Part shown: positions 1 through 64,000 of the stretch, piece after piece
Numbering within the stretch: the first letter of the stretch is position 1
Layout of the letters: each line of letters starts with the position of its first letter
DNA from: Candidatus Poribacteria bacterium
GTDB taxonomy: Bacteria; Poribacteria; WGA-4E; WGA-3G
DNA length: 64,000 nucleotides
Assembly (NCBI GenBank): GCA_965197475.1
Contig: CBDANF010000003.1
Coordinates: forward strand, 2,679,223 to 2,743,222
Direction: 5' to 3'
Translations under genes and position numbers: made by a program
Notes under the pieces: model-generated
Database searches by the model: none
The model's input: only the letters and a program-made list of their open reading frames with translations
What the model was told of the DNA's origin: nothing

Positions 1-1185
1 TCCAACAAGACCGGAAACGTCTTGGGTATCTGCACCGAATCGGGGGGTAAACCCACCGGGAAAAAGTTCTTGGAATGTGAAAAGTTCATCATCCTCAAGA
101 ACTTGTTGTAAAGCCTCTGGGTCTGGAACATTATCGGTTATCTGGACCACAGGAACTTCGCCTTCTCCGGACAAACGTCCAACGAGTAAGGTTTCCCCAC
201 CATCGTTACTAAAAACAGCTGGTCGGGTATTGGGATTTCGGAAATAGAACCCGCCTTCAACTTGCTTCTGCGCGTAGTTCGCATGACCGTAGAGTTGAAT
301 GTTATTGACAATATCAATCCCATAGTTTGCAAAGAGCTTGATGTCGTCTCTAATAATCGGGTGTCCCCAGGGTTGAGCGGGATTGGCAACATTGCTATTT
401 CCTGCGGCGGAAAGTGCGGCTGCATCATCCCGTTGTACTGAACGATCTGTCTCGTCCGCATTACCGTATTCCAAACTAAGGTTTGCCCAGATATCTTCTC
501 GTCCTAAACCGATATTACCAGCGACAGAATATGTCAGACCGTCACTAAATTGGTAAATACCGGGTTTAATTACCAAAGAACCGCCTTTGTAACCGTCTTT
601 TAATTGTAAGTTCATCACACCGGCAATAGCATCGGAACCGTATTGTGCCGATGCACCATCTCGTAGAACTTCCATCTGTTTAATCGCAATAGAAGGAATA
701 GGTGAGAGGTCCGCACCTTGCGAACCATCGGATAATCCGTTGCCGAGCCAAGTAATAACAGAAGCGCGGTGGCGCCGTTTGCCGTTGACGAGTAACAACG
801 TATGATCAGGTGCTAATCCTCGTAGGTTAGCAGGACGCACGACGGTTGCTGCATCAGCAATAGGCTGCGCATTCACATTGTAAGAGGGCACCAAATTTCT
901 TAATAGATCAGGCAAATCTGTCCCACCCTGTTTAACAAAGTCGTCGCTGAGCACGACATCAATAGGCACAGTGGATTCAAGAATGGAACGTGGCTTTGCA
1001 CGCGTGCCGACAATAACCAAACCTTCAAGTTCCACGACTTCTTGGTCAGATGATGCTTCGCTTGATTCAGTTTCAGTATCGCTTTCATGGTTATCTGCTA
1101 CAGCGACAGGTAAAAAAACCATAGAAACCGCTAATGCTATGTAAAACGAGAGCAGAAACGGCTTAATATCAGATGTACCTTTCAT
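1..1185 (-). CDS. TonB-dependent receptor, N-terminal part (3' end runs off the window start)
   Basis: The frame from ATG 1183-1185 stays open to base 1, so it is absent from the ORF track (no stop in window). My translation starts MKGTSDIKPFLLSFYIALAVSMVFLPVAVADNHES (signal peptide). It continues with ...YGHANYAQKQVEGGFYFRNPNTR...FTFQELFPGGFTPRFG, colinear and clearly paralogous to the 923-aa receptor next door. Confidence 0.8.
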   Translation of the reverse strand, partial: MKGTSDIKPFLLSFYIALAVSMVFLPVAVADNHESDTETESSEASSDQEVVELEGLVIVGTRAKPRSILESTVPIDVVLSDDFVKQGGTDLPDLLRNLVPSYNVNAQPIADAATVVRPANLRGLAPDHTLLLVNGKRRHRASVITWLGNGLSDGSQGADLSPIPSIAIKQMEVLRDGASAQYGSDAIAGVMNLQLKDGYKGGSLVIKPGIYQFSDGLTYSVAGNIGLGREDIWANLSLEYGNADETDRSVQRDDAAALSAAGNSNVANPAQPWGHPIIRDDIKLFANYGIDIVNNIQLYGHANYAQKQVEGGFYFRNPNTRPAVFSNDGGETLLVGRLSGEGEVPVVQITDNVPDPEALQQVLEDDELFTFQELFPGGFTPRFGADTQDVSGLVG

Positions 1186-1296
1186 AATTTACTCTCCCTT
1201 TTTATATGCAAAATACGAGGGTATTGGTTAAATAATGATGCGGTAATTAGTGGGTACCCTCTGAACCACTCTGCATCACATTTCAATTAGAGTAGA

Positions 1297-1315
1297 GTTA
1301 ATGATAACACTTATG
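1297..1315. promoter_or_regulatory. Possible Fur-type box upstream of the first TonB receptor
   Basis: GTTAATGATAACACTTATG matches the classical Fur consensus GATAATGATAATCATTATC at 14 of 19 positions (my count). It lies about 115 nt upstream of the receptor start codon. This is a weak, single-site call. Confidence 0.25.
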
Positions 1316-1410
1316 ACAAAAATTGTCAATCAAAATCAAACTAATAAACTGATTAAGTAGGCATGAATTGTAGATTTACAAACACGCCTACCGAGTTTTT
1401 GTTACATATT

Positions 1411-4182
1411 TTAGAAACTGTAACCGACTTTAGCATACCAGTACGCGCCATCAAACCCAAACGGACTGAATTGTCCGTATTTGTTACCAACAGAAGCAGC
1501 AGCATTCGGATTTTCATCGGGAAAGGTATTAAGGATATTTCTTCCACCGAGAGTGAGAGCCAATCCGGACTCCACGGTGTAAGTGGTTTCTAAGTCGAAA
1601 ATAACCCTTCCAGTGTATTCTCCAGTTCCTTCCACATCTGGATTCTGTAAGTAATCTTCAGAATCGAACCAACCGCTGAAATAACTGGCGCGCCCGAGCA
1701 CTCCCCACGCATCCGTTATGGATTGACCGACAGTCAGGCTTCCGCGGTGTTTAGGTAAATTCTCTTGCAGTTCCCGGATTCGATCAGCGTTCAGTGTGGT
1801 AGAATCGAAGAAAGCTTCAAGTTCAGGAGTTAATTCGACAGCAGGATCGAAATCAGAAGGTAATTCGTCGAGTTCTCCGTCGACTACGAGATGGGTAACC
1901 TTAGTTGACGTGAAGTTATACACGGCGATGAGGTTTCCGTTGGGCATTGGTGCTGTAATGACAAAGTCAATACCATTGGTTGTGGAATTGAAGTCATTGA
2001 TAAAGAACTGGAATGTTTCCAGATTCGCTGCACTGGTTACACCTGAGTCGATGAGCTGCTCCTTCTGCCCGTCAGTCAATGTATAGTGTTGTGACACCGA
2101 TAACCGGTTTTTCAACCGAATATCAAATAAGTCCATCGTGAAGTTTACGCCCAAAATATCAACGGTAAATCCACCTGTGAAGTTATTTGATGTTTCCGGG
2201 TCAAGCGAGTTATCTTCCTTGCCTGTCACAACACCGACAGCAGAGTTGGTGGAAGGAATTGTTCCTTTATTAACGAGATCACCCTTCTCAAAATCGTATT
2301 CAGTGGTAATATTGAACGTATTTTGCTGCCCGGGTGTTGGTGCGCGGAACCCAGTACTATAACTTCCCCGCAACCGCATCGTTTCCGTAACCTTGTAGTT
2401 TACAGCGGCTTTGTAGTTCAGGGTGCCACCGAAAATCTCAAATTGTTCACCGCGCACAGCCAGCGCGATCAGGAGCGGATCAATCGGTCTGATTTCAGTT
2501 TCCAGATACGCCGCAACGTTGTAACGGTGCCATTTGCCTGCCGCAACTGGGCTGAACCCCGAAAATCCGTTGGAGGCAGCAGTGAAGCCTTGCGCTGCGA
2601 GGGGCCCGATCTGATGCGACTCGCGTTCGCCCTCTATGATTTCAAATCCTTCGTCCCGATATTCCAAACCAGAAGCGAGGAATACCATGTCGTTCAACAG
2701 ATAGGTTACATCAAAGTTGAGGTTGTAATCTGTCTGGATATAATCGCCCGGATCAAAGTATGTCGGTGTATCTGGTCCGAGGGAAGCATTGACGGTATTG
2801 AAGATAAAGAAATCGGCATGGTGCCGTCCAAAAGAACCACTCACATCCCACGTTAGGGGGTTGCCTAACGCTTCTTCCAGAGCAGTGCCCTTAACGCCAA
2901 CGACGACGGAACTATCCCATGCGAACGCGCCAAATCTGGGGGTGAATCCGCCTGGAAACATCTCCTGGAATGTGAATAGATTCGGGTCATTCTTGACTGC
3001 TTGCAACCGTTCTGGATCAGGAACATCGTCGGTTATCGGGATATCGTCAGCATCGTGAGGTGACAGTTCGGGAAACGCCTCTCCGGCCTCCACTGCTGCC
3101 GCATTTTCGGCTTCCCAATCTGCCTTTCGGGCTTCCCAGGCTGCCATCTCGTCTGTCAAACCTCGCAAATCCCCGACGAGCAATATATCGCTATCGGCTT
3201 TGCTAAACACGCCATTGCGAGTGTTTGGATTTCGGAAATAGAATCCACCTTCAACCCGCTTGCGGGCGTAGTTGGCATGCCCATAAAAATCAATGGTATC
3301 TGTGAGAGTAGCACCGTAGTTGGCAAACAATTTGGTGTCACCCTCTATAATCGGCTGTCCCCAAATTTGCGCGGGGTCTTTCACTCTGAAATTGCCTGCG
3401 TTAATCAAGTTTATCGCATCAGTGCGTTGCACAGAACGGATGGTCGGATCTGCGCCACCGTATTCAAAACTGAGGCTACTCCACGCGTCTGGGGTACCTA
3501 AACCGATATTGCCAGCGAGCGCAAACTGCTGACCATCGCCGTACTGGTAGATACCGGGTTTAAATTCAAACGAACCGCCTTCGTAGTTGTCTTTCAATTG
3601 AAAATTCATCACCCCAGCAATGGCATCAGAACCGTATTGTGCGGATGCTCCATCTCGTAGCACCTCAACCTGTCTCAGCGCGATTGCCGGAATAGCCGAC
3701 AGATCAGGCCCCTGTGAACCATCAGATAAACCGTTCCCGAGCCAGTGAATCACTGAGGCACGGTGTCGACGCTTGTTATTGACCAGTACCAGCGTATGAT
3801 CTGGGGCAAGCCCCCGTAAATTCGCCGGACGCACCACCGTTGACGCATCACTAATCGGTTGTGTATTGATGTTGTAAGACGGCACCAAAGTTCTCAGCAA
3901 ATCCGGTAGATCTGCGCCGCCCTGCTTTTCAAAGGATTTGTTTGACACAACATCAATCGGGACCGCTGAATCCAAGATAGAACGCGGTCTTGCCCGCGTA
4001 CCGACGACCACTACGCTCTCAATTTCAACAACGTCTTCTTCAGAGGTCGCTTCCGTCGATTCAGACTCAGCCGCTTCTGTGCTTTCTTCCTGTGCTACTG
4101 AGATAGGTAAATATACCATACAAACGGCAAAAGCGATGAACATCGCAAGCAGAAAGGGTTTAAAATTAAATGTGACTTTCAT
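1411..4182 (-). CDS. TonB-dependent outer-membrane receptor
   Basis: The 923-aa ORF has a signal peptide (FLLAMFIAFAVCMVYLPISVAQE). Plug-domain motifs are present (VVVGTRARPRSILDSAVPIDVV, NLRGLAPDHTLVLVNNKRRH), followed by a long beta-barrel region and a terminal aromatic residue (...AKVGYSF). Confidence 0.9.
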   Translation of the reverse strand: MKVTFNFKPFLLAMFIAFAVCMVYLPISVAQEESTEAAESESTEATSEEDVVEIESVVVVGTRARPRSILDSAVPIDVVSNKSFEKQGGADLPDLLRTLVPSYNINTQPISDASTVVRPANLRGLAPDHTLVLVNNKRRHRASVIHWLGNGLSDGSQGPDLSAIPAIALRQVEVLRDGASAQYGSDAIAGVMNFQLKDNYEGGSFEFKPGIYQYGDGQQFALAGNIGLGTPDAWSSLSFEYGGADPTIRSVQRTDAINLINAGNFRVKDPAQIWGQPIIEGDTKLFANYGATLTDTIDFYGHANYARKRVEGGFYFRNPNTRNGVFSKADSDILLVGDLRGLTDEMAAWEARKADWEAENAAAVEAGEAFPELSPHDADDIPITDDVPDPERLQAVKNDPNLFTFQEMFPGGFTPRFGAFAWDSSVVVGVKGTALEEALGNPLTWDVSGSFGRHHADFFIFNTVNASLGPDTPTYFDPGDYIQTDYNLNFDVTYLLNDMVFLASGLEYRDEGFEIIEGERESHQIGPLAAQGFTAASNGFSGFSPVAAGKWHRYNVAAYLETEIRPIDPLLIALAVRGEQFEIFGGTLNYKAAVNYKVTETMRLRGSYSTGFRAPTPGQQNTFNITTEYDFEKGDLVNKGTIPSTNSAVGVVTGKEDNSLDPETSNNFTGGFTVDILGVNFTMDLFDIRLKNRLSVSQHYTLTDGQKEQLIDSGVTSAANLETFQFFINDFNSTTNGIDFVITAPMPNGNLIAVYNFTSTKVTHLVVDGELDELPSDFDPAVELTPELEAFFDSTTLNADRIRELQENLPKHRGSLTVGQSITDAWGVLGRASYFSGWFDSEDYLQNPDVEGTGEYTGRVIFDLETTYTVESGLALTLGGRNILNTFPDENPNAAASVGNKYGQFSPFGFDGAYWYAKVGYSF

Positions 4183-4479
4183 TAATCATACTCCTTAGAA
4201 TATTCTTTGTCTTAAATAACGTAACTGCACTTATAGTAAAACTTACAATTATTGAGATATATTGTAAACGAACTATGTAAGCACGCCTTGACATTTAATA
4301 GGTAAATGCCTACATATTCCATATTTTACTATAGAAACAAGAAACGATTCAAGTTTAGACTCTAAAATTGGCATCCGAACTTTTCGGAAACCGATTTGTT
4401 GAACATTCAACTGTGTGATTCACAAATTATAACATAAGTTTCACTTGAAGTCAAAAGAAAAATTTGATATATTTATGAT

Positions 4480-5247
4480 ATGCTAGTACTTTATTTGGCA
4501 ATTTCATCTGTAACCGTGCTGCTTGGTGCAGGATTAGCAATTGTTTTTCGTGATAAACAGACTGAATTCCGATTAATTTTCGGTTTTACAGCCGGTGCAG
4601 TGTTCGGCTTTGTCTTAATGCTAATGGTCCATCTTGTGTGGGAAGAAAGCGACCTAATGAAGGTTAATTACCTCATGATTTTGGTGATGTGGGTAGGCTT
4701 TCTGTTGATTTGGATGTTGGAGAATCTTACACATCGGATTCGTGAACGTTTTGGTAATCAGACAGAAGTACATAAGAAAAATGTATGGGGAGTCAATTTA
4801 ACACTTATCGGTTTATCAATTCATGCAATTGTGGATGGTTTCAATCTCAGTACTGCGGCGAAAGATCCTACAGATGGCATCGTACTTGCTCTTGGAGTAC
4901 TACTTCATCGTTTGCCGGTAGCGACAGTTATAACTACAGTCTTACGTCACAATTACGGGGTTATACGGACACTGTTGCATCTCATTCCGCTCATAATGGC
5001 TCCGTTTGTAGGGGCATTCATGGGGGAAAGTTTACAACAAGGTGTTTTTATGGAGTTGACAGAGTATCTAACAGCTTTTGCAGTAGGGACATTATTACAT
5101 GTTGTGATGGACGGTTTACGAGGGGGTTGTGTGCCATCAGAAGAAAAGATTAGTTCTTCAACCAAAATAGCATTTGTTATTGGGTTGATTTTAACTTTAT
5201 GTGCTATGTTTTTTATTCCTGGGTTAGAGCATGAGCATGTACATTAA
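4480..5247 (+). CDS. ZIP-family divalent metal transporter
   Basis: The 255-aa polytopic membrane protein carries His/Asp-containing TM motifs (LSIHAIVDGFNL, LLHRLPVATV, LLHVVMDGL) typical of ZIP/ZupT-like permeases. It is divergent from the TonB receptors. Confidence 0.7.
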   Translation: MLVLYLAISSVTVLLGAGLAIVFRDKQTEFRLIFGFTAGAVFGFVLMLMVHLVWEESDLMKVNYLMILVMWVGFLLIWMLENLTHRIRERFGNQTEVHKKNVWGVNLTLIGLSIHAIVDGFNLSTAAKDPTDGIVLALGVLLHRLPVATVITTVLRHNYGVIRTLLHLIPLIMAPFVGAFMGESLQQGVFMELTEYLTAFAVGTLLHVVMDGLRGGCVPSEEKISSSTKIAFVIGLILTLCAMFFIPGLEHEHVH

Positions 5248-7756
5248 AACTTCAGCAATACGACCTGAGATAAACGTATATCCTATTTTGCAGACGGTTT
5301 TCTGTTTTCTAATATTAGCACTGCAGGTGGATGCAGCAGAGATTCCGATTGTTGTATCGGGTGAACCCAAGGCAACCGTGCAAATTGGTGCTAATGTTTC
5401 AACGCAAGAGCAATTTGCTGCATCCGAAATCCAGAACTTTATTGAAACATTCACTGGTACTCAGCTTGAACTGCGTACCAATCAACAGTCTACAACAACG
5501 CAGACGGTTATAGTTTTAGGTACACCTATCACAAATCCAACGATTCGAACACTTCAGGAGAAGGTTGGTTTTGAATTGCCAGAAGAAATTGGCGAGGAAG
5601 GTTATCAGATTAAATCCGTTGACCTTGGGACAGAAATCGTTATCGTCGTGGCTGCCCACACATCACGCGGTGTAATTTACGGCGCGTATGCCTTTATTGA
5701 GGCATGCATCACCGCTTTGACAGGACTCAAACCTGTCCATCCAGAAATAGCAGTCGCACGTTTGCCTACACTGCGCGTGCCCTTTCTGGACGAAACATCC
5801 CGCCCATTTTACCCGATTCGAGCAGTGTTAGAAATAGATGATCCAGATTGGCTCGCAAGACAACGTGTGAATATGAGTGGTGGTGAAGGTGTTTGGACCG
5901 GAACCGGAATTGAAGACGGATTTGGCACCGCTTTCAAATATGTGGATACATCCGCTTTTTCTGCGTTACAAGATGAGCCGCGTGCACAACGATTAGAAAG
6001 GATTCAAACGCTCAAAGACCGTTTTACTGCTTTAAATAACCGTGGTATTGATGCCTATCTTTTTATGTATGTGACCGGTGAACCTACAGAGGCACTTATT
6101 AAAGCACGTCCAGATATATTGGGACCAGAGGTATTGTACGGGGCATCCAGGAATGAGGTTTCTTATCGACCGTTTTGCTGGTCAAAACCCGAATTCCACA
6201 CGCTCGCACGGCAATTGACACAGGAAATTGTGAAAACCTACCCTGCTCTCGCTGGATTTCACCTACGATCTTGGGGACACGAGACGCGGGCGTGCAATTG
6301 CCCTGAATGTGGTGACCGCTCCCCAGAAGGGCAAGCGAAACTATGGGAGGTATATTTCACGATTATCAAAGCAGCGCGGGAAGTACGTCCGGATTTTAAG
6401 TTTTATATTTCGGGATATGATAGGAGTTGGCTGCAAGACCCAGATGGCGACTATGCACGCCAATTACCAAAAGGTACTATTTTTTCACAGAAGTGGGGAG
6501 CAGACGGGGAACCGGTCATTGATCCAAATATCCCTATTTCACAAATGAATGCGCTCGGAGAGATGGGACACCGATTCATTGTGCTTTCACATGATGTTGA
6601 AGAGGTAATGCCATTCTGGATGCTTGAAAGCGATCTGTTTGTACAAGGTGTACGCCAACTTGCCAACTCACCTGAAGTTATTGGGTTAAGCGGATTCACT
6701 GTGCAAGGCGCAGCGCAAGGCTTAGGATATCTTGACCGACTCGTGAGTGCTCGTATTAATTGGGATATCCAACTTGATCATATCCAACTATTTCGAAATG
6801 AATTAGTGGCTCGCTATGGAAACACAAAAGCAGCAGAGTTGATTCTAAGTGCCCTACGTATCAATGAATGGACATTGGCGAGCTATTTTTCCGATTATGC
6901 AAGTTCCATCTCCATAGGTGGCAGCTACGGCAGTGGGTCAGCTGGTTTAGCAACACGGTTTTGGAACCTGATTGGTAGCAAAGCTGTGGAAAATACGCTG
7001 GCAATTCCAGAATTAAAAATCGCACAGACTGCTGTCCAACGATTCACAAATCTTCTGGCACCGCAGCTACGAGCAGCGAATGAGATGCAAGAAGCATACG
7101 AAATCGCGGAACCGGTAGACCTTGAAGCATCACAAGATTTGCGCGATGCAATGCACTTAATGAGGTTGTGGGTTTTGCTGTTTCAGAGTCGCGAAAAACT
7201 GGTGGAAGCTATTGCACTCGGCTATGAAGTTAACACTGGTAGTGCTATTAATGCTAAACTTGCTAGTGCAGCGGAGTTCTCAAGATCAATACAACCTTTG
7301 ATAAAGCAGTTTGAAGAATTTGGTCCTCTTTTTGGTTATTCGCATCAGACGAATGAGGTAGAATTGTTGAATACCTTAAAAGAAGAGGTTGCATGGCTAT
7401 CAAGTTTCGACTATCGGTTGCTCCAAAAACATGACGAAAGTTTTTCACCCGATGAAACCGCCTTTCGTATCTGTGAAGTCTACAACTATCCGAATCCACT
7501 TAAGCGCAAAACGACATTTACCTATCTGTTGACACTTGATGCAGATGAGGTGAAGATAAACATTTATACTGCATCAGGACGGCGTATCCGTGTATTGAAG
7601 GATGTTTCCGCGAAAGAGGGGTATAACGAGGTGACGTGGAACGCTCTTGACGCTGAAGGGACACCGCTTGCAAATGGGGTTTATTTTTACAAAATTCGTG
7701 CTGTCCTCGGAGATAAAAACGTTGAAAGCATCCACCGAATGGCTGTGATAAGGTAG
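5231..7756 (+). CDS. Secreted DUF4838/GH20b-like protein with C-terminal FlgD-Ig/T9SS-like sorting domain
   Basis: The 841-aa ORF has a signal-like N-terminus (VFCFLILALQVDAAE). Its lead module (IVVSGEP...FAASEIQNFIETFTG...GYQIKSV...RGVIYGAYAFIE) resembles DUF4838/GH20b-type domains, recognised from memory. The C-terminal ~80 aa (YNYPNP...ANGVYFYKIRA) matches the tail of the 962-aa WD40 protein. Confidence 0.55.
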   Translation: MSMYIKTSAIRPEINVYPILQTVFCFLILALQVDAAEIPIVVSGEPKATVQIGANVSTQEQFAASEIQNFIETFTGTQLELRTNQQSTTTQTVIVLGTPITNPTIRTLQEKVGFELPEEIGEEGYQIKSVDLGTEIVIVVAAHTSRGVIYGAYAFIEACITALTGLKPVHPEIAVARLPTLRVPFLDETSRPFYPIRAVLEIDDPDWLARQRVNMSGGEGVWTGTGIEDGFGTAFKYVDTSAFSALQDEPRAQRLERIQTLKDRFTALNNRGIDAYLFMYVTGEPTEALIKARPDILGPEVLYGASRNEVSYRPFCWSKPEFHTLARQLTQEIVKTYPALAGFHLRSWGHETRACNCPECGDRSPEGQAKLWEVYFTIIKAAREVRPDFKFYISGYDRSWLQDPDGDYARQLPKGTIFSQKWGADGEPVIDPNIPISQMNALGEMGHRFIVLSHDVEEVMPFWMLESDLFVQGVRQLANSPEVIGLSGFTVQGAAQGLGYLDRLVSARINWDIQLDHIQLFRNELVARYGNTKAAELILSALRINEWTLASYFSDYASSISIGGSYGSGSAGLATRFWNLIGSKAVENTLAIPELKIAQTAVQRFTNLLAPQLRAANEMQEAYEIAEPVDLEASQDLRDAMHLMRLWVLLFQSREKLVEAIALGYEVNTGSAINAKLASAAEFSRSIQPLIKQFEEFGPLFGYSHQTNEVELLNTLKEEVAWLSSFDYRLLQKHDESFSPDETAFRICEVYNYPNPLKRKTTFTYLLTLDADEVKINIYTASGRRIRVLKDVSAKEGYNEVTWNALDAEGTPLANGVYFYKIRAVLGDKNVESIHRMAVIR

Positions 7757-7766
7757 TGCCTTCATA

Positions 7767-7840
7767 AAATTCGTAGGTCGGGTAGCATAGAATTCGTAGG
7801 TCGGGTAGAGCGCAGCGAAACCCTTATGTGTCAATTTGGT
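7767..7840. repeat. REP family 2 (GTAGGTYGGGTAGAGCG..GCGAAACCC), partial plus full copy
   Basis: The sequence aaattcgtaggtcgggtag occurs twice, followed by agcgcagcgaaacccttatgtgtcaatttggt. Related copies lie at 8167-8206, 14291-14338, 20044-20096, 20229-20276, 51561-51600 and 55253-55291, in both orientations. Confidence 0.8.
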
Positions 7841-7959
7841 GTATAATACCAAATTAACGCGATTTGTAGCGCGAGGTCCCCGTGCCTTGCAATGCTAACT
7901 GCTACGTAGAAAACTAATAATCAAGTTAATTTGGTATAAGTTAGATTACGTAAGTTTTG

Positions 7960-8116
7960 TCTGAACCAGGATTTTCAGGATTTCCAGATTTTCAGGATTA
8001 GCAACTTCTCATCTATATGTTTTTCTCAAGATAGACAGCAATGTTCATCCGCCCCCAAAACATTTATAGCCTAAACAATCCTGGTAATCCGATAATCCTG
8101 AAAATCCTGGTTCAGA
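7960..8116. repeat. 157-bp element bounded by perfect 23-bp inverted repeats (MITE- or hairpin-like)
   Basis: tctgaaccaggattttcaggatt (7960-7982) is the exact reverse complement of aatcctgaaaatcctggttcaga (8094-8116). The interior holds further aatcctg/caggatt motifs. Confidence 0.7.
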
Positions 8117-8176
8117 AAACATTACGCCTAACTCACAAAAAACACATTCATTTCCTTAAATTGATACCTACGGGTT

Positions 8177-11100
8177 TCACTTACGCTTTACCCAACCTAC
8201 GAACTCACTTGCTTTCGTCTCTGGAAGCGCATAGACTCCCCGCCGCACCCGGACGATCTCGCCTTCATCTAAAAGTTGTTTGAGCTGATTTCCTATCGCC
8301 TGAGGACTACTATCAATCGCTGCGACGAGTGATGATGTTGTTTTCTCTCGACCAGAGGCAAGAAGAAAGAGGATCTGCTCTCGGAAAGTAACGCGAGGAA
8401 TGTTACCACCCCGCAGCTCCTGCAACACACGGTTCGCTTGCCTTGAGGAGCATCCTAACACACGTTCCACTTCTTCCCTGCTGGATTCAGCAGTTAGGTT
8501 AGCCCGTTCCGCTTCAAAACGTTCACGTGTGCGGACGGTTTCCTCAAGTTTATGTAACCCACCAGCGATCTCAAAGTCTTCCCAGTCAAAAAGAAGTGTT
8601 TCCGGTCTATCAGTGATGTCCGGCAGTTCAATGTTGTTGAGCAGCATTACCGTTTTACCTTTCCTACGGTTCAGTCCAAAGTATCCGACAATCTGTGTGA
8701 GTAACCCCGCGATATTTTGATCATATACCCTTTGTATGCGTTCATCTATAAAGTAATCAGTCCACATTTCTTGAGACAACATTTCTCTTTCATAATTAAG
8801 CGGTTTTTCGTCGTTTCCAAACAACATTTGCGCGTGGTGGCAGAGTGTGTCTTGCGGCCAAAATGGCGTGCCGACTATCCATAAGACCTGGACAGCTTCA
8901 ATATGTGTCTCTATCTTGTGCAACTTTTTATAATCCGCTACAAAACAGACGTTCTGCTTTGCTGTCAGGTCCGCTAACGTATCAATAATTGGTGTATCTG
9001 TGGCAATCGCGTGTTTTATGCTCGGGTCTCTATCAATTTCTGCGCGGATACCTAAAAAGTAACGTTCTCCTAATTTAGACAACTCGGTAACGTCCGAGTT
9101 GAAATCATAGTTTAGAATTTCATGTAGCGATTTGCTATTTGTGCGGATCTGAAAAACGTTGTTACCTGGCACCCATGCTGTCGGTTCAACACGAATAACA
9201 TCCATTTCTTCATCCGGGAACACTTTGCGAAGCTGCTGATCGGAGAGGTATGTTGATATTAATAAGAGACGTTTGACGTTTGGATGCAGCTTGGGTGGTA
9301 TCCAAAACTTCAGATATTTATCGTCCCACTGCATCGGAGCATCAGCATCCCGCAGATAATGCGCAAAGAAACGCTGCAACTGATGCCAATACGTCCAATT
9401 TGGATCACGACAGACGGTGGGAAAAGAATCTATTTTCTCTACGGTTTGGAGATCCAGGATTCCTAATGCGGCGGCTTCTGCCATCTGCATCGGGATACAG
9501 ATATCCTCGTTAGGAGGTAAAGGTCGCGATTCGGAGATCGCTCCTACAGTAGGAGGTAAAGGTCGCGATTTGGAGATCGCTCGGACAGCTTCCCGACTGT
9601 GGAGTGGTAAAATGGGCAGCTCCATTGCGCGCAGTCTATCTTCAGCATTCGCGTCCAAAGGGATGTGTGCCGTTGCGCCGCCGTGAAAGTCAATTGCGTA
9701 ACGTGCTAATTCTGTTCCTGTTTTGGTGTCAACAATCCCGCGCGCCACAACTTTGCCCTGTACATTAATGTAACACATCTGTTGAATTATCTCAGCTGCG
9801 TGTTGTTGGAACGCTTCGACTACAGCGCGAACTGGTCCGACCGGATTACTATATGGGTTGCTTTGTGTTTCAATCGCATTCATTAAAGCTACGGCAAAGT
9901 TGCCCAAAACATTTCCCCGCCAGTTGACGACCCATTCCTCCACGACTTTTCTTGATAATCTATATTCGGGAAACAGGTAACTTATTGTTGTTATACGTTC
10001 ATCAATGATACAGATATGTTCCGGTTCATCAGTGGAACCCAATATCTGTTGTAACAGGTATGTGTATTGTGGATCCAGAAACAGTTTCCAGATTGACAAT
10101 ATTTGTGCGTTTGTGCGTTGCAATGCAAGCGGTTGTGATAGATACCCGCGTTCTTGGCATGCTGTCCAAACGGGACACTGTGGACAGATACTTTCACTTG
10201 CATTGCCACCCTTTTCCTCAAACGCACTGAACCGCTCAGGATCCTCACACACATTGCCGTGTTGGAAGGGATTTGTCATGCGGACATCTACCGGTATATC
10301 TTTCACCTGCTCCCACTGGTGAAAGATATACCGCCTGCGGAAAAAAGAGGACAGTTTTTTTGATCGGTATCGTTGTTCTGTTGCTTCTGAGATATATGAG
10401 TCGGGTATATTTAGGCTGGTTGCATGGTTGTTCAAAAGATAGTCTTCTGTTTCGGTATTCGTTAATATATTTGCTTCGGTAGCCGTGAGTGCGAGAACAC
10501 GTGTCCCGCGCTTCAAGATACGTTGTAGCTGCGCTGAATGCTGTTGTAGTGTTTTATGGACCTTTGGTGGTGTCTGCTGCTTTTGAAGTTTCGGCGGCAA
10601 ACGTTTTATTGCCAATGGACTTAAGTGTCCCTCCCGAATGACGAGTATTTTTTCGTTGATAGGTGTTGGCATCGAAATGCCGGTGTCATCCCATATAGCT
10701 GTTATTGGCACAGCATATATTGGAAACTCGGTATTTGGTGTAGCCGCGCGCACCCATACAATGTCCTGGTCCTCCCATAGCGACACGTACACATCGTTGT
10801 GCGTCCAGTAGTGAAAACCGTTTGCTTCTCGTTCATAAGAAAAACCACGTTTCAAAAACGCTTCTTTCGCAAGATCAAGATTTTCTGAACCAAGGGATGG
10901 TAGGGCAGCGGTATCAGTTTTTAGTGCGTCTTTTAGGAATTTTTCTTGAGGTGATTCAGGTGCGTGAAGTGCAGCACGGAGGCTATTAATAGGTGCAAAA
11001 ATCACCTCTTTGGCGATGATAGGTGGCACTAACAGATTACCAAGCAGAATCTCATACCGCATATCCCAGCGGCTGTAACCCTCGTTCCCACGTAATTCCA

Positions 11101-11689
11101 AGTAAATGTCCCGGTGGTTCGGGTTTTCTGGCGTTGGCTTGTGCTTATAGATGAAAAATTTTGCTTCATCGGTGTTCGGATGCAGGTAATCTTGGATTCG
11201 GCAAGTGAACCGAAGTCCGCCGGATTTTGTTATCGTCAACAATGGGGCGGCAGTCGTGTTAATGAGTGCTTCAATACAAGTAGAAACAGCTTCTGGTTCG
11301 GCACAAATCGCGTCATATTTAAATTCAAAGTCGTGCCATCGCGCACTATCACGTTGGGAGGGGATGCCGGTATATATCTGAATTCCCCATGAGGCATACC
11401 ACTGTTTCATTCGCCAATCTTCAGCACTTTGCCGCTTCAAGAACCTATCACCACCAAAATCTCGTGGACCTTGATCGTTTTCAGGCGCATGGCCTATCGG
11501 CATAAAGGAGATATCTGCATTCTCAAGTTCATCAAGTGTCAACGGATTGCTGCGTACACAATGCACCTTAATGCAATACCGAAAACGTTTGTATAATGCT
11601 GTTGTTACCACTGTTCTGCGTTGCCGAAGTGATTCTCTTTCTGCATGCCGTTGGTGACAACGTTCAAAAATATCTTCTAAAACTTTCAT
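8177..11689 (-). CDS. Large orphan protein: AEP/PrimPol-like N-terminal domain, Cys-cluster, C-terminal winged-helix DNA-binding domain
   Basis: This is an uninterrupted 1170-aa ORF. The N-terminal ~240 aa follow the primase-polymerase motif order (WGIQIYTG ... WHDFEF ... TITKSGGLRFTCR ... IYLELRGNEGYSRWD). A Cys cluster sits mid-protein (CEDP...CPQCPVWTAC). The C-terminus LVAAIDSSPQAIGNQLKQLLDEGEIVRVRRGVYALP looks like MarR-type wHTH. The last residues (EFVGWVKRK) run into a REP family 2 copy. Function is not established. Confidence 0.5.
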   Translation of the reverse strand: MKVLEDIFERCHQRHAERESLRQRRTVVTTALYKRFRYCIKVHCVRSNPLTLDELENADISFMPIGHAPENDQGPRDFGGDRFLKRQSAEDWRMKQWYASWGIQIYTGIPSQRDSARWHDFEFKYDAICAEPEAVSTCIEALINTTAAPLLTITKSGGLRFTCRIQDYLHPNTDEAKFFIYKHKPTPENPNHRDIYLELRGNEGYSRWDMRYEILLGNLLVPPIIAKEVIFAPINSLRAALHAPESPQEKFLKDALKTDTAALPSLGSENLDLAKEAFLKRGFSYEREANGFHYWTHNDVYVSLWEDQDIVWVRAATPNTEFPIYAVPITAIWDDTGISMPTPINEKILVIREGHLSPLAIKRLPPKLQKQQTPPKVHKTLQQHSAQLQRILKRGTRVLALTATEANILTNTETEDYLLNNHATSLNIPDSYISEATEQRYRSKKLSSFFRRRYIFHQWEQVKDIPVDVRMTNPFQHGNVCEDPERFSAFEEKGGNASESICPQCPVWTACQERGYLSQPLALQRTNAQILSIWKLFLDPQYTYLLQQILGSTDEPEHICIIDERITTISYLFPEYRLSRKVVEEWVVNWRGNVLGNFAVALMNAIETQSNPYSNPVGPVRAVVEAFQQHAAEIIQQMCYINVQGKVVARGIVDTKTGTELARYAIDFHGGATAHIPLDANAEDRLRAMELPILPLHSREAVRAISKSRPLPPTVGAISESRPLPPNEDICIPMQMAEAAALGILDLQTVEKIDSFPTVCRDPNWTYWHQLQRFFAHYLRDADAPMQWDDKYLKFWIPPKLHPNVKRLLLISTYLSDQQLRKVFPDEEMDVIRVEPTAWVPGNNVFQIRTNSKSLHEILNYDFNSDVTELSKLGERYFLGIRAEIDRDPSIKHAIATDTPIIDTLADLTAKQNVCFVADYKKLHKIETHIEAVQVLWIVGTPFWPQDTLCHHAQMLFGNDEKPLNYEREMLSQEMWTDYFIDERIQRVYDQNIAGLLTQIVGYFGLNRRKGKTVMLLNNIELPDITDRPETLLFDWEDFEIAGGLHKLEETVRTRERFEAERANLTAESSREEVERVLGCSSRQANRVLQELRGGNIPRVTFREQILFLLASGREKTTSSLVAAIDSSPQAIGNQLKQLLDEGEIVRVRRGVYALPETKASEFVGWVKRK
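9511..9588. repeat. In-frame 39-bp tandem duplication (x2) inside the 1170-aa gene
   Basis: taggaggtaaaggtcgcgattcggagatcgctcctacag is followed by a near-identical copy. This encodes the protein repeat ISKSRPLPPTVG / ISESRPLPPNED. The unit ends in the ...ctcctacag motif seen in intergenic REP elements. Confidence 0.8.
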
Positions 11690-11766
11690 GATGTCCGCCT
11701 TTTCCTACTGTAGGGTGGGTAAAGTGTAACGTAGATATTTTTGTGGGAGGCGTTTTGAACGCCGAT

Positions 11767-13163
11767 ACTTTCTTGTATAGGACGGACGCATTTTCTCTTA
11801 AAGTCCCCCTGCATAAGGGGGACTTAGGGGGTTAAAAACACGGAAATAACGATTTTGAACTGCGGGATGGACGCATAAGTGGTAGAATCCTTGATGGCAT
11901 CTGCCAGTTTAACCCCCTAACCCCCTTATCAAGGGGGAATGCGTCCGTCCTTTTAACCCCCCTAACCCCCCTTATCAAGGGGGAATGCGTCCGTCCTGTT
12001 GTACTACCTTACTTTCTTGTATAGGACGGACGCATTTTCTCTTAAAATCCCCCTGATAAGGGGGACTTAGGGGGTTAAAAACACGGAAATAACGATTTTG
12101 AACTGCGGGATGGACGCATAAGTGGTAGAATCCTTGATGGCATCTGCCAGTTTAACCCCCCTAACCCCCCTTATCAAGGGGGAATGCGTCCGTCCTTTTA
12201 ACCCCCCTAACCCCCCTTATCAAGGGGGAATGCGTCCGTCCTTTTAACCCCCCTAACCCCCCTTATCAAGGGGGAATGCGTCCGTCCTGTTGTACTACCT
12301 TACTTTCTTGTATAGGACGGACGCATTTTCTCTTAAAATCCCCCTGATAAGGGGGACTTAGGGGGTTAAAAACACGGAAATAACGATTTTGAACTGCGAG
12401 ATGGACGCATAAGTGGTAGAATCCTTGATGGCATCTGCCAGTCTAACCCCCCTAACCCCCCTTATCAAGGGGGAATGCGTCCGTCCTTTTAACCCCCCTA
12501 ACCCCCCTTATCAAGGGGGAATGCGTCCGTCCTTTTAACCCCCCTAACCCCCTATCAAGGGGGAATGCGTCCGTCCTTTTAACCCCCCTTATCAAGGGGG
12601 AATGCGTCCGTCCTGTTGTACTACCTTACTTTCTTGTACAGGACGGACGCATTTTCTCTTAAAATCCCCCTGATAAGGGGGACTTAGGGGGTTAAAAACA
12701 CGGCAATAACGACTTTGAACTGCGAGATGGACGCATAAGTGGTAGAATCCTTGATGGCATCTGCCAGTCTAACCCCCCTAACCCCCCTTATCAAGGGGGA
12801 ATGCGTCCGTCCTTTTAACCCCCCTAACCCCCCTTATCAAGGGGGAATGCGTCCGTCCTGTTGTACTACCTTACTTTCTTGTATAGGACGGACGCATTTT
12901 CTCTTAAAATCCCCCTGATAAGGGGGACTTAGGGGGTTAAAAACACGGAAATAACGATTTTGAACTGCGAGATGGACGCATAAGTGGTAGAATCCTTGAT
13001 GGCATCTGCCAGTCTAACCCCCCTAACCCCCCTTATCAAGGGGGAATGCGTCCGTCCTTTTAACCCCCCTAACCCCCCTTATCAAGGGGGAATGCGTCCG
13101 TCCTTTTAACCCCCCTAACCCCCCTTATCAAGGGGGAATGCGTCCGTCCTGTTGTACTACCTT
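11767..13163. repeat. Nested tandem repeat array: 5 macro-units (244-326 bp), each with 2-4 copies of a ~46-bp hairpin sub-repeat (14 in total)
   Basis: Macro-units start at 11767, 12011, 12302, 12628 and 12873. Each has a left arm ggacggacgcatt..ccccctgataaggggg..agggggttaaaa and a ~73-bp near-invariant core. It then carries n copies of ttaacccccctaaccccccttatcaagggggaatgcgtccgtcct (n = 2,3,4,2,3) and a linker gttgtactaccttactttcttgtata. There are no unique spacers. Confidence 0.95.
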
Positions 13164-13582
13164 TAAATTGACACCTATAGGCAAAGCGTAAGCGAAACCC
13201 GTGAAATGCACGTGTGGCATTCCGCCCGTATGGTATTCTGCATGATTCATCCAAATCAACGCTGAATGCGCGTTCGGTTTCCGGACCGAACCGCATTCGG
13301 TGCTAACAGGGATATTTAACCAACTTCTTACATGTTCTTGTGCGTTGATGTGGACAAAAGCTACACGCAAAATCATGCAGAATACCAAACGCGCATTCTG
13401 TCACGCGGTTGTCGGCAGAGAAACCCAAGGACTCCCCTACAATGTTAAACAAGGCGAAATGCCAAATTAACACCGATTCCCCTATAATGTGATAAATTGC
13501 TGAGTTTCCGGTTGTTCCAACTAACTTATAGACTGTTGATCGGTAAGCTTAGGCAAGTATACCTACCGTCGTCTTATATCTT

Positions 13583-13704
13583 CAGGACTTACGCATTCCC
13601 CCCTTGATAAGGGGGTTAGGGGGTTAAATAGGCAGAATTTGGTGCTTTTAACCCCCTAAATCCCCCTTATCAGTGGGACTTTTAAACACATTGCGTAAGT
13701 CCTG
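13583..13704. repeat. MITE-like palindromic element, family 1 (TIR CAGGACTTACGCA)
   Basis: It starts caggacttacgcatt and ends ttgcgtaagtcctg. The interior ccccttgataaggggg-ttaggggg-ttaaa is mirrored on the right arm. Sibling copies lie at 22625-22745 and 26085-26206. Confidence 0.8.
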
Positions 13705-13974
13705 ATCTTATAGTAAAATCTGTAATTATCTGGACACTGCTGTAGCGTCCACTTTCAGTTTGCGCAAGGACGACACAAACTAAAAGTTTGTGCTACAAAA
13801 TATGCGGTAGGAACTGTTTCCCAACTGGACCGATAACAATGTCCAAGTAATTCTAAAATCTACTATAATATATTAACACAAAACCTAATTTTTATCAAGG
13901 TTTTTACATTTATGGTGAATTAACGTGAGCTCGGTGTCCGAGATGTGAATTTTTTAATTCTTGAATTCTACTTT

Positions 13975-14063
13975 CACAGCCACGGTAGGTGCGGTTTTCA
14001 CAGCCACGGTAGGTGCGGTTTTCACAGCCACGGTAGGTGCGGTTTCCTAACCGCACCATAGGC
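13975..14063. repeat. 24-bp tandem repeat x3 ending in a REP family 4 palindrome (ggtgcggtttcctaaccgcacc)
   Basis: cacagccacggtaggtgcggtttt occurs three times, followed by ctaaccgcaccataggc. Related palindromes ggttcggtttcctaaccgaacc (about 39405-39430) and ggagcggttaggaaaccgctcc (about 39511-39532) occur elsewhere. Confidence 0.85.
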
Positions 14064-14290
14064 ATTAATTTAAAAAATGTCTGTGTTTTTATAAACATTG
14101 CTCAATGCGTATGATGATTGAAACTGTCCCATATTTAGCCCCGCCAAATGCGCTTGGCAGAATACGCGTATGGTATTCTGCATGATTTGGCGGGGTTCAA
14201 GAGACTGTTTGGGACTGTTTTCTGGACACATTCCGCACCGCTGGTGATGCTATCGTCACAAATCAGTATCTTTTTTGCATATAGCACACT

Positions 14291-14338
14291 AAATTGACAG
14301 TTATGGGTTTCGCTACGCTCTACCCAACTTACGAACTC
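14291..14338. repeat. REP family 2 copy
   Basis: aaattgacagttatgggtttcgctacgctctacccaacttacgaactc, near-identical in layout to 20229-20276. Confidence 0.75.
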
Positions 14339-14703
14339 AAAAATGTCAAATTCTCACATAAAATGTAGAATTTTCACATCAAATGCAGAATATTCGCAAA
14401 AAATGTGTGTTTTTTGTAATTTTTACTTGACTTCTAACGTATAATAGTATACAATATGTCATGTAATTCATTTTAAGACATACATATTGTATAATAATGA
14501 AAAACTTAATTTGTTTAATATTAAGTTTAATGTTATAATTAATCTGTGTTCTATATGAGACTTCAAGTGACGGAGTAGCGAACCAGAACCTTGAACGCAC
14601 ATAAAATTAGGTATTGGTAAGTCCATACAACATAGAAAAACTGATAAGTTCCGTTATGGAGTCCCATTTATGTTATTTAATGTAAAGACAAATAAAAAAT
14701 AAT

Positions 14704-14732
14704 TTGACTTTACATTAGTTTTAACTTATAAT
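14704..14732 (+). promoter_or_regulatory. Near-consensus sigma70-type promoter (TTGACT-17-TATAAT) about 300 nt upstream of the 1332-aa gene
   Basis: TTGACT lies at 14704-14709 and TATAAT at 14727-14732, with a 17-nt spacer and an A-rich upstream tract. A second candidate (TTGACT 14427-14432, 17 nt, TACAAT 14450-14455) lies further upstream in the same AT-rich region. Confidence 0.4.
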
Positions 14733-15034
14733 TAATATATTAGAAAGATGCAGGTGTTGTTATCATCTGCATTGGACAATGTAGGTTAGAGCAAAGCAAA
14801 GTCCATTCGTAAAGGTAAATGCTTCGCTCAAGATGCAAAGAAACAATTGGTAACCGCACAATTTATACGTAGACAGACTGGGTGTGGTATTGATTGAGAT
14901 AGGTAAACAGGTAATCCCTGTTTTTTACACAATATTAATACACAATATTAATATTTGAGATTGGAAGATTAGATTAAGAGGATTTAATTCCCTGAATCTT
15001 AACTTAATTTTAGTTATTTATAGGAGATTTTATA

Positions 15035-18000
15035 ATGAACCTGTCAAATCGATTGACATTTTCTTTAGTTTTTTCTGTTTTGCTCGTTGCAGGGTTTGCC
15101 CTTGTGCCGACCGTAATGGCGGCAGAAGGCGGTCCAACAGCGACAATTACGATTGACGACTCAATGACCACGGGTATTGACGGTGATGGCAATGGTGATT
15201 TTACTGATACGGGCGATGTCGCCCCAGTAGATACTGTGGATGGCGCGAATGTGTTGCTCACAAATTCAGCGCGCGAGACGCTCGTTACAAGTGGCACCGG
15301 TTATTTTCGTGTGAAAGTCGTGTTTAGTGAGGCAGTTTTTGCTAATCCTAATGAGACTGATGTAGACAATCCAGATACACCAATTGCGAATGGTGATCTT
15401 GGTGCTACCTTAACTGGCGCGGATGCTGTTTGGAATATTGTAGCTGGAGCAGTTCGTGGTGGAGCAGAGGTCACTGGTATAACAGTCGATAGTATTGAGC
15501 GTGTTGACACAGACGATGACCCAAATGTGGAAGTGCTTTCCAAGACCGATTTTCTGGTAACACTATTAGTCGATTCTGATGACGTGCCGTTAATAATAAC
15601 CCTCACACTTAACGAGAATCAAGTCTTCGGTGTAGGCACACCATTTCGGTCTCCTCCGCCCACAGCTGCGGTTCCTGGTATAAGCAACCAAGAAGCAAGT
15701 GCAACTTTCACTGTCATTCCAAAAGAGTTGTTAAACCCGGATGTTGCGGTTTCTGCAAGTGAGATCGGACTTGGCGAGACGGTTACTTTGACATTGACGT
15801 TTGATGAAGCTCCTACCGGTGGTGATGTCCCTTCTCGCACTAACATTACGGTTACGAACGGAAGTATTCTTCCAGACGATCTTACCACAGTTGGTGATGA
15901 TGGGTTATATTCAAACGCCGATGCAACTACCGATCCTAATACGATATGGACAATAGTAGTTATCCCGCGAGGTGGTATTGGCACTTTCTACAAAATGAAA
16001 GTAGAAGCAGTAGCCGGTGCGCCTTTCGTCCTCTCGGAAGAAATTACTGTTGATAGCACGCCACTATCGCAACAGATTGATATTGAAACAGATTCTACTT
16101 CTGACTCTCGAAAAGGTGGTGCGGAGTTTACGGTAAAAATTGTATATAACGTAGCACCATCAGATCCCCTTACTGCAGCGGGTGTTACAGTTGAAGGCGG
16201 CGATAAAGGAGAGTTTTCGGGATCAGGCACAACCTACTTCTTGGTAGTGGAGCCCGACACTCCAGATGCGGGTGAAACTGATGAACTGACGGTATCTGTC
16301 GGTCAGTATAGTCGGTCTTTCGATATCCTCGGCATAGAGGTGGAAAAGGAGGTGGAAGAGGAGGAGGATGCTATTTCTCGGATCACAAGCGAGGAATTCG
16401 CTATTCCCAAAAATAGTTTTGTTGTTGTCGTTAGAGACATTGGAACACCAGGAGATACCACAGCAGATCCGCCAATACCTGCATCACTGATACCGGAAGG
16501 TCAAGTATTCCGTGCTGGTGTTACGAAAAAAGAATGGGCAACTATGCCAAACCTACAGGAGTTATTTGATAGAACTGCTCCCGGTGGTGGTGGCGCACTT
16601 GTTGTGGAAGATGCTGCTGATCCTGCAAATATCTCTGTCGGTAGAGTCGGTATCAGTGAAATTATGTGGGGTATAGATGAAGGTAAACTCGGTTTAGCAA
16701 GTCAAAGTGCCTCACAGTGGATTGAACTTCACAACATCTCCGATAAAGATGTGATGGTCAAACTACATTCACTCACAGGTCGCGATATTACCGATGACAC
16801 CAAACTCACAGGTAGCCTTACAGCTCGCACAATTGATGTAGTGACGAACTTCTTTAACAATCGTCCAGGTGGCGTAGCGTGGGATGTGCCAGGTTCAAAC
16901 GGTAATACCGTATCAGGCGCAAATTTCGTCTCAATGGCACGCAAGCTACCAGATAAGAAGGGTGCTTATGCCGATGCCAGTGGTGCAAGGTATAGCAACC
17001 GAGATGGTAGAGCGTCAGGGAGTTGGACGACATCTTCAAACGTTTATGTACGGAAGGCAGTGTCTGTTGGTGATGTGCAGGTGGTTTATGAATATAAAGG
17101 CACACCCGGACAGGTGAATTCGTTTGAACCTGAGAAACAGCCGCACACTAGAGATAGCCGAACAAATGTTCCAAGTGATGCGATTGTCATCAACGAGGTC
17201 GCGAACCGTTCTGATACGGATAAAAAGTACGAGTGGATTGAGCTTCGCAATGCCTCTGGCAGTGAAAAAAACCTGCGGAAATACAGAATCTCTAAGGTAA
17301 TTGATGATGATACTGACCAACTCCTTATTGAATTCCCGAACGATGATAAAGCCAAGATTCCTGCAGGTGGTGTGCTACTCTTAGTTGCATCCGATCCAGC
17401 AACTGATCCGAATCATCCGCTTGTCCCTGGACGCAACGTCTCTAAAAGTCAAGCAGAACATTTACAATGGGAATGGAACAGTCCAATTCGGTATAAGGTC
17501 ATTGAGTTTAAGAATAATGGTCTACCAGACAGTGGTAAGTTCGTGCTGATTGTGCGCAGACCAGACAGTGCTAGTGATGCCGCTGAACTTGGTAAAGATG
17601 ACCTTGACAAAATTGTGGATATTGCTGGATGGCACGATAATTTGGATAGATCTGACTATTCTAATGCAGTTTCATCCACTGATCTATGGCCACTGAGAGC
17701 GTTTAAGGCACCAGAGTTCACTGATAACAAGCTTGAAGTAAACAAGGTTCACTATCGCCAGCATAAGACAACGAAAGATGGTCGTAGTGGTGTTGGTTCT
17801 ACGGCTAATTCAACCTCCGACAGTACGGCAGCATTCCGAGATGCTGGGTTCACAGGTGTCGGCTATAAACGTCGCATCACAGGCGGAGCCGTTTATGGGG
17901 GAACACCCGGTTATGATAACGGTGCACTGAAACCAAAAGATGGCGTTATCACAGGTCCTGTCTATATCAGTGAAATTATGTATGCTGATGGACCAAACGG

Positions 18001-19033
18001 CTCACTCCCACAGTGGATTGAACTCCGTAACCCGTCTAAGACTGTTGGTGCAGACTTACACAACTGGCGGCTTACCATCATCAATCACGATTCGACTGAT
18101 GCTGATGGCACGCAATGGGGCGGTAAAGCCGATGCAAGTATCCTGCTCAACAGGTTGAAAATTAAACCGAATTCGTCTGTGCTGATTGCCTCATCCAGAG
18201 CACCTCGGTTTGACGTTCGCCTTCCCAATACTGATATCTTTACCCTGTTCCCGGCACATAGAAACACTTTCGGTATGTCAGGTCCTGGTAGTGATGTTAT
18301 CAATATCTATGGCTTCAAAATCACGCTGCATGCCAGAGGTAACGAATCATCGAGTAGCCGGCAGTTAGTTGACGAAGTCAGTAACCTCGCTGATCGGAGA
18401 GATGCAAAGCGAGGAGAGAGAACGGATACGGAACGTTATGATGCTCCTCGTTGGGCATGGCCGGATGCACATACCGCAGATGGTGATCGTATCTCAGTCG
18501 CTCGTGCTAATACGAATACTGCTACTGAAGCATACAATCGTGGTATCGCTGATGGAAAAACAGCCGCAGGTTGGGTGCTCTCCAGTGATGATGGCAGAAT
18601 CCACAGAATCGACGTAACCTATTATGGGAACGAAGACGATATTAGCACACCGGGTCAAACCGTTCGTTCACCACTACCAGTTTCATTGTCCTCTTTCCGT
18701 CCATCAGTGCAAGACGGCAAAGTCGTTGTCCGATGGACAACCGAATCGGAACTTGACAACGCTGGATTTAATATCCTCCGTAGCGATAGCCGGAACGGTG
18801 AGTTCAAAAAGGTCAACGCTAAGATGATCCAAGGTCATGGTACCACAGGTGAACGTAATACCTATAAATGGGTTGATGCTACAGCGAAACCCGGTTTTGT
18901 ATATTATTATCAAATTGAAGACGTATCCTTCGCCGGTGAGCGTCAAACGCTCATGACCACTAAGTTGAAAGGCTTGATCTCGGCAAAGAACAAGCTGACC
19001 ACATTGTGGGGCGGATTGAAAGAGGTACAATAG
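15035..19033 (+). CDS. Large secreted protein with three lamin-tail-domain (LTD)-like modules
   Basis: The 1332-aa ORF has a good RBS (taggagatttt ataATG) and a signal peptide (FSVLLVAGFALVPTVMAAEG). Three LTD-type signatures are visible: ISEIMWG...QWIELHNIS, VINEVANRS..YEWIELRNASG and YISEIMYADGPNGSLPQWIELRNPS. A C-terminal beta-rich tail follows. Confidence 0.75.
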   Translation: MNLSNRLTFSLVFSVLLVAGFALVPTVMAAEGGPTATITIDDSMTTGIDGDGNGDFTDTGDVAPVDTVDGANVLLTNSARETLVTSGTGYFRVKVVFSEAVFANPNETDVDNPDTPIANGDLGATLTGADAVWNIVAGAVRGGAEVTGITVDSIERVDTDDDPNVEVLSKTDFLVTLLVDSDDVPLIITLTLNENQVFGVGTPFRSPPPTAAVPGISNQEASATFTVIPKELLNPDVAVSASEIGLGETVTLTLTFDEAPTGGDVPSRTNITVTNGSILPDDLTTVGDDGLYSNADATTDPNTIWTIVVIPRGGIGTFYKMKVEAVAGAPFVLSEEITVDSTPLSQQIDIETDSTSDSRKGGAEFTVKIVYNVAPSDPLTAAGVTVEGGDKGEFSGSGTTYFLVVEPDTPDAGETDELTVSVGQYSRSFDILGIEVEKEVEEEEDAISRITSEEFAIPKNSFVVVVRDIGTPGDTTADPPIPASLIPEGQVFRAGVTKKEWATMPNLQELFDRTAPGGGGALVVEDAADPANISVGRVGISEIMWGIDEGKLGLASQSASQWIELHNISDKDVMVKLHSLTGRDITDDTKLTGSLTARTIDVVTNFFNNRPGGVAWDVPGSNGNTVSGANFVSMARKLPDKKGAYADASGARYSNRDGRASGSWTTSSNVYVRKAVSVGDVQVVYEYKGTPGQVNSFEPEKQPHTRDSRTNVPSDAIVINEVANRSDTDKKYEWIELRNASGSEKNLRKYRISKVIDDDTDQLLIEFPNDDKAKIPAGGVLLLVASDPATDPNHPLVPGRNVSKSQAEHLQWEWNSPIRYKVIEFKNNGLPDSGKFVLIVRRPDSASDAAELGKDDLDKIVDIAGWHDNLDRSDYSNAVSSTDLWPLRAFKAPEFTDNKLEVNKVHYRQHKTTKDGRSGVGSTANSTSDSTAAFRDAGFTGVGYKRRITGGAVYGGTPGYDNGALKPKDGVITGPVYISEIMYADGPNGSLPQWIELRNPSKTVGADLHNWRLTIINHDSTDADGTQWGGKADASILLNRLKIKPNSSVLIASSRAPRFDVRLPNTDIFTLFPAHRNTFGMSGPGSDVINIYGFKITLHARGNESSSSRQLVDEVSNLADRRDAKRGERTDTERYDAPRWAWPDAHTADGDRISVARANTNTATEAYNRGIADGKTAAGWVLSSDDGRIHRIDVTYYGNEDDISTPGQTVRSPLPVSLSSFRPSVQDGKVVVRWTTESELDNAGFNILRSDSRNGEFKKVNAKMIQGHGTTGERNTYKWVDATAKPGFVYYYQIEDVSFAGERQTLMTTKLKGLISAKNKLTTLWGGLKEVQ

Positions 19034-19068
19034 GGTTAAATTCAGGGATATTTAACCAGTTCTCCTCA

Positions 19069-19094
19069 AATAAGGATACTGCAGTATCCTTATT
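19069..19094. terminator. Perfect 26-bp palindrome just after the 1332-aa gene (hairpin, no U-tract)
   Basis: aataaggatactg/cagtatccttatt lies 36 nt after the stop codon. A second hairpin (taggaaactgc...gcagtttccta) follows at about 19126-19166. The lack of a T-run makes intrinsic termination uncertain. Confidence 0.35.
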
Positions 19095-19381
19095 GAAGGA
19101 AATCTTTCTAAAACAACTATTCCCATTTAGGAAACTGCAGTATTTTCCGGTGCAGCAGTTTCCTACGGGGATAGCTTAATTAACCTAACCTAATCCAACT
19201 AACCTATCTAATAGGAGACTTGCGCCCGCAAGTTTCCTATTTTAACTTTTAACGCAGCTGGTTCACAAGTCCCCTTGATAAGGGGGATTTAGGGGTTAAA
19301 ATACCGAATGGTTTCCGATCTTGATTTATCTCGCGAAATCGGGTATAATAGAGACAGTGTTATCTGAATAGGACTTACGCG

Positions 19382-19611
19382 CAAGTCCTCTTGATAAGGG
19401 GGATTTAGGGGGTTAAAATACCGAATTCAAGTCCTCTTGATAAGGGGGATTTAGGGGGTTAAAATACCGAATTCAAGTCCTCTTGATAAGGGGGATTTAG
19501 GGGGTTAAAATACCGAATTCAAGTCCTCTTGATAAGGGGGATTTAGGGGGTTAAAATACCGAATTCAAGTCCTCTTGATAAGGGGGATTTAGGGGGTTAA
19601 AATACCGAATT
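19382..19611. repeat. 46-bp tandem repeat x5 (family 1 core, opposite orientation to the 11.8-13.2 kb array)
   Basis: caagtcctcttgataagggggatttagggggttaaaataccgaatt is repeated head-to-tail five times without spacers. A degenerate solo copy lies at about 19268-19312. Confidence 0.95.
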
Positions 19612-19745
19612 GAGGTAAACTTTGAAAACAAGATCACCCGCAAACGGGATTAGAAACGTTCAAAACCACCGTCAAGGAAGTTGTGCCCTTCTTCCAACTG
19701 GCACTCATCTATATTGTAGGGATATTTGAGTTAGGAGGAGAAATT

Positions 19746-19982
19746 ATGCTCCGTTATACAAGCAAGATACAACAAGCCCTTGCACAAGGCAAAGTTGAAG
19801 GCAAAGTTGAAGGCAAAGTTGAAGGCAAAGCTGAAGGCATTAACCAGGGGCGCGCTGAGATTTACCGCGCATGGTATGCTGATTGGGAAAAACGCAAGCA
19901 GGAGGCAGCTGAAAAGGGTATCCCCTTTAACGAACCGCCCCCATATAACCCCGATAATACCAACACTACCGAGAAAGAATAG
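19746..19982 (+). CDS. Small hypothetical protein with (KVEG)n repeat
   Basis: The ATG at 19746 is preceded by a strong RBS (taggaggagaaatt). The 78-aa product is MLRYTSKIQQALAQGKVEGKVEGKVEGKAEG..., with the internal repeat encoded by a 12-bp tandem repeat. I prefer this start to the ORF-track start at 19683. Confidence 0.4.
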   Translation: MLRYTSKIQQALAQGKVEGKVEGKVEGKAEGINQGRAEIYRAWYADWEKRKQEAAEKGIPFNEPPPYNPDNTNTTEKE

Positions 19983-20043
19983 CAAAACATGGTAATCAAT
20001 TGTCTGAATCTCGGAATTTAGGAGGCACAGTAATGTAGGTCGG

Positions 20044-20276
20044 GTAGCGCGTGCGAAACCCTTATGCGTCAATTTAGTGGGCAAATCCCGGCACACATTG
20101 TCCGGCGGGGTCTCCGTGCCCCGCCATATCCCATGTATCTGAACAACGGGCGGGCACGGAGACCCGCCCCTACAAGAAGGTTATTAGTTTCGGTTTGCTA
20201 AAATGTGTCCAACTTGAAATAAATCCTTAAATTGACGCATAAGGGTTTCACGTTGTTCTACCCAACCTACGAACTC
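20044..20276. repeat. Composite: two inverted REP family 2 copies flanking a GC-rich ~20-bp-stem hairpin
   Basis: Family 2 copies at 20044-20096 and 20229-20276 are in opposite orientation. Between them, ggcggggtctccgtgccccgcc pairs with ggcgggcacggagacccgcccc. The element sits between convergent genes. Confidence 0.7.
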
Positions 20277-20295
20277 CGAAAATTGCTTACCGAAC

Positions 20296-21408
20296 TCACG
20301 TTATGTTTGCCTTTAAACCGCTACCGGTAAGAATTGATACCGTTGCATCCCCTTCTTGGATAATACCTGCCGCCTTAAACTTCTCATATCCTTTGATAAC
20401 AACTGCAGAGGTCGGTTCAACGTAGAGACCTTTCTCCGCAAGCGTTTTCATTCCCGTCCTGATGTCCGTATCATCAACAGTAGTAAACGCACCTTTTGTC
20501 CAACGGATAGCCTCCAAAATCATCTCACCTCGGACAGGTAGTTCAGCAGTAATTCCTTCGGCAAGGGTTTGTCCTGTTTGTCGCATCCTTGAGATGGTAG
20601 GTGTTTTGTCACGGTAGGCATTGTAAATCGGGCAACAGGTTGCAGGTTGAACGCCCAATAAACGGGGAATGCTATCAATCGTCCCCGCTTCGTACAGTTC
20701 CCGAAAACCGATAAACAATCCCAAATAGATGCTTCCGAATCCGACAGGACATATCACTTGTGCTGGAACGTTTCCTCCCAACTGCTCAATAATTTCATAA
20801 GCAATCGTTTTTGTGCCTTCTAAGAAAAAAGGGTGCCAATTGTGGGAAGCGTAGCAGGTGTTTTCTGCAGCCTGTTTAACTGCTTCTGTTGTGGCAATGC
20901 GATTTCCCGGCACCAGTTTTAGCTCAGCACCGTAAGCGGAAATCTGTCTTAATTTACCTTTTGATGTGGATTCAGGGCAGTAGATGGTGCAGCGAATTCC
21001 CGCTCTTGCACTGTAGGCAGCGATTGCTGCACCCGCATTCCCTGATGAATCCTCTACTACCTCTTTGGCTCCAAGTGCCTTGAGATGTGTGAGTAACACA
21101 GAAGCACCACGGTCTTTATATGAACCCGTTGGACAGAGGTAGTCCAGTTTCACGTAGTGTTCTGGGTTGTCCGTTAAGTCCAACGGAATGAGTGGTGTCA
21201 TGCCTTCCCCAAGGGTGACAATCTCTGTGCCCGCGCGAATAAGCAATGCCTCGTGGTAACGCCAAAGTGAGATTATGGAAGTATCCCATTCATAACGGCA
21301 CGAGGCATTTTTTTCAAGAGTTAACGGAGAACCACAATCACACCGATACCGCAATTCTGATATCGCGTAGATGCTATTACATTCATTACATTGATATTGC
21401 ATGGTCAA
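20296..21408 (-). CDS. thrC: Threonine synthase-like PLP-dependent enzyme with N-terminal zinc ribbon
   Basis: The 370-aa ORF has a CxxC...CxC ribbon (YQCNECNS...RCDCGS) and the PLP-lysine motif CPTGSYKDRGASV. It also carries SSGNAGAA and the overall PALP-fold layout. Confidence 0.7.
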   Translation of the reverse strand: MTMQYQCNECNSIYAISELRYRCDCGSPLTLEKNASCRYEWDTSIISLWRYHEALLIRAGTEIVTLGEGMTPLIPLDLTDNPEHYVKLDYLCPTGSYKDRGASVLLTHLKALGAKEVVEDSSGNAGAAIAAYSARAGIRCTIYCPESTSKGKLRQISAYGAELKLVPGNRIATTEAVKQAAENTCYASHNWHPFFLEGTKTIAYEIIEQLGGNVPAQVICPVGFGSIYLGLFIGFRELYEAGTIDSIPRLLGVQPATCCPIYNAYRDKTPTISRMRQTGQTLAEGITAELPVRGEMILEAIRWTKGAFTTVDDTDIRTGMKTLAEKGLYVEPTSAVVIKGYEKFKAAGIIQEGDATVSILTGSGLKANIT

Positions 21409-21572
21409 ATTGAATCAGAAGCATTATTATTGTCCATTGAATATGACGTACCATTTTTTCTCCTTATAATTTACTATAGTTTGAATGGAAATCGGGGTTG
21501 AAAACCCCTCCTACAAAATACAAATTAACACCGAATGCCAAATCAAGAGAAATGGCGTAATAAAACTAAAAC

Positions 21573-22577
21573 CTATTCATCCCAAGGCAGTGGAACACCA
21601 AGACGTTCACTTGCTGCGCGTGCGGATGACTGTTCCATTTCACCGTAACGGATGCCTTCACGACGATGCAGTGCTGTTCGTTCCACTTCAATTGCACCGG
21701 GTAGCAGTGCTTGATCAGTACCCGGCAACGGTTCGTAGGTTTCGCGGACATCATGCACCAACCGATCGACTTCAGCATGGAAAAGATCGGGTGGTACAAT
21801 GGATTCAATATGTATAGCGAGCACCATGCCACCATGACGTGCACCACTCCACTTTGCTGTATCCTCTGGAGGCGGTTCAGTGAATCCAGTCAACGCGCCT
21901 CCAAGCAGACACGCCACAGTCGTATAGCCGATGCTCTTAAAGAAAGCTGCGGGAATCACCGATAGCAATTCATCAAATTCGGGACCGCGTTGGTAGTCTG
22001 CCATAATAGACGTTGCTGCATCAAGCACGACTGGTGGTTCATCACCTGAGGGGATTGCAAAACAGATAGGCGGGTTTCCGTAGTAACCAAGTTGCGGTTT
22101 CGAATCACGGTTTGCAGCATTACCATGGTTCTGATACCCCTGTACCGAAAAACCGATGCAACCCGATTCATTACATAGTCGCGCATAGTGACCCGCCGAA
22201 CCGTAATGTCCGATATAACGTGCAAGTCCCATGCCGATGCCGACCGCTTTCGCTTTCGCGATCGCGTGTTCGGTAGCACGTACCATCGGAAGATAGCCAA
22301 GCGTACCGTTTCCATCAAGCACAACGGCTGTCGGTGTTTCGTGGATAATGCGAATATCAGGGCGCGTGTTATAACTGCCATTTTCAAAGCCGCTGCAGTA
22401 CCCGCTAAGCGTTCGTGTGCCGTGGCTACGGACCCCGCGCAGATCAGAATTCACGAGTAGGCGGCTGATGAGCGCGGCGTGTTCGTGTGTAATGCCCGCT
22501 TTTTTGAAGCAGGCAGTGCTGAAGTTGAGAAGTCGTTCTTCATCTACACGGATGAACTCTTCTGGCGGTCTATTCAT
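21573..22577 (-). CDS. Ldh_2 family (malate/L-lactate/ureidoglycolate-type) oxidoreductase
   Basis: The 334-aa ORF has the N-terminal pattern FSTACFKKAGITHEHAALISRLLVNSDLRGVRSHGT, typical of Ldh_2 proteins. Confidence 0.7.
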   Translation of the reverse strand: MNRPPEEFIRVDEERLLNFSTACFKKAGITHEHAALISRLLVNSDLRGVRSHGTRTLSGYCSGFENGSYNTRPDIRIIHETPTAVVLDGNGTLGYLPMVRATEHAIAKAKAVGIGMGLARYIGHYGSAGHYARLCNESGCIGFSVQGYQNHGNAANRDSKPQLGYYGNPPICFAIPSGDEPPVVLDAATSIMADYQRGPEFDELLSVIPAAFFKSIGYTTVACLLGGALTGFTEPPPEDTAKWSGARHGGMVLAIHIESIVPPDLFHAEVDRLVHDVRETYEPLPGTDQALLPGAIEVERTALHRREGIRYGEMEQSSARAASERLGVPLPWDE

Positions 22578-22624
22578 ATTTTTCTCCTATTTCGTGTTGA
22601 TACTATAGTAAAGTATAATACCAA

Positions 22625-22745
22625 CAGGATTTACGCAATGTATTCAAAAGTCCCACTGATAAGGGGGATTTAGGGGGTTAAATCACTGAAATAACGACTT
22701 TTTAACCCCCCTACCCCCTTATCAAGGGGGAATGCGTAAGTCCTG
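22625..22745. repeat. MITE-like element, family 1
   Basis: The sequence reads caggatttacgcaa ... actgataagggggatttagggggttaaa ... ttaacccccctacccccttatcaagggggaatgcgtaagtcctg. Confidence 0.8.
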
Positions 22746-22929
22746 ACCAAATTAGCTTGATTCGACGTTTTCGGATAAAGTTGGCAGTGCAAGGCACGGG
22801 GACCTCACACTACAAATCAAGTTAATTGGGTATTAGGGACATGGCGAGACACAGAGACCTCGTCCTACAATTGATTTATGAGATAAGTTGTACTATAAAT
22901 GTAGTTTGCTTTGAATTAAGGGTTTAGGA

Positions 22930-24639
22930 CTATTCTTTCTGTGAGACTGTTTTTCTTTCCTGAATTAAAACAGTGCCATTGTGACTCATGTGTGCGGTTG
23001 TAGTACCATCCGGGGAATGCAATAACCTCTTGGAACCACCTGGAATATCGGTGGGTGTTGCCGTGAGTTCCTTACCTGTTTGAACATCCCACACTCGTGT
23101 TTTCTTTTGCCAATCCCCAGTAGCAATTATTTTTTTACCATCCTCCGAAAATACCACAGTACGAACAGCACCTGGTCCTTTATATATGACTCTTTTACGT
23201 TTTCCTGTTCTGGCATTCCACAAACACACCGTCCCTTTTTCATGAGTATAACAATCTAATCCTGTAACGATTGTTATACCATCAGGGGAATACGCCATGG
23301 AAGAAAAATCATACTCTCTATCCTGAATTACGTTAAAAATCTCATCAATCAAACCAAAATGCTTGAGTGTTGCTTTATGTTTACCTGTTTGTGTATCTAA
23401 CAAGAAAACCTTATCATAAGGCCTTGCCACAGCGATTGTTTTGCCATCAGGGGAATATGTTACTCTGGAAATTCTACCGTACCCAGTAAAAGTGTTTTTT
23501 ATTTTTCCTGTTTGCGTGTCCCACAATTGCACCTTACCATCTTCACTACCGGTGACAATTGTTTTGCTGTCAGGAGAATATGCTGCGGTATTGATATGCA
23601 TATATCCTGTGAGTATGGCTTTAGATTTACCGGTGGCAGCATCCCATAACCGCAACGTTTTGTCTGCGCTTGCGGTAGCGATAGTGCTTCCATCGGGAGA
23701 ATACGCGACAGATTTGACTCTCTCTGTGTGTCCAGTGAGGGTGGATTTAAGTTTCATTGTCCGTGTGTCCCACAATTGCACGTCACCGTTTCCTGTTCCG
23801 CAGACGATGGTGTTTCCATCTGGAGAATATGTCAGAGAGATTATTACTTTTTGTTTTGATATGAGCGTAGTTTTGTGAGTTCCAGTGATAGCATCCCACA
23901 ATCGAATCGTCCCATCGTAACTGCTTGTAGCAATAGTCTTGCTATCTGGAGAATATGCCGCGGAGAAAACGTGTTTTGTATGTCCAGTAAGTGTGATTTT
24001 GTGTTCACCGGTTTTCCCATCCCACAAGTGTACCACGTTATCGTCCCCAGCAGCAGCGTAAGTTGTCCCATCCGAAGAAAACACAACAAAAGTGTCCCGT
24101 TTCGTATGCATTCTACTTGTGGAAATATTTTCACCCGTCTGAGCGTTCCATAAGCGGACCGTGTTATCATAATGCCATCCACCAGTGGCAATAGTCTTTC
24201 CATCGGGAGAATACGCGATTGAATTAACACGCATTGTATGTCCTATGAGTATTGCTTTGTCTTCTCCAGTAGCGACATCCCACACCTCCACTGCCCATAT
24301 ACCACGTCCAGTCGTCCGTTTAGGTTTACCCCAACTTGTACTAGCAATTGTTTTACCATCAGGGGAAAATGCAAAAATGTAAGGACGTGTAATGTGTGAA
24401 CGCTTTAACAGTTCCAATGCTTTTCCTGTCTGCGGGGCATGGAGCCAAATTCCGATAGAAGTTGAAACCGCAAGTTTGCTACCATCTGGAGAAAAGTGGA
24501 TTTCACCAAGGGTGCCTTTGCCAATACGTGCTATTGCCCCTTCGGGTAAGCCAATTTGCGGGTTATCTTGTGCAACTGAGGGAAAACAACAGATTGAAAT
24601 TGTGAGTAGTGTGTATATCAAAACAAAGGAAGTTTTCAT
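22930..24639 (-). CDS. Secreted WD40-repeat protein
   Basis: The 569-aa ORF has a signal peptide (LIYTLLTISICCFPSVAQD). About a dozen repeats of the type AYSPDGKTIATxSxDxTxRLWD follow. Confidence 0.9.
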   Translation of the reverse strand: MKTSFVLIYTLLTISICCFPSVAQDNPQIGLPEGAIARIGKGTLGEIHFSPDGSKLAVSTSIGIWLHAPQTGKALELLKRSHITRPYIFAFSPDGKTIASTSWGKPKRTTGRGIWAVEVWDVATGEDKAILIGHTMRVNSIAYSPDGKTIATGGWHYDNTVRLWNAQTGENISTSRMHTKRDTFVVFSSDGTTYAAAGDDNVVHLWDGKTGEHKITLTGHTKHVFSAAYSPDSKTIATSSYDGTIRLWDAITGTHKTTLISKQKVIISLTYSPDGNTIVCGTGNGDVQLWDTRTMKLKSTLTGHTERVKSVAYSPDGSTIATASADKTLRLWDAATGKSKAILTGYMHINTAAYSPDSKTIVTGSEDGKVQLWDTQTGKIKNTFTGYGRISRVTYSPDGKTIAVARPYDKVFLLDTQTGKHKATLKHFGLIDEIFNVIQDREYDFSSMAYSPDGITIVTGLDCYTHEKGTVCLWNARTGKRKRVIYKGPGAVRTVVFSEDGKKIIATGDWQKKTRVWDVQTGKELTATPTDIPGGSKRLLHSPDGTTTAHMSHNGTVLIQERKTVSQKE

Positions 24640-24875
24640 GATGTTTATCTCCTTTTCGTAATCGTAAATAATTCATTTCCAAAAGCCCGTCGATTTGTTT
24701 TCTAACACTGTTTTGTTGAAAACTGTTTCGGTTTTCTTCCAGAAATATTAAATTTACTAAATACTCATGAAAACTTCCAAACCAGATAAATTTGATTATT
24801 TACATGCCTCACAACGAAGCGGTGAAATCGGGCAAATTGCTATAAGTTACGGCATACGGAGTAACCTACTACTTT

Positions 24876-26030
24876 CTAAGGATCAATTTGCTGGTAAAAT
24901 AGCTTTTCACCGTTTTTGATTGTGAATATAACAGCACCCTTGGTTGGATGACGGTTTTCGTTATAAAGTGCGATACTCGTTGCACCAACATAATTTTCAG
25001 TAGCTGCAAGTTGCTCACGTATTGCATCTGGATCCAAGCTGCCTGCCCGTTCTATTGCTTCAAAAAGCAATTTCACTGCATCGTAACTTACAGCAACGCC
25101 TCCAGTAGGTGTAGATTCATAGATGGATTCGTAAGTGTCAACAAAAGCGCGTGCTGTCGGTTCATCTGTATCAGGCGAAAAGTGACCACTGAAGTAACTG
25201 CCTTCTACTTTAGCATTTTCATCGTCAAACACAAGTTCACTGTCCCATGAATCTGCGCCAAGAAAAATAGTCGGTTCACCATCGGCGTTTTGCAGCGGAA
25301 TAGCCCGTGCCTGTTGTGTTATATTCACAATATCTTGAGCAAAACCGGATGCAAAAAGGACATCAGGTTTCATTTCAGCTATTTGCGTTAACTGTTCCAT
25401 GAAATCTGTTGTGTCTCCCTCATAAAATGCATGTTCTACCACATCTCCACCGAGTTCGTTGAAATTGGTTGCAAAAAATTCAGATATTCCTTCTGTGTAG
25501 AGGTCGCCGCTTCGTGTCAAAATTGCAGCGGTTGAGATACCGAGTTCCATTTTCGCAAATTGTGCCATGACAGCTCCTTGGAAACTATCCGTAAAAGATG
25601 CCATGAAAACAAAATCACCAGCTTGTGTAACATTTGGGTTCGTTGCAGTTGTCGTCACCATCGGTATCCTATGTTTTTGTGCTACAGGACCTACTACCGC
25701 AGCGTGAGAAGAACGATTCGGTCCAATCAGCGCGACGATTTCGTCTTCAACAATCAGTGACTCAGCAAGTTGTACAGAGACATCCAGTACCGCCTCTTTG
25801 TTAATATGACCAATCAACTCAACAGGCATGCCGAATAATCCGCCGCGCTGGTTTATTTCTGTCACAGCCAGCTCTGCCCCGTTAGGATAGGTAACACGTT
25901 GTCCGGCAACAATAAAACCGATCTTCACAGTTGGCTCTGGCGTGGGAGCAAGTACCTTTTTGACGTTATCACATCCTATAAATGTTACGGCTAACAGACT
26001 TAAACAAAATGTTGCTAAAAATTTGTGCAT
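24876..26030 (-). CDS. ABC-transporter substrate-binding lipoprotein (LivJ/Peripla_BP_6-like)
   Basis: The 384-aa ORF has a lipobox (VTFIGCDN). Type-I periplasmic binding fold motifs are present (KIGFIVAGQ..., IVALIGPNRS, GADSWDS). Confidence 0.75.
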   Translation of the reverse strand: MHKFLATFCLSLLAVTFIGCDNVKKVLAPTPEPTVKIGFIVAGQRVTYPNGAELAVTEINQRGGLFGMPVELIGHINKEAVLDVSVQLAESLIVEDEIVALIGPNRSSHAAVVGPVAQKHRIPMVTTTATNPNVTQAGDFVFMASFTDSFQGAVMAQFAKMELGISTAAILTRSGDLYTEGISEFFATNFNELGGDVVEHAFYEGDTTDFMEQLTQIAEMKPDVLFASGFAQDIVNITQQARAIPLQNADGEPTIFLGADSWDSELVFDDENAKVEGSYFSGHFSPDTDEPTARAFVDTYESIYESTPTGGVAVSYDAVKLLFEAIERAGSLDPDAIREQLAATENYVGATSIALYNENRHPTKGAVIFTIKNGEKLFYQQIDP

Positions 26031-26084
26031 ATTATAGTTCCTTTGTTACGGCATACGTAATATGCCTACTCCTCTTTTATGTAA

Positions 26085-26206
26085 CAGGATTTACGCAACA
26101 GGTTCAAAAGTCCCTTGATAAGGGGGATTTAGTGGGTTAAAAACACCGAAATAACGACTTTTTAAATCCAATACTTCCTTTTTCTCCCCAATTTGCGTAA
26201 GTCCTG
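26085..26206. repeat. MITE-like element, family 1 (right arm degenerate)
   Basis: The sequence reads caggatttacgcaa ... cccttgataagggggatttagtgggttaaaa ... ccccaatttgcgtaagtcctg. Confidence 0.75.
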
Positions 26207-26406
26207 TGTAAAAAATACCTTTTCTTTGTTTCAGATTTTTGTTAAAATGAAAAAACTTATGCTGACAGCATCGCTTGCCTCGTTATCCTTAAAATCAGCA
26301 ACGAGGATCGAGCTTGCCTCAAGCATGATGAACTTTATATCTATTATTATTTAATTTACAAAAATAAGCAAGTTATTTCTATATCCGTTGTATAGGTCTA
26401 TAAATT

Positions 26407-27150
26407 ATGGAAACCTTAATCACAGTGATTGGGCGTGGGCACTCTGGCACACGAGCCATTTCACATACGTTGTACGCCAGTGGTGTTTATATGGGTAGTC
26501 AACTGAATCCATCTGGAGATAAGATTCCACCACATGCAATGTACGATGCATGCCGTGTGATGGCAAAATACGTCAAATGGAAGGGCGGGTTATCGTGGAA
26601 TTTCGAGCCGCTGTTTAAGATGCCGATTGACTCCGAGTTTGAGCAGCTTATCAATACCTATTTGGATGATGTGCTGCGGGACAAATCTGCGTACAAGGGT
26701 TGGAAAATACCTGAGACTACACTCATATACCCATGGATAGCGCGCATGTTTCCAGAGATACGTTTTATTCATTGGATTCGTGACCCAAGAGATTGTATTC
26801 TGGGTAGCCACAAAACAGATAATTTACGTGACTTTGGCATCGAATATCCACAAACGGATGATGTTTACGAGAGGCGTGCCATTTCTTGGCACTACCAATA
26901 TCAGTTGATGAAAGCCACACCGAAATCGAAACATGTTATCCAGGTGCGTTTTGAGGACTTCGTGCTTAAACAAGAGGAGACACTCAAACGACTTGAAGCA
27001 TATTTGGGCATTCCGTTAGGACGAATTGTGGTGCGTCCGGAGGCGGTTGCACGTTGGAAACGGGTTGATGAACCTCGTGAACTTCCATTTGAATTTTTGC
27101 GTGAGGCTATTGTTGAAAACGGTTATGTGTTAAAAGTATCTTCTTCATAA
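26407..27150 (+). CDS. Sulfotransferase-family protein
   Basis: The 247-aa ORF has an N-terminal PAPS 5'-phosphosulfate-binding-like loop (VIGRGHSGTRAIS). A 3'-phosphate motif region follows (FIHWIRDPRDCILGSH). Confidence 0.55.
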   Translation: METLITVIGRGHSGTRAISHTLYASGVYMGSQLNPSGDKIPPHAMYDACRVMAKYVKWKGGLSWNFEPLFKMPIDSEFEQLINTYLDDVLRDKSAYKGWKIPETTLIYPWIARMFPEIRFIHWIRDPRDCILGSHKTDNLRDFGIEYPQTDDVYERRAISWHYQYQLMKATPKSKHVIQVRFEDFVLKQEETLKRLEAYLGIPLGRIVVRPEAVARWKRVDEPRELPFEFLREAIVENGYVLKVSSS

Positions 27151-27174
27151 AATTCTGTTAAAAGAGGAACTATT

Positions 27175-28200
27175 ATGCCAAAAAATGGAATATACCAAGT
27201 TGGATTGGTTGGAACTGGTGGAATTGCCAATGCACACGGCGGCGCGTGCCAACAGGCACCGAGTGCTGAATTGGCTGCGATCTGTGATGTGTCGGAAGGC
27301 GCATTAGCAGGTTTCGGTGAGCGGTTCGGTGTGGATCCCGAAAATCGTTATCTCTCTTTAGAAGAGATGTTAGAATCTGAAGATTTGGATATTGCGGTCA
27401 TCTGCACGTGGGGTGCTTATCACGCCGAAGTAGGTATAAAAATATCCGAATCCCGTCAAGTTAAAGCGATCTTGTGTGAGAAGCCTTTCACGTCAACAGC
27501 TGCAGAAGCGGAGGCATTCGTTGGTGCAGCACAAGAGAACGGTGTTCTTGTCGCAGAAGCGTTTAAGTTTCGCCACCATCCGATGCATATCAAGGCAAAA
27601 GAACTAATTGATTCGGGGGCAATCGGTGAGTTTATGACGCTCCGCAGCACTTTCTGCACAGGCGGCGGCGGCGGTGGTCCTGAAACGCGCAAACCCGAAG
27701 CGAATTGGCGGTTTAACAAAGCAAAGGGTGGTGGTAGTATTTACGATTTGGCGTGTTACAATATCCACCATGCGCGGTTTATGTTTGGTGCTGAACCGAT
27801 TCGGGTTTCAGGAGCATCTCAAGCAGGATTGGAAGTAGACGATGCTTCCTACCTACTCTTAGTATTCCCGGATGAAAAAACTGCCCAGATTTCTACCGGT
27901 TTCAATTGTGCTGGTGGTCAGTATGCCGAAATGACAGGGTTAGGTGGCATGCTTCGAATTGATGCCGCATGGAATAATGGAGGTTCTCCTGTTAATATTG
28001 TTCTACAGAACAGGGATGGTCGTCAAGTGATTGATATTGATCCTTGTAATCAGTTTGCATTGCAGCTTGAGCACATGTGCGAATGTTTGAAAACAGGACA
28101 ACCGCACCGTATCTCACCTGAAAGCTGCGTGAATCAGATGCGCGTCATTGATGCTGCTTTTGAGGCAATGGCAATAGGGCGGACAGTTGAGTTGGGATAG
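27175..28200 (+). CDS. Gfo/Idh/MocA-family NAD(P)-dependent oxidoreductase
   Basis: The 341-aa ORF has an N-terminal Rossmann motif (VGLVGTGGIANAH), the EKP motif (ILCEKPF) and the family-typical C-terminal alpha/beta domain. Confidence 0.85.
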   Translation: MPKNGIYQVGLVGTGGIANAHGGACQQAPSAELAAICDVSEGALAGFGERFGVDPENRYLSLEEMLESEDLDIAVICTWGAYHAEVGIKISESRQVKAILCEKPFTSTAAEAEAFVGAAQENGVLVAEAFKFRHHPMHIKAKELIDSGAIGEFMTLRSTFCTGGGGGGPETRKPEANWRFNKAKGGGSIYDLACYNIHHARFMFGAEPIRVSGASQAGLEVDDASYLLLVFPDEKTAQISTGFNCAGGQYAEMTGLGGMLRIDAAWNNGGSPVNIVLQNRDGRQVIDIDPCNQFALQLEHMCECLKTGQPHRISPESCVNQMRVIDAAFEAMAIGRTVELG

Positions 28201-28272
28201 TATAATGGTCTATAGGGCGGGTCTTTGTGCCCGTCCTTTCTTTATGCGTAGAGGAACATAGTAAGGATATTC

Positions 28273-28971
28273 ATGACGAATTTCGCAGAAACAAAAGCCC
28301 TCACCTTTGATCTGTTCGGTACAATTTTAGATTTAGGAGGCAGCCTTACACCGTTCATTCGTAAATCGTTAGATGCCCGAGATGTTGACAACCTGTCCGC
28401 AGATGAATTTTGGGAACAGTGGCGTTACAGACAACGGATTGAGCAGTACCAAGATACGATGATGATGCTTGGGCATAGTGGGTATCTGGAAACAGTCCGT
28501 CGGGCACTCCACTACACGCTAAGGCGGAACGGCATTGATGCGTCGCCTGATACGGTAAAAGAGTTTATGCATGGATGGCAACACCTCTCGCCCTTTCCAG
28601 AAGTTTTGTCTGCACTTGCGCGGCTCCAATTTCGGTATCAATTGGTGGTGTTGTCCAATGGGGATCCAGAATTTTTAGAATATCTCGTCACGGAACGGGT
28701 TGAATGGGATTTTGACGATGTAATTTCGGTTACATCTGTAGGTGCGTTTAAACCGCATCCTGCAGTTTATCGTGGTGCCGCAGGCAACCTGGGTCTTGAA
28801 GTCAATGCGTGTTTGATGGTATCTGCCAATTCATTTGACATCATGGGCGCGCGGGCGTGTGGGTATCAAGGTGCGTTTGTTAACCGCTACGATTTACCTT
28901 ACGAGGATACACCATATCAACCCGATGTGGCAGTAAACGATTTTATGGAATTGGCAGACGCATTGCTGTGA
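28273..28971 (+). CDS. Type II haloacid dehalogenase (HAD superfamily)
   Basis: The 232-aa ORF carries the HAD motifs: I LTFDLFGTILD, II VLSNG, III FKPHPAVY and IV VSANSFDIMGA. Confidence 0.75.
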   Translation: MTNFAETKALTFDLFGTILDLGGSLTPFIRKSLDARDVDNLSADEFWEQWRYRQRIEQYQDTMMMLGHSGYLETVRRALHYTLRRNGIDASPDTVKEFMHGWQHLSPFPEVLSALARLQFRYQLVVLSNGDPEFLEYLVTERVEWDFDDVISVTSVGAFKPHPAVYRGAAGNLGLEVNACLMVSANSFDIMGARACGYQGAFVNRYDLPYEDTPYQPDVAVNDFMELADALL

Positions 28972-29099
28972 TTAATTAGACCGGGTTATGCAGGTTTACC
29001 TTTATTACTTATAGTTTGTATCAAATGCCCCCATGAGTTATACTATTAGTATTCGTTAAACTAACGGGTAGATGTATTTGCATCGCCGACACTTTCTTC

Positions 29100-29916
29100 A
29101 TGGAGGTCAATATGGACCGTAAGAAGGATACCGCCTACGGTATCAATCGACTGGAATCCAAGAATGCCAGAGCCGCTATTATTCAGAAGATTTCAGCAGA
29201 CTTTAATCTAATGCCTCTCGTTGCTGAAGCCTACTATAAACAGATTTCCACCTACTTTGAACAGCACGCCGATGTGCAACTTACCTCAGGGCAAATCTGC
29301 TATGAGGCAGTCGCCGCTGAGGAACCCGCAGGCAAACACATCGCTTTAGCGAAAAAAGTTTCCTGTCGACTCAAGCTCAACGATGTTGAAGCCGACCTTG
29401 AAGTTTTAGCGACTTATGGGCTCGCAGGTCTCAGACGGAGGACCTCGGATCCTCCGATTGACCCAAGAAGCTTATGACCAAGAAGCCTTGCTGAGTTATG
29501 AGGATTTGGCGGTGTTATTAACCACCAGTCCTGCCACCGTCAAACGCGACATCCGAGCGTTGAAGCAGTCCGGCTATTTCGTGATGACGCGCGGGGCGAA
29601 ACACGACATGGGCCCGGGACTGTCTCATAAGACGCAGATTCTCGAGCTGTACTTCAAAGCATACACCTTCACCGAGATTGAGCAAAAGACGAACCACTCC
29701 GAACGGGCTGTCTACCGCTACTTGAGGGACTTCACACAAGTCGCTACGCTCCATCATCAAGGCTTTCCTAACGCACAGATACGCCTGATCACCCATCTAT
29801 CTGACCGGTTGATCCGCGAGTATCTCTCACTCTATGAGGAATACCAACACACAGATCGCATGACCCAACTCCTTAGCCCAGAACCTGAGGACACAAAAAA
29901 GGGGGACCGCTCATGA
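29100..29916 (+). pseudogene. HTH protein (DUF1670-like, recognised from memory) split by a +1 frameshift near 29442
   Basis: ORFs 29100..29477 and 29416..29916 join as ...YGLAGLRRR / RILRLTQEAYDQEALLSYEDLAVLL. This parallels ...LRINRLVRWCHQTYDQGALLTQLDLAVLL in the intact downstream paralogue. The cause could be a pseudogene, an assembly error or a programmed shift at CGG-AGG-A. Confidence 0.55.
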
Positions 29917-30797
29917 GCAAACCTCTAACCCGCACGCAAATCAACGAGAAGAAATTCAGACGCATCAACGATAAGTCCCTACGACAGTTGCTCATCCACC
30001 GCTTTCTCAATGACTACGGTTATGACAAAGGCGAAGTCACTGCCACCGCCATTGTTGATGATATTCTCAAAACCGTTGAGGACTATTTCGTGATTACCCT
30101 TCCTTTGGAGAAACTCGCCACTGGTGACGCACTCCCAGAGGAGCGGCTGCTGAGCTATGGACACCTCGTTTGGATGGCTGTCCCCATTGAGGAACATCCA
30201 GAGAGAGGAAAGTCCATCGTCAAAACCCGCATGAAACCTGTCATCCTGACTTACCTCGCCGCAGAGGATATTGAATCGTTTCGCAATGGCTTTACCTCTC
30301 GGCAACTGCGGATCAATCGCTTGGTCCGCTGGTGTCATCAAACTTATGACCAAGGTGCCTTATTGACCCAACTCGACTTGGCAGTCTTGCTCAACGTCTG
30401 TGATGCTGTCGTCAGTGATTATGTCAATGAATGGCAAAAAACCACTGGAGAACTCTTGCCCACCCGTGGCAATATCCATGACTTATCGGGGGCTATTACC
30501 CACAAGAAAGAGATCATAACCCTCTATCTTCAAGGACATCTCACCCCCAGGATTGCCGCAAAGACCAAACACTCTAAGGAGGCAGTTGACCGATACATCC
30601 GCGATTATGAGAGCGTCAAAGTCGTTCACACCGCAACCGCAGATATTGACAAAATCTCACAGATTACACGACTTTCTAAACGTGTCATCTCTCAATATCT
30701 CGACCTCATACCGCAGCACCAACTCCAAGCCATAGATGCAGACCTTGCCAATTCAGACTCAAACGATGAAGCCACTCACCAAGGAGAAGCCCAATGA
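29913..30797 (+). CDS. HTH protein, DUF1670-like paralogue
   Basis: The 294-aa ORF overlaps the upstream stop (ATGA). Its C-terminal half (DLAVLLNV..VSDYVNEW...TRGNIHDLSGAITHKKEIITLYLQGH..IAAKTKHSKEAVDRYIRDYESV) is colinear with the upstream gene. Confidence 0.7.
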   Translation: MSKPLTRTQINEKKFRRINDKSLRQLLIHRFLNDYGYDKGEVTATAIVDDILKTVEDYFVITLPLEKLATGDALPEERLLSYGHLVWMAVPIEEHPERGKSIVKTRMKPVILTYLAAEDIESFRNGFTSRQLRINRLVRWCHQTYDQGALLTQLDLAVLLNVCDAVVSDYVNEWQKTTGELLPTRGNIHDLSGAITHKKEIITLYLQGHLTPRIAAKTKHSKEAVDRYIRDYESVKVVHTATADIDKISQITRLSKRVISQYLDLIPQHQLQAIDADLANSDSNDEATHQGEAQ

Positions 30798-30864
30798 GAC
30801 CCTAATCCTATGTTCCCGACGAACTTTACTTCGCAAAACCGGGGCAGGTGCCTTGAAAGGACGC

Positions 30865-30894
30865 TTGACAGTCCGCTATCGGTTTTGCTATACT
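30865..30894 (+). promoter_or_regulatory. Orphan strong promoter (TTGACA-18-TGcTATACT) with no downstream ORF
   Basis: TTGACA lies at 30865-30870 and an extended -10 TGC-TATACT at 30886-30894. The next about 130 nt contain an imperfect long hairpin (ggatcgc..gcgcatc...gatgctc..gcgatcc). They then meet the 3' end of the convergent WD40 gene. Confidence 0.4.
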
Positions 30895-31028
30895 TTAGAC
30901 ATGTGGATCGCTCAGCGCATCGTTTCTCAAAGAGGATGCTCGCGATCCCAACGCAACCAACTCATCAACGATCGCTGGGAAGTTTCCAATAAACATCAGC
31001 CTTCCAGCTATCCTATGGTCATTTGATA

Positions 31029-33917
31029 CTATTTCAGAATGAGCATTTTTCGTGTTGCTGTGAATTGTCCTGCAGTTAGGGTGTAGAAATAGACACCGCT
31101 TGCGACAGGTTCACCAAGTTCATTTTTTCCATCCCAATGTGCTGCATGGCTGCGATACTCATAGAGTCCGGCAGACTGATGCCCTAAAACTAAAGTACGG
31201 ATCAACTTTCCATCGCCTGAATGGATATGAAGTGTTACATCCGCTGCTTCCGCCAATTGATACGGTATCCAGGTTTCAGGATTGAATGGATTTGGATAGT
31301 TCGGGAGAAGTGCTGTTTTTTGTGGAGCCAGTGCTGCAAGGAGTTGTTCCAATACCAAGATACCGCGTTGAAAAGTGGGATCAGTTAGTGCTAATTGTCG
31401 GGCATCCTGTAACCACTGCTGTACCTGTGTCTTTGTAAGGGTTTTCTTAAGGTCCCGACCCCAGCTTGCGGGCGCAGCACTTGAGGAATTTGCCATAGCC
31501 GCTGCAACCAAGGTAAGATCTACGATATTAACTATCTCATCACTGTTTACATCCGCCAGATTTCCCCCCTCCTGCCCAAAATTTGAGGCAACTATTGTCA
31601 AATCTTGTATGTCAACGACTCCATCGCCATTCAGGTCGCCTTGTTGAAGTAGAGGTGTCGTTATCTGTCCAACCCCAACGCGAGCGTAAAAAACGCCACC
31701 TGAGCCATCAGTCAGTCGCACGTTAGATAAGGTTAGCTTAGATGCCTTGGGGGCGACAATTTCAAAGGTAAGTGTGGCAAGGGTGCCAGCTCCGAAAGTT
31801 TCTCCGGCAAGAGACGTTGCCGCAAGCGTTACTGTATTTTCCTTAACAATTGCTGGCACAGAAAACGCCCCCATCGGCAGAAAACCACCATCAGTACTTC
31901 CGACATATCGGAGCGCGGATGTGTCATACCTAACGGTTGCCTGATACCCAGCCACACTTCCTGCATTTTCAATATTAAGGGAAAACGTAAGCTGCCCATC
32001 TATGGCAGGAGAAACCACTGAGGATGGAGAAAAACTAACAGCGGCATAAGTGTTAGTTGAGGGGGTAAAATCCCATAGGAGTGATGTGCCATCTGAGCTG
32101 CTACTTGCAAGCGTGCTCCCATCTGGACTGAGAGCAACGCTCAGAATACCACTTGTATGCCCAGTAAGTGTCTGAAGGTGTTGACCTGACACAGTATCCC
32201 ATACACGAACGGTGCGATCATTACTACCACTAACAAGTGTCCCTCCATCCCTACTATAAGCAACGCTCCAGACCCAATTCGTATGTTCAGTAAGTGTCTG
32301 GAGTTCAACCCCAAAGACAGTATCCCAAATTCGGACAGTGTTATCATCACTGCCGCTCGCAAGCATGTAGCCATTTGGACTAAACGCAACGCTTCTCACA
32401 TAATCCGTATGTCCAATAAGTGTTTGCTTAGGTTCACCGGACGCGACATCCCATAGTTGTATAGTGTCATCTGCACTACCACTCGCAATTGTAGAACCAT
32501 CTGCACTGAAAGCAACACTCAGAACAGAATTTGTGTGCCCAGTGAATGTTTTCAGCTCTTCTCCGGAAGCAGTATCCCATAGTTTGATAGTGCCGTCTTG
32601 ACTCCCACTCGCAATTGTAAACCCATCAGGACTAAAGGCGACACTCCAGACCCAATCCGTGTGTCCTATAAGTGTCCGAAGGTATTCACCTGTAGATGCA
32701 TTCCATAACCGGATAGTCCCATCGTCACTACCACTCGCAAGCGTATTTCCATCAGAACTGAAGGCAATACTCCAGACCCAATCATCATGTCCTATTAACA
32801 TCTGCTGGTGTTGCCCCGTGGTGGCATCCCACAGATTAATTGTGTTGTCTGAACCACCGGTTGCTACCACGTTTCCATTAGTACTGAACGCAACGCTCAA
32901 AAAATAATTTGTATACCCAGTTAGCACCTGCCGCTGTCCACCGAAGACAGCATCCCACAAGCGGACAGTGCCATCTGCACTACCACTCGCAATTGTGCCT
33001 CCACTGGTGCTAAACGCGACACTTAGAACAACATTTGTATGACCAGGAAGTTCCTGTTGCGGTTGTCCAGTAACAGTATCCCACAAGCGGACAGTGCCAT
33101 CTGCACTACCACTCGCAATTGTGCCTCCATTTGGACTAAACGCGACACTATAGACAGGACCTTCATGGCCCGGCAGTGTCTGCTTGAGCACACCGAAGGC
33201 TGTATACCAAAGCCGTATAGTGCCATCACGGCTAGCACTTGCGAGTGTTCCTTCATTCGGACTGAATGCAACACTAAAGACAGAATCTTCATGTTCAGTA
33301 AGGATATATTGTTGTTCACCAGTTGCAACATCCCATAATTGGACAGATGTGTCTAAACTGCCGCTTGCAAGTGTTGCTCCGGACGGACTGAATGCAACAC
33401 TCGTAACAGCATCAAAATGCCCGGGAAGCGTCCGCAGGTGTTCACGAGTTGTATAATTCCAAAGTCGTATGGTGCCATCAGCACTCCCACTGGCAAGTGT
33501 TTGGCTATCTGGACTAAATGCAAGACTCGAAACCACATCTGTGTGGCCCGGAAGTGTCTCTTGAGGTTCGCCAGTTGTAGTATTCCAAAGTTGGATAGTG
33601 CCATCAGCACTCCCACTGGCAAGTGTTTGACTATCTGAACTAAATGCAGCACAGTAAACGGTCTGTGCCTCTCCAGTGAACAATGCCATCTCCTCATAAG
33701 TTTGTGCATTATAAAGCCAAATACCGATAGAACTAACAACAGCCAGACGTGCGCCATCTGGTGAATATGTTAGCTCGCTTAGCCTACCTTTACCGAGACG
33801 CGCTTTCGCGTTTTCCGGTAAACTCAATTGCATAGTGTCTTGAGCAAAGGTTTTGGGTAGAAAAAGCGATGAAACAGAAAGTAGGGTTAAAAAAATAAAT
33901 AACAACGTTTTTTTCAT
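31029..33917 (-). CDS. Secreted WD40-repeat protein with cohesin-like, dockerin-like and FlgD-Ig/T9SS-like C-terminal domains
   Basis: The 962-aa ORF has a signal peptide and about 14 WD40 repeats (AFSPDGxTLASGSxDGTIRLWD). A cohesin-like module follows (LTFSLNIENAGSVAGYQATVRYDTSAL). Two dockerin-type Ca-loop repeats are present (DLNGDGVVDIQD, DVNSDEIVNIVD). The tail is NYPNPFNPET...SGVYFYTLTAG. Confidence 0.9.
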   Translation of the reverse strand: MKKTLLFIFLTLLSVSSLFLPKTFAQDTMQLSLPENAKARLGKGRLSELTYSPDGARLAVVSSIGIWLYNAQTYEEMALFTGEAQTVYCAAFSSDSQTLASGSADGTIQLWNTTTGEPQETLPGHTDVVSSLAFSPDSQTLASGSADGTIRLWNYTTREHLRTLPGHFDAVTSVAFSPSGATLASGSLDTSVQLWDVATGEQQYILTEHEDSVFSVAFSPNEGTLASASRDGTIRLWYTAFGVLKQTLPGHEGPVYSVAFSPNGGTIASGSADGTVRLWDTVTGQPQQELPGHTNVVLSVAFSTSGGTIASGSADGTVRLWDAVFGGQRQVLTGYTNYFLSVAFSTNGNVVATGGSDNTINLWDATTGQHQQMLIGHDDWVWSIAFSSDGNTLASGSDDGTIRLWNASTGEYLRTLIGHTDWVWSVAFSPDGFTIASGSQDGTIKLWDTASGEELKTFTGHTNSVLSVAFSADGSTIASGSADDTIQLWDVASGEPKQTLIGHTDYVRSVAFSPNGYMLASGSDDNTVRIWDTVFGVELQTLTEHTNWVWSVAYSRDGGTLVSGSNDRTVRVWDTVSGQHLQTLTGHTSGILSVALSPDGSTLASSSSDGTSLLWDFTPSTNTYAAVSFSPSSVVSPAIDGQLTFSLNIENAGSVAGYQATVRYDTSALRYVGSTDGGFLPMGAFSVPAIVKENTVTLAATSLAGETFGAGTLATLTFEIVAPKASKLTLSNVRLTDGSGGVFYARVGVGQITTPLLQQGDLNGDGVVDIQDLTIVASNFGQEGGNLADVNSDEIVNIVDLTLVAAAMANSSSAAPASWGRDLKKTLTKTQVQQWLQDARQLALTDPTFQRGILVLEQLLAALAPQKTALLPNYPNPFNPETWIPYQLAEAADVTLHIHSGDGKLIRTLVLGHQSAGLYEYRSHAAHWDGKNELGEPVASGVYFYTLTAGQFTATRKMLILK

Positions 33918-34143
33918 TATGAGGATTCTCCTTTACGGCAGCTGGCTTCCGAATGTTTTAGCGTGCGAATCAATTACGCAATGTTGAATGTTGTTCGTTT
34001 AAAAGTGTATCATAAATAGAAGTATATCACAAAAGGATGTGAATGTCAATTTTTAGTGGGAAGCGATGTAGGTTAGAATATTGGCAGGCAGCACATACTC
34101 AGTGCTTCAACTGTTGACTCTGGTTTATGTCAGGGGTAGGAAC

Positions 34144-34980
34144 TTAAGACCAGACAAATATTTCGTTATCGTCTGGGGAATACCCGATGAATACTGCCAA
34201 GACTATTCTGGCACGCGCCCCTTGAACGGGTGGCACTTCGTGGATACAACGTGTGTTGAAAAAGTAGAGGTCCCCTTGTCCTAAATTGACTTGACAGTTA
34301 TCTATTCCGTTCGCAGCAGCATACGTATCAAACGTTTCTGCAGCGATATGTGGTTGAATGTTTTCTGACCAGAGGCATCGGTGTAGAATAGCTTGTGTTC
34401 CTCTACCGGTTGCATCCGCATTTTGGACGCATAACACACCTGCAAACTGATGTTCAAAGCGGTAAACAGCATAATCGGCGCGTTGCTCTCGGTATTTGAC
34501 ACTATCAATGTGCGGTTTATAACTATGTGTTTCGTAATGAACGCGGAAGATAGCCGGACCGTAAAGTGATCCGTCCGGTTCACGTGCAACCTTAACCTCT
34601 TTTCCGGGGGAAAGCGCAGCGAGGGATTCGTAAATCAAGTTAACAGGATTATCAAATCCATCAAATAGAAATTGGAAAAGATGGTGTGTTGCTTCTGCAT
34701 GCGCTAAAAAACCGGTTTTATCGATGCCACGATTGCCGAGACTCGTACCGATATCAATACGGGTGCGCTTATCGGCAGAGTTGATGTCTGCCTCGTCGCG
34801 CATCAATCCCATATTTGTGAATCTATTGATGAGTCCTTGGCACTGTTCAGGTGAGTACGCTTTCCGGAGAATAATGGCTGGTATTTCCGCCTGTGAAAGC
34901 GAATAAATAGGGTCTTTATACTTTTCACAAACCGTTTTGAGGTCAGGCTCCGCAGGAAACCAATTTGTTTCATTTTGCAT
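34144..34980 (-). CDS. Putative Fe(II)/2-oxoglutarate-dependent oxygenase
   Basis: The 278-aa ORF has a candidate HxD...H facial triad (YKPHIDS ... RCIHEV) and a basic residue region (GARARIVLAVF). The substrate is unknown. Confidence 0.45.
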   Translation of the reverse strand: MQNETNWFPAEPDLKTVCEKYKDPIYSLSQAEIPAIILRKAYSPEQCQGLINRFTNMGLMRDEADINSADKRTRIDIGTSLGNRGIDKTGFLAHAEATHHLFQFLFDGFDNPVNLIYESLAALSPGKEVKVAREPDGSLYGPAIFRVHYETHSYKPHIDSVKYREQRADYAVYRFEHQFAGVLCVQNADATGRGTQAILHRCLWSENIQPHIAAETFDTYAAANGIDNCQVNLGQGDLYFFNTRCIHEVPPVQGARARIVLAVFIGYSPDDNEIFVWS

Positions 34981-35060
34981 AAGATACTCACTTCTGTAAA
35001 TCCGCTTAATCTTGTGTCGTGTGTAGCGATCAGCAATTCAGATAGGCATTATGCTGAAAT

Positions 35061-35918
35061 TTAGAATTTCGGATTGAAGAGATAATCATCTAATTTCTCG
35101 GCTACGAATTCAGCATTATGGTCAAGTTCACTGTTTTCAAAAGCGGCTTCACATCCAGTTTGATATTTCAAACGTCTGCCTAAACGGAACCAGCGGACAC
35201 GATGAATCATTGCTATCATGTGGCGTGGTTCGTCAGATTGGTTTGGTACACCACGGTGCCAAAGCCGCATATCGCGAATCAACGCGCTCCCTTTTTTCGC
35301 AATTGCACGGATTGGTGGCGCGATTTCGCGACGTTCTGCCTCATGTTCTTCATCAATGTGTCGACCACTAACATCCAGATGTGATCCGGGCCACAGTTCT
35401 ACACTGCCGTTCGCTTCCGTTGTGTCTTGAGGTGAAATATTGACAACCACCTCAGCTGCAGGGTGTGCCACTTCCATATTTTGCCACAGATGATCACCAT
35501 CTCTATGAAGCGGTTGTGTGGAACTACCGGGGCAGTTGGTGTTACCGTTATAAAAATTATTGTAAACGCCTGGACCGAGCAGTTCCTTCGTCACCTGAAT
35601 AACGTAAGGGTTCGCAACGATGTCACTAAAGATATATGGAGCAAACGGAGGCGGTCCCTGCTGGAGATGCCCTTTGAGCATCCCTGCACCACCCCATTTT
35701 TTCGCTTTAATCAGGATTTGCGAATCGGCATCCATCCGTTCTCGTAATATATCCAGATGCTCATCGTTAATAATGTTCTCTATGACAACATACCCATCAA
35801 CGCTAATCGCTTCAACTGCTTGTTTGATATGCGTTTCTGTGAGTTTGCCAGCAGATAATTCATTCGGTTGAGCTGTTATTACCATTGAAAAATTCCTCAT
35901 AGAGTGCTTGAACTGCAA
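35061..35918 (-). CDS. Phytanoyl-CoA dioxygenase (PhyH) family protein
   Basis: The 285-aa ORF carries GYVVIENIINDEHLDILRERM, PLHRDGDH (HxD) and RLWHRGVPNQS, typical of PhyH/EctD-like enzymes. The start is uncertain: in-frame ATGs at 35918, 35900 and 35885 all overlap the aspartate kinase 3' end. Confidence 0.7.
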   Translation of the reverse strand: MQFKHSMRNFSMVITAQPNELSAGKLTETHIKQAVEAISVDGYVVIENIINDEHLDILRERMDADSQILIKAKKWGGAGMLKGHLQQGPPPFAPYIFSDIVANPYVIQVTKELLGPGVYNNFYNGNTNCPGSSTQPLHRDGDHLWQNMEVAHPAAEVVVNISPQDTTEANGSVELWPGSHLDVSGRHIDEEHEAERREIAPPIRAIAKKGSALIRDMRLWHRGVPNQSDEPRHMIAMIHRVRWFRLGRRLKYQTGCEAAFENSELDHNAEFVAEKLDDYLFNPKF

Positions 35919-37233
35919 TGTCCATATCTGTTGATTTTACGCCAAACATCATGCTAACCTCATTTGAACCTTGGTTGATAATTTCTATATTTACTTTCGC
36001 ACTTGCTAATGCACTTGTTGCTCGTGAGGCTATACCGACAGTGTGCCGCATACCTTCACCGACAACCATGATGAGAGATAAGCCTCGCTCTACAGAAACA
36101 TCTTCAGGCGCGAGCGTTTGCCGAATCTTTTCCACTACCCTTTTCTCTTTTTCAGCAGGTAGATTTTCTTCTCGGAGGATGACAGACATATTGTCAATAC
36201 CGGAGGGAATATGTTCAAAAGAGATATTTTCACCTTCTAATATCTGAAGTAGCCGTCTACCGAACCCTATCTGTCGGTTCATCAGATACTTGCTAAGGTA
36301 GACACAACAGACATTGCTCATCGCGGCAATACCCACAACAGGGATTTTCCTTGAGTTGCAGTGCGGAACAATCAATGTGCCAGCAGCTTTTGGATTGTGC
36401 GTATTTCGGATGTGGACAGGCACCATTGCGCGATACACAGGTTCAAGTGCCTCATCGTGAAATACTGAAAAACCGGCGTAAGAAAGTTCGCGCATCTCAC
36501 GGTAGGTTAGTTCCGCAATCGGGGCAGGATTCGGCACAATAGAAGGATTTGCAGCGAACACTGAGTCAACATCTGTGAAGTTCTCATAGACTTCTGCCCG
36601 AACAGCACTGGCGAGAATAGCACCAGTAATATCTGATCCCCCACGAGAAAAGGTTACAATATTGCCTTCTTTTGAATATCCGAAAAAGCCTGGGAAGATC
36701 GTGATACCGGAACGTTCGCTTAGACTTCGCAGGCGGTTATATGCCTCAGGAAGAACTTGCGCACTGCCCGGTTCGTCGGACAGTAGTAAGCCAGCGTCCT
36801 TCGGATTCACGTAGTGTGCTTCTACGCCGCGTGCTTGCAACACCTGCGCAATTAGACGGGCACAATTATCCTCTCCGCCTGCCTTCATTGTATCCATATA
36901 GAGATCAGCATCGGTTGTGCTGTTTTCTAAACGTTGAGTCAAGTCCTTTGCGATAGGTTCAATAACCTCGGCGGGGAGTTCCAATTCAGAAGCGATATTC
37001 CTGTAACGTTCAATTGCCTCAGCACATTCCGATGCACCGATTTTTCCCATTAGTCTTTCCGATGCGGCTGCAATCAGCAGGTCGGTTACTTTTATGTCTT
37101 GGCTGTGACGTTTTCCGGGTGCTGATACGACAATTAACCGCCGTGTGGAGTCGGTTGTGATAATGTCACAAACTCGGTGAACCTGCTCGCCTGTTGCGAG
37201 GGAACTCCCACCAAACTTTGATACTTTTAACAA
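35860..37233 (-). CDS. lysC: Aspartate kinase
   Basis: The 457-aa ORF has the N-terminal KFGGSSLA motif, an amino-acid kinase fold (VVSAPGK...) and C-terminal ACT-like repeats (SLIMVVGEGM, INQGSNEVSMMF). Confidence 0.9.
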   Translation of the reverse strand: MLKVSKFGGSSLATGEQVHRVCDIITTDSTRRLIVVSAPGKRHSQDIKVTDLLIAAASERLMGKIGASECAEAIERYRNIASELELPAEVIEPIAKDLTQRLENSTTDADLYMDTMKAGGEDNCARLIAQVLQARGVEAHYVNPKDAGLLLSDEPGSAQVLPEAYNRLRSLSERSGITIFPGFFGYSKEGNIVTFSRGGSDITGAILASAVRAEVYENFTDVDSVFAANPSIVPNPAPIAELTYREMRELSYAGFSVFHDEALEPVYRAMVPVHIRNTHNPKAAGTLIVPHCNSRKIPVVGIAAMSNVCCVYLSKYLMNRQIGFGRRLLQILEGENISFEHIPSGIDNMSVILREENLPAEKEKRVVEKIRQTLAPEDVSVERGLSLIMVVGEGMRHTVGIASRATSALASAKVNIEIINQGSNEVSMMFGVKSTDMDIAVQALYEEFFNGNNSSTE

Positions 37234-37305
37234 TCCATAGCCTCCAATTCAATGTCGTATGTTGGTAACAATTATACCACAGTTCTAATTATTAAAGAAA
37301 GGGAT

Positions 37306-37629
37306 TCATAAATCACGTGTGCTGCTTGTCACCGAACCGCCATCATACGTTTGAGGGCCCGTATGCGTATTTCCACAAGTTACAATGACCGGCACCGGAT
37401 ATTGATGCGTATATGATGGTCCATAAGATGGCACATTCGGATGTTTACATCGCCAAAATGTATACGTGCATCTATCACCATTTGAGTTAGTGGTAGTGCA
37501 CTGTTCTTGAACATGCTGCAAAGTGCTACGATTACACGCATACTCGACATGCCCGCAGTTCCACGCAACAGAGATATGGGCATCTGCCTGACACGCGTAG
37601 AACGCATGTAATGTGCAATAGCCAGACAT
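37306..37629 (-). CDS. Small Cys/His-rich hypothetical protein
   Basis: The 107-aa ORF contains 10 Cys (YACQADAH..WNCGHVEYACN..CTTT..RCTYTFWRCKHP..VTCGNTH) and has no signal peptide. Its start codon is 10 bp from the IS982 terminal repeat, so the 5' end or promoter may be disrupted. Confidence 0.35.
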   Translation of the reverse strand: MSGYCTLHAFYACQADAHISVAWNCGHVEYACNRSTLQHVQEQCTTTNSNGDRCTYTFWRCKHPNVPSYGPSYTHQYPVPVIVTCGNTHTGPQTYDGGSVTSSTRDL

Positions 37630-37638
37630 ACTATTAAT

Positions 37639-38653
37639 AACGTGAGTTTGATAAATATTTTTAGAAGTTACATATCATTGGCAACTGACAGTCTTTTTCC
37701 TGAAGTTCTTTATGTTTGAGTAAAGGTTTCTTCTTCAGACAGGTATAAGCGATCAAGGCAGCAACTGTGTTCACTTGAAAGTTAACAGGACTTCTATGTC
37801 GTGTGTGTTGTCCCTCTGTCTGACTTTTGAGTTCTTTATTTACGGACTCAACGAGCATCCGTTTCTTCAAGAGTGCTGTATCAGCATCAGACAAAGGTTC
37901 AGGTTTCATATTCGGACGCACTTTGTAAATGAGGGACACGCCTTCTTCTTGGAGTCTCTCCCGCAGATTTTTGGCGATATATCCTTTATCGGCAAATAGT
38001 TTGCCAAAGAGCCCACGACACAACTGTGGCACGGGTTGCCTGTCATCTACGTTTCCCCGTGCCACCATAGCGGACAACAGTTCACCTTGGTCGTTGATGA
38101 CGACATGTAGTTTGAACCCATAGAACCATCCCATAGAAGTTTTAGCACGACCCGCACACTCAGCGAAGACGCGATGCGTTGAAATCCGACGATTGTGGCA
38201 GACCGGAAGGGGTGTTGAGTCTATGAAGGAAATCCCACGACATTCACCGAAACGGGTGTTCAGAAAAATAGACAACGGAACCAATACCTCTTGTGAGAGC
38301 TGCACAAAACGACTATAGCTGACAAGTTTTGGAAACGCCCAACGCAACTGGCAGCAAACATAATCCTGATAATAGGCTTTAAAGTTTTTATACCGCTTCT
38401 GATGAAAATGCACAAGTATCGTCATGACTTCGCTCGGATGAAGACACCGAAGTCTGCCACGGGTATTGCTTGTTCCGGGGATTTCCGGTAACTGGTGTTG
38501 TGCTTGATAGTGTTCGGACGCAAGAAAAAAGTTGTCAATTTCACAGAAAAGTGTTATGATATCCATCAGAGAACTCCTTTGTCCGTATTTGATATACTTC
38601 ATAATAACAAAGAGGTTCTCTATTTACCAGTTTTTAATTATCAAACTCACGTT
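37639..38653 (-). mobile_element. IS982-family insertion sequence (~1.0 kb)
   Basis: The 16-bp terminal inverted repeats aacgtgagtttgataa (37639-37654) and ttatcaaactcacgtt (38638-38653) enclose a single DDE transposase gene. No flanking direct repeat is visible. Confidence 0.85.
37661..38602 (-). CDS. IS982-family DDE transposase
   Basis: The 313-aa ORF carries MDIITLFCEIDNFF, FIDSTPLPVCHNRR, GFKLHVVINDQGELLS and LFADKGYI, hallmarks of IS982 transposases. An alternative start is the MDIITLF Met at 38564-38566. Confidence 0.9.
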   Translation of the reverse strand: MKYIKYGQRSSLMDIITLFCEIDNFFLASEHYQAQHQLPEIPGTSNTRGRLRCLHPSEVMTILVHFHQKRYKNFKAYYQDYVCCQLRWAFPKLVSYSRFVQLSQEVLVPLSIFLNTRFGECRGISFIDSTPLPVCHNRRISTHRVFAECAGRAKTSMGWFYGFKLHVVINDQGELLSAMVARGNVDDRQPVPQLCRGLFGKLFADKGYIAKNLRERLQEEGVSLIYKVRPNMKPEPLSDADTALLKKRMLVESVNKELKSQTEGQHTRHRSPVNFQVNTVAALIAYTCLKKKPLLKHKELQEKDCQLPMICNF

Positions 38654-38682
38654 TTTCTACTCAATTTGCGTAAGTCCTGTAA

Positions 38683-39372
38683 TCAACTTATAAACGATTT
38701 TACTTTACCCACAATTTCAGAAAAGTAGCAGAGCCGCTCATAATACCCCATAACCCGCTTTACATACTCACGAGTCTCTTTATATCCTCTAAAATACCCG
38801 TGCGGTGGCACACCCGACTCCCAAATTTCGGCATGTAAAGCTTTATCCTTTTCAGTAAGTAGACAGAGATTCGCGCTGATGGATTCCCACTGATAGGGTT
38901 CACCTTTGCGGTGTCCCGCAATTTTCTGTGCATCACTGATATGCCCACGTCCACCGTTGTAACTGGCTAAGGCAATACGGACACGATTCGGATGTGAACT
39001 TTCTTGATAGAGATCGTATAAACCGCGAAGGTAACGGGTCGCGCCAGCAATGCTTTCATTAGCCTGAAATGGATCGGTAACACCAAGTTCTTTCGCTGTC
39101 TCAGGCATCAGCTGCATCAATCCCTTTGCTCCTGCAGCACTCTCAGCATGTTTGTTAAATCCCGATTCTTGAACAATCAGGGCAGTAATTAGCCGCCAAT
39201 CCAACTGATGTGTCGCAGCATGTTTTTGAATAACAGGACGGTACTTCAAAATATCAGGCGTAACAATCAGAAGACGCACACCGTTCCAGTCACGGACAAA
39301 TGTGGCAAATCCCACAACCAGTACCGTACAGATGATAATTCTCACAAAAATGCGTCTTGTTATCTTTACCAT
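38683..39372 (-). CDS. Lytic transglycosylase (SLT domain)
   Basis: The 229-aa ORF has an N-terminal TM anchor and the catalytic SLT motif ALIVQESGFNKHAESAAGAKGLMQLMPETA. Confidence 0.85.
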   Translation of the reverse strand: MVKITRRIFVRIIICTVLVVGFATFVRDWNGVRLLIVTPDILKYRPVIQKHAATHQLDWRLITALIVQESGFNKHAESAAGAKGLMQLMPETAKELGVTDPFQANESIAGATRYLRGLYDLYQESSHPNRVRIALASYNGGRGHISDAQKIAGHRKGEPYQWESISANLCLLTEKDKALHAEIWESGVPPHGYFRGYKETREYVKRVMGYYERLCYFSEIVGKVKSFIS

Positions 39373-39591
39373 GTGAGTCCAACCCCACTCTTCTCAAGGT
39401 GCGGCAGGTTCGGTTTCCTAACCGAACCGGGTTATCCAAGTCCATCGCCACGGTTTCTTATTTTGTAACACTGTTCGGAATACACAAGATGAAGGTTTTC
39501 ACTGACTATCTGGAGCGGTTAGGAAACCGCTCCTACCGGCGAGGACATCAAAAGTGTTGAGTTTTCTAAATTAACACCTTATACCTCACTT

Positions 39592-41235
39592 TTAATTTCC
39601 CCAAACATAAGCAAACAGAAAAACAAAACGGTGCTGCTGCTCAGTTTCACCTTCTGCATGATCCAGGTTTTGAATATAACGCCACGCATAGTTGATGGAA
39701 CCTTTCCAAGCAGTTATTGGGCGATATTTCCAACCAACCCGAATTTCAGAAAGCCTTTCAACTACGCCTGAAGGAAACTGAATATTTTGATAGTCCTCAC
39801 CGTAAAAACGATCAGTAATATCCGCCTCCCCGTTTCGTTGATGACTAAAACGAGTCTCAATCACTGCTGAAGGTGTAGCCTGATAAGACACGCGGAACGT
39901 AAATATATCCGCATCCGTGCCAATCGGATGTCCTATCATCGCCCCAAAGTGAGTAAACTGATTATCGGACTCAAGATGCGTATACGCCCATCGATTGACT
40001 CGCACATATTCTGTGTGTATTCCCAGTTGACGTTCTGTCCGGTGTGGATACCACTCCAGACCTATAAGCCATGTGACTGCATGTGGATCAGAGGTCTCTG
40101 GATTATACTGAAAATCATCTGCCACCCACTCTACATAGAGGCGAAGCCCATCAATCGGACGCACTGCCCCATCAAAACTGAACATGATGTTGTCGTCATT
40201 TTTCGCATTGTATTGAACCGCATAATACGGAATAACAGGATTGAGATAGTTCCACGCCACCGATTGCACGTCGCCACCGTAAAGCACCCACTCAGCAGCA
40301 CCGATTTCAAGCCAATCGCTGAATTGATAGTCAAGCCGATGTGCGCTGAGATAACGTTTTGCGAGATAGCGAGTTTCGCCATCGTCATACCACGTCGAAT
40401 TGAGCTGTGCAGAAAATGCTGTGGCTTTGAGTGCCCCTATTTTGCATGGAAAAGTGCCAGTGAGTCGGATAAGTTCAAAGGGCGGTGAGTTGTCCGAAAT
40501 CCCAACAGATTTGTCAGGACTACCACCCCAGAACACAAAATCTCTGCCTATCAAAAGGTCCAATTCAGCGTCTCCAAAAGGCATCAAGTGGTATTGGAGA
40601 TAACTTCTTTTGAAATCAACAACATAGTCACCACGCCATCTTTCAAAACGTTGATCAGCAGATTTCAGAAGCGGCGGCGGATCCGGCAGAAAAAAACTCT
40701 CAATAAAATCGGGACCTTGTTCAAAATTAGAGAATTCTAACTCTGTATATATCGTGAGCCGATTCTTGTTATTTCCGATACCGTAATGAAATCCGCTTTG
40801 AAGTGCAGGCGCGATTTCTTTATTCGTCCCACGAAGTTCTGGCTGTATACGTATATCAGTCTTTTGTTTGGAAACAAGGTGCGAATCCTGTGGGTGTATT
40901 CGTGCTAATTCAGATCGAAATTCACGCTTGAGTTGCTCTAATAATTTTCTGTCTATAGGTGATACAGTGACCGTACCTGTGCTAATCCTTGCTTCAGCGC
41001 GTTGGATAATTTTTGCCACATCATCACGCGAAAGTGGCAAAGAATACCGATGAAAACCACCTGTGATACCTGCTATCTCCAGTTTAGCAAGTGCATCAAT
41101 CACCCAACCGTCAAAGTTAAGCGGTATACTCGGCGCAGCTTGAACTGAAAACAAAATGAGTAGCATCAATAAGAAAATAGCGTAGAGAAGCAACGCGTAA
41201 TTCTTACACACTACGGTAAAATCTTGCGAGTTCAT
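39592..41235 (-). CDS. Outer-membrane beta-barrel protein, capsule-assembly Wzi-like
   Basis: The 547-aa ORF has a signal or TM region. The N-terminal helical motif ([30 protein letters not shown]) resembles Wzi-family proteins, recognised from memory. The remainder is rich in alternating aromatic residues. Confidence 0.5.
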
Positions 41236-43349
41236 TCAGTTTCCAACTCCTCTAACATCTTATCAATTTTACGAAACTGCCAACCCCATCGTGTATTATA
41301 TAAGAATTGTCGTAGGTCAAATCGGTTGTCATCAGGCGAATAGGGTTCGGCGTGGTATGCAGGGGTTAATGTCGTCATCTTATGCCGATTAATAGCGTAG
41401 TAGCGGAAAAACCTTTTGACCTTCTCTGCTACTTCACCGGCAGGTAGATGATTCCATTCCTGAACAAGTTTTTCAAACATACTGACAGGACCACACCGAT
41501 GCACTTTTCGGAGCTGTCCGAAACGACTCAACTCGGTGTATGTCATTCCCATATCTTCTTCATCGGTTTGAGTGTAGGTCTCAGTGATAGGTTCTAATTC
41601 AGCAGTTGGCGGTGCCTCAAGGATAGTGCCGAGGCTTGGATAACCGAGATGCTCCGCTGCCCAGCGCAGAAAACTACGTAGATCCGTTTTGCTGATACTT
41701 CCAATCGGATTGATGTCGGCACTACTACAATCATATTTCGTCAGATAACCACGCAACGCCTCGTCAACATTACCTGTGCCTAAGACAAGAAGCGTGCCGC
41801 GCCTATTACGAACCCACGGCAACGTCTGTGCAAAAAGATAACTGATGACCATCCGCAGACGCGCCTGTATGTTTTGAAGTGCCTGATTCTCTATCGTGCT
41901 TCCGCCTTCGGTCTTGAACTGAGGCGTTTTGCCGGTTATACCAAAAAACAGTTTTCGCAAAGCACCCACAAGGGACTCCATGTTGATATCAAGATGATAG
42001 CTTCCAATTTCACTCGCCAACTGTTTTGCGCGATGCCGTGTTTCACGAGAACTGTTTGCTGTCCCTATGTAGCAAGTATAGAGCAGCTGATTTGCAATAT
42101 ATTGCGCTGCGGGCTGCGGATCACTAAAATCGGTTTTGATTTTTTCTACACATTCGGCACCAAGCAACGTTTCTGCATCACGGATAACGTGCGGCATATC
42201 AGCAAGAATCGCTTTTGCAACGAGTTGACACATAGAACCGACAAGCGTCGCAACAGCACCGCTATCCGAACCGCCCGAAAGCGGAACGAAAAAGCCTGCT
42301 GCTTCGGAACGCCTCAGATAATCCCAAAGCCAACATGCCGGACCAAGCGCAATCTCTTCTTCAGGCGTGTGAATGTTGAGGTCAACCTTCGGAACGGTGA
42401 CAGAACGTTTTTCAACATCTGTCACCTTAAAATCAGCATAAATTTGCGGAATAGAAACCCCATGACTTGCCTGCACTGCTCCACTCATTCTTGAACCGCG
42501 ATAGGATCGCACATCCCGTAAATCAACAGTCGCTGTGACAACTTCAACATCATTGATAGAAAATTGTGAGCCTTGTGTGAGGATGTGTCCGTTTTGCGCT
42601 ATCGTTGCGCAACCATCGAAATAGAGCCTGCCACCATCACAGCCCTGCTGATTCGCATAAAGGTAAACCCCGCCACATTTTTCTGTCGCATTTCGAATCA
42701 GCGATAGACGCGTATCAAGTTTGCGAAGTTCGTGATGTGAACCCGATCCATTGGCAATTATCTCAACGCCGTTATATGCAAGATCAATATGCGGGGAGTG
42801 CGGTGCAAACAACTCTTCACAGGTTTCCGATGCCAAAACTGTATCGTGTGTCACAATGACGGCGCACCCTATCGGCACAGTACGATTCGGTGTGATTTCG
42901 AGGATCTCAGGCGGCACCTGAAAAGGTTCCGTTGTCCATCCTTTTTGCCATGCGGTAAACCAACGTGGCTCCCGATAGTTCCCTTCAGCAGCAAGCACCA
43001 ATTTTGGACGAATTAGAAGAATCTTCCCATCACAGACAAACACGCGGCAGTTGTAACGCACACTTTTGTGCATGACCGGCATCCCAATATCGCACAAGAT
43101 ACCGTTGGTATGCCCACCGATTATGATCCGTGCCAGGGATTCCCAACTATGACGTAACGTATCTTCTTCAAGGAAATGATCTTCACATGAATAACCCGTT
43201 ATCTCAAGTTCAGGACCGAGCCGATAGCGCGCTCCTGTCGCTTTAGCACGTTCAATCGATTCAATGATGCGATCACAATTTCCCTCAAAGTCAAGTGCCC
43301 ACTGATTCAGGTTGCACGTTGCAAGTGTTGTTTTCATATTTTTACACAA
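41232..43349 (-). CDS. nadE: Glutamine-dependent NAD+ synthetase, long (eukaryote-like) form
   Basis: The 705-aa ORF has an N-terminal nitrilase/CN-hydrolase domain ([16 protein letters not shown]...PELEITGY). The C-terminal PP-loop synthetase has SGGSDS. The start is either 43349 or the MKTT Met at 43335-43337. Confidence 0.9.
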
Positions 43350-43459
43350 TTAGTAGTTTTGCGATTAAACCTTAACAAAAATCCCTTGCTTTTTCTTTTT
43401 TAGCATTTTTATTTGACATTTTGACAATTTTTGTGGTATCATATTTATGTTCAGAGTAA

Positions 43460-43567
43460 AAACCGCTGAACACCTTATGGAGGAGGCGGGAATCGAACCC
43501 GCGAAAAATGAGTGCTAACCCCATATCCAGAACCATCTCTCCCCCATATTTAGGTGTTCAGCGGTTT
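43460..43567 (-). ncRNA. tRNA-like RNA (68-nt core 43478-43545) enclosed by a 15-bp leader/trailer stem
   Basis: The minus-strand core is GGGGGAGAGAUGGUUCUGGAUAUGGGGUUAGCACUCAUUUUUCGCGGGUUCGAUUCCCGCCUCCUCCA.
- T-arm: perfect (GCGGG-UUCGAUU-CCCGC).
- Acceptor stem: 7 bp, with G3:U70.
- Anticodon-like arm: 5-7-5 (loop GUUAGCA), followed by a 5-nt variable loop.
- D-arm: about 4-5 nt too short for a canonical tRNA.
- Flanking stem: AAACCGCUGAACACC (leader) pairs with GGUGUUCAGCGGUUU (trailer), followed by U residues. Confidence 0.45.
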
Positions 43568-43571
43568 CATT

Positions 43572-43600
43572 ATTATAATACATTTTCTGCCTGTTTGCAA
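43572..43600 (-). promoter_or_regulatory. Promoter for the tRNA-like RNA (TTGCAA-17-TATAAT on the minus strand)
   Basis: The reverse complement of 43595-43600 is TTGCAA and that of 43572-43577 is TATAAT, with a 17-nt spacer. The predicted start falls at the first bases of the leader stem. Confidence 0.45.
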
Positions 43601-43831
43601 ATTAACACCCCAAATTTATCTTTAAAAAAAGTGCTATAAATCCTTATGTAGACTACATTTTGGCTTGATTTAATTCTAATTGAGTCAAAAAACAGCCTAA
43701 TTAGACAACAAAATTACCATAAACCCAGTATTCATGCGCTGCGGAATATAGGTTTTATAGTTATCAGTCATCAGCATTCAGCAAAGAGGGCTTCTCTTAA
43801 CTAACTGCTGATTGCTGACCGCCGATGACTA

Positions 43832-45145
43832 TCATGTCTTTTGCGGCTTTTTACGAGCGGCAGGAAACAAGATATTATTTAATATCAACCGATAACCCGG
43901 TGAATGCTTGTGTAGGTCTAAATTCGTAGGAATCTTCCCCTCACCAACGAGGTGACGGTAATCCTCAGGGTCATGTCCACCGAGGAACGTAAAAGTCCCC
44001 TTCCCTAAAGTGCCGTGAATATACTTGGCATAATTCGTCCCTTCAATTTTTGCTAAAATCGTAACAGATGGGTGAATCCTGTCCAAATTAAAAGATGTTG
44101 TCTGTCCAAGATAACCGCGAACCTCCGAAACATGGTTTTGTGTGAGCATTGTCGGAATAGGATCATGTTTAGCAGAAAATTCAAACAGTTGAAAATCCTC
44201 AACACCGGTCTGTGGGCTCCGATCAGGATTCGGATTGTCAACGTCTGAGAACTCATAACGATTCGGGTTCGGGTAAAGCGTGAAATTCTTGAAAGCGAAC
44301 GTTCGTTCAAAATCCAATAAATTTTGGAAATCGGGTGCCATCGGGGTAGCGTCTAAAACAGGGTCAACAATATCAATTGTCCCACCTTTTGCAGCCAAAG
44401 CAATGTCCAAAGTTTCGGGTGCTGAACACATAGCAAATATAAATCCACCCTTTGCCACATAATCGGCGATATCCAATGCGGTTTGACCTTTGTGGCGAGA
44501 GACACTCTTAAATCCTGCTTCTTTTGCTGCACCTTCAAATAACGCCATCCGTTGCTGATACCACACTTGATGTGAAAAAGAGCCATGAAATTTCCCGTGT
44601 TGCCCCGAGAAATCTTCATGATGTAAGTGAAGCCAATCGTAGCCTTCTGTATGCAATGCCCCGCGCTGCACCTCTTTGTCCCAGATTTGGTCATAAGGAA
44701 TTTCCGCATAATCCAGCGCAAGTTTCACTGCATCGTCCCACGGATCACGATATACGGATGCTCCAGGTGGCGCATACACAGCAATTCTTGGGGCTTTTTC
44801 TAATAATATCTCATCCATATTGCTCGTTTCAATGATAGTCTCTTTGATTGTTTGATATTCTACATTGCTCATCGGTTCAAAAGAGACACCCATCTGTGTT
44901 GCCCGTGCTCGCACATCCGCCGCATCGGGAATCACAAATGCACCGCCCCGATAATTCAGCCACCAATAACATTGATATTCACGCGGCACCTCTAATGCCC
45001 AATATGTCAATCCATAAGCTTTCAGATGGTTCGTCTGTTTCTGCTCCATCGGTACAAGCAAATATTGTGCTGAGGCGGTAGACATAATCATTGTAAGGCA
45101 AACTATTATCAGGAAAGAAAGCGCGAACTTGTTTAGTTTATACAT
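43832..45145 (-). CDS. Conserved secreted protein (family often labelled 'asparagine synthetase B' in FCB-group genomes; true function unclear)
   Basis: The 437-aa ORF has a signal peptide. From memory it matches that family through several motifs: PMEQKQTNHLKAYGLTYWAL, WLNYRGGAFVI, WLHLHHEDFSGQHGKF, FAMCSAPETLDIALA, GGHDPEDY and GYRLILNNILFPAA. Confidence 0.5.
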   Translation of the reverse strand: MYKLNKFALSFLIIVCLTMIMSTASAQYLLVPMEQKQTNHLKAYGLTYWALEVPREYQCYWWLNYRGGAFVIPDAADVRARATQMGVSFEPMSNVEYQTIKETIIETSNMDEILLEKAPRIAVYAPPGASVYRDPWDDAVKLALDYAEIPYDQIWDKEVQRGALHTEGYDWLHLHHEDFSGQHGKFHGSFSHQVWYQQRMALFEGAAKEAGFKSVSRHKGQTALDIADYVAKGGFIFAMCSAPETLDIALAAKGGTIDIVDPVLDATPMAPDFQNLLDFERTFAFKNFTLYPNPNRYEFSDVDNPNPDRSPQTGVEDFQLFEFSAKHDPIPTMLTQNHVSEVRGYLGQTTSFNLDRIHPSVTILAKIEGTNYAKYIHGTLGKGTFTFLGGHDPEDYRHLVGEGKIPTNLDLHKHSPGYRLILNNILFPAARKKPQKT

Positions 45146-45311
45146 AGATACACCTCATACCATATCTGTAGCAAAATCAAAAAATTTACCTATCATTTTC
45201 CTCGTAATTTGTGATTTTAAATTTTAATTATTTTAGCATGAGTTCTAAATAAGCATTCAAGCGTAAGGTAGAATACCAAATCAACACACGTTGTAAGCAT
45301 GTTTAGTCTAT

Positions 45312-45462
45312 CGCTCCAGCGGAGCGAAATGTTTATAGAAAAGAGTTAGTTCTTTCTTCCGCTCCAGCGGAGCGGTATGTGGTGTCATTACACATAGCAC
45401 TCCGCTGGAGTGCTATAACTTGGAATCACGTTTTCTATAGACATAGCACTCCGCTGGAGTGC
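45312..45462. repeat. REP family 3 cluster: four GC hairpins (cgctccagcggagcg and its complement)
   Basis: Hairpins lie at 45312-45326, 45359-45375, 45396-45414 and 45446-45462. Two are in each orientation, spaced by ...aaatgtttatagaaaag... Confidence 0.85.
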
Positions 45463-45878
45463 GGAAAAAGATTTGTTACCAATATGAATCGTGTCGGGTA
45501 CCTCTAAATCCTTAAAGTTGAACCCACGTTATCTTGGATTTCGGGTGCTGTATGAAATTAGGCTATGTCTGCGTTTTTTATCTGTATATTCGCCTGTAAA
45601 CTTTATAGCTGCGCCACCGACAAATTCTTTTGATGCCTTATGAATAATATCGCGTGACGGGCTATGAACTTGAACGATACCAGATATAAGCTGAGTTGTA
45701 TTCTCACAAATTTCAGGTTTAACGATAAATAACCATTGGTTTGGATATTTCTCAACATTTCTTTGACCGTTAGCCGCTTATTATCCACTGCAAAACTCAT
45801 AGTTATCTCCTATTATAACCCAAGTTGCTACCTTTTGAAAATCAATCAATTCCCTTATCGTTAGGGTGTTTAATCTTT

Positions 45879-45942
45879 CGCTCCAGCGGAGCGAAATGTT
45901 TATAGAAAAAGTGAGTCCTTATCCTCCGCTCCAGCGGAGCGG
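45879..45942. repeat. REP family 3 cluster (two hairpins)
   Basis: cgctccagcggagcgaaatgtttatagaaaaag...ccgctccagcggagcggtatgt is the same ~65-bp module as 45312-45380. Confidence 0.85.
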
Positions 45943-46088
45943 TATGTCCAGTAACTGTGAGTAGCACTTATCTGAAAATTCTGTGTAGATGACATTTTCA
46001 TGTTATAGGTGGCAACTTGGGTTATTATACAATAAAAATACGCAATTAGTAGTTTTGGACATGATAAAATTTGATAATTTTAGTGTAT

Positions 46089-47114
46089 TTATGACAGTAA
46101 TTCATTTATTGTTATTAATTGGGGATTAAATTTTTCGAAACCCAATGGTGTAAGTTTTAATTTATTCATATATTCATAGTTTATATTTTTGCATATTTCT
46201 ATTAAGTCTTTATCGTCTGAAGCAAAAATATCACAGAATGGCAAGTGTAATATGTATCTTATATCTCTTGTAAAATTTGTGCCTTTAGTTTGTATGATAA
46301 ATTTGCATTTTTCTATATTGAAATACAGAAAATATATATAGTAGCAGAAAAAAGTATAAGGGTATCTTTGGCTTATTTTTATGTTGTTGTTAATTGTTTC
46401 TTTTATCTCTTGTGTTTCTTTTTCTGTTAGTTTTGCGATTGGTGCTATTGCATTAATGCTGTTTGTTGTATTTCTGTTAAAAATAGTTTCTATGTCTATT
46501 ATTAATGCATGAAACATTTTTTGCATTATTTCTTTTTTAAATTTCTTATCATTGTTTTTGATATTGTCCCTAATAAATTTTATCAAATCATTATTTATAT
46601 TTTCATCGCCGTATTTTAATAAGTATTTTTGTAGTTTTTCAATATACCTTTTTTGATTTATGCGTGGGTCTCCTAATTGGCCTATTATTTCAGCAAATTC
46701 AATTATATAATTAGAGGCTTGATTGTTTTCGAAAAACTTTTTTAAAATTTCAAATATCTTTTCTTCTTCTTCAAATTGTTGTTTGGCATACTGGTTCAGG
46801 TTTTTGATTTCACGTTTTAAATCTTCTGTTTCACCTATTTGGGCATAAGTCATTTTCGTTATCGGTATATTTTCTATAATTTCTTTTTTTATTATTTCTG
46901 GTGTTGTATCATAACATACATGGTATTCTAATCTTATTTTTGATTGAATAAATTCATCTATTTTTTCTTTGCCATATTTTATTGATCCTATTAATAATTC
47001 AAAACTCAGTATAGGACTATACCTAATATCATATAACGAATGTAAAAAACTAATTTCTTCTTGTTTTAGTGTTTGTAGCGACGATTTGTCTAATAGTAGT
47101 ATTTGTTTTCTCAT
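46089..47114 (-). CDS. AT-rich hypothetical protein, possible split PIN-like nuclease with a long helical insert
   Basis: I place the start at ATG 47112-47114 (MRKQILLLDKSS...), 4 nt after the MTase stop, rather than the overlapping track start at 47252. The N-terminus ILLLDKSSL...SFELL and C-terminus LHLPFCDIFASDDKDL resemble the first and last acidic PIN motifs, a low-confidence reading. A 60-nt spot count gave about 18% GC. Confidence 0.5.
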   Translation of the reverse strand: MRKQILLLDKSSLQTLKQEEISFLHSLYDIRYSPILSFELLIGSIKYGKEKIDEFIQSKIRLEYHVCYDTTPEIIKKEIIENIPITKMTYAQIGETEDLKREIKNLNQYAKQQFEEEEKIFEILKKFFENNQASNYIIEFAEIIGQLGDPRINQKRYIEKLQKYLLKYGDENINNDLIKFIRDNIKNNDKKFKKEIMQKMFHALIIDIETIFNRNTTNSINAIAPIAKLTEKETQEIKETINNNIKISQRYPYTFFCYYIYFLYFNIEKCKFIIQTKGTNFTRDIRYILHLPFCDIFASDDKDLIEICKNINYEYMNKLKLTPLGFEKFNPQLITINELLS

Positions 47115-47118
47115 GTGA

Positions 47119-48483
47119 TTACAACACTCCTTGCTCTTTAAGTTTAGCAATAAGTTCTGCCTGCGTTCCAGTGCCTTTAGTAGAATTACAAGCCCCACAG
47201 AGAAGTTGCAAGTTATCCTTGTGGTCTGTGCCACCGTGTTTTTGTGGGACAATATGATCTACAGTCAAATTACGGAATGGAAAATGAGTTCGGCAGCCAT
47301 TGCAGACACCTTCCTGTTTACCATAAAGTGTGTGTTTGTGGGTTTGGTAATTAGGCAATTTCTCACTGCGCTTGGGTATATCGGTTCGGTGTGTTACATC
47401 ATAAAACATTCCAAGTTCTTTCTTAAGACGCATTTTGACAAGTTCTACGGCTTTTTCTGATATATCAATACCGATCCACTGACGGTTTAGACGCTCTGCT
47501 GCCACGCAGGTTGTTGCACAACCGCAGAAGGGGTCTAATACCATATCACCTTCTTTTGATGATGCCTTGATTATCCGTTCTAATAATGCTAATGGTTTTT
47601 GTGTGGGGTAGCCTGTTTTTTCGTTTCCTAATACTGGCTGTATATCTGTCCATAAATTATTTGCTGGCATTCCTTCCTTTAAACGGTGTTTACGATATAC
47701 TTTTCCGTTGGCAAAATCAAGTTCACCTTCTTCATCTAATTTTTGTAGTGTTGATTTTTTTACAGTCCATCCGCTTGGGTTTGGCGGATAAAATCCTTTA
47801 TATTCATAGCAAAGATTTGGACGCTCTCCTAATCCAGGAGGTCTGAATGGATTTCGTCTTTCATATTTTCCTTTTTCATCTTTAAATTTGAATTTTTTTA
47901 GATATTCTTCACTGAATGGAATAAGGTCTGAATTTATATCAAATTTACTATTATGATATGCGTAATATAGAATTTGGTCTGTTGACGTGCCGTATGATTT
48001 TTCTTTATACTGTGTTGTTTTACCTGCTCCCTGTATGCGTTGCCAAACAATTTCATTTCTAAAGTTTTCTTTACCAAAAACACTATCCATAAGAATTTTT
48101 AGATAGTGACTTGCTGTTGGATCACAATGAAGGTATATACTTCCTGTATCTTTCAAAACACGTTTCATCTCAAGCAGGCGGATTGACATCATTATTAGAT
48201 ATGATTTCATTCCCTTTCCGTGTGTTATTTCTGATGTCTGTATTGCCTGATATAAAGCGGGTTCACGGTCTGCGATTTCGCCGTGCCAAGCATTGTCAAC
48301 GTCTGATAGTGTCCACGTATCCTTAAACGCTGCACCAGCAGCTTCACTGCCAATTGGAGCTGCGTAATTTCGGTTGGAATTGAAAGGTGGATCAAGGTAT
48401 ATTAGATCTGCGGACTGGGTGTCCAAACCACGCAATATATGTAAATTATCATTACTAAAGATTGTACGATTATTAACATTCAT
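47119..48483 (-). CDS. DNA methyltransferase (beta-class N6A/N4C, PF01555-like) fused to a C-terminal HNH nuclease motif
   Basis: The 454-aa ORF has motif IV LIYLDPPFNSNRNY near the N-terminus and motif I VLDPFCGCATTCVAAE later. The C-terminus CNGCRTHF..LTVDHIVPQKHGGTDHKDNLQLLCGACNSTKG is a complete CxxC..H..N..H..CxxC HNH finger. Confidence 0.85.
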   Translation of the reverse strand: MNVNNRTIFSNDNLHILRGLDTQSADLIYLDPPFNSNRNYAAPIGSEAAGAAFKDTWTLSDVDNAWHGEIADREPALYQAIQTSEITHGKGMKSYLIMMSIRLLEMKRVLKDTGSIYLHCDPTASHYLKILMDSVFGKENFRNEIVWQRIQGAGKTTQYKEKSYGTSTDQILYYAYHNSKFDINSDLIPFSEEYLKKFKFKDEKGKYERRNPFRPPGLGERPNLCYEYKGFYPPNPSGWTVKKSTLQKLDEEGELDFANGKVYRKHRLKEGMPANNLWTDIQPVLGNEKTGYPTQKPLALLERIIKASSKEGDMVLDPFCGCATTCVAAERLNRQWIGIDISEKAVELVKMRLKKELGMFYDVTHRTDIPKRSEKLPNYQTHKHTLYGKQEGVCNGCRTHFPFRNLTVDHIVPQKHGGTDHKDNLQLLCGACNSTKGTGTQAELIAKLKEQGVL

Positions 48484-48540
48484 TTATTATTTCCTGATAA
48501 GAAATTTCCAAAACATAACGGACATAACAATAGCCACACC

Positions 48541-51444
48541 TCACTCAACCGAAACCGCAATTGGCTGATACCCAAAAACAGCTTTTCCATTGCTCATTAA
48601 CGGCGATTCACTGCCAGGGTCAGTAATATCAACCGTCCAGAGTTGTCCGTTATTTTCATAGAGTATCCAGCGTCCGTTCGGTGGCACCCAGACGGGACGA
48701 CTACCGCCCATCTCAGTTATTTTTTCCTCTGTGGGTTGACCGGTATCGGAAAAAGTAACTATCCAAATTTGACGGGAGTTTTCACCTGTCCCGCGTGAAA
48801 AAGCGAGGATATTTTGGTCAGCAGGATGCCAAGCGGGTTCCGCATCATCTGCCGGGGAGATAACGATCGACTCAACACTGTTTGTTACATGGTCAAAGGC
48901 ATAGATGTTACGGTTTTCCCCAACTTGCGGATTTTCAATTGTTCCCACAGTCGCATAAGCAAGCAGCTGTCCATCTCTGCGCCATGCCGGATTAGTCATT
49001 TCACGGGCTGTTGAAGGAATTCGGAAAATCTCTTCGCTCCGTAGATGTTGGATAAGGATCCGTTTACGGCCGCTTGGCTCCGTATGTGAATATGCAAGAT
49101 ATTCACCATCGGCGGAGATCGTGACATCTTCCGCAAGATGCCGATTATCAAGAAAGACCATGCTTTTTCCCGTAGCAATATCTTTGAGAATGACATTGTC
49201 ATCAAAATCATGGTAAACAAGTGTCCCATTTTCCGATGCAGAGGGGCGAAAACCCGCACCGAGCGGTGCAACCCGTGTGTCAACTACTACGGAAGACTCA
49301 TCGCCTGCTTCAGCATCAACTGCGCGGTCAGCTGCCGTAGCCGGAGCTATCCGCCATAAAACGCCATCATGGCTATAATAGATAAACACAGACTCTGCAG
49401 CAAGCGAAAACCCATCTACACTCAAACCTTGGAGTAGTCCCTCGTTAGTCTCAGTCTTATTGTCCTTTCCATCCTCTTCAGGCGTTTCTGTAGCTTTAAG
49501 AATATTCGCTGTGTTCGGTTCAAATTTGTCGCTGTTTTTCAGTTTCCAACCAGCACCATCCGCCTCAAAGTGAAACGCTAAGCCTCTTGTCCAATACATC
49601 CACTCTTCAATCATTTTTCCATTCCGTGTGTATTTGAAAATATCCTCAGGTTCCCCATACATCCGTGCGATATTCCACCGTCCACCATCTGAGAGTTCAG
49701 CCATTGTGCCTTTCTCATCAACATAAGACGCTAAAATGTCAATATCCACATGTGGTGTTGTTTTGCCGGAAAACACGGTGATAGCAGCTGGAGTGCCGCG
49801 CACTGGTTGATGTGTGCCGTAAATCCCGATTCCGTCCGATGTTCCTGAGCGTGCATCACCGTTTTGGTCAACGATTGCCATGACATAGTATTTGCCGGGT
49901 TTCACGTCAACAAGGTATGTGCCATCTTCGTCAAGAAAAAGCGGCATCCACATCGGTGAACTGAAGTCCGGTGTCGTAGACAGACTCAAAATACCATCCG
50001 GGACAGGTGCCTCATTCTCCGATGTAACGTTTTTATTTGCTGCTTTAGTAGTACGCGAGGACAAAAATGACGTGATTTTGCCAGTGATACTCCCCATCTG
50101 TTCCTCTGAAGGTATTCCGGCGGTTGGATTCGATCCGAGATCAACGGTAGAACGCGTGTTTTCTAAATTGGATAATGCAACAAGCTGCCCATCCGCATCA
50201 TAATGTGCGCTCATCCGAATGTAAACGGCACGCGTTTTCCCCTCATCAACGGTTAACAAAGCAGGTGGTATTGTCGCAATTGCGTCTGTTCCAAAACCGC
50301 CAAGACTATCACCTACGCTGTACTTGCCGTCTCCATCCACGTCATGATTCGCGATAAAATAGTACTCACCTGGCGGTAATTGGAGACAATACTGCCCTTC
50401 TGCATCTGTTTTGGTTATCACAATAGGATTCACCAACGCAGAAGTAGGGTATACTTCAACCCGAACCGCTGTACCCGTTTGTGGAATTGGCATTATACGA
50501 CCAGAAACAATCGCAGTGCTTTCCTGAATTTTCGTTTGATGTTTCGCAGTATAGGTGGCAGAAACCAGGATCTCTAAATCCTCAGTAAATGCGTTAGGTT
50601 TAATCAACACAGGTTCTGGAAAGGCACCACGTTTATGAATATCTGTAACGCCATAAAAGCCGAACGTGTCCCCTACGTCAAGTTTGTTACTGGAATTCTT
50701 ATCAACAATCGCCATCAGATAGTATTTACCCGGTTTCAATCGAAGTTCCCACGCACCGGTTTTGGTATCAACAACAGCAATCCCAGCCCGATATTTCCAT
50801 GACGTGTCTGTATACGCAAGGATAAGCCGTTGGACTTCAGTACCTACCGCTTTTTCAGTATATTTCAGTATGCCTTGACAACCTGATGTCGCTTGGGTTA
50901 ACTCGCTCTTGAATCGTCGGTACTCACTTGGTCGGTATGTGGAAGCAGCAACCAGTTTGAGTTCATCCCCTGTCCGTTGCAGACGAGCCGTAATCGGAAT
51001 CTTTATCCCCTTCAATTGTGTGTTTGAACCGATATCGACCGCCTGATGTTTTTGCGCTTTATTTTGCCAATCTTTTACTCCCAAGACACCGTAAGCATCT
51101 CCCTCGTCAAATTTGCCGGAACCATCAACATCAATATAAGCAACTAAATAATACCTACCCGGTTCCACACGGAGTGTGAATGTCCCTGTTTTCAAACGGG
51201 ATACACCACTAGTATAAAGGTCTTTGAGTTTTTCATCGCGATATACCGACACATTTGTTTGTGAAAGGTCCTGTCCCTCCCAAATAATCTCTCCGGACAG
51301 TGTCGCTGTCATACGTTTGATTGAAGATTCGGGGTTAGCAGAACCAGGTGGAAACGCCTGATTTGACGATTGTTGTGCATAGAGTAACAGATTCCCGATT
51401 AATCCGATGCCAATAATAAGTGTAAAAAATGCCAATCGTTTCAT
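48541..51444 (-). CDS. Secreted protein: four DUF2141-like beta-sandwich repeats plus C-terminal TolB/PD40-type beta-propeller
   Basis: The 967-aa ORF has a signal peptide. A fourfold repeat is visible: G(R/K/E)YY(L/F/V)xAxxDxxGxGKxDxGDxxGxxG. The C-terminus carries PD40-like repeats (ISADGEYLAYSH, PAWRRDGQLLAYAT, EPAWHPADQNILAFS, RPVWVPPNGRWILY). Confidence 0.75.
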   Translation of the reverse strand: MKRLAFFTLIIGIGLIGNLLLYAQQSSNQAFPPGSANPESSIKRMTATLSGEIIWEGQDLSQTNVSVYRDEKLKDLYTSGVSRLKTGTFTLRVEPGRYYLVAYIDVDGSGKFDEGDAYGVLGVKDWQNKAQKHQAVDIGSNTQLKGIKIPITARLQRTGDELKLVAASTYRPSEYRRFKSELTQATSGCQGILKYTEKAVGTEVQRLILAYTDTSWKYRAGIAVVDTKTGAWELRLKPGKYYLMAIVDKNSSNKLDVGDTFGFYGVTDIHKRGAFPEPVLIKPNAFTEDLEILVSATYTAKHQTKIQESTAIVSGRIMPIPQTGTAVRVEVYPTSALVNPIVITKTDAEGQYCLQLPPGEYYFIANHDVDGDGKYSVGDSLGGFGTDAIATIPPALLTVDEGKTRAVYIRMSAHYDADGQLVALSNLENTRSTVDLGSNPTAGIPSEEQMGSITGKITSFLSSRTTKAANKNVTSENEAPVPDGILSLSTTPDFSSPMWMPLFLDEDGTYLVDVKPGKYYVMAIVDQNGDARSGTSDGIGIYGTHQPVRGTPAAITVFSGKTTPHVDIDILASYVDEKGTMAELSDGGRWNIARMYGEPEDIFKYTRNGKMIEEWMYWTRGLAFHFEADGAGWKLKNSDKFEPNTANILKATETPEEDGKDNKTETNEGLLQGLSVDGFSLAAESVFIYYSHDGVLWRIAPATAADRAVDAEAGDESSVVVDTRVAPLGAGFRPSASENGTLVYHDFDDNVILKDIATGKSMVFLDNRHLAEDVTISADGEYLAYSHTEPSGRKRILIQHLRSEEIFRIPSTAREMTNPAWRRDGQLLAYATVGTIENPQVGENRNIYAFDHVTNSVESIVISPADDAEPAWHPADQNILAFSRGTGENSRQIWIVTFSDTGQPTEEKITEMGGSRPVWVPPNGRWILYENNGQLWTVDITDPGSESPLMSNGKAVFGYQPIAVSVE

Positions 51445-51560
51445 AATTACTCTGTCTCCATTTTGATCCGATTACTTGTAATATATTGTAGTCCCTCTTA
51501 TTTCCTGTTTTCATTTTATCATATCTTTGAACAATTATCAAGGAAATCATGGGCTGCGCA

Positions 51561-51600
51561 GAGCCATTCAGTTCGTAGGTTGGGTAGAGCGCAAGCGAAA
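51561..51600. repeat. REP family 2 copy
   Basis: gttcgtaggttgggtagagcgcaagcgaaacccaacaatt. Confidence 0.75.
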
Positions 51601-51777
51601 CCCAACAATTAACCAGTTTGTAGGAGGTCTGTATAGTTCTTGGCATTAACCACACCCTCATTTGTAGTGGCTTGTAAGCACGCCAATCAAGATGTATCGT
51701 TAATTGTAAAATCTACTCTAAATGAGTCTGATACTTGTAATAATCCAAGTGATACAAATCTATGAATATGGTATCAT

Positions 51778-52116
51778 GTGAAATACATTGATGTCCTGTT
51801 TTTAGACGAACCTTTTACCAATCTCGATGTTACGACCGTGACATTTCTGAAATCATTACTCCAACGTTTAGCCGATTTGGGCAAAACAATACTCTACTGC
51901 ACACACATACTTGAAGTGGCAGAAACGCTCTGCCCGCGAATTATGATTATCAATAACGGAAAACTCATCGCAGACGCACCGGTGGCGGCGTTACAGCAGC
52001 AGACAAATCAGACAGCACTCAACGAAATTTTTGTCCAGTTGACTGAAACAATAGGACTTGATGAGAAAACTGATGAAGCAGTTCGGATTGTGATGGAGGA
52101 CACACCGAATGCTTGA
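51778..52116 (+). pseudogene. 5'-truncated ABC-transporter ATPase remnant
   Basis: The 112-aa ORF begins just before the Walker B motif (VLFLDEPFTNLDV) and includes the H-loop (LYCTHILE). Walker A and the LSGGQ signature are missing. An in-frame TGA lies 15 nt upstream, and the upstream DNA is repeat-filled. Confidence 0.65.
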
Positions 52117-53722
52117 GAAAATTGCTGGAATATTTGACGTATCCTCAACCCAGTACAAATATCTCCTACAGACAGAAAAAACCGTCACGAAACGATCACT
52201 TGAAGGACAACCCCTTGCTTCAAACATATTGAACTACGTGTTCAGTTTTTTGATTAGTGCAACGTTTTTCTTTATTCCGTTACTGATAAACATTTCTGTC
52301 TATAACTACGCACTGATAGGAATAACTGTATCGATGGTGATGATAGGGATATGGACGCTACCCTACTTTGATATTCTCATCTACCCCATAAACTATCCCG
52401 TTGTGGCGCATACACCGATATCATCGCGCACCTATTTTCTTGTGAAGTTGACACAGATACTCAGTTATACTGTCAAGTTGTTGGTTTGTCTAAATCTCAT
52501 ACCTGCTATCGGCGGCATTTGGATTCGTAGTGGAGAATCTTCTCAGCTCCAAATCCTTTTTCCGTTAGTCTATCTCCCTATCGCTATTATTTCCGGCATA
52601 TTCACTATTGGTATTATGACAACATTTGCAGGGTTTTTGACAAAGCTATACGCCTATAAAAAACTACGAAATCTCGCCAAATTTTCTCAAGGATTATTTC
52701 CTGTACTGTTTCCATCAGTGTGGATGATCATTTATTTCCTCCCTAAAGACATCCCCAAGGATACTACTATAGAAATGTTTTCCTCCGCTGCAAAATGGTT
52801 CTATGCCCTTCCGAACGGTTGGTTTGCTGCCACAGTCTCGGTCGGACTTGGACAAATAGAAATCCGTTTTCTGATTTTAACTGTACTCGCCGTTATTTCA
52901 ACTGCTTTCTTAGTCCTTGTGCCACTTCAAAGCATCGCTAAAACATATTCAAAATACCTTTCCTACCTATTAGAAACGGATATCAAGCAAAAATTCAAGT
53001 TAAAAGTCAAAATCCCTCGGTTTGCAAAAATTATCCGAAACCGCATTATCCTTGCGGGTCTTTGTATGAGTTCAGTATATTTCTGCCGAGATAAAAGGAT
53101 GCTGCAAGGGGTATTAGGTATGCTTGGAAGTTCCATCGGCTTTTTTGTTCTCTTTACACAGGCAGATAAATTTTATTTGGGATGGATTGTGAAGTCATAC
53201 ATTCCCGGACTAAACCCCGCGTTTTTTACGGTGTCCTGTTTTTTCGGTGTAGGCTTCGTAAGCATTTTTCTCTCTACTGTCAGGTATACGGAACATTGGA
53301 AGGCATCGTGGATGTTTAGGGTTATACCGCTTACGGCACCTCTTGACTTATGGCGCGGCGCACAGATAACCACTATGCTCTATGCTGTTATGCCGTATAC
53401 GCTTTTGCTGTACGCTATTGCTATCGTCTTTTGGCGGGAAGCAGGGATTTTATATGTTTTGCCGAATCTGGTCTTTATCTTGTATAATATCCTGCTTCAC
53501 CCAAAACCTGAATCGGGTTTTCCATTCTCTGAAGAAATCAACCCAAAGAAAGGCGGAATGGGGTGTGCACATTTTATCTATGTTAATCTTGCAATGATGC
53601 TCTTCATCGGTATCCACTTTATGGCTTACCTGATTCATGTGTGGGTATATATCGGGGTGTATTGCGTTATTGTGGTGGGTGGGCTTTTCGGGTTTGTTTA
53701 TCTTTTCACGAAAAGAGAGTGA
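52109..53722 (+). CDS. Polytopic membrane protein (putative permease partner of the ABC remnant)
   Basis: The 537-aa ORF overlaps the ATPase remnant stop by 8 nt and has at least 10 hydrophobic segments. I recognised no diagnostic motif. Confidence 0.55.
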   Translation: MLEKIAGIFDVSSTQYKYLLQTEKTVTKRSLEGQPLASNILNYVFSFLISATFFFIPLLINISVYNYALIGITVSMVMIGIWTLPYFDILIYPINYPVVAHTPISSRTYFLVKLTQILSYTVKLLVCLNLIPAIGGIWIRSGESSQLQILFPLVYLPIAIISGIFTIGIMTTFAGFLTKLYAYKKLRNLAKFSQGLFPVLFPSVWMIIYFLPKDIPKDTTIEMFSSAAKWFYALPNGWFAATVSVGLGQIEIRFLILTVLAVISTAFLVLVPLQSIAKTYSKYLSYLLETDIKQKFKLKVKIPRFAKIIRNRIILAGLCMSSVYFCRDKRMLQGVLGMLGSSIGFFVLFTQADKFYLGWIVKSYIPGLNPAFFTVSCFFGVGFVSIFLSTVRYTEHWKASWMFRVIPLTAPLDLWRGAQITTMLYAVMPYTLLLYAIAIVFWREAGILYVLPNLVFILYNILLHPKPESGFPFSEEINPKKGGMGCAHFIYVNLAMMLFIGIHFMAYLIHVWVYIGVYCVIVVGGLFGFVYLFTKRE

Positions 53723-53854
53723 AAAGGCACACTTAAAAGTAGCAGGCACGCTGTGTGTGCCGTAACTATAGGCAAAGAGACGCAATGAATTGCGCACTAC
53801 AAATGCCGATTTTGCACTCCTGAGACGCGGTGGATAGCACACGGAATGTGACTA

Positions 53855-55222
53855 CTACTTCGCCAAATCTTTTGCTTTTTTGAACTTCTGTTTAGCGAAT
53901 TGTCCCCATTCTTTGATCTTCTCGTTCCGATACACTTGGTCTTTCCAGTCTGATGCAGCAATTTTCATTGCCTCCTCTTCAGAAATCGGCATCTCCACCA
54001 GTGCTGCTATCGCCGCTTCGCGTTTTTCTGCGTCTTTACAATTGCTAATCGCTTTCCATGCATCAACAAGGTCCTCATGCGGATCAATGATGAGAACACC
54101 AAAAAGATCATTAACAATATCCCATCGCGTACTGCCTTTTTCAGCATCATAAGGAAACGGAGTTAATTGTAACGCGAACGGGTTCGTAACAACGCACCGA
54201 TCCCCTAATTTATCATAGAGTGCTGGGAGTACACTGGCACGATTCAGTCCACCTTTCCATTTAGGGCCCTCAGGATCACTGTCGCGTAGCATCCACAGTT
54301 TTTGTGCCTTTTCAGACAAAACGAACGCAACAAACTTTTTCGCCACATCCATGTTCGGCGCGCCTTTAAAGATTGCGATGGAGTCCGGATTGACAACAGT
54401 ACCATCGGTCGGCAAAACATATTTGATTTTATCAGCACCCACTGCCGCTATCTGACTGTAAGCATAAAAATCAATGGCTAACCCATAAATCACTTCCCCG
54501 TTAGCAACGTCCCTTGGAATAACATTGGAGCCAGCGGAGAACTTTTTCACATTTCCGCCCAATTTCGTCAGGAGCGCAAATCCCTTATCCCATCCGTGCG
54601 TTTGAAGGATAATCTCATACATCATATGCGCGCTACCGCTTTCATTCGGATCCGCTGCACCAATTCTATTGATCAAAGCGATGTCACCCAAATCCTCCCA
54701 TTTTGTGGTTTTAGGGAGTTTGCGCAGCTCACGCACCTGATCATTATACATAATACCGAAACTTGACAACGCCGCACCATACCACCGATGCTTGACATCA
54801 TAAACAGGAATACCATGATACATTTGTGGAATCTGTTTCAGTTGGGCATCGGGGAGTTTGTATGAAGTTAACAACCCCATCTCAGCAAGACGCAGATAAC
54901 TGTCCGTTCCACCGCCAAAGAAAATATCAATACCGATACCATCTGGCACCCGCTCAAACTCTGATACAATATTCCGATAGTTGGTAGAGGTGCCGCCGGC
55001 ATCTCGCCAATCAGTTTCAACTGTTCTGCCAGTCTCTACTTCATACCATTTTTCAAAGTTATCGCCGAATTCCTTCTCAATACTTTCGGGATGGGGAGAT
55101 ATAATTATGAGTTTATCCTGTGCAGATACGGCAACCGACAATGCCATTAGGCAGAGCAGTAACCCAAATGTTGCGATATGGGGAACCTTCAAAATTCGCC
55201 CTAACGGATTTAAAATGGACAT
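53855..55222 (-). CDS. ABC-transporter periplasmic substrate-binding protein (iron/polyamine-type)
   Basis: I place the start at ATG 55220-55222 (MSILNPLGRILKVPHIATFGLLLCLMALSVAVSAQ), which has a GGAGA RBS 8 nt upstream. The longer track ORF (to 55381) would translate a REP family 2 copy. The body resembles type-II SBP folds. Confidence 0.7.
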   Translation of the reverse strand: MSILNPLGRILKVPHIATFGLLLCLMALSVAVSAQDKLIIISPHPESIEKEFGDNFEKWYEVETGRTVETDWRDAGGTSTNYRNIVSEFERVPDGIGIDIFFGGGTDSYLRLAEMGLLTSYKLPDAQLKQIPQMYHGIPVYDVKHRWYGAALSSFGIMYNDQVRELRKLPKTTKWEDLGDIALINRIGAADPNESGSAHMMYEIILQTHGWDKGFALLTKLGGNVKKFSAGSNVIPRDVANGEVIYGLAIDFYAYSQIAAVGADKIKYVLPTDGTVVNPDSIAIFKGAPNMDVAKKFVAFVLSEKAQKLWMLRDSDPEGPKWKGGLNRASVLPALYDKLGDRCVVTNPFALQLTPFPYDAEKGSTRWDIVNDLFGVLIIDPHEDLVDAWKAISNCKDAEKREAAIAALVEMPISEEEAMKIAASDWKDQVYRNEKIKEWGQFAKQKFKKAKDLAK

Positions 55223-55252
55223 GGTTGTGATTTCTCCTCTGAATATTGAAAT

Positions 55253-55291
55253 TTTTGTAGGTTGGGTAGAGCGTGCGAAACCCAACAAATT
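55253..55291. repeat. REP family 2 copy
   Basis: ttttgtaggttgggtagagcgtgcgaaacccaacaaatt. Confidence 0.75.
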
Positions 55292-55656
55292 CTGATTTAC
55301 GAGATGCTCTCTACAATCAGTAATAATAGCAACTGAAAACCGAAACCGATAAAATGTCTTAGATTCTAAACAGCGAAACAATATCCCGTATTTTCCACAT
55401 TAAAATCAAGATGCCACCAAGCAGTATTAGATACCACACAATCATCGGTATTATCCGCTTTTTCTTAAAGAACGAACGGGATGGTCTCTTCTGTTCCATT
55501 ATATCGCTCCTTACGCTTATCTTGTTAGAAAGGATTGCACCTCAGACACTGTTGCGATTATGATAGCATATATCACGGAAAAATGTCAAATCCTATTCTG
55601 TGAATTTTCGTAACTTGCATTGCTATATTCTTCGTTATTATGGTATAATAACACCT

Positions 55657-56595
55657 ATGGAAAATCTTCTACTTGCTGAACATTCAGCTTCTCCATATCT
55701 GATTAATCCATCATTTTCAGGGCACCAAACCTTTCCGTTTCGGTATACGTGGCTAAAGAAGGGCGTTGATGCGGCGACAGAAGATCCAACGATCTTTTCA
55801 TCAGAATACGCTACTGTGACTTTAGGTGTCGGAAAAAACATGGTGGATTCTATTCGGCACTGGTGCAGCGTTGCAGGACTCATCAAAGCAGATTATCATC
55901 AACGCGGTCGATTCGTTCCCACTATCCTTGGCAAATCCATTTTTGATGACAAAAAAGGATTTGACCCGTACCTTGATGATCCTGCCACTTTGTGGTTGAT
56001 TCACTGGCAGATCACAACGAATATCAATCAGGCAACCGCGTGGTATTGGGCATTTAATATTCTAAAGAAAAATCAATTCATTCGTTCAACATTCATGAAA
56101 GAGTTGTACGAATGGGTACGACAACAGAAAGAATCCACGCCGCTTGCTTCTGACAACACACTTCAACGGGATGTTAATTGCTTTATCCGAACCTACTGCC
56201 AGTCACGTCACAGTGCTGCTGTAGTGGAAGAGACGTTTGACTGTCCACTCGTTGAACTCAACTTAATAGCTGAATTGCCAGATGGTGAAGGGTATGGATT
56301 CCAGCGCGGCGAAAAAGAGACGTTACCAATTGAGGTTGTTACCGCAACACTCATAGCCTTTTGGGATGTTCGTTTTTCCGAAAGGGACGCACTGTCTTTC
56401 ACAGACCTGATGTACGCCCCCTTAAGTCCAGGACGAATTTTCAGATTAGACGAAGACACGATGACGATATATCTTGAAAAACTTGAACAACTCACCGATG
56501 GCGCACTGCTATACGACGAAACCGCTGACCTGAAGCAGGTCTATCGATATAGAGATTTTAATCCGATGCAGGCTTTAAAGAGGTATTATGGGTAA
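55657..56595 (+). CDS. sspB: DUF4007-type protein, SspB-like (phosphorothioation-associated nickase family)
   Basis: The N-terminus PSFSGHQTFPFRYTWLKKGVD matches the hallmark DUF4007 opening motif (F-x-GH-x-TF-x-x-RY-x-WL-KK), recognised from memory. I prefer ATG 55657 to GTG 55600. An extended -10 (TGGTATAAT, 55641-55649) lies 7 nt upstream of this ATG, so the mRNA may be leaderless. Confidence 0.65.
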   Translation: MENLLLAEHSASPYLINPSFSGHQTFPFRYTWLKKGVDAATEDPTIFSSEYATVTLGVGKNMVDSIRHWCSVAGLIKADYHQRGRFVPTILGKSIFDDKKGFDPYLDDPATLWLIHWQITTNINQATAWYWAFNILKKNQFIRSTFMKELYEWVRQQKESTPLASDNTLQRDVNCFIRTYCQSRHSAAVVEETFDCPLVELNLIAELPDGEGYGFQRGEKETLPIEVVTATLIAFWDVRFSERDALSFTDLMYAPLSPGRIFRLDEDTMTIYLEKLEQLTDGALLYDETADLKQVYRYRDFNPMQALKRYYG

Positions 56596-59500
56596 CGTTC
56601 CGCTGTCAGATCTTTTTCATATAAAAGGTCGTTTTCGCCGCTCGGTGCACATTGAACGTGACTTCTATACAGAAAATGCCCTTGATGGATACGTTTTAAC
56701 TGTCACCGCGCGGGAAATGTTATCACGTCTCATTGCAACGTTTGAAAATGAGGCAACATCTAAAGCGTGGTCACTTACCGGTCCCTACGGGTCGGGCAAA
56801 TCAGCATTTGCACTCTTCGCCGCGAAACTGCTTGGCAATTCTGATGCCCGGACAACACAACAAGCTTTTGAAATACTAAAACGTGGAGATGCCTCGTTAT
56901 ATGAACGATTCATCAGCACAAACGGTGATGAAAAGCGGACACCCTCTGGATTCTGTCCAGTACTTATCTCAGGAGAACGTGCACCACTTTCACTCGCTCT
57001 TTTGCGCGGTTTAGATCGCGGAATCACCACATCCAACGGAACACAAATTTCTATTTCACTACGTCAAGAACTTGATAATCTGTTGGAAACAGTAGAAAAT
57101 GACTCCCTACCATCTGCTTCTGAAGTTACGCGCTTATTTGAATTAGCAACGCACGAGATTTGTGATGCGGGAGGCTCCGGTATGTTGCTCGTAGTTGACG
57201 AACTCGGAAAATTTCTTGAATACGCCACGCAACACCCGACACAAGGCGATATGTTTATCCTGCAGAGTCTCGCGGAATTGGCAGACCGAAGCAAGCGAAC
57301 CCCGCTGTTTCTAATGACCATCCTCCATCAAGCTTTTGACGTTTACGCACAGCGTACCGCGCAATCGCAACGCGAAGAATGGGCGAAGGTTCAAGGACGA
57401 TTTGAAGATGTTGTCTTTGCCGAACCTACAGAACAGGTACTCCGTTTAGTCGGTACGGCACTTGAGAAGTCCTCAGAAATTATTTGCAAAGATAACCTTA
57501 ACACCGCAGCCGAATTAGGACTTAAACCGCGCCAACTTGACGAGAGCGAATTCTCCCAACTGTTGGAGAGTTGTCTTCCGCTTCACCCAACCGTAGCACT
57601 TCTTATCGGACCACTTTTTCGACGATTCGCACAGAATGAACGTTCCCTCTTCGCTTTTCTCAGCTCAAGTGAACCGTACGGGTTACAAGATTTCCTTTCA
57701 AACCAACACTACGACGGGTACCGACTGCAGACGTTTTCGCTCGCGGACCTATACGACTACCTTAACGCTACGCAGGGCAATAAACTCTATGCTTCAAGAA
57801 ACAGCAAAAAGTGGGTAGAAATTGAATCCGCAATAGCGCACTTGTCAGACCCATCCGACATGACAGTTAAACTGATTAAGACTATTGGTTTACTCAGCAT
57901 CGTTAGTGAACCAATTCCTAACTTGAAAGCCTCAGAACAGCTGCTCCGTTACGCATTAGACGATGGCACAGAAGAATTTGCAACCGAATTTGCTGAAACA
58001 CTTGCAACACTGAAAAAACGATCAATCATTATCCACCGTCGGTACAACAACACTTACGGACTCTGGGAAGGGAGTGACATTGATATTGAGTCAAAACTCC
58101 GTGAGGCAGAAACACACGTTGACACGAAAATCGCCCTCGCTACGGACCTATCGCGCTACATGCCCACGCGCCCGCTCGTTGCAAGACGGCACCTGTTTCA
58201 AACAGGGACCCTGCGCTACTTCACTATTCGCTACACCGATTTTGAAAACTTTGATACAGACCTCAAAGAACCGATCGGTGATGCAGACGGACTCGTTCTC
58301 TATGCTTTGCCTGCAAATGAATATGAGGTTAAGCAGCTCGTTGAAAAGGCAGGCAACATTGACACCGCAGATCACAAAGAGGTGCTAATTGCAATCCCGC
58401 ATTCCATCGGTTTTCTGGATGATGCTGTCACGCAACTTGCATGTTTACACTGGATTACGGACAACATACCTGAACTTGAAAGCGATGCAGTCGCAAGGCG
58501 CGAACTCTCAATGCAGCAGGTTGAAGTTGAACGCGATATGTCCCGTCAGTTAACAACAATTTTTAGCGGAGATAAGGAAGACATCCGTATGTGGTATAGC
58601 AACGGTCAAACGGTAGATATTAACTCGCAACGTGTCCGAAACGCGCACTTGTCAAAAATCTGTGATGCGGTTTTTCACAAAACACCCCTCATTCGGAATG
58701 AACTTATCAATCGTCGTAAAATCTCTGGTGCTGCAACATCCGCACGCAAGAAATTAATTCAAGCCATGCTTGAAAACGGTGACAAAGAAAATCTCGGCAT
58801 CACTGGCTATCCAGCTGAAATGAGTATCTACCGATCCCTCTTATGGAATACGGGGATACACCGTCGGGTCTCTGGTGTTTGGGGGTTCCACCCACCAAAA
58901 GCAGATGATAAAAACAAAATAACGCACGTGTGGAATGCAATCGAAATATTTCTTGAGAAGTGTGAAAATAAACGTCAATCTGTCATAAAACTTTATGAGC
59001 GTCTGATGGTGCCGCCTTACGGTGTGCGAAATGGTCCGCTCCCCATTCTGTTGTGTGTTGCGATTTTCCATTACAGAACAGAAATCGCACTTTATGAAAA
59101 CGGTTCCTTTGTTGCGGATCTATCTGTCCCAGTCTTTGAACGGTTGCTTAAAGTACCAGAGCAATTTGAACTGAAGCGATTTCGGTTAGCGGGTATCCGC
59201 GCAGAGCTCTTTGCACAATTTTTGAAGATGCTCAACCAACCTACAGAAACCGAAAACCCGGATCTATTGACGGTGGTCACACCGTTGATGCGCTTTATTG
59301 GACGGCTCCCGAAGTACACTTTGGCAACCCAAACGTTGAGTGATGCGGCAAAAAGAACGCGTGATACCGTCAGAAATGCACGTGAACCTGACGAACTTCT
59401 CTTTAAGCAGTTACCGGAGTCGCTCGGATTTTCCGCTTTTACTGCAAAAGCAGCAGATTCAAAGACAGTTTCAGATTTTTTCAATACGTTACAAGGTGCC

Positions 59501-60070
59501 TTGTCCGAATTAGGAAGTGCTTACGACCAACTGCTAAACTCCCTTGAACAGATGCTCGCGGCAGCGTTCACATCCGAATCAAGCGCAGAAGAACTCCGCA
59601 CAGAATTAGCCACAAGAGCCGACCCCTTGTTAGAAGTAGCAATTGAGACGCAGCTCAAAGGATTTTTAATCCAAGTTTGCAGCGGCGGGCATGATCTCAC
59701 AAGTTGGATTGAGGCGATCGCAACCTTTCTCGCCAAAAAACCACCCGCATCTTGGATAGACACAGATAAGGCACAATTTGAGATTAATCTCTCTCAACTC
59801 GCAAGGAAATTCCGACATTTTGAAACGGTGTCCTATGAAAAACTACAACACACTGAATCGTCAGGCGAGACAATTCGGATAGGCATCACGACACCGAATG
59901 AACACGAACAGGAACGGGTTGTTAACTTAACTGACGAGGAACATGCCGATAAAATAGAACAAGCGATTACAAAAGTTTTTGATGATCTTGATGCAGACGG
60001 AAACCCCGAATTTCGTCTCGCTGTTTTAGCGCGAATCTCAAAAAAAATGATGCAAGAATTTGATAAATAA
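56588..60070 (+). CDS. sspC: Large P-loop NTPase, SspC-like
   Basis: The 1160-aa ORF starts inside the sspB-like stop region (8-nt overlap). Walker A is LTGPYGSGKSAF and Walker B is MLLVVDELGKFLEY. Its size and its position between a DUF4007 gene and a PAPS-reductase gene fit SspC. The assignment is by context plus motifs, not alignment. Confidence 0.55.
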   Translation: MGNVPLSDLFHIKGRFRRSVHIERDFYTENALDGYVLTVTAREMLSRLIATFENEATSKAWSLTGPYGSGKSAFALFAAKLLGNSDARTTQQAFEILKRGDASLYERFISTNGDEKRTPSGFCPVLISGERAPLSLALLRGLDRGITTSNGTQISISLRQELDNLLETVENDSLPSASEVTRLFELATHEICDAGGSGMLLVVDELGKFLEYATQHPTQGDMFILQSLAELADRSKRTPLFLMTILHQAFDVYAQRTAQSQREEWAKVQGRFEDVVFAEPTEQVLRLVGTALEKSSEIICKDNLNTAAELGLKPRQLDESEFSQLLESCLPLHPTVALLIGPLFRRFAQNERSLFAFLSSSEPYGLQDFLSNQHYDGYRLQTFSLADLYDYLNATQGNKLYASRNSKKWVEIESAIAHLSDPSDMTVKLIKTIGLLSIVSEPIPNLKASEQLLRYALDDGTEEFATEFAETLATLKKRSIIIHRRYNNTYGLWEGSDIDIESKLREAETHVDTKIALATDLSRYMPTRPLVARRHLFQTGTLRYFTIRYTDFENFDTDLKEPIGDADGLVLYALPANEYEVKQLVEKAGNIDTADHKEVLIAIPHSIGFLDDAVTQLACLHWITDNIPELESDAVARRELSMQQVEVERDMSRQLTTIFSGDKEDIRMWYSNGQTVDINSQRVRNAHLSKICDAVFHKTPLIRNELINRRKISGAATSARKKLIQAMLENGDKENLGITGYPAEMSIYRSLLWNTGIHRRVSGVWGFHPPKADDKNKITHVWNAIEIFLEKCENKRQSVIKLYERLMVPPYGVRNGPLPILLCVAIFHYRTEIALYENGSFVADLSVPVFERLLKVPEQFELKRFRLAGIRAELFAQFLKMLNQPTETENPDLLTVVTPLMRFIGRLPKYTLATQTLSDAAKRTRDTVRNAREPDELLFKQLPESLGFSAFTAKAADSKTVSDFFNTLQGALSELGSAYDQLLNSLEQMLAAAFTSESSAEELRTELATRADPLLEVAIETQLKGFLIQVCSGGHDLTSWIEAIATFLAKKPPASWIDTDKAQFEINLSQLARKFRHFETVSYEKLQHTESSGETIRIGITTPNEHEQERVVNLTDEEHADKIEQAITKVFDDLDADGNPEFRLAVLARISKKMMQEFDK

Positions 60071-60139
60071 CACTTGACTTATTTTAATTAACATGCTACA
60101 ATTAGAAAAAATATAACAGACCTAATTGGGAGGGACAGC

Positions 60140-60958
60140 ATGGCACAAAAAATACGTCATCTTCTCGGACTTTCGGGTGGAAAAGACAGCTCAGCACTTG
60201 CCGTTTACATGCGCGACAGAGTGCCAGAGATGGAATACTTTTTCACTGATACCGGTAAAGAATTGCCAGAGACTTACGATTTTTTGGACCGCCTTGAAGC
60301 GTTCCTCGGCAAACCGATCGCACGTCTCAACGTAGAACGCGATTTCGATCACTGGCTAACACTACACGGAGGCTTGCTACCATCTTCTCAAGTGCGTTGG
60401 TGTACCATCAAACTCAAAATAAGACCTTTTGAGGAATACGTCGGCGAAGATAAAGCGTTCCACTATATCGGTATCCGTGCTGACGAAGATCGTGCCGGCT
60501 ACAAACCGCTGAAAACGACCGCCCTCCAAAACATCATCCCTAAATACCCATTCAAAGAGGATGGCATCACCAAAGAGGACGTTTTCAGAATCCTTGAGGA
60601 AAGCGGACTCGGTTTGCCCGACTATTACAAGTGGCGAACACGTTCCGGGTGCTACTTCTGCTTCTTCCAACGTAAATCCGAATGGGTGGGTCTCTTAGAG
60701 CAACATCCCGACCTATTTGAACTTGCCAAAAGATACGAGAAATTCAGTCCAGAGACAGGCGAACGGTTCACGTGGAGTCAGGGTGAAAGCCTGGAGGAAT
60801 TAGCAGAACCAGAACGGATAGCAGAAATCAAGGCACGTACCGAACAGGCGAAAGTATCCAAAAAAACAGCAAAACCGAACCGTCGTCTGATAGAGATTTT
60901 GACCGATGTTCACGATGACGAAGATGATGAGGAGCCTTGTCTGGTGTGCCATAAGTGA
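60140..60958 (+). CDS. sspD: PAPS-reductase/PP-loop ATP pyrophosphatase, SspD/DndC-like
   Basis: The 272-aa ORF has a GGGAGG RBS and the PP-loop LSGGKDSSALAVYM. Conserved Cys residues (RWCT, SGCYFCFFQ, CLVCHK) are compatible with an Fe-S site. Confidence 0.7.
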   Translation: MAQKIRHLLGLSGGKDSSALAVYMRDRVPEMEYFFTDTGKELPETYDFLDRLEAFLGKPIARLNVERDFDHWLTLHGGLLPSSQVRWCTIKLKIRPFEEYVGEDKAFHYIGIRADEDRAGYKPLKTTALQNIIPKYPFKEDGITKEDVFRILEESGLGLPDYYKWRTRSGCYFCFFQRKSEWVGLLEQHPDLFELAKRYEKFSPETGERFTWSQGESLEELAEPERIAEIKARTEQAKVSKKTAKPNRRLIEILTDVHDDEDDEEPCLVCHK

Positions 60959-60975
60959 TATTGTGGAGATTACCA

Positions 60976-61869
60976 ATGCCTATGGATAGAGAGTTAATCA
61001 TTGAGAAATTTGATAACATTAGAATATGGAGACGAGGTGATGAAAGAGCACCTCACAAACCATTACTAATCCTATATGCGATAGGAAAATTGCTGCGCGA
61101 TGGGACTCGTCTTGTTCCATACGCTGAAATAGATGAAGGTCTTGGTAGATTATTACAAGAATTTGGACCTAGCCAAACAACACGAGGAACTGCGTATCCA
61201 TTTTGGAGGTTGCAAGGAGATGGTGTTTGGGAGGTGACCAACACCGAAAATATTACACCAAACACTGCGGGTGATGCCAGCAAAACAGATCTCCTTGAAA
61301 GTAACGTTTCTGGCGGCTTCCATGAAGAGATCATAGCGCAACTTCAAAATGATTCTACATTGTCTATTGAAATAGTTCAGATGATGTTGGACAAACACTT
61401 TCCAGATTCAATTCACAGTGAAATTTTACAAGCAGTTGACATTGAATTCCCTCCCCAAGTTTTTGAAACAAGAGAACGTTTTTCTAACTTCCGAAATAGT
61501 GTTTTAAAAGCCTATGAGTACAAATGTGCTGTCTGCGGCTTTGATGTGAAATTGGGTGCTATCTCAATCGCACTAGAGGCTTCTCATATCAAATGGAAAT
61601 CTCATAGTGGACCTAATAAAGAAGTGAATGGATTATGCCTCTGTGTTATGCATCATAAACTGTTTGACCTTGGGGCGTTCACGTTGTCCAAAGAACTACA
61701 CATCCTTGTTTCGGATGATGCACACGGAACAAAGGGACTCAAGGAGTCGCTTACGGATTTCCACAAAAAGAAAATCAATTTTCCGCAAAGGCAAATCTAT
61801 CTCCCCGACTTAGAATTTATCGGTTGGCATGTCAGAGAGGTGTTTAAGGGAGATTATAGGGAATTGTGA
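60976..61869 (+). CDS. HNH nuclease with N-terminal sulfur-binding-domain (SBD)-like module (ScoMcrA/SprMcrA-type PT-DNA reader)
   Basis: The ORF frame overlaps the sspD-like stop (track start GTG 60955; first ATG at 60976). The C-terminus is an HNH_2-type motif: CAVCGFDV...LEASHIKW...NGLCLCVMHHKLFDLGAF. The N-terminus has RAPHKPLLILYAIGKL followed 47 residues later by AYPFWRL. This fits the H-R ... Y-P sulfur-pocket residues I recall for the ScoMcrA SBD. The assignment is from memory and needs a profile or structure check. Confidence 0.55.
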   Translation: MPMDRELIIEKFDNIRIWRRGDERAPHKPLLILYAIGKLLRDGTRLVPYAEIDEGLGRLLQEFGPSQTTRGTAYPFWRLQGDGVWEVTNTENITPNTAGDASKTDLLESNVSGGFHEEIIAQLQNDSTLSIEIVQMMLDKHFPDSIHSEILQAVDIEFPPQVFETRERFSNFRNSVLKAYEYKCAVCGFDVKLGAISIALEASHIKWKSHSGPNKEVNGLCLCVMHHKLFDLGAFTLSKELHILVSDDAHGTKGLKESLTDFHKKKINFPQRQIYLPDLEFIGWHVREVFKGDYREL

Positions 61870-61895
61870 TCATATAATCAAATAGGTAATAAGAC

Positions 61896-63758
61896 ATGAA
61901 ACTTACAAAAGTACGTATAACGAATTTTCAGAGCATTCAGAATTCAACCGAGTTTGATATTGACGATGTCACTTGTTTAGTAGGAAAAAATGAGGCTGGC
62001 AAGACTGCGTTATTAAAAGCACTGTACCGCTTGAATCCAATCAACGAATCGGACGGCAATTTTAATGTCACGGATGATTATCCGCGCCAAACTATGAATG
62101 CCTACGAAGATTCTATTTTAGATGGTGAAGACCACGCAGAGGTTGTTCATGCTACCTACATGCTTGAACCCGAGGACATAAGCATTGCCAGAGAATTTCT
62201 TGGGTCTGAATACCCTGAAGACGAAATCCCAACCATCACCCTTCGTAAAGGATATTCAAACAAACTTTTCTACGGTGGATTGGGTATTGGCAGTAGCGAA
62301 TATACATACAATGACTTGAGCGAAGATGCTGACGAAAATACTTACTATGGCTTGTCTCCGAACGCTCCAGCCGTTTTGAATCAACTTGTTGATCGTATTC
62401 CCAAATTCCTTTATTTCGATGAGTACTATCAGATGAAAGGACAGGATAACATTGAAACACTCAGACAGCGTGTTGCAAGTGATTCACTTGAAGAACCAGA
62501 CCATCCATTACTTGGGTTAATTCAACTTGCGGGTCTCGATCTTGACCAGATTATTAATACACGTCAAACGGAATCCTTAATTGCGAAGTTAGAAGGAGCA
62601 GGAAACTTTCTTACTCAAAAAGTACTTCCTTATTGGTCCCAAAACCAACACCTTCGGATGAAATTTGAAATCCGTCCTGGACAACCTGAAGATCCGCAAG
62701 GTATGACTAGTGGAACAAACATCTGGGGGCGCGTAGAAGACACCAAACACTATGTTACCACTGCACTTAGAACTCGATCTCGCGGTTTTGTCTGGTTCTT
62801 TTCTTTTCTCGCTTGGTACCACAAAATTCGCAAGGAAAACGAAAATCTCATATTACTCTTGGACGAACCAGGACTCTTCCTTCATGCAAAAGCCCAAGGC
62901 GATCTACTCCACTACTTTGAAAAAGAACTGATCCCACATCACCAACTTATCTACACAACTCACTCACCGTTTATGGTTGATCCGGGACATTTCGATCGTG
63001 TAAGAATTGTCCAAGATTTGAGCATTGAAGCGAATTCTGATAATTTATCTGAAGAGGAACAAGGGACAAAAGTTATTACTGAAGTGCTTGATGCAATACC
63101 TGACAGTCTTTTTCCACTTCAGAGTGCCCTCGGTTACGAGATTACTCAGACACTTTTTATCGGCCCCAACAATCTCATCGTTGAGGGAGTATCTGACTTA
63201 CTGTACATTGAAACCATCTCTACACTTCTTCAGACACGAGGTAAAGATGGTTTGAGTTCCGATTGGACTATTATGCCTGTTGGCGGTTCTGACAAGGTTT
63301 TTACATTCGTTTCACTGATTGGTGCTCAGAAGGATTTGAATATTGCCGTTCTTATTGACTTTCAGAAGAAAGATCAGCAAAGAATTGAAAACCTATACAA
63401 GACGAAATTACTTAAACAGAAAAAAGTTCTCACTTACGCAGCCTTTGTGCAGGGTAATGAAGCAGATATTGAGGATATGTTTGATCCTAACTTTTATTTA
63501 AAGTTAGTAAATAGCGTATTTGAGACATCTTTAACTACAAATGATTTGCCAAAAGGCACGCGTATCATCCGTCGTCTTGAAAACTACTTTGAGAATAATC
63601 CTATTTCTAACGACGTAAAGTTTAACCATTACAGACCTGCTTTCTATTTGAGCAAGAACCTCCAATCACTTGAGAACGATTTAACTGATCCACAGCTTGA
63701 TCGTTTCCAAAAAGCCTTTGATGTTCTGAATAAATTGCTTGTTACTCAGTCTACATAA
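61896..63758 (+). CDS. OLD-family ATP-dependent nuclease (ABC-type ATPase + TOPRIM)
   Basis: The 620-aa ORF opens with MKLTKVRITNFQSIQ...LVGKNEAGKTALLKAL (Walker A). Walker B and D-loop are LILLLDEPGLFLHAKAQ, and the H-loop is IYTTHSPF. The C-terminal TOPRIM-like motifs are NLIVEGVSDLLYIE, PVGGSDKV and AVLIDFQKKD. Confidence 0.75.
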   Translation: MKLTKVRITNFQSIQNSTEFDIDDVTCLVGKNEAGKTALLKALYRLNPINESDGNFNVTDDYPRQTMNAYEDSILDGEDHAEVVHATYMLEPEDISIAREFLGSEYPEDEIPTITLRKGYSNKLFYGGLGIGSSEYTYNDLSEDADENTYYGLSPNAPAVLNQLVDRIPKFLYFDEYYQMKGQDNIETLRQRVASDSLEEPDHPLLGLIQLAGLDLDQIINTRQTESLIAKLEGAGNFLTQKVLPYWSQNQHLRMKFEIRPGQPEDPQGMTSGTNIWGRVEDTKHYVTTALRTRSRGFVWFFSFLAWYHKIRKENENLILLLDEPGLFLHAKAQGDLLHYFEKELIPHHQLIYTTHSPFMVDPGHFDRVRIVQDLSIEANSDNLSEEEQGTKVITEVLDAIPDSLFPLQSALGYEITQTLFIGPNNLIVEGVSDLLYIETISTLLQTRGKDGLSSDWTIMPVGGSDKVFTFVSLIGAQKDLNIAVLIDFQKKDQQRIENLYKTKLLKQKKVLTYAAFVQGNEADIEDMFDPNFYLKLVNSVFETSLTTNDLPKGTRIIRRLENYFENNPISNDVKFNHYRPAFYLSKNLQSLENDLTDPQLDRFQKAFDVLNKLLVTQST

Positions 63759-63813
63759 GAACTGTAGCAACTCCAGTACAGCAAAACTACTACCTCCCCA
63801 CAAAAAACTTCCC

Positions 63814-63843
63814 TTGACAAACCACCACCCCGTCAAGTATAAT
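63814..63843 (+). promoter_or_regulatory. Consensus sigma70 promoter (TTGACA-18-TATAAT)
   Basis: TTGACA lies at 63814-63819 and TATAAT at 63838-63843, about 45 nt upstream of the ATG at 63887. Confidence 0.5.
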
Positions 63844-63886
63844 CAATAAAAGAACCTTTAGAAATAGCAAAGGTATAATACTTAGC

Positions 63887-64000
63887 ATGGCACAATATGA
63901 TGAGATCGTGAAGCACCTGATGGATCGGTTCGCCGATGAGTTCGCCATGCTATCCTTTGGCACGCCCGATGTCCAAGTTTTAGAGACACTTGACACCGAA
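63887..64000 (+). CDS. 5' fragment of an ORF running off the window (possibly Rpn/YhgA-like PD-(D/E)XK putative transposase family)
   Basis: My translation MAQYDEIVKHLMDRFADEFAMLSFGTPDVQVLETLDTE has no stop before the window end. The family guess rests only on the N-terminal pattern ending in ...LDTE and is weak. Confidence 0.3.
   Translation, partial: MAQYDEIVKHLMDRFADEFAMLSFGTPDVQVLETLDTE

Follow-up and report, generated by a model that had tools for sequence, protein, structure and literature searches.

At positions 8177-11689 of the window (the whole stretch of 64,000 nucleotides that was analysed) the minus strand carries a single, intact open reading frame of 1170 codons plus stop. The host is a sponge symbiont, Candidatus Poribacteria. 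A first reading of this DNA, made from the letters alone, had called the 1170-residue product an orphan; this is contradicted by the 1,333 homologues found at E<=1e-3 among the scored candidates, and by three further full-length paralogues in the same genome, which bring the number of full-length copies there to four. All of the named homologues are from Candidatus Poribacteria. Two genera of this phylum have between 1 and 25 matches to the protein family per genome, and overall the number per genome ranges from 0 to 25, with some copies in tandem arrays and some truncated, split or interrupted by stop codons. A literature search found no paper describing this Poribacteria primase-helicase family.

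The contig that carries the gene is 4.17 Mb long, and the neighbouring genes on it are a glycoside-hydrolase-like gene on one side and a giant LTD gene on the other. At least four other species (L007, L021, L018 and G024) show the same arrangement of the gene with the glycoside-hydrolase-like gene, orf255 and the LTD gene, and neither an integrase nor a tRNA nor a partition gene was found nearby. Rfam and tRNA scans of the flanking DNA likewise returned nothing, and a promoter/terminator scan at the locus gave nothing above chance. The present copy is a stable, syntenic chromosomal gene, and the conserved synteny, together with the lack of a nearby integrase or tRNA, argues against the earlier suggestion that the locus is an integrated element or plasmid remnant. 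We considered a link between the family and divergently transcribed secreted or eukaryote-like genes and rejected it as background, since the neighbour classes concerned (LTD, LRR, WD40, sulfatase and Laminin_G_3) adjoin 51% of the loci vs 45% of random sites. The low synonymous divergence of the gene is also nothing special, because divergence at four-fold sites varies between 0.07 and 0.91 among the adjacent genes; this range indicates that the region is a recombination mosaic.

Repeats flank the gene on both sides, as had been noted from the sequence. The first is a dispersed repeat of 157 bp (7960-8116), confirmed to have perfect 23-bp terminal inverted repeats, which has 62 BLAST matches genome-wide and which the orthologous site in L007 lacks. 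The second, which adjoins the gene on its other side, is the 1.4-kb array, found to be a nested tandem array at about 11767-13163 in which 46-bp units lie inside units of ~245-326 bp (~290 bp); beside the three paralogues the 46-bp unit is absent or occurs once. The flanking element and array are therefore no part of the gene's system: they are genome-wide repeats that do not track the paralogues. The speculation that the protein is the trans-acting factor of the abundant family 1 MITEs is refuted by the genomes G027 and G056, which have no match to the protein family yet hold 21 and 32 MITE matches, and by G054, where 25 protein-family matches are accompanied by 5 weak MITE matches. These data bear on the broader proposal that the protein is active in replicating or mobilising an integrated element or plasmid remnant, and that it may act on these MITEs. 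The gene does sit between repeats, G040, G037 and G027 lack both the gene and its repeats at the corresponding site, and the domain order described below is that of mobile-element replication proteins. Nevertheless, we regard this proposal as highly improbable, given (i) the loss of Walker A and motif VI, (ii) the synteny in at least four species with no integrase, tRNA or partition gene nearby, (iii) the genome-wide occurrence of the repeats, their absence from other paralogues and the missing inverted-repeat element at the L007 site, and (iv) the abundance of MITEs in genomes without a protein-family match.

Structure prediction and structural comparison were used to analyse the protein itself. 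For the N-terminus (residues 1-262; 10904-11689, minus strand), a first AlphaFold2 run with 26 close homologues gave a pLDDT of 40-60; a more diverse alignment raised confidence, and the model of this domain built from alignment A4 has a pLDDT of 83.5. When compared with BFVD using Foldseek, the model matched a phage bifunctional primase/polymerase (E 8.8e-10, probability 1.0, TMq 0.41), and there were 27 matches at E<=1e-3, of which those that carry names are nearly all phage Prim-Pol or primase proteins. Against the PDB, archaeo-eukaryotic primases (AEPs) made up 11 of the 12 best matches, but these were weak (best E 0.024), the best being NrS-1 PrimPol, LigD-Pol and CAPP at E 0.02-1. The modelling thus shows residues 1-262 in a predicted AEP catalytic fold, in agreement with the primase-polymerase-like N-terminus that had been proposed from the motifs GIQIYTG, HDFEF, SGGLRFTCR and LELRGNEGY, all of which are present in the protein; the proposal that the domain is divergent also holds, as the primase domain is degenerate. 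Pfam, NCBIfam and PHROG searches of the protein gave no AEP profile match, and a search of 61 genomes from the phylum did not detect PF09250 (Prim-Pol).

The AEP motifs were examined in the alignments. Motif I (residues 118-124, WHDFEFK; 11318-11338, minus strand) is degenerate: D122-x-E124 is invariant in the intact relatives, i.e. those that keep the motifs lost here, whereas the present copy has D120, E122 and K124, so that the carboxylate pair fails at the aligned positions (E122-x-K124), with D120-x-E122 as an alternative one register earlier. Motif II also departs from the usual sxH. At its position (residues 155-164, KSGGLRFTCR; 11198-11227, minus strand) Arg160 takes the place of the usual AEP His in all 112 family members and invariantly in the remote relatives. 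The sequence-only reading was correct that this His is missing, but not in taking its absence as a sign of decay, because Arg160 occupies the position in every relative, including those that are otherwise intact. The DR0530-like AEP family is known to have Arg or Lys here, and other AEP families also deviate at motif II (PMC5862659); the resemblance to DR0530-like AEPs, i.e. a positively charged residue replacing the diagnostic His, is limited to this one motif. For motif III the candidates are D209 (112/112) and E198 (99/112).

These observations raise the question of whether the primase-polymerase is still active, for example in repriming or damage tolerance, with a D120/E122/D209 triad, Arg160 in place of His and the dead helicase described below as a DNA-binding scaffold. 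D120, like D209 and Arg160, is present in 112 of 112 family members, K155, S156, G157 and G158 are nearly invariant, and the seven orthologues of the present copy all keep D120, E122 and D209. Moreover, D-x-E is an accepted variant of AEP motif I (PMC5862659). If placed on one face of a beta-strand, D120, E122 and D209 could form a metal site shifted by one position, so primase activity might persist. We nevertheless think it unlikely, as the invariant pair in the intact relatives is 122/124 and not 120/122, all Poribacteria members have K, T or S at position 124, and about 39% of the paralogues have a non-acidic residue (Y, H, N or V) at position 122, as would be expected once catalysis had been lost. 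The segment that follows the primase domain points the same way. Here the alignments (A3 and A5) and the AlphaFold2 secondary structure delimit a small alpha/beta domain (residues 263-345; 10655-10903, minus strand) at the place where remote relatives have a C-H-C-C zinc ribbon. The metal ligands are lost in the present copy; residues 263-345 are the vestige of this ribbon, which is a usual aid to priming.

The largest part of the protein (residues 346-1045; 8555-10654, minus strand) had been overlooked in the initial description of the domain layout, which was right about the two ends. Foldseek comparison with the PDB identified it as an XPD/Rad3/DinG-like SF2 helicase core with two RecA-like lobes, an FeS domain and an arch domain, matching the Thermoplasma acidophilum XPD structures 9p55 (E 6.9e-11), 4a15 (8.1e-9) and 2vsf (1.3e-8) and CasDinG 8e2w (8.1e-7), with a probability of 1.0 in each case. 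The structural alignment spans about 750 columns, and the modelling thus shows an XPD/DinG-type fold for this region of the predicted structure. At the level of sequence no similarity was detectable: a Pfam search for DEAD_2 and Helicase_C_2 in the protein gave no match, and hhalign comparison of the helicase part with the genome's own DinG gave a non-significant probability of <1%, at most a hint of collinearity. Because every sequence-level test against the AEP and XPD/DinG families (Pfam, PDB profiles and hhalign) failed, both assignments rest on predicted structure. We also considered kinship with P0381, a separate SF2 helicase that adjoins a stand-alone gene for the N-terminal domain, but hhalign showed no relation.

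The features shared with XPD/Rad3/DinG proteins are a four-Cys cluster in the first motor lobe and an arch-like insertion, while motif II is kept in part. The mid-protein Cys4-like cluster that had been noticed from the sequence corresponds to this FeS domain (residues 478-513; 10151-10258, minus strand), which, as in XPD/DinG, is placed between motifs Ia and II. Its putative cluster ligands, C481, C502, C505 and C511, are each present in 112 of 112 family members, and the last three are invariant in a 15-sequence alignment that includes remote relatives. Motif II (residues 559-565, ICIIDER; 9995-10015, minus strand) keeps the Asp-Glu pair in the clade of the present copy but not the Ala-His of DEAH. 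The differences lie in the remaining ATPase motifs and in the fusion of the core to a primase domain and a winged helix-turn-helix. The Walker A position (residues 398-412, VLALTATEANILTNT; 10454-10498, minus strand) has no Gly-Lys-Ser/Thr, GK[ST] being absent from the entire protein, as had been recognised earlier; the Walker A Lys is found in only 10 of 112 family members, and the paralogue p2 of the same genome has ETGAGKTY here. Motif VI (residues 999-1008, QIVGYFGLNR; 8666-8695, minus strand) is degenerate, with both arginines lost, and the second Arg is replaced by Gly in 95 of 112 family members. No ATPase activity is therefore expected, since both the GK[ST] P-loop and the motif VI arginines are missing. 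In a low-confidence loop of the arch region there are two in-frame 39-bp units encoding (V)GAISESRPLP-type repeats (9511-9588, minus strand), and the number of these units varies from 0 to about 6 among the orthologues.

The C-terminus (residues 1046-1170; 8180-8554, minus strand) has two parts, first a three-helix HTH and then a winged helix of ArsR/MarR/AbiEi-like type. This winged helix-turn-helix (wHTH) was the sole part of the protein recognised by Pfam, NCBIfam, PHROGs, PADLOC, PDB phmmer and PDB profiles. Pfam matched AbiEi_4 (7.7e-5; 23.2 bits vs a cut-off of 25) and HTH_5 (3.8e-4), both below their curated cut-offs; the AbiEi models of PADLOC matched at about 3e-4, and all PADLOC matches are confined to the generic wHTH. 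Foldseek retrieved the ArsR/MarR structures SqrR, ZitR, AdcR and CzrA. Together, the sub-threshold profiles and the structural matches bear out the MarR-type C-terminus that had been proposed. The ~70 C-terminal residues thus share the fold and weak profile matches of AbiEi/ArsR/MarR regulators, although here the fold is the tail of a 1170-residue protein. An AbiE toxin-antitoxin system was rejected, because the wHTH match is under the cut-off and the neighbours are the glycoside-hydrolase-like and LTD genes, with no adjacent AbiEii nucleotidyltransferase.

The order of the parts, i.e. AEP, Zn-binding/PriCT module, helicase and winged helix, is standard for replication proteins of mobile elements (PMC5862659), and is the same as in the pRN1 ORF904-type/PrimPol-PV1 supergroup (Kazlauskas et al. 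2018, PMC5862659). The genomic context of the intact relatives supports an ancestry as a replication protein of mobile DNA, as these relatives occur in integrase- or ParA-bearing elements: one (L100) adjoins Phage_integrase, MTase-HNH and DDE_5 genes, and another (L101) adjoins ParA, RadC and Sipho_Gp157. Poribacteria records are found among the more distant relatives, and the one of these that was motif-checked (P0498) has a different helicase type. A tblastn search for intact relatives in GenBank phages and PLSDB plasmids found nothing, nor did a pattern scan of IMG/VR. The present protein differs from these ORF904-type/PrimPol-PV1 proteins in that its helicase is an XPD/DinG-like FeS SF2 enzyme rather than SF3 (D5/RepA/MCM-type), and in that its gene has a syntenic place in the chromosome; in addition, Walker A and motif VI are missing from this copy, its Zn module is vestigial, and no Pfam AEP model matches it. 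The catalogued mobile-element primase layouts contain SF3, DnaB/RepA or MCM helicases, or belong to a remote UL9-like SF2 group (PMC5862659), so the fusion of an AEP primase to an XPD/DinG-type FeS helicase is a pairing outside that catalogue.

Comparison with the remote relatives shows the extent of motif loss: where these have D-x-E, TGxGK[STN], DE or DD, and QxxGRxR, the present copy has E-x-K, ATEANILTN, DE and QIVGYFG. A phylogenetic tree recovers the Poribacteria members as a monophyletic clade, at whose base E124 and the second Arg of motif VI were lost; Walker A and motif II decayed later and independently in different clades. The paralogues of the same genome therefore hold different subsets of the motifs and can be compared directly.

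Decay of this kind might be taken to mean that the gene is a functionless relic drifting towards a pseudogene, as might the truncated, split or stop-containing copies and a dN/dS three times that of the neighbouring gene (0.09-0.10), against which the gene is relaxed. We consider this very unlikely. The frame is intact in all seven orthologues (1142-1231 codons), and 26 homologues with 56-85% identity to the protein share more than 100 invariant positions. In six orthologue pairs dN/dS was 0.27-0.36 overall and 0.12-0.31 in the wHTH region, the latter having the lowest value in five of the six comparisons; it was about 0.3 in every domain, with dS up to 0.56. The gene is under purifying selection. 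The family presents a domestication series that began with the loss of a few key residues at the base of the Poribacteria clade and continued with a mosaic decay of the other motifs; selection on the fold, the FeS ligands and the DNA-binding tail persisted all along.

On balance, we favour as the probable explanation that a replication protein of a mobile element has here been domesticated and enzymatically disabled: the product, built of an AEP primase, a vestigial zinc ribbon, an XPD/DinG-like FeS SF2 helicase and an HTH plus winged helix, would now act as an ATP-independent DNA-binding protein. ATP-driven translocation would have been lost, and priming most probably as well. In such a protein the winged helix and HTH would serve sequence recognition, the helicase-shaped groove and the primase cleft would hold DNA, and the FeS cluster would have a structural or redox-sensing role. 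Candidate cellular roles are that of a regulator or interference with related mobile elements.

The second of these roles can be taken further, to a defence in which dead replication proteins recognise and block the origins or intermediates of invading relatives and the diversity of paralogues tracks the invaders. The variable number of matches per genome (0 to 25) with tandem arrays, the relaxed dN/dS, the mosaic decay of catalytic motifs with retention of the DNA-binding parts, the variable presence at the syntenic site, the location of intact relatives in mobile elements and the Poribacteria records among distant relatives are all consistent with it, although P0498, the one record checked for motifs, has a different helicase type. 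It remains doubtful, as no gene for a partner or effector is found repeatedly next to the paralogues (the sole frequent neighbour class is at background), the PADLOC matches do not extend beyond the generic wHTH, and the wHTH, rather than evolving fastest, is better conserved than any other part in five of the six orthologue comparisons. A bolder proposal, which we advance tentatively, is that the Poribacteria family comprises new immunity or regulatory proteins, i.e. catalytically dead primase-helicases that keep the FeS cluster intact, have diversified tails for DNA recognition and would bind the origins or replication intermediates of invaders, the cluster perhaps sensing redox state; and, separately, that the intact relatives form an undescribed class of replication proteins combining an Arg-type AEP with an XPD-like FeS helicase. 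For database annotation, more than 1,000 sponge-symbiont proteins labelled 'hypothetical' or 'HTH regulator' can now be assigned a domain description.

The open reading frame at 8177-11689 (minus strand) is single and intact, with 1170 codons, and contains every motif that the sequence-only reading had named in it. A word-seeded HMMER search returned, among the scored candidates, 1,333 homologues at E<=1e-3, the best 120 of which are 53-84% identical over their full length. The window's genome (5.7 Mb, three contigs) also holds four full-length copies of the family, the other three being 51-53% identical to this one, and the earlier description of the protein as an orphan therefore does not stand. 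Few of the homologues are named, and all of those come from Candidatus Poribacteria. Within a set of 61 genomes of the phylum, members turned up in 23/24 and 9/10 genomes of two genera belonging to a single taxonomic family (1-25 matches per genome), and only two weak matches fell outside these genera; a literature search found no papers on it. Tandem or near-tandem arrays occur at G054:C1:904720-919048, G049:C38:142841-150414 and G029:C14:137284-157125, with up to four consecutive copies in genome G054, and shortened variants of 780-1000 residues that do not have the middle of the protein were seen with the array loci.

Structure prediction shows the window's protein as a four-module scaffold, i.e. 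an N-terminal AEP domain (residues 1-262), a vestigial zinc ribbon (263-345), a helicase core (346-1045) and an HTH plus winged helix (1046-1170), in which the iron-sulfur site and the winged helix are preserved and the ATP site is disabled. Sequence and profile searches of the PDB gave nothing useful. A whole-protein AlphaFold2 model built from 26 homologues had a mean pLDDT of 67.5, with the region ∼346-1045 well modelled and the N-terminus poorly modelled. Foldseek matched the core, with probability 1.0 in each case, to Thermoplasma XPD (9p55, E 6.9e-11; 4a15; 2vsf), to yeast Rad3 from the pre-initiation complex and to the CRISPR-associated DinG (8e2w), so that residues 346-1045 are predicted to adopt an XPD/DinG-type superfamily-2 fold. 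The Cys4-like cluster noticed earlier in mid-protein is real: C481, C502, C505 and C511 are kept in 112/112 full-length family members and, because the surrounding model matches XPD/DinG-type helicases, are predicted to form the iron-sulfur domain of such an enzyme. The proposed winged-helix C-terminus was likewise borne out, since the last ∼125 residues matched the ArsR/MarR-type winged helices SqrR, ZitR, AdcR and CzrA in Foldseek and scored, below the Pfam cut-offs, with AbiEi_4, HTH_5 and HTH_20. This tail is the sole region that sequence profiles recognise, and the PADLOC AbiEi models reach ∼3e-4 on the same 30-60 residues.

We searched a profile of the N-terminal domain against 1.84 billion representative proteins and obtained only 172 matches at E<=1e-3, among them full-length relatives (14-28% identity) and stand-alone proteins of ∼300 residues. 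Adding the stand-alone relatives to the alignment gave an AlphaFold2 model of this domain with a pLDDT of 83.5. Against the PDB, 11 of its 12 best matches were AEPs (NrS-1 PrimPol, the LigD polymerase domain, CAPP Prim-Pol, MPXV E5), although these were weak (best E 0.024). Against BFVD the model matched phage proteins annotated 'DNA primase/polymerase, bifunctional, N-terminal' with E 8.8e-10, probability 1.0 and TMq 0.41, and nearly all the named proteins among the 27 matches at E<=1e-3 were primase-polymerases. The AEP-like N-terminus suggested earlier is thus supported at the level of the predicted fold, but not at that of Pfam, whose AEP models find no match in the protein. PF09250 was not found in the 61 genomes of the phylum.

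The catalytic motifs were judged by alignment with remote relatives, i.e. distant homologues that keep them. In these, motif I is an invariant D-x-E at positions 122/124 of the window's protein (LDFEY, DIDIE), where this copy has D120, E122 and K124; E198, R207, D209, R211 and Y212 are also invariant, and a C-H-C-C zinc ribbon is present, the ligands of which this copy has lost. The relatives' helicase motifs are Walker A TGxGK[STN], the Cys cluster, motif II DE/DD and motif VI QxxGRxR; the corresponding motifs in this copy read ATEANILTN for Walker A, IIDER for motif II, with DE kept, and QIVGYFGLNR for motif VI. The missing His of AEP motif II was previously taken as a hint of a divergent or inactive domain. 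Remote relatives have TKSGGxR with an invariant Arg in the usual His place, and Arg stands there in every relative, motif-intact ones included, so that its presence is a clade-wide trait and not decay. DR0530-like AEPs also have Arg or Lys at this position, and His conservation is relaxed in several other AEP families (PMC5862659).

In a tree of 77 family members with four remote relatives as outgroup, the Poribacteria clade is monophyletic. At its base the clade lost E124 together with the second arginine of motif VI; the losses affecting Walker A, position 122 and motif II followed later, clade by clade. The motif subsets retained differ even between paralogues of one genome: p2 (G000:C3:3310412-3313801) retains Walker A in canonical form (ETGAGKTY), reads DQ at motif II and carries N at position 122 of motif I, whereas in the clade of the window's copy the P-loop is gone and motif II DE is retained. 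Such mosaic loss is what one would expect had ATP hydrolysis, and probably also priming, ceased to matter early while selection continued to act on the fold, the iron-sulfur ligands and the DNA-binding parts. It is improbable, in our judgement, that the primase cleft still makes primers; what chance we allow this is because the orthologue group conserves D120, E122 and D209. As a scaffold with a disabled motor, the protein would bind DNA without translocating along it, in the manner of those parts of a replication protein that recognise origins and hold DNA. It is still under constraint, with dN/dS (Nei-Gojobori, six orthologues) of 0.27-0.36 overall and 0.12-0.31 in the winged-helix region; the value for the neighbouring glycoside-hydrolase-like (GH-like) gene is 0.09-0.10.

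Two further features of the coding sequence were observed. Paralogue p4 (G000:C3:2507083-2510484; L004 217-3660, minus strand) belongs to a paralogue clade with an in-frame TGA exactly where other clades have TGG (Trp452); the window's copy has AGG (Arg) there. The same TGA, in the context R*KPR[MI]YLWEQVK, is found at loci L034, L038, L040, L043, L058, L062, L065, L068, L073, L077, L081 and L085. It was present in 12 of the 41 loci in which this codon could be identified, and the remaining frame is intact, a pattern that points to programmed read-through or recoding and not to decay. Secondly, a 39-bp in-frame unit encoding (D)VGAISESRPLP lies at window 9511-9588 (residues ∼701-727), where the model of the arch region shows a loop of low confidence. 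Its copy number among orthologues is none at L021, one at L009, two in the window, two or three at L007 and about six at L018. These units form a coding minisatellite or a REP-like insertion hot spot.

Two of the remote relatives with intact motifs, P0413 and P0433, could be placed on contigs. P0413 has all of DIDIE, GTGKS, IVDDY and QALGRAR, and besides a phage integrase its island (L100) contains one MTase-HNH and one DDE_5 gene together with T5orf172 genes. P0433 combines the same type of helicase with a BT4734-like_N + PriCT_2 primase in place of the N-terminal domain, and is surrounded (L101) by small ORFs with RadC, Sipho_Gp157, ParA and ThsB_TIR genes; P0426 also joins an XPD-like helicase to a BT4734-like_N/PriCT_2 primase. 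At L099 8001-11629 the stand-alone 322-residue N-domain gene P0270, with DIDIE and a zinc ribbon, precedes a distinct protein of 856 residues that is P-loop helicase-like and ends in an HTH_23 tail, and in the metagenome proteins P0178 and P0257 these two are fused. The P0270 and P0433 arrangements indicate that the primase module pairs with different helicases and the helicase with different primases, the behaviour expected of mobile-DNA replication modules. AEP, Zn/PriCT, helicase and winged helix is the standard order for mobile-element replication proteins (PMC5862659). The closest known systems include the mobile-element primase-helicases (pRN1 ORF904 / PrimPol-PV1) and the XPD/DinG helicases, both of which the window's protein resembles in fold but not in sequence or motifs; because its motor is apparently dead, its mode of action would be unlike either.

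The gene had also been read as part of an integrated element or plasmid remnant, which its surroundings contradict. Its neighbours are ordinary chromosomal genes, i.e. a convergent one for a GH67N/FlgD-Ig/T9SS-tail protein (the GH-like gene) and, across 3.3 kb of repeats, a divergent LTD giant gene. Orthologues (75-84% identity) adjoin the same GH-like gene and orf255 in three further Poribacteria assemblies (loci L007, L021 and L018), genome G024 is likewise arranged, and no tRNA, Rfam RNA or integrase was found marking the segment. Genomes G040, G037 and G027 have the GH-like gene with no adjacent family member, so the site is polymorphic for presence or absence within the genus. When G040 (C1; L109 14063-16231) is compared with window 7756-14369, the GH-like gene and LTD leader are homologous and are separated by ∼1.45 kb of unrelated sequence in G040 versus 6.6 kb in the window (3.5 kb of gene and 3 kb of repeats). 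A role in interfering with related mobile elements would agree with this polymorphism, the variable copy number and the tandem arrays, but support from partner genes is absent. Secreted eukaryote-like proteins, the only frequent neighbour class of family loci, were rejected as a functional link, as they occur at background level (51% of loci versus 45% of random sites). When window 4480-11689 was compared with L007, L021 and L018, four-fold-site divergence changed sharply from one gene to the next: orf255 stood at 0.07 against L021 and L018 and at 0.91 against L007, the GH-like gene at 0.53-0.63 and the primase-helicase gene at 0.22-0.30. This stretch is a mosaic of recombination tracts.

The gene is flanked by a 157-bp element (7960-8116) with perfect 23-bp terminal inverted repeats (TIRs) and by a nested array (∼11767-13163) of 46-bp units inside units of ∼245-326 bp. 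In L007 just 52 bp separate the convergent genes, which makes the TIR element a more recent addition in the window. Genome-wide BLAST matches numbered 63 for the 46-bp unit, 62 for the TIR element, 117 for the MITE and 225 for the macro-unit, and next to the three other paralogues the same four repeats are missing or infrequent. The speculation that the protein is the trans-acting factor for the family 1 MITEs is refuted, because G027 and G056 have no family member found and yet 21 and 32 MITE matches, while G054 shows the reverse, with 25 protein matches and only 5 weak partial MITE matches. An inverted pair of 53 nt with 85% complementarity (window 7763-7842 and 14286-14338) brackets the gene and array segment; one arm lies just past the GH-like gene and the other in the LTD leader, and both resemble a dispersed REP-like unit (GTAGGTCGGGTAGAGCG...).

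Follow-up and report, generated by a model that had tools for sequence, protein, structure and literature searches.

A two-level tandem repeat in a Poribacteria genome is probably the by-product of an amplified IS701-family MITE

Architecture of the array

The window analyzed here is a stretch of 64,000 nt from the genome of a sponge-symbiotic Candidatus Poribacteria bacterium that is assembled in three contigs (5.70 Mb in total), and it corresponds to C3:2679223-2743222, where C3 denotes contig CBDANF010000003.1. A cyanobacterial source of the DNA, which the motif had first suggested, was rejected, as HIP1 (64 copies) shows no enrichment. It contains a gene for a 1170-aa protein, a 1.4-kb tandem array upstream of that gene, and three further MITE-derived features (Table 1). 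The edge of the array lies 77–78 nt upstream of the start codon (ATG) of the 1170-aa ORF, which is on the minus strand, in accordance with the 78 bp given by an initial annotation made from the sequence alone, and the far end of the array lies at about −1,475.

Tandem Repeats Finder detects nested periods of 46, 245, 291 and 326 bp in the array, with a top score of 1306. Together with a dissection in which macro-unit boundaries were set by cutting at the recurring ACTTTCTTGTA, this confirms the two-level organization described in the initial annotation: positions 11767-13163 comprise five tandem macro-units that contain 2, 3, 4, 2 and 3 sub-repeats of ~46 bp, 14 in all. The lengths annotated for the first four units (244, 291, 326 and 245 bp) are reproduced, and the last unit, annotated as 290 bp, measures 291 bp.

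Each macro-unit is composed of a head of 141–142 bp, two to four right-arm sub-repeats of 37–46 bp, and a 14-bp tail, TGTTGTACTACCTT. Specifically, the sub-repeats measure 42/46 bp in unit 1, 44/46/46 bp in unit 2, 44/46/44/37 bp in unit 3, 44/46 bp in unit 4 and 44/46/46 bp in unit 5. Motif counts over the array give 14 right ends (AATGCGTCCGTCCT) and five left ends (AGGACGGACGCATT), with the left end reading TAGGAC in four units and CAGGAC in unit 4 only. The hairpin CCCCCTTATCAAGGGGG, initially assigned to every sub-repeat, is exact in 13 of the 14. The paired G5-6 tracts, likewise assigned to all 14, are found in 13 sub-repeats in the form G5+TTAG5+, and GGGGGGTTAGGGGGG is exact in 11.

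Table 1. Coordinates of the array, its units and neighboring features in the window
Feature	Position	Strand	Description
Neighboring 1170-aa gene	8177..11689	-	Genus-restricted multi-copy family; weak C-terminal winged-helix signal; outside the element
Whole two-level array	11767..13163	.	Unit = ACTTTC (6-bp left flank) + TTGTA + MITE + TTGTA + CTACCTT (7-bp right flank)
Macro-unit 1	11767..12010	+	244 bp, 2 right-arm sub-repeats; AAAGT, GCGGG and CAGTT are the ancestral states of stand-alone copies
Left outermost TSD copy TTGTA	11773..11777	.	Read from the sequence
Macro-unit 2	12011..12301	+	291 bp, 3 sub-repeats
Macro-unit 3	12302..12627	+	326 bp, 4 sub-repeats; third and fourth degenerate (44 and 37 bp)
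Macro-unit 4	12628..12872	+	245 bp, 2 sub-repeats; sole unit with the canonical CAGGAC left end; 3 private substitutions
Macro-unit 5	12873..13163	+	291 bp, 3 sub-repeats; head identical to that of unit 3
Right outermost TSD copy TTGTA	13152..13156	.	From the unit dissection
Stand-alone MITE, 122 bp	13583..13704	.	CAGGACTTACGCA...TGCGTAAGTCCTG; TSD ATCTT; 420 bp from the array
Arm-only MITE array	19382..19611	+	5.0 perfect 46-bp left-arm copies, preceded by a left TIR at ~19371; no right arm
Stand-alone MITE	22625..22745	.	TIR variant AGGATTTACGCA / TGCGTAAGTCCTG

The sequence TTGTA brackets the MITE in every unit, and all four linkers between adjacent MITEs are an identical 23 bp, TTGTA-CTACCTT-ACTTTC-TTGTA. 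At the outer edges, the DNA to the left of the array ends in ...GATACTTTC-TTGTA, and the right side begins with TTGTA-CTACCTT-TAAATT. The novel joint between units, CTACCT(T)ACTTTC, contains at most ~1 nt of microhomology, and the right arms within units are joined as GTCC-T-TTTAACC, without the terminal TG of the TIR. The unit heads differ from one another by 0–6 nt in 141, and units 3 and 5 have identical heads, yet carry four and three sub-repeats, respectively. Units 1 and 2 keep the states of stand-alone copies of the element, units 3–5 share derived states, and there are two unit-specific substitutions in unit 1 and three in unit 4.

The array unit belongs to a dispersed MITE family

The TIR CAGGAC(TT/GG)ACGCA ... 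TGCGT(AA/CC)GTCCTG bounds 63 paired elements of the genome as well as each unit of the array. Genome-wide, there are ~230 half-sites (GGACNNACGCA) and 90 MITE loci as defined by BLAST; the 63 left-right pairs have their ends less than 500 bp apart, and their modal length is 117–118 bp. An exact 5-bp TSD is present just outside the CA...TG termini of 43 of the 63 elements, compared with 1 of 63 in a control shifted by one base. TSDs of lengths other than 5 bp are found in 0–8 elements, and those of 4 or 7–9 bp in none. Furthermore, only 25% of the half-sites fall in predicted coding DNA, though coding sequence makes up 83% of the genome. The dispersed elements are thus MITEs by their TIRs, fixed 5-bp TSD, small size, lack of coding capacity, multiple copies and mostly intergenic location. 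MITE arms also occur in 20 of 24 sampled genomes of the genus and, within the order, in parts of two further families.

A near-invariant 73-bp core, which the initial annotation had singled out, is indeed present in the units, but is not specific to the array. It is the interior of a ~175-bp MITE subfamily that has four stand-alone copies (C3:597894, 2441287, 2563297 and 3315660) at 93–96% identity, each with one right arm. The array unit folds into a single long hairpin, with z-scores of −9.8 (DNA) and −8.8 (RNA). No Rfam family comes near its gathering score in a search with the unit, and identity with a known RNA family was rejected on the top score of 30 bits against the 73 needed.

A search of the assembly, as the initial annotation had proposed, finds the family dispersed genome-wide, together with two further MITE-derived arrays. 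One of these, at C3:610656-611333, is a second macro-array, with 3.6 copies of a 190-bp unit that consists of a 5′-truncated MITE and ~85 bp of flank; the other is the arm-only array of Table 1. The family therefore contains a spacer-less tandem repeat within a TIR-bounded element, in which the arm number varies by locus: two to four on the right in the present array, five on the left at 19382-19611, and one elsewhere. Among 39 other genus genomes searched, no array of at least three arms was found, and sporadic doubled MITE ends occur in 9 of the 39. Exact-pattern scans of metagenome and genome contig collections gave 0 matches both for the junction of the array and for the empty site as predicted, and neither pattern recovered conspecific contigs. 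The locus is a MITE hot spot, with four MITE loci within ±10 kb (about the top 2% of random windows), and MITE loci are clustered genome-wide. As judged from these searches, the array is private to this genome and sits within a MITE hot spot.

An IS701-family element is the putative autonomous parent

The parent of the family was sought by pairing MITE ends at longer distances, followed by a genome-wide profile search for the transposase. The end-pairing yields four elements of 1,090–1,092 bp that have the 13-bp TIR of the MITE and exact 5-bp TSDs, and that encode a single transposase frame of ~350 aa. The transposase scores 361.3 bits against the IS701-family model NF049921 (cut-off 250) and 53 bits against Pfam DDE_Tnp_1 (PF01609; cut-off 23). 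In three identical IS copies the frame is disrupted by 1 nt at GTAAAAAGA; one copy has no ATG. An intact copy of 1,091 bp at C3:1971039-1972129 has an uninterrupted 352-aa ORF starting from ATG, and its TSD matches at 4 of 5 positions. The array carries the GG variant of the TIR (CAGGACGGACGCA), and all IS copies carry the TT variant.

By the sequence of its ends and its transposase, the autonomous parent of the MITE family is an IS701-family element present in the same genome, and given the intact copy the family may still be mobilisable. IS701-family insertion sequences include ISAba11 (PMC9771954) and ISPlag1 of Planktothrix, which has a 1,014-bp transposase gene (PMC9366434). The parent is ~1.09 kb long, and its single DDE transposase ORF of ~350 aa is comparable in length to that gene of ISPlag1, a likeness of family and size. 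The elements described here indicate recent activity of an IS701-derived MITE family in Poribacteria, a phylum whose known representatives are mostly uncultivated symbionts of sponges.

Probable origin of the array by tandem amplification

The array is one ~175-bp MITE insertion with its TSD, which has been amplified five-fold together with 13 bp of flank, and in which the right arm has been expanded in each unit. Specifically, because TTGTA surrounds every MITE and the linkers are identical, the duplicated segment is [ACTTTC TTGTA MITE TTGTA CTACCTT]. The initial annotation had read the array as a MITE amplified in tandem together with its flank, the sub-repeat varying by slippage, and had listed purely selfish DNA among the possible readings. 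Both proposals are supported by the TIRs, the TTGTA on both sides, the ~100 dispersed relatives, and the IS701-family parent with identical ends.

The first step is read directly from the TSD: upstream of the 1170-aa gene, the MITE entered a TTGTA target and generated the 5-bp duplication usual in the family. In a second step, a rare illegitimate event at ~1 nt of microhomology (CTACCT-T-ACTTTC) would have doubled the MITE with both TSDs and the 13 bp of flank, and a like slip at GTCC-T-TTTAACC would have doubled the 46-bp right arm. Once identical copies were adjacent, unequal homologous recombination or replication slippage could have expanded and contracted both levels, a process that the long hairpin or cruciform of the MITE probably favors.

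Junctions made by the transposase (IS dimers, circle junctions or alternative transposition) were considered and rejected, since the TSD and flank of the original insertion persist at every inter-unit joint, and the joints between sub-repeats lack the terminal TG. Both junction types keep host or internal sequence in place of precise element ends, which argues for slippage or illegitimate recombination followed by unequal exchange, and against the transposase; for the mechanism of growth, we infer this from the junction sequences. The near-identity of the heads (0–6 nt apart in 141) and the different arm numbers behind the identical heads of units 3 and 5 indicate a recent amplification, in which arm number outpaces point mutation. 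The copy number of the array is probably unstable.

We conclude, with a probability of roughly 0.8, that the array is a selfish-DNA by-product without a dedicated function, derived from one MITE of an IS701-family lineage that was amplified in tandem. Any effect of the array on the neighboring gene, either by moving its upstream DNA 1.4 kb away or by placing a structure-prone tract there, is incidental.

The neighboring gene and the conservation of its upstream region

The initial annotation described the 1170-aa gene as an orphan with likeness to AEP proteins. The gene is not an orphan: it has four full-length paralogues in this genome and dozens in the genus, where the family is found in 20 of 24 sampled genomes. 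Searches of Pfam, NCBIfam and PADLOC profiles return only sub-threshold winged-helix/HTH or AbiEi-like matches, at residues 1100–1165, and a PDB sequence search has no match at E ≤ 1. None of these searches supports an AEP or primase identity of the protein.

In G006, the genome with the closest orthologue (85% aa identity), the syntenic interval measures ~105 bp, compared with 1,557 bp in the present genome, and has no MITE. None of the four relatives compared (G006, G022, G020 and G003) has the array at this site. A base-exact empty site was sought without success, the spacer upstream having diverged too strongly between species; absence of the array is what the comparison recovers. In addition, MITE-derived sequence is present upstream of none of the homologues surveyed in other genomes (0 of 9, then 0 of 40; 0 of 49 together), about 30 of these loci lying in MITE-rich genomes, and a conserved gene–MITE link was rejected on this count. 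Arrays and elements of this kind are thus scattered through the genome without any conserved association with the gene, which is largely the pattern that the initial annotation had named as speaking against its own reading.

In the present genome, a MITE of the family lies 55–300 bp upstream of the start of three of the four paralogues. The baseline is 71 of 4,115 crude gene models (1.7%), which gives a binomial P of ~2e-5. The three MITEs belong to different subfamilies, lie at different distances and occur in both orientations, and they are therefore independent insertions. Chance and intergenic preference do not fully explain the association; the hot-spot explanation is partial, only two of the three MITE-bearing paralogue loci being MITE-dense. 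The association would reflect insertion into permissive, weakly constrained upstream regions.

Possible regulatory roles and the integrity of the assembly

An alternative that we regard as unlikely is that the array has been co-opted as a cis-regulatory element or contingency locus, supplying or spacing promoter elements of the 1170-aa gene so that copy number tunes or switches expression. The location at −78 relative to the ATG and the MITEs upstream of three of the four paralogues favor this alternative, as do a sub-repeat number that shifts faster than point mutation and the weak promoter-like TTGATA-17-TAGACT/TAAACT that faces the gene in each macro-unit. These sites match at only 9 of 12 positions, however, and are located 460–1,350 bp from the ATG. 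Known contingency tracts are 1–8-nt repeats inside promoters or ORFs, and the 46–326-bp units of the array are unlike them. Moreover, the array extends from −78 to about −1,475, with its promoter-like matches at least 460 bp from the ATG, and does not occupy the core promoter or ORF position expected of a contingency locus. Promoter activity has been described for some MITEs, among them BrickBuilt (PMC4596501) and others covered in a review (PMC10969869), but the orientation of the MITE to the gene is inconsistent among the three paralogues, and the absence of an upstream MITE from all 49 homologues in other genomes also argues against co-option.

In a related alternative, MITE insertion and amplification upstream of this gene family would be non-accidental in this genome, and the MITE or the 19 putative transposase-binding ends of the array would act as a tunable silencer or insulator, or as a decoy that titrates the transposase. 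The copy number of the 46-bp arm would then be a fast-evolving regulatory dial. Its basis is the presence of a family MITE within 300 bp of the start in three of the four paralogues, and we consider it improbable.

It is also very improbable that the array is an assembly artefact, in which a locus with one MITE, or with another copy number, was mis-expanded by the assembler. Repeats of this kind are prone to assembly errors, and the contamination of the genome bin is 7%. Against this, the units differ from one another by their private substitutions (two in unit 1 and three in unit 4), by the gradient of variants between units 1–2 and units 3–5, and by the degenerate 44- and 37-bp sub-repeats. 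Such unit-specific variants and degenerate sub-repeats argue against a duplication made by the assembler, and leave the copy number itself unproven. In addition, assemblers usually collapse tandem repeats and seldom expand them, and in this three-contig assembly two further MITE arrays are resolved.

Tests for origin and G-quadruplex functions

The initial annotation also raised the possibility of an iteron-type origin or operator, in which the 14 direct repeats would bind the adjacent wHTH protein as a Rep-like initiator or an autoregulator. Direct repeats do adjoin a large gene, and the C-terminus of its product gives a winged-helix signal. The protein, however, has no Rep, AEP or primase profile and no PDB match, and its HTH matches are sub-threshold. 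The repeats themselves are transposon arms, with ~100 copies of the transposon elsewhere, and their spacing of 46 bp gives no helical phasing. Neither the syntenic site of the orthologues nor any of the 49 homologue loci has the array. DnaA-like boxes are not enriched either, with one in 7 kb compared with 2.5 expected, and no cluster. The dnaA gene is located on contig C2, and the cumulative-skew minimum of C3 is at ~2.80 Mb, ~110 kb from the array. We therefore regard an iteron-type role as highly improbable, and a chromosomal origin at the array was rejected on the position of dnaA, the distance of the skew minimum and the lack of a DnaA-box cluster.

Plasmid iteron origins of the pSC101, R6K and P1 types have multiple direct repeats adjoining the gene for a DNA-binding protein. 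The array differs from them in that it has no Rep homology, gene-linked conservation, DnaA boxes or AT-rich unwinding element, and in that its repeat is a genome-wide transposon arm. The array neither belongs to this class nor is functionally analogous to it.

Least probable of all is selection of the array for a DNA structure as such, a G-quadruplex or an i-motif. There are 13 paired G5-6 tracts on its minus strand, as well as 14 two-tetrad (G2) motifs, but the canonical G4 motif (four G3+ tracts, with loops of 1–7 or up to 12 nt) occurs 0 times on either strand of the array. The G/C runs are the stems of the MITE hairpin, so that a Watson-Crick hairpin competes, and the same tracts are in every dispersed family member and are therefore a property of the transposon, not of this locus. 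As probable transposon debris, and not an origin, operator or G4 element, the 1.4-kb repeat should not steer the reading of the neighboring gene.

Relation to known MITE-derived repeats

The closest described bacterial case is BrickBuilt of Porphyromonas gingivalis, a bacterial MITE that contains a spacer-less 23-nt minisatellite whose copy number varies by locus, from 1 to 22.8 (Klein et al. 2015, PMC4596501). BrickBuilt elements are intergenic and multi-copy, and are located 49–591 nt from neighboring genes (PMC4596501). Three differences set the array apart. In BrickBuilt, the repeat is an internal 23-nt unit found in all copies, and no autonomous parent has been identified (PMC4596501), whereas the repeat described here is the TIR-bearing 46-bp right arm, and most family members are unexpanded. 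Furthermore, a second level of the array amplifies the whole MITE together with its flank, and the parent IS is in the genome.

The locus is of modest value as a clean bacterial example of a MITE seeding a two-level minisatellite, in which an arm repeat is nested in a repeat of element and flank, with the intact parent IS, progenitor-like single-copy relatives and two sister arrays all in one genome. Should the array prove to have the instability that its structure implies, it would be a convenient marker for strain typing and population studies.

In eukaryotes, satellite or minisatellite DNA has arisen from MITEs and foldback elements; Tetris of Drosophila virilis and the pearl-type elements of bivalves are examples. 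They resemble the array in that the elements are TIR-bounded and non-autonomous, their internal or terminal repeats expand, and whole units become tandem arrays. They differ in scale, reaching thousands of copies, whereas the array described here is a single bacterial locus of 1.4 kb.

The gene family beside the array

The 1170-aa gene downstream of the tandemly amplified MITE array, described as an orphan in the initial annotation, instead belongs to a multi-copy family that is restricted to the genus, with one relative carrying up to ~19 matching segments. A MITE lies 55-300 bp upstream of three of the four family copies in the source genome (P ~2e-5), and an upstream MITE is found for 0 of 49 homologues in other genomes. 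In many copies, the match breaks at residues ~695-725, and the two halves are separated by one in-frame stop (TGA, TAA or TAG). Such a split points to a form with two ORFs, to read-through or to frequent decay.

Coordinates of repeats, mobile elements and genes in the window and on contigs C2 and C3 of the source genome
Feature	Location	Description
1170-aa family copies	window 8177-11689; C3:3863751-3867113; C3:3310412-3313801; C3:2507086-2510481	
IS701-family parent of MITEs, copies	C3:1971039-1972129; C3:74118, 2306928, 2856427; C2:1074789, 1003872	
Second macro-array	C3:610656-611333	3.6 copies, 190-bp unit
Long tandem repeats	C2:1134381-1143702	~five, 1.7-1.8 kb each, 88-94% identity
Dispersed repeat (…CGTATGGTATTCTGCATGAT…) and palindromic GGTTTCCGGACCGAACCG motif	window 13222-13250; 13370-13400 (inverted); 14160-14190	short
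Tandem repeat (TTTCACAGCCACGGTAGGTGCGGT)	window 13972-14045	24-bp x 3.1, perfect
Small ORF	window 19747-19983	directly downstream of 46-bp x 5 array

Parent element and other MITE-bearing repeats

The IS701-family parent of the MITEs is intact in one copy in the source genome, with a 352-aa ORF. Three other copies are mutually 100% identical and carry GTAAAAAGA in place of GTCCAAGA, which shifts the frame by 1 nt at an A-run. A 1-nt deletion has removed the ATG of one copy. The presence of identical frameshifted copies at three loci suggests either that a defective copy has spread recently or that the A-run is a site of recoding.

The unit of the second macro-array consists of a 5′-truncated MITE and ~85 bp of flank; this array apparently lies shortly beyond the point at which a short and possibly disrupted ORF begins. 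Several of the long C2 repeats contain GG-variant MITE copies with identical flanks, and the region is the genome's densest CAGGACGGACGCA-variant cluster.

Small repeats and replication landmarks

The perfect 24-bp repeat is terminated by the palindrome GGTGCGGTTTCCTAACCGCACC, and a similar palindrome is present in the syntenic spacer of the relative G003. Across the orthologous spacers of the relatives G006, G022, G020 and G003 there are several matches to pieces of the window spacer containing CGTATGGTATTCTGCATGAT and GGTTTCCGGACCGAACCG, showing that these intergenic regions hold a second small repeat family. Within the small ORF, a 12-bp x 4.5 in-frame repeat (AAGGCAAAGTTG) encodes a KVEG-type repeat.

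The cumulative GC-skew minimum of C3 is at ~2.80 Mb, ~57 kb past the window end. The sole dnaA gene of the genome is located not on C3 but at C2:1171475-1172758, and a DnaA cluster of 5 boxes is present at C3:1175942.

Follow-up and report, generated by a model that had tools for sequence, protein, structure and literature searches.

The window, a 64,000-nucleotide stretch of genomic DNA from a Candidatus Poribacteria bacterium, carries on its minus strand, between nadE and an ORF of 437 amino acids, a compact unit that we read as a candidate small-RNA gene (Table 1). A 68-nt core resembling a tRNA or a tmRNA TLD is held between complementary leader and trailer segments that form a clamp; a promoter precedes it, and a second, convergent promoter faces it from the other side. 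A self-contained transcription unit of this kind had been proposed in an earlier note on the same DNA, and the conservation of both promoters and the clamp in about 47 related copies, described below, bears that proposal out. The core, the T arm, the 7-bp acceptor stem with G3:U70, the anticodon-like arm with its loop GUUAGCA and C37, and the sense promoter TTGCAA-17-TATAAT of that note were all recovered at their minus-strand places.

Table 1 Features of the RNA cassette and of the insertion that contains it (window positions)
Feature	Position	Strand	Basis
413-bp insertion between nadE and ORF437, lacking at this site in relatives	43344..43756		Empty sites in G008 and G017
IS1595-type terminal repeat CGCAAAACTACTAATTG	43347..43363	-	Motif also ends 2.3-kb IS copies in the genome
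Convergent (antisense) promoter TTGACA-18-TG-TATCAT	43413..43442	+	11/12 matches (promoter scan)
CUGAACA, able to pair with trailer UGUUCAG; also start region of the predicted antisense transcript	43448..43454	-	
Clamp 3' arm AGGUGUUCAGCGGUUU	43460..43475	-	Perfect pairing with 43552-43567; five-U run spans 43458-43462
tRNA/tmRNA-TLD-like core, 68 nt, G1 to A73, G3:U70	43478..43545	-	Rfam tmRNA and ssrA match
T arm GCGGG-UUCGAUU-CCCGC	43486..43502	-	Identical to T arm of the genome's own ssrA
Anticodon-like arm AUGGG-GUUAGCA-CUCAU	43508..43524	-	Covariation at all 5 pairs among family copies
Mini D-arm AGA-UGGU-UCU, 3 bp, 4-nt loop with GG	43529..43538	-	MFE fold, covariation
Leader: AAA bulge, then UAU (43548-43546) pairing with A73-U-A	43546..43551	-	MFE fold
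Clamp 5' arm AAACCGCUGAACACCU	43552..43567	-	Perfect pairing with 43460-43475
Sense promoter -10 box TATAAT	43572..43577	-	17-nt spacer from -35
Sense promoter -35 box TTGCAA	43595..43600	-	TTGyAA-17-TATAAT here in 37/47 family copies
Separate ~90-bp dispersed repeat at the far end of the insertion	43664..43756		Dispersed-copy matches

The acceptor stem of the core reads GGGGGAG/CUCCUCC, with G3 at 43543, U70 at 43481, and A73 at 43478. The anticodon-like loop contains U33 and has a C at position 37, giving a nominal anticodon of UAG, and CCA is not encoded in the cassette, as is also the case for the host tRNAs and ssrA. The D region had been described as about 14 nt, where positions 8/9, a D-arm, and position 26 need about 19; the 14 nt between G7 and the anticodon-like arm are indeed there, and 10 of them form a mini D-arm, whose stem varies among cassette copies as AGA/UCU, AGC/GCU, ACA/UGU, and CGG/CCG and thus covaries. 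Leader and trailer are complementary and followed by U residues as originally described, although the clamp that they form is 16 bp long instead of 15 and is lengthened by the three pairs between UAU and A73-U-A. Folding of the region, which the earlier note had suggested as a check, gave a minimum free energy of -59.1 kcal/mol (z = -7.2) that was equalled by 0 of 200 shuffled sequences, a fold well beyond chance.

Aligned end to end with the Rfam tmRNA model (RF00023, model positions 1-374), the core scores 46.7 bits (E = 1.7e-17), 0.3 bits short of the gathering score of 47, with 306 nt in the middle of the model replaced by 11 nt; at gathering thresholds, Rfam yielded no match anywhere in the 64-kb window. 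Of the 32 positions in the acceptor and T arms, 30 agree with the host ssrA, and both differences belong to one compensatory pair. The top half of the core is that of the host tmRNA, a relationship missed in the earlier note; tmRNA top halves are nearly invariant across the genus, which leaves too little variation for any co-evolution between cassette and host tmRNA T-loops to show. The mRNA-like domain (resume codon, tag frame, and stop) and the pseudoknots are absent from the window core, and ARAGORN reported no tmRNA or tag in the window, the genuine ssrA (tag ADQELALAA) being found elsewhere in the genome. That ssrA lies beside the only smpB detected when we searched the genome for a second one, and the host possesses, in addition to this normal ssrA/smpB pair, a full set of tRNAs.

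The D-loop of the tmRNA TLD forms no stem (PMC3968760). The D region of the window RNA has neither the UUCGAC motif nor the GGAC junction and contains a covarying 3-bp stem instead, so binding of SmpB is doubtful. A second, 85-nt mini-tmRNA is present in the host genome, and UUCGAC and GGAC occur there as they do in the real ssrA. Recognition by AlaRS depends on G3:U70 and A73, both of which the window core contains, and AlaRS is known not to read the anticodon (PMC3968760). Canonical tRNA features are missing at several points: positions 8 and 9 are absent, the D loop has 4 nt instead of 8-11, and position 37 is a C instead of a purine. ARAGORN at default settings called no tRNA or tmRNA in the 64-kb window, which agrees with the original view that this is not a normal tRNA gene, whereas at a relaxed threshold it returned a 66-nt "tRNA-Leu(tag)" at the locus. 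A standard or intron-containing tRNA was rejected on the basis of the silent default search and the lack of any alternative fold with a normal D arm.

The genomic setting suggests a mobile sequence. The earlier note had pointed to possible conservation next to nadE; the site between nadE and the 437-aa ORF is instead empty in relatives, and the window copy sits in a 413-bp insertion there. These two genes are adjacent in 40 of 40 genomes of the genus whether or not the cassette is present, and around 15 other copies the neighbors are housekeeping genes that have nothing in common and favor neither orientation (8 co-directional, 7 convergent); a link to the neighboring genes was therefore discarded. 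No linked protein partner, including any Fem-type or MprF-type gene, was found in the cassette flanks examined. The insertion boundary at 43344 directly adjoins the IS1595-type repeat, and 2.3-kb IS copies elsewhere in the genome end in the same CGCAAAACTACTAATTG-type motif and encode an IS1595-like transposase, the Pfam assignment having been made on a similar transposase beside locus L064. For 24 of 47 cassettes, an IS1595-type terminal repeat is found at a distance of 66-150 nt on the 3' side, and on that side only, and no clear second terminal end or target duplication was found at the cassette sites examined; at locus L052, the intergenic region is too variable for the cassette ends to be defined. 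Copies of the separate ~90-bp repeat, ~80-84% identical, occur at many places in several genomes (for example, G000:C3:2809656).

The window copy belongs to a dispersed, lineage-specific cassette family, which had escaped the earlier note. We identified about 47 full-length copies in roughly half of 40 genomes of one Candidatus Poribacteria genus, with a patchy distribution of 0-9 copies per genome and a near absence from the remainder of the phylum. The copies share a common plan consisting of a sense promoter, a 16-bp clamp, an alanine-identity top half, a variable bottom half, a U-tract, and a convergent promoter, and tandem arrays occur as well. Two subtypes can be distinguished: 23 mini-D copies, of which 20 are closest to tmRNA, and 24 full-D copies with a complete cloverleaf, a 7-nt loop, and U33, of which 15 are closest to tRNA-Ala(CGC), one of them matching at 32 of 32 positions. 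Among the 47 copies, at least 38 retain G3:U70 and 44 retain A73, and the neighboring acceptor pairs change by compensation. The anticodon-like loop differs in sequence between copies, with nominal anticodons that include UGA, UCU, GAA, and GAC as well as the UAG seen here; position 37 is C in most copies, the window copy among them, while three copies have the canonical loop UUGAAAG/C (GAA, A37) and two have 8-nt loops. Directly 5' of G1, the motif UAAAUAU is nearly invariant.

When viral contigs were scanned for the pattern, 89 matches emerged, and testing of 80 of these loci revealed one partial tRNA-like match and no cassette, on which basis a phage origin was set aside. A scan of metagenomes produced chance matches only, among the matches listed. 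Neither tRNA-like RNAs of Poribacteria nor comparable cassettes were the subject of any paper that our literature search brought up, and the family appears to be undescribed.

Several lines of comparison indicate that the RNA fold is under purifying selection. An alignment fitted to a covariance model (A3) comprises the 47 copies and 8 reverse-strand matches, which are related by descent, meaning that counts across copies overstate independence; within it, both partners have changed in 37 of 39 pairs, each of the five helices contains compensatory changes, and 92.8% of cells are paired, a share that falls to 73.6% when the sequences are shuffled and to 38-51% in slid controls. Because G-U pairs outnumber A-C pairs 57 to 4 in the anticodon-like arm, the sense RNA is the selected strand. 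Between the orthologous copies L090 and L093, the core is identical at 76 of 76 positions, the sense promoter is identical, and the clamp differs by one compensatory change, whereas the flanks are 78% identical. The proposal that the locus is a degraded integration-site remnant is contradicted by this selection on the fold.

The clamp itself is kept and covaries among the related copies, with both-sided changes at 15 of its 16 pairs in alignment A3. One tandem array of seven units has a clamp for each unit and only a single sense and a single antisense promoter, which makes the clamp a feature of each RNA. In 40 of 47 copies, at least 5 U residues fall within 8 nt past the clamp 3' arm, and both strands have a U-tract after the clamp. 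The downstream CUGAACA to which the earlier note drew attention is present at 43454-43448, but the alternative pairing of the trailer with it has no specific support; many copies do have a GAAC motif beside the -10 box of the antisense promoter. A further candidate interaction, between a loop UUGAC and a downstream GUCAA, was rejected for want of covariation, GUCAA being the antisense -35 box.

By promoter scan, the sense promoter of the window copy is of the sigma-70 type with 10 of 12 matches, and the -10 hexamer ends 4 nt 5' of the clamp in 31 of 42 copies, which puts the predicted transcription start among the opening bases of the clamp 5' arm. The plus-strand promoter recognized earlier (TTGACA at 43413-43418, an 18-nt spacer, and TG-TATCAT extending to 43442) is likewise present, and a TTGACn-16..18-TAnnnT pattern occurs at the corresponding place in 40 of 47 copies, compared with 2.6% of random 140-nt windows and a background of 12% in AT-rich windows of that length. 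This promoter is also conserved in the orthologous pair L090/L093, and the copies that lack either promoter are mostly interior array units. Its conservation fits a cis-antisense controlled RNA pair, with antisense transcription as the predicted outcome.

Taking these data together, we tentatively favor the view that a functional small-RNA gene stands alone at this locus and that it belongs to a family of cassettes, specific to Poribacteria and polymorphic in their insertion, encoding an antisense-controlled, alanine-accepting tRNA/tmRNA mimic. The sense promoter would start a transcript of ~110 nt inside the first bases of the 16-bp stem, and the stem together with the U-tract would end it and hold both ends in duplex; because the clamp looks alike on the other strand, it may act as a bidirectional terminator. 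The enclosed core would combine an alanine-accepting tmRNA top half with a non-standard bottom half, made up of the 3-bp mini D-arm and the C37 hairpin, and could be released by RNase P cleavage at G1, 3' trimming past A73, and CCA addition, after which AlaRS may charge it. Such a core would presumably be unable to decode or to tag, and would therefore be a competitor or decoy for SmpB, AlaRS, EF-Tu, or processing enzymes; competition for the partners of tmRNA or tRNA-Ala is the likeliest role that we infer. From the convergent promoter would come an antisense RNA, complementary over the full length, by which the core is limited or neutralized. There is precedent in a TLD-only molecule that strongly inhibits tmRNA, possibly via SmpB titration (PMC4131195). 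The tRNA-mimic or decoy reading already raised in the earlier note remains the best one.

The full D-arm and tRNA-Ala-like top half found in half of the family fit a tRNA-type role better than a tmRNA-type one, which weighs against the favored reading. In an unlikely alternative, the cassettes would encode working alanine-inserting tRNAs with non-alanine anticodons, serving regulated alanine misincorporation or non-ribosomal donation of alanine to cell wall or lipid, while the antisense RNA keeps harm low. AlaRS is blind to the anticodon (PMC3968760), alanine identity is kept whatever the anticodon, and 24 of 47 copies form a complete cloverleaf that includes U33 and a 7-nt loop, three copies having UUGAAAG/C, features that would suit such a function. 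Set against this are the C37 of most copies, the 8-nt loops of two, and, in the window copy, the missing positions 8-9, the 3-bp D-arm, and the 4-nt loop; moreover, the host tRNA set is already complete, and the flanks examined hold no Fem-type or MprF-type gene. A more elaborate scheme, to which we assign a rather low probability, would make the cassette an all-RNA addiction or abortive-infection module: the clamp-protected, charged mimic would poison translation, through SmpB titration or alanine misinsertion at non-alanine codons, a short-lived antisense RNA would restrain it, and the mobile cassette would repeatedly borrow the top half of the host tmRNA or tRNA-Ala.

It is also conceivable, though improbable, that the clamped RNA is never opened and forms a closed, Y-RNA-like or 6S-like scaffold whose tRNA-shaped module recruits Rsr/Ro60 or a tRNA-modifying or repair enzyme. 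The predicted transcript start and end both lie inside the clamp, burying the two ends in a helix, and three extra acceptor-stem pairs extend across the cleavage sites; because positions -1 to -3 pair with 73 to 75, cleavage by RNase P and maturation of the 3' end may be impeded, leaving the RNA clamped. Both a Ro60 (TROVE) homologue and YrlA-like RNAs are encoded in the genome, and the topology is YrlA-like, a weak match. The YrlA model nonetheless gives the window RNA 20.4 bits where its gathering score is 69, the order of the arms differs, and rsr lies on another contig (C2) with two YrlA-like RNAs of its own. The strict retention of G3:U70 and A73 would also be hard to explain if the 3' end were never freed.

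We consider it very unlikely that the effector is the antisense transcript, with the tRNA-like RNA as a cis-encoded sponge for it, an arrangement that could block maturation of tmRNA or tRNA-Ala. The antisense promoter is nearer to consensus than the sense promoter, and conserved, and the antisense RNA would contain a stretch of 25 contiguous nucleotides able to pair with the host tmRNA at its 3' end (or, in the other subfamily, with tRNA-Ala), the top halves being up to 32/32 identical to host tmRNA or tRNA-Ala(CGC). The selected structure, including its G-U pairs, is nevertheless on the sense strand, and mature tRNA and tmRNA are tightly folded and make poor antisense targets.

That the cassette is selfish, MITE-like repeated DNA with a relic tRNA shape, or a leftover attachment site, and has no RNA function is similarly doubtful: the insertion polymorphism, the frequent nearby IS1595-type repeat (24/47), the patchy copy number, and the nearly equal G-U and A-C mismatches in the clamp (30 versus 23 in the family alignment, as for a DNA inverted repeat) are countered by the compensatory changes in five helices, the strand-specific G-U usage in the core, the retained G3:U70 wobble, an ortholog pair in which core and promoters are 100% conserved between flanks that are 78% identical, and the presence of both halves of the tRNA shape, unlike the 3' tRNA fragments that integrases leave.

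Returning to the antisense-controlled mimic that we favor, TLD-only RNAs are very rare in databases, and knowledge of their biology comes essentially from one inhibition experiment. The cassette family adds about 50 natural variants in which the alanine-accepting top half, a copy from tmRNA or tRNA-Ala, is kept while the bottom half is free. If charged, these RNAs would be naturally occurring carriers of alanine that stand outside normal decoding, with a bearing on how ribosome rescue is controlled, on mistranslation in nature, and on toxin-antidote logic built from RNA alone. The cassettes also present a structured RNA gene traveling as a mobile cassette in uncultivated symbionts, the sponge-associated Poribacteria, and a covariance model built from them could detect genes that current tRNA and tmRNA finders miss or mislabel.

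Among known systems, the closest are the TLD-only ("standard, no CDS") tmRNA variants, such as that of mycobacteriophage DS6A in the tmRNA database (PMC11915505, PMC4131195); these account for 9 of 97,179 database entries, with no Poribacteria among the groups named (PMC11915505). As in those variants, the window RNA is of ~65-85 nt, keeps an alanine-type acceptor and T arm, has lost the reading frame and pseudoknots, and coexists with a normal ssrA, and such a molecule inhibits tmRNA. It differs from them in its small D stem and anticodon-like hairpin and in lacking the UUCGAC/GGAC junction, and the family differs in its 16-bp clamp and convergent promoter, in being multi-copy and mobile, and in having sister copies built on a tRNA-Ala top half. 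With tRNA-Ala and the alanine minihelix, the core shares G1:C72, G2:C71, G3:U70, A73, a canonical T arm, and an unencoded CCA as in the host tRNAs; unlike tRNA-Ala, it lacks U8 and position 9, has a 3-bp D stem with a 4-nt loop, carries the loop GUUAGCA with C37 and a non-alanine "anticodon," has a paired leader and trailer, and is not called by ARAGORN at default settings. YrlA (RF02553) is similar in that its 5' and 3' ends form a long stem carrying a tRNA-shaped module, and Rsr and YrlA-like RNAs are encoded in the same genome, although the arms of the window RNA are unpermuted, there is no Ro-binding bulged helix, and the locus is not beside rsr.

IS10 RNA-IN/RNA-OUT and type I toxin-antitoxin loci are cis-antisense RNA pairs. 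The cassette resembles them in its convergent promoters, in the full complementarity of its predicted transcripts, and in its patchy, multi-copy occurrence; it differs in containing no peptide ORF or transposase mRNA, the controlled product being itself a structured RNA.

The earlier note described a self-contained transcription unit on the minus strand at 43458–43600, and our sequence reading, promoter scan, fold prediction, and default-tool outcomes show that description to be accurate apart from one length. The sense promoter it had proposed, TTGCAA-17-TATAAT, was found at the same minus-strand site (10 of 12 matches), and the plus-strand promoter-like site it had seen was recovered at 43413–43442 as TTGACA-18-TATCAT, TG-extended and matching at 11 of 12 positions. 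The leader and trailer bracketing the tRNA-like core form a perfect stem as claimed, hereafter the clamp, but its length is 16 rather than 15 bp. Fold prediction, a check named there, gave a single rod with a three-way head for the 131-nt stretch (minimum free energy −59.1 kcal/mol, z = −7.2; 0 of 200 shuffles folded as well), and at the clamp–acceptor junction of the window copy it added three pairs joining UAU to A73-U-A. ARAGORN at default settings made no call anywhere in the window and Rfam at gathering thresholds found no match there, whereas a tmRNA alignment emerged at relaxed thresholds. This cassette is a predicted promoter-to-terminator unit, the transcript of which would begin and end in the clamp.

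Features of the window copy of the cassette, from sequence reading
Feature	Window position	Strand	Remarks
-35 box TTGCAA	43600-43595	minus	17 nt before -10
-10 box TATAAT	43577-43572	minus	4 nt ahead of clamp 5' arm
Clamp 5' arm AAACCGCUGAACACCU	43567-43552	minus	
AAA-UAU leader		minus	between clamp 5' arm and core
68-nt core	43545-43478	minus	
UA linker		minus	between core and clamp 3' arm
Clamp 3' arm AGGUGUUCAGCGGUUU	43475-43460	minus	runs into five-U stretch

With thresholds relaxed, the Rfam tmRNA model aligns the core over model positions 1–374, the 306-nt middle being reduced to 11 nt, at 46.7 bits (gathering score 47; E = 1.7e-17). We compared 32 positions, comprising the 7-nt 5' acceptor strand and 25 nt of T arm, 3' acceptor strand, and discriminator, with the RNAs of the same genome. 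The core is identical to the genome's own ssrA at 30 of them, both differences forming one compensatory pair, and its closest tRNA, tRNA-Ala(CGC), agrees at 27. The host ssrA is normal (177.8 bits, tag ADQELALAA), the single smpB lies just upstream of it, and the tRNA complement is a full set of 48. As a tRNA-like domain (TLD) of tmRNA the core is incomplete, being without UUCGAC and without the GGAC junction, and it has a 3-bp D-arm with a 4-nt loop where tmRNA has a stemless loop (PMC3968760). By their defining tests the window RNA is neither a tmRNA nor a canonical tRNA nor a YrlA RNA; AlaRS identity was the only membership test to come out in its favor.

A second TLD-only mini-tmRNA, cleaner than the window core, lies outside the window on the minus strand (L002, G000:C3:2526505-2526589; 85 nt). 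It scores 66 bits, over the Rfam gathering score, and keeps the UUCGAC/GGA junction and a hairpin-closed P2 helix. Of 25 genus genomes searched, 15 have an RNA of this type, and four aligned copies agree in their TTGAtA-17-TGGTATCCT promoter and in the flank downstream. The genome also encodes rsr (Ro60/Rsr, a TROVE homologue; G000:C2:785076-786806), followed by two YrlA-like RNAs (locus L192; C2:786841-786920 and C2:789167-789289) that score 28 and 41 bits, under the Rfam threshold; this arrangement indicates a putative Ro/Y-RNA system in Poribacteria.

The host is a Candidatus Poribacteria sponge symbiont, and the family was searched in 40 genomes of its genus with a covariance model derived from eight copies (39 pairs over 111 positions; 12 pairs already showed compensatory changes). 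At E < 1e-7 the search returned ≈47 full-length copies in ≈20 of the 40 genomes, with one to nine per cassette-bearing genome; because the copies are kin by descent, such numbers describe the family and do not serve as independent tests. Across a phylum sample of 151 genomes, the cassette appears in 18 of 38 from the genus and 1 of 56 from the sister genus, and the model found none in the 50 sampled across eight other families. Among 80 loci tested, out of 89 matches from a pattern scan of viral contigs, there was one partial tRNA-like hit and no cassette, and the matches listed from a metagenome scan were chance ones.

The plan of all copies runs from TTGyAA-17-TATAAT, ending 4 nt ahead of the clamp 5' arm, through that arm, UAAAUAU, the tRNA-shaped core, A73-UAA, and the clamp 3' arm to the U-tract, and it is closed 12–52 nt farther on by an opposite-strand promoter, TTGACn-16–18 nt-TAnnnT. 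Of the 47 copies, 37 have the sense pattern and 40 the antisense one; the latter turns up in 2.6% of random 140-nt windows of the host genome and in 12% of AT-rich ones. Most of the promoter-less copies are internal members of one tandem array in another genome of the genus (L058, G046:C50:37808-38576), in which seven clamped alanine-type tRNA-like units of two alternating sub-types, each with a separate clamp, are preceded by a single sense promoter and followed by a single antisense promoter. Seven clamps between one promoter pair indicate that the clamp belongs to each RNA unit and is not only a terminator. Upstream of many cassettes (e.g., L045:4790-4930, L047, L059, L062, L089) is a second clamped hairpin, with an 18-bp stem GACCAAACUAAGUUAUCC...GGAUAACUUGGUUUGGUC, a ≈35-nt core, and a separate promoter, TTGACA-18-TAGAAT, pointing outward; this unit probably represents a degenerate tandem cassette.

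Two core types occur, with a mini D-arm in 23 copies, the window copy included, and a full D-arm in 24. The top half (acceptor stem and T arm) is nearest tmRNA in 20 of the 23 mini-D copies, several at 32/32, and nearest tRNA-Ala(CGC) in 15 of the 24 full-D copies, with locus L062 at 32/32; overall, the top half is that of one or other of the host's alanine acceptors in 43 of 47 copies. The bottom half is variable, its loop following N-U-U-N-N-C-A (most commonly CUUGACA), and ARAGORN at relaxed thresholds reads the anticodons UGA, UCU, UGC, UAG, GAA, GAC, and others, along with two 8-nt loops. Judged from these sequences, the requirement common to both types would be an alanine-accepting minihelix.

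For the pairing counts, the 47 copies were aligned together with 8 reverse-strand matches. Paired cells made up 92.8%, versus 73.6% in shuffles and 38–51% with partners slid, and both-sided changes occur in 37 of 39 pairs, figures that lean towards structure because the alignment is fitted to the covariance model and the copies are kin. Three observations are free of this bias. First, the anticodon-like arm holds 57 G-U pairs against 4 A-C pairs, an excess showing that it is the sense strand that folds; for the clamp, the numbers (30 and 23) count as equal, the pattern predicted for a stem that is important on both strands or at the DNA level. Second, at least 38 of 47 copies retain the G3:U70 wobble and 44 of 47 retain A73, and the nearby pairs 5:68 and 6:67 switch freely among Watson-Crick types. 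Third, L090 and L093, orthologous copies in two species with flanks 78% identical over 3.8 kb, have identical 76-nt cores and sense promoters and keep both antisense promoter boxes, and immediately ahead of the -35 box the resemblance breaks down. Their clamps differ by one double change, G-C to A-U, which together with the both-sided changes bears out the clamp covariation that the earlier note had proposed to look for. The cassette core has a tRNA-shaped fold that is under selection and carries AlaRS identity elements, and the opposing promoter is conserved. Copies L059 and L084 have lost the D-loop GG together with the T-loop UUC, the T loop reading UGCAAUA or UGUAAUA, which may reflect a correlated change in the elbow contact, or decay.

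Conservation beside nadE, also suggested as a check, did not hold: although nadE adjoins a 437-aa ORF in 40 of 40 genus genomes, window 43344–43756 is an insertion between them, and the same site is empty in two genomes (G008 and G017). The nadE-side boundary falls directly past a terminal repeat, CGCAAAACTACTAATTG (43347–43363), and the far end is a different, dispersed repeat of ≈90 bp. Terminal repeats of the former type occur 116 times in the host genome, end 2.3-kb IS copies with an IS1595-like transposase, and stand 66–150 nt 3' of 24 of 47 cassettes with the inner side facing the cassette. Non-syntenic copies have units of 267–335 bp in common; a second terminal repeat or target duplication could not be defined at the insertion sites compared. 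The flanks of 15 copies hold unrelated housekeeping genes and occasional transposases, with eight copies co-directional and seven convergent to the downstream gene, so the cassette is neither a gene leader nor tied to a protein partner.

The ≈2.3-kb IS family (e.g., G000:C2:98960-101250) has terminal repeats CGCAAT(G/A)AGTAGTTTTGGACTTG, and a transposase resembling IS1595 (zinc ribbon and DDE). Solo ends or MITE-like derivatives of it are numerous, and promoter-like TGGTATAAT boxes lie in their ends. Copies of the ≈90-bp repeat (window 43664–43759) are ≈80–84% identical in several genus genomes (e.g., G000:C3:2809656; multiple in G044), and the repeat is in part similar to the sub-terminal region of this IS. 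Homologues of a methyltransferase-HNH fusion gene lie ≈200 bp from a cassette in G011 (L048:3-1124) and 3.6 kb from that of the window (47119–48483), two cases only.

Our tentative reading, which we hold at a little under even confidence, is that the core becomes a processed, alanylated, non-decoding mimic that competes for tmRNA and tRNA-Ala partners and is limited by antisense RNA. RNase P and 3' processing would release it, much as RNase P, with RNase III or E, cleaves tmRNA precursors (PMC3968760). The released RNA would gain CCA and then be alanylated. With C37, no positions 8–9, and a tiny D-arm, it would be unfit for decoding, and it has no tag frame, which together argue for a competitor; a TLD-only molecule has been reported as a strong tmRNA inhibitor, perhaps via SmpB titration (PMC4131195). 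The antisense RNA, complementary over the full length, could pair with the core RNA and limit it.

A role as true alanine-inserting tRNAs or alanine donors is unlikely; the AlaRS identity elements speak for it and the predicted decoding defects against it. We give still less weight to a permanently clamped, Y-RNA-like scaffold, for which the Rsr protein and the YrlA-like RNAs of the host genome speak, but the window RNA fails the YrlA model. An antisense RNA acting as effector against host tmRNA or tRNA-Ala is improbable; the conserved opposing promoter favors it and the G-U excess on the sense strand does not. Equally improbable is a functionless selfish DNA or att remnant, which the mobility favors and the selected fold opposes.

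We consider the cassettes a real, unusual RNA gene family of the tRNA/tmRNA-mimic kind, the architecture being well supported and the function one that we infer; in our literature search, no publication turned up that deals with cassettes of this sort or with poribacterial tRNA-like RNAs. The nearest described objects to the window RNA are the "standard, no CDS" tmRNAs, 9 of 97,179 database sequences, which include those of phage DS6A and two plastids and may include Nasuia and a further bacterial group (PMC11915505). Like them, the window RNA is reduced to its alanine-accepting end; unlike them, it has D and anticodon-like arms, a clamp, and an antisense promoter, and it belongs to a mobile, multi-copy family with sister copies built on the tRNA-Ala top half.

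Follow-up and report, generated by a model that had tools for sequence, protein, structure and literature searches.

An old methyltransferase-HNH island with an interchangeable gene slot and an IS1595-family right end in a Candidatus Poribacteria genome

Layout of the island

The window, meaning the whole stretch of 64,000 nucleotides of Candidatus Poribacteria DNA analysed here, carries an accessory island of ~3.4 kb (45146..48540, minus strand) between two housekeeping genes encoding products of 967 aa and 437 aa, at a site that is empty in ~14 of 29 other genomes of the genus. The island opens with a gene for a methyltransferase-HNH fusion protein of 454 aa (MTase-HNH; 47119..48483, minus strand), whose start is separated by 57 nt from the end of the 967-aa gene upstream, in keeping with an earlier sequence-only reading of this DNA according to which the high-coordinate side abuts that gene. 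It is followed by ORF2 (46089..47114, minus strand), an AT-rich gene whose family is unannotated and which we regard as a candidate split PIN-like nuclease; its product had been given as 342 aa, and while the ORF exists, its length is 341 aa.

Direct reading of the junction between the two genes (47115..47132, minus strand; ...GAGCAAGGAGTGTTGTAATCACATG) places the MTase stop codon TAA at 47121-47119 and the ORF2 ATG, after a 4-nt spacer, at 47114, just as had been described. A Shine-Dalgarno-like AAGGAG lies within the 3' end of the MTase gene, the ORF2 ATG being positioned 12 nt further on. Since the junction offers no room for a terminator and the ribosome-binding site is located inside the MTase 3' end, ORF2 would be expected to share one transcript with MTase-HNH. 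A promoter and terminator scan performed no better than on shuffled sequences.

The island had been called very AT-rich as a whole, a description that is valid for ORF2 (24.8% GC overall; 22.7-26.7% in its 300-nt windows) but not for the MTase-HNH gene, which has a GC content of 38.5%, composed of catalytic ends of 41-43% and a recognition middle of 33%; the neighbouring genes are at 44-47%. An IS1595-family right-end terminal inverted repeat (46041..46058, minus strand; CCAAAACTACTAATTGCG, the full repeat being ~24 nt, TCATGTCC...) is located 30 nt past the ORF2 stop codon and is oriented with ORF2 inside.

On the low-coordinate side, REP hairpin clusters were located where they had been reported, at 45293..45470 (cluster 1, composed of CGCTCCAGCGGAGCG-type palindromes, unstranded) and 45860-45968 (cluster 2), the latter being enclosed by the inverted arms (core TATAACCCAAGTTGC.ACC) of a MITE-like unit (45787..46053, unstranded). 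Between cluster 1 and cluster 2 lies a degraded copy of a small gene (45529..45810, minus strand) with 87% nucleotide identity to positions 498-780 of a related genome (L085:498-780), in which it is an intact ORF of 90 aa, its counterpart in the window being a 65-aa ORF at 45603-45800. An 8-bp repeat, TGAGGTGT, present at both island junctions (48536-48543 and 45150-45157) was considered as a target-site duplication and rejected, because island-bearing relatives are devoid of it and the outer ends bear no terminal repeats.

The fusion enzyme and the ORF2 protein

The first gene encodes, as the sequence-only reading had proposed, a complete beta-class methyltransferase with a C-terminal HNH domain. 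Residues 26-350 match PF01555 (N6_N4_Mtase; 1.7e-45, 156 bits against a cut-off of 26.7) and residues 394-438 match PF01844 (HNH; 2.7e-13, 50.3 bits against a cut-off of 21.4), while the motifs follow the beta-class order, with DPPF at residue 31 preceding DPFCGCATT at residue 317. The HNH domain (47170..47304, minus strand) retains the zinc ligands C394/C397/C429/C432 together with D409-H410, N424 and N433, its motif is kept in all nine aligned copies, paralogues included, and it matches the HNH domains of PDB entry 4h9d and of Cas9. Judged by these residues, both active sites of the fusion look intact. The best sequence matches of the MTase part are EcoP15I Mod (4zcf), Helicobacter pylori Mod (6k0w), CcrM (6pbd) and MboIIA (1g60), and in PADLOC it matches only the generic MTase_II/III models (MTase_II at 1.4e-62). 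Identity with a well-characterised phage or orphan methylase had been considered as a possible refutation and is not the case, the phage relatives being ~40% identical across residues 8-371 and lacking the HNH domain. Literature searches on MTase-HNH fusions returned nothing specific.

The part of the protein most subject to variation is its middle (residues ~150-285; 47629..48036, minus strand), the presumed target-recognition domain, in which paralogues and orthologues are 18-50% identical as against 75-95% in the flanks. The copy located at the same site in L001 differs in this middle, and a solitary copy in L005 shares it at 78-90%; the presumed recognition middle is thus swapped even among syntenic orthologues. 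The family is large and mostly solitary, with more than 8000 homologues, nearly all of which possess the HNH domain; most MTase-HNH genes are without ORF2. This genome holds at least six copies, mostly flanked by housekeeping genes, and MTase-HNH genes account for only ~0.1% of genes.

ORF2 was described as rich in Lys, Ile and Asn, which its composition bears out (I 15.5%, K 11.4%, E 9.7%, N 7.9%). It has 34 close relatives and ~100 distant ones with a two-part match, and among 66 superfamily members of ~20% identity D9, E39 and D284 are invariant and D301 is at least 90% conserved, further conserved acidic positions being D295 and D301/D303; ORF2 thereby displays the acidic residues (D, E, D, D) that characterise the PIN-like superfamily. 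The AlphaFold model (pLDDT 75) predicts strand-helix alternation at both ends around a long helical middle (residues ~96-280), an insert of ~185 aa that would make up ~55% of the chain and that agrees with the long helical insert proposed earlier. The C-terminal motif TRD...LPFCD.F.S.D.D resembles the stretch of VapC-type proteins that comprises their helix, fourth strand and acidic turn. With a dN/dS of 0.22-0.33, ORF2 is, on this comparative measure, a genuine gene under purifying selection.

Foldseek with the ORF2 model against the PDB and a viral library gave no significant match, PIN domains (2hww and 1v8o) appearing only at E-values of 3.6-4.5, and a PDB profile search yielded nothing meaningful. 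ORF2 matches nothing in Pfam, NCBIfam or PADLOC, and its paralogue is likewise without a PADLOC match; in the PADLOC arm (PADLOC-DB v2) of the defence-system check that had been recommended, ORF2 is a component of no system. The same three libraries, applied to the 66 superfamily members, retrieved SEC-C motifs at some C-termini and nothing else, and spliced cores from which the insert had been removed found no match in Pfam at E-values up to 10. Profile searches of Pfam, NCBIfam and the PDB recognised no PIN-like family, be it at full length or after removal of the insert. Comparison by hhalign with four PIN proteins from this genome produced an alignment too shallow to inform, and the N-terminal 100 residues, folded alone, reached a pLDDT of 52, which was too poor for searching. 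As to the PIN-like ends noted by the sequence-only reading, the acidic tetrad is compatible with such a fold, while the resemblance is at the level of motifs and is backed by no database search; a PIN-like nuclease is plausible but unproven. Rugutis, a lactococcal antiphage protein of 359 aa, was considered as kin and set aside, its SEC-C motif being at the N-terminus with no other similarity stated.

Genomic contexts, the cargo slot and IS1595 ends

The marked AT-richness had been taken as a sign of recent horizontal acquisition, a notion that the comparative data contradict. In L001 the same MTase-HNH and ORF2 pair is observed at the same site, the dS of ORF2 (0.86) resembles that of the flanking housekeeping genes (0.92-1.05), and its homologues, whatever the host context, are AT-rich too (27-30% GC). 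On the basis of this synteny and of the housekeeping-like divergence, the pair is old rather than recently acquired.

ORF2 is located directly behind MTase-HNH in three of nine independent contexts, the preceding enzymes having three different recognition regions and belonging to two HNH subfamilies, and stands without MTase-HNH in the other six, its remnants also being solitary. Its distribution is sporadic and includes decayed copies, and across the nine contexts no small neighbour of the kind expected for a VapBC-type antitoxin is conserved. Distant members of the superfamily adjoin GmrSD, Type ISP, AbiE, Schlafen and MTase genes, and in L028 a superfamily gene is next to an N6_N4 MTase; the neighbourhoods of ORF2 are defence-like. 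The suggestion of an unconventional restriction-modification or defence pair holds with respect to its defence-like setting but not as an obligate pairing. Since adjacency occurs in three of nine contexts even though MTase-HNH genes are so small a fraction of genes, a functional partnership of the two remains conceivable.

Comparison across the genus indicates that the slot directly after the MTase-HNH stop codon holds interchangeable AT-rich genes at this chromosomal site. Besides the empty sites, at least ten genomes have MTase-HNH with a different slot gene, or with none (L085), and one retains only a 29-aa MTase remnant. The occupants comprise ORF2 and, in L073, a gene that hhalign links to it as a distant relative (probability 96%, E 4e-9), as well as DUF2971 and DUF4238, a TIR-domain gene and small ORFs of 148-157 aa, and in four different cargo types the gap between the MTase stop and the slot gene is 0-4 nt. 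DUF4238 is also found behind an MTase-HNH of the second subfamily in this genome. L104 combines an intact slot gene with an MTase-HNH gene that is seemingly frameshifted. A DUF4238 protein and DUF2971 ('Aristaios') are single-gene antiphage proteins whose activity was shown experimentally (bioRxiv 10.1101/2021.01.21.427644; PMC11381338). Two assignments were dropped in the course of the survey: BLASTP did not confirm the L013 neighbour as DUF2971, and L007 and L080 proved to have unrelated ORFs of 148 aa.

An IS1595 end closes the slot or the island in L074, L086/L103, L099, L100 and L001, and the slot genes of L073, L075, L077, L078 and L080 are without a recognisable IS end. The right-end repeat occurs in 87 copies in the genome, as opposed to 0-1 for a control, and paired copies flank a PF12762/PF12760 transposase with 8-bp target duplications. 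There are 40 intact IS1595 copies with terminal repeats of ~24 nt, most of which carry small passenger ORFs and none of which carries ORF2. The right end is found behind ORF2 in six contexts (the window, L001, L019, L021, L022 and L105), ORF2 remnants are bracketed by IS1595 ends, and a clade of ORF2 proteins of 358 aa has direct repeats of the right end on both sides. No left end was detected upstream of MTase-HNH or ORF2 at up to four mismatches, and neither a left end nor a target duplication was found to bound the ORF2 cassette or the island. The ORF2 unit consists, in comparison with an IS1595 insertion sequence, of a right end only, with no transposase and no duplication, and the mobility mechanism of the cassette is unproven. 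The IS1595 right end behind ORF2 and the swappable cargo slot behind MTase-HNH are new. Both had escaped the sequence-only reading.

Interpretation of the island and its rivals

We propose, with roughly even confidence, that the locus is an old two-part island composed of a one-protein MTase-HNH enzyme and an independent cargo slot, which here would hold ORF2 as a nuclease effector. The enzyme would be self-contained: its N- and C-terminal halves would form a beta-class, probably N6-adenine, DNA methyltransferase, the exchangeable middle would be the recognition domain and the tail a catalytically intact HNH domain, and one recognition domain would direct both methylation of the host DNA and nicking or cutting of unmodified DNA by the HNH domain, in the manner of a one-protein restriction-modification enzyme. 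Here the domain architecture and the variation of the recognition domain are observed, while methylation and cleavage are predicted. Directly behind its stop codon the slot would receive unrelated AT-rich genes in relatives and ORF2 in the window; in five of the genomes examined an IS1595 right end forms the boundary of the slot or island. ORF2 itself is most likely a Mg2+-dependent nuclease, in which the N-terminal D9/E39 and C-terminal D284/D301 halves may assemble a PIN-like site around the helical insert, and it would putatively function on its own, as a single-gene effector of defence or abortive infection. As to how cargo is exchanged, we infer recombination between two anchors that are present in multiple copies, namely the conserved 3' end of MTase-HNH and the IS1595 end; by an alternative route, units of cargo plus end may integrate at an existing IS end. 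A bolder version, which we deem unlikely, would have IS1595 right ends act as attachment sites for an integrase-less, integron-like exchange of promoterless AT-rich defence cassettes, split PIN-like effectors included, behind MTase-HNH, which would provide transcription and perhaps self/non-self marking.

It is possible, though doubtful, that MTase-HNH and the slot gene form one system instead, in which the former marks or senses DNA and the latter (PIN-like, TIR, DUF4238, DUF2971 and others) is an interchangeable effector, much as other defence systems possess swappable ones. The onset of different cargo genes 0-4 nt past the MTase stop would suit such a system, as would the presence of ORF2 behind MTase-HNH of two subfamilies in a third of its contexts, that of DUF4238 behind two subfamilies, the occupation of the same slot by two distant ORF2-superfamily members and the proximity of the L028 gene to an N6_N4 MTase. 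However, ORF2 and its remnants are mostly solitary, many MTase-HNH genes have housekeeping neighbours, a DUF4238 protein and DUF2971 act singly elsewhere, the L104 slot gene is intact beside an apparently frameshifted MTase-HNH, and cargo that accumulates at IS ends would come to be adjacent even if no function were shared. A classical Type II pair, with ORF2 as the cognate restriction endonuclease of the methylase, is highly improbable: although the genes are adjacent, co-oriented and 4 nt apart and the acidic tetrad is conserved, the middle of the upstream MTase differs completely (18-50% identity) among the window, L001 and L021 while the ORF2 copies are collinear, 61-66% identical and free of swapped segments, and this failure to co-vary contradicts the pairing, as do the occurrence of ORF2 without an adjacent methylase and the nuclease that the methylase already possesses.

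The two remaining rivals concern ORF2 itself. That it is no nuclease, its conserved acidic residues in a mostly helical protein binding a ligand or partner, is rather unlikely; the failure of every search to detect a nuclease family or fold and the proportion of the chain given over to the insert are in its favour, and against it are the D-E-D-D residues, invariant in relatives of ~20% identity, their modelled placement after predicted strands and at helix starts as in PIN-like enzymes, and the VapC-like C-terminal motif. We consider it improbable that ORF2 serves the mobile element, be it as a helper in cassette capture or exchange at IS1595 ends or as an addiction gene of toxin-like character that keeps the island stable: the 40 intact copies of IS1595 in this genome dispense with it, no conserved antitoxin-sized partner lies beside it and unrelated cargo genes bear the same end, whereas its consistent tie to the right end, the direct repeats around the 358-aa clade, its sporadic distribution with decayed copies and its persistent AT-richness would accord with such a role.

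The two-part island that we favour has likenesses to several known systems. Single-chain Type IIG/IIC/IIL enzymes such as MmeI, BpuSI and DrdV similarly unite methyltransferase, recognition domain and nuclease in one polypeptide and change specificity through swapping or mutation of the recognition domain, but they are proteins of ~900-1000 aa with an N-terminal PD-(D/E)XK nuclease and a gamma-class MTase, whereas MTase-HNH has 454 aa, a beta-class MTase and a C-terminal HNH domain, with activities that are predicted. Type III Mod proteins share the beta-class motif order, as do beta-class Type II MTases, and the central recognition domain is exchangeable among mod alleles, too; in contrast to Type III systems, no Res helicase-nuclease partner is present here and an HNH domain is fused instead. 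PIN nucleases (VapC, SMG6 PIN and PAE2754) resemble ORF2 in four acidic residues at equivalent places after predicted strand/helix alternation, and FEN-like PIN enzymes with a helical arch offer a precedent for a helical insertion within the fold, while the ~185-aa insert, the lack of an antitoxin and the lack of any significant profile or fold match set ORF2 apart.

Insertion sequences of the IS1595 family that carry passenger genes (ISPna2+/ISNwi1+ groups) were reportedly described by Siguier, Gagnevin and Chandler in 2009. ORF2 similarly ends in an IS1595 repeat, as do other slot genes, the ORF2 unit differing in having a right end only, or two right ends in direct orientation. Variable defence hotspots, such as those of P2/P4 prophages (Rousset et al.), and cassette arrays that form at repeated ends, such as IS26 translocatable units and integron attC cassettes, resemble the locus in that one fixed chromosomal position accommodates many alternative short defence-type genes and that promoterless AT-rich cassettes share a short repeat as their closing end; the anchors here are the MTase-HNH gene and the IS1595 end, with no integrase or IS26-type transposase, and the mode of exchange is only inferred. 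The tagging by IS1595 ends suggests that defence genes could be shuffled by insertion-sequence ends in a simple manner.

If MTase-HNH is indeed a one-protein restriction-modification enzyme, it would represent an unusually compact and abundant class with naturally swappable specificity, which would bear on enzyme discovery and on the very methylase-rich genomes of sponge symbionts. The slot, for its part, may be viewed as a catalogue, compiled by nature, of genes that are each a candidate defence effector in their own right. Antiphage activity has been shown by experiment in the families of two occupants, which lends guilt-by-association support to the unannotated occupants, including the ORF2 superfamily with its ~100 divergent members across phyla.

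The methyltransferase-HNH gene

The 454-aa protein encoded at 47119-48483 (-), here termed MTase-HNH, was found to match PF01555 (1.7e-45, residues 26-350) and PF01844 (2.7e-13, residues 394-438), with motif IV DPPF (residue 31) preceding motif I DPFCGCATT (residue 317) in the beta-class order. The HNH retains C394/C397/C429/C432, D409-H410, N424 and N433, and the sequence-only reading of a methyltransferase joined to a complete C-terminal HNH thereby holds. A homologue search scored more than 8000 matches, of which the best 120 share 60-84% identity; the HNH is present in nearly all homologues among the matches listed, several of them labelled Poribacteria. Membership of a well-characterised phage methylase family, considered in the same reading, does not apply because the phage relatives are plain methylases, approximately 40% identical over residues 8-371, that lack the HNH.

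The window's own genome (G000), a Candidatus Poribacteria MAG-type genome of 5.7 Mb in which the window spans C3:2679223-2743222, contains approximately 60 matches to N6_N4 methyltransferases; its MTase-HNH genes number at least six and are mostly solitary amid housekeeping genes. When nine copies were aligned, identity was 75-95% in the N-terminal catalytic part, around motif I and in the HNH, and fell to 18-50% across residues ~150-285. The middle of the syntenic orthologue on metagenomic contig L001 is unlike that of the window's gene; the window's version recurs, at 78-90% identity, in L005, a solitary copy located elsewhere. A recognition-domain swap that keeps both predicted active sites would, judging from these alignments, be expected of a restriction-modification specificity module and not of a regulatory orphan methylase. 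The copy closest to the window's (L104:3371-4734 in G088, another genome of the genus; 94-96% aa identity, same recognition middle) contains an apparent frameshift yielding 240-aa and 183-aa ORFs, or an assembly error, and the PIN-like superfamily gene downstream of it is intact.

ORF2 as a candidate nuclease

ORF2 (46089-47114, -) starts four nt past the MTase-HNH TAA, with an AAGGAG sequence ahead of it within the MTase-HNH 3' end; this gap had been recognised from the sequence, although the product is 341 aa and not 342 aa in length. As its GC content is 24.8% (GC3 21%), against 38.5% for the MTase-HNH gene (33% in its middle) and 44-47% for the neighbours, the "very AT-rich island" described previously is essentially ORF2 and does not include the MTase-HNH gene. 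The REP hairpin clusters reported near the low-coordinate boundary were indeed located, at 45293-45470 and 45860-45968.

ORF2 is under purifying selection (dN/dS 0.22-0.33). None of its 34 close relatives is annotated, and approximately 100 distant relatives of 300-450 aa align over two segments, one N-terminal (~1-60) and one C-terminal (~230-320). An alignment of 66 superfamily members of about 20% identity shows no substitution of D9, E39 or D284, and conservation of 90% or more at K10, S11 and D301. The AlphaFold model (pLDDT 75) alternates strands and helices in two regions (residues 5-95 and 281-340) separated by a helical block of ~185 residues; the first strand is followed by D9, the helix behind the second strand contains E39 near its start, D284 is in the helix preceding the 296-298 strand and D301 comes after that strand. 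In the model, this placement of D9, E39, D284 and D301 is a PIN-like arrangement, as had been proposed for the ends of the protein, but no sequence or fold search gave significant support for a PIN-like nature, and for these reasons we regard a split PIN-like nuclease as likely, though not established. Distant superfamily members adjoin GmrSD, Type ISP, AbiE, Schlafen and MTase genes.

A distant, collinear ORF2 paralogue (334 aa, 19% identity, E 5e-4) occurs at G000:C3:857251-860601 (L010); its immediate upstream neighbour is a 171-aa ORF with motifs that appear PD-(D/E)XK-like by eye, and relatives of this paralogue adjoin GmrSD_N and Type_ISP_C genes (L030, L033).

A proposed cargo position and its IS1595 end

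The best-supported reading of the locus is that a self-contained MTase-HNH precedes a co-transcribed position whose cargo can be exchanged and which an IS1595 end closes off. The site between the conserved 967-aa and 437-aa genes was surveyed across the genus, in 29 genomes besides G000. It is empty in approximately 14, the two genes lying 10-460 nt apart, while one holds only a 29-aa MTase remnant and at least 10 hold MTase-HNH, none with ORF2 directly after its stop. Occupants of this position include a DUF2971 protein (339 aa; G080) and a TIR-domain protein (329 aa; G089), each followed by an IS1595 end, a DUF4238 protein (214 aa; G104), a distant ORF2-superfamily member (350 aa; hhalign probability 96%, E 4e-9; G088), 148-151-aa ORFs in three genomes (one with a 146-aa partner) weakly matching PADLOC PDC-M32A, and a 157-aa ORF in two genomes, with an IS1595 end in one; in G081 (L085) nothing directly follows the stop. 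The gap between stop and cargo is 0-4 nt in four cargo types, and an IS1595 right end ~37-40 nt ahead of the 437-aa gene ATG is the right boundary common to L001, L099, L100 and L103. TIR domains are well-known defence effectors. One DUF4238 protein and DUF2971 ('Aristaios') have been shown experimentally to act as single-gene antiphage proteins (bioRxiv 10.1101/2021.01.21.427644; PMC11381338).

In alignments of ORF2 flanks, similarity between contexts stops at ...CCAAAACTACTAATTGCG, 22-70 nt past the stop codon. The 18-mer CCAAAACTACTAATTGCG has 87 copies in the genome against 0-1 for the control, mostly as inverted pairs spaced 1.1-2.5 kb apart; such pairs surround a transposase with PF12762 (1.6e-36) and PF12760, often plus small passenger ORFs, and are bounded by exact 8-bp duplications. 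The copy at 46041-46058 is a right end, oriented with ORF2 inside. Members of a 358-aa ORF2 clade have a right end on each side, both pointing the same way (in L105: end, 22-nt leader, ORF2, ~50-nt tail, end; L021 and L107 show variants of this layout), and ORF2 remnants are likewise bracketed by IS1595 ends. Within G000, the MTase-HNH at L066 has a left end on one side and a degenerate right end on the other, and a DUF4238 gene comes directly after. The conserved MTase-HNH 3' end and the IS1595 end may recombine to exchange cargo or, alternatively, cargo may integrate at an existing IS1595 end; at present the position is occupied by ORF2, a candidate stand-alone nuclease effector.

G000 contains 40 paired IS1595 copies in size classes of ~1.14, 1.7, 1.97, 2.25-2.3 and 2.4-2.5 kb, the larger of which hold small passenger ORFs. 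The exact ...CTAATTGCG end variant marks cargo genes (559 aa, C2:14711; 192 aa, C2:1486185) and not transposase copies. At L064 (G000:C2:263128-265900) an N6_N4 methyltransferase gene is abutted or interrupted by an IS1595 copy, its ORF beginning within the right end. A second IS1595-type end, GCAAAACTACTAATTGTG, with two mismatches, lies at 43345-43362, in the gap that separates the start of the NAD synthase gene from the end of the 437-aa gene, with no partner nearby.

Age of the pair and its linkage

Contig L001 preserves the order 956-aa gene, MTase-HNH, ORF2 (4-nt gap), 437-aa gene and NAD synthase. Since dS between window and contig is equivalent for ORF2 (0.86) and the flanking genes (0.92-1.05), MTase-HNH and ORF2 were already together in the common ancestor; ORF2 homologues are of 27-30% GC in every host context, and low GC thus goes with the gene itself and does not signal recent transfer. 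The recent horizontal acquisition suggested by the sequence-only reading is contradicted by these data. In a set of 176 species genomes from the phylum, G000 alone has a full ORF2, and three others have C-terminal remnants.

A pairing with ORF2 as cognate restriction enzyme of MTase-HNH was rejected because ORF2 shows no co-variation with the recognition domain. A genuine partnership in function, in which MTase-HNH is the common partner of interchangeable effectors, is a serious rival, albeit a less probable one, on account of the repeated tight juxtaposition of MTase-HNH and cargo and of the three in nine independent ORF2 contexts with MTase-HNH immediately upstream: window/L001, L021 (another HNH subfamily) and L105, where a 236-aa ORF represents its C-terminal part only. 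The other six contexts have none.

FRG-domain plus TPR proteins (540-610 aa) adjoin ORF2 homologues in three contexts (L003, L004, L106); L003 additionally contains another FRG-TPR/MTase pair and Type III-like Res/Mod genes. Genes at L022:4129-5917 for a ParA/CbiA-like ATPase (PADLOC PDC-M28B, 2.3e-9) and a RelA_SpoT-domain protein of 228 aa (PDC-S33, 2.3e-6) immediately precede an ORF2 homologue, perhaps as a different three-gene arrangement. In G080, a 153-aa ORF (L103:2499-2957) overlaps the MTase-HNH start by 4 nt and by eye resembles the 148-151-aa ORFs that L075, L077 and L080 have downstream of MTase-HNH; accessory genes may thus flank MTase-HNH on either side. Within the window, a MITE-like unit at 45787-46053 has inverted arms with core TATAACCCAAGTTGC.ACC around the second REP cluster, and its ATAACCCAAGTTGC motif also occurs downstream of MTase-HNH in L007. 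The stretch at 45529-45810 (65-aa ORF, 45603-45800) shares 87% nucleotide identity with L085:508-780, where a relative from the genus retains an intact 90-aa ORF, and is a decayed version of that ORF.
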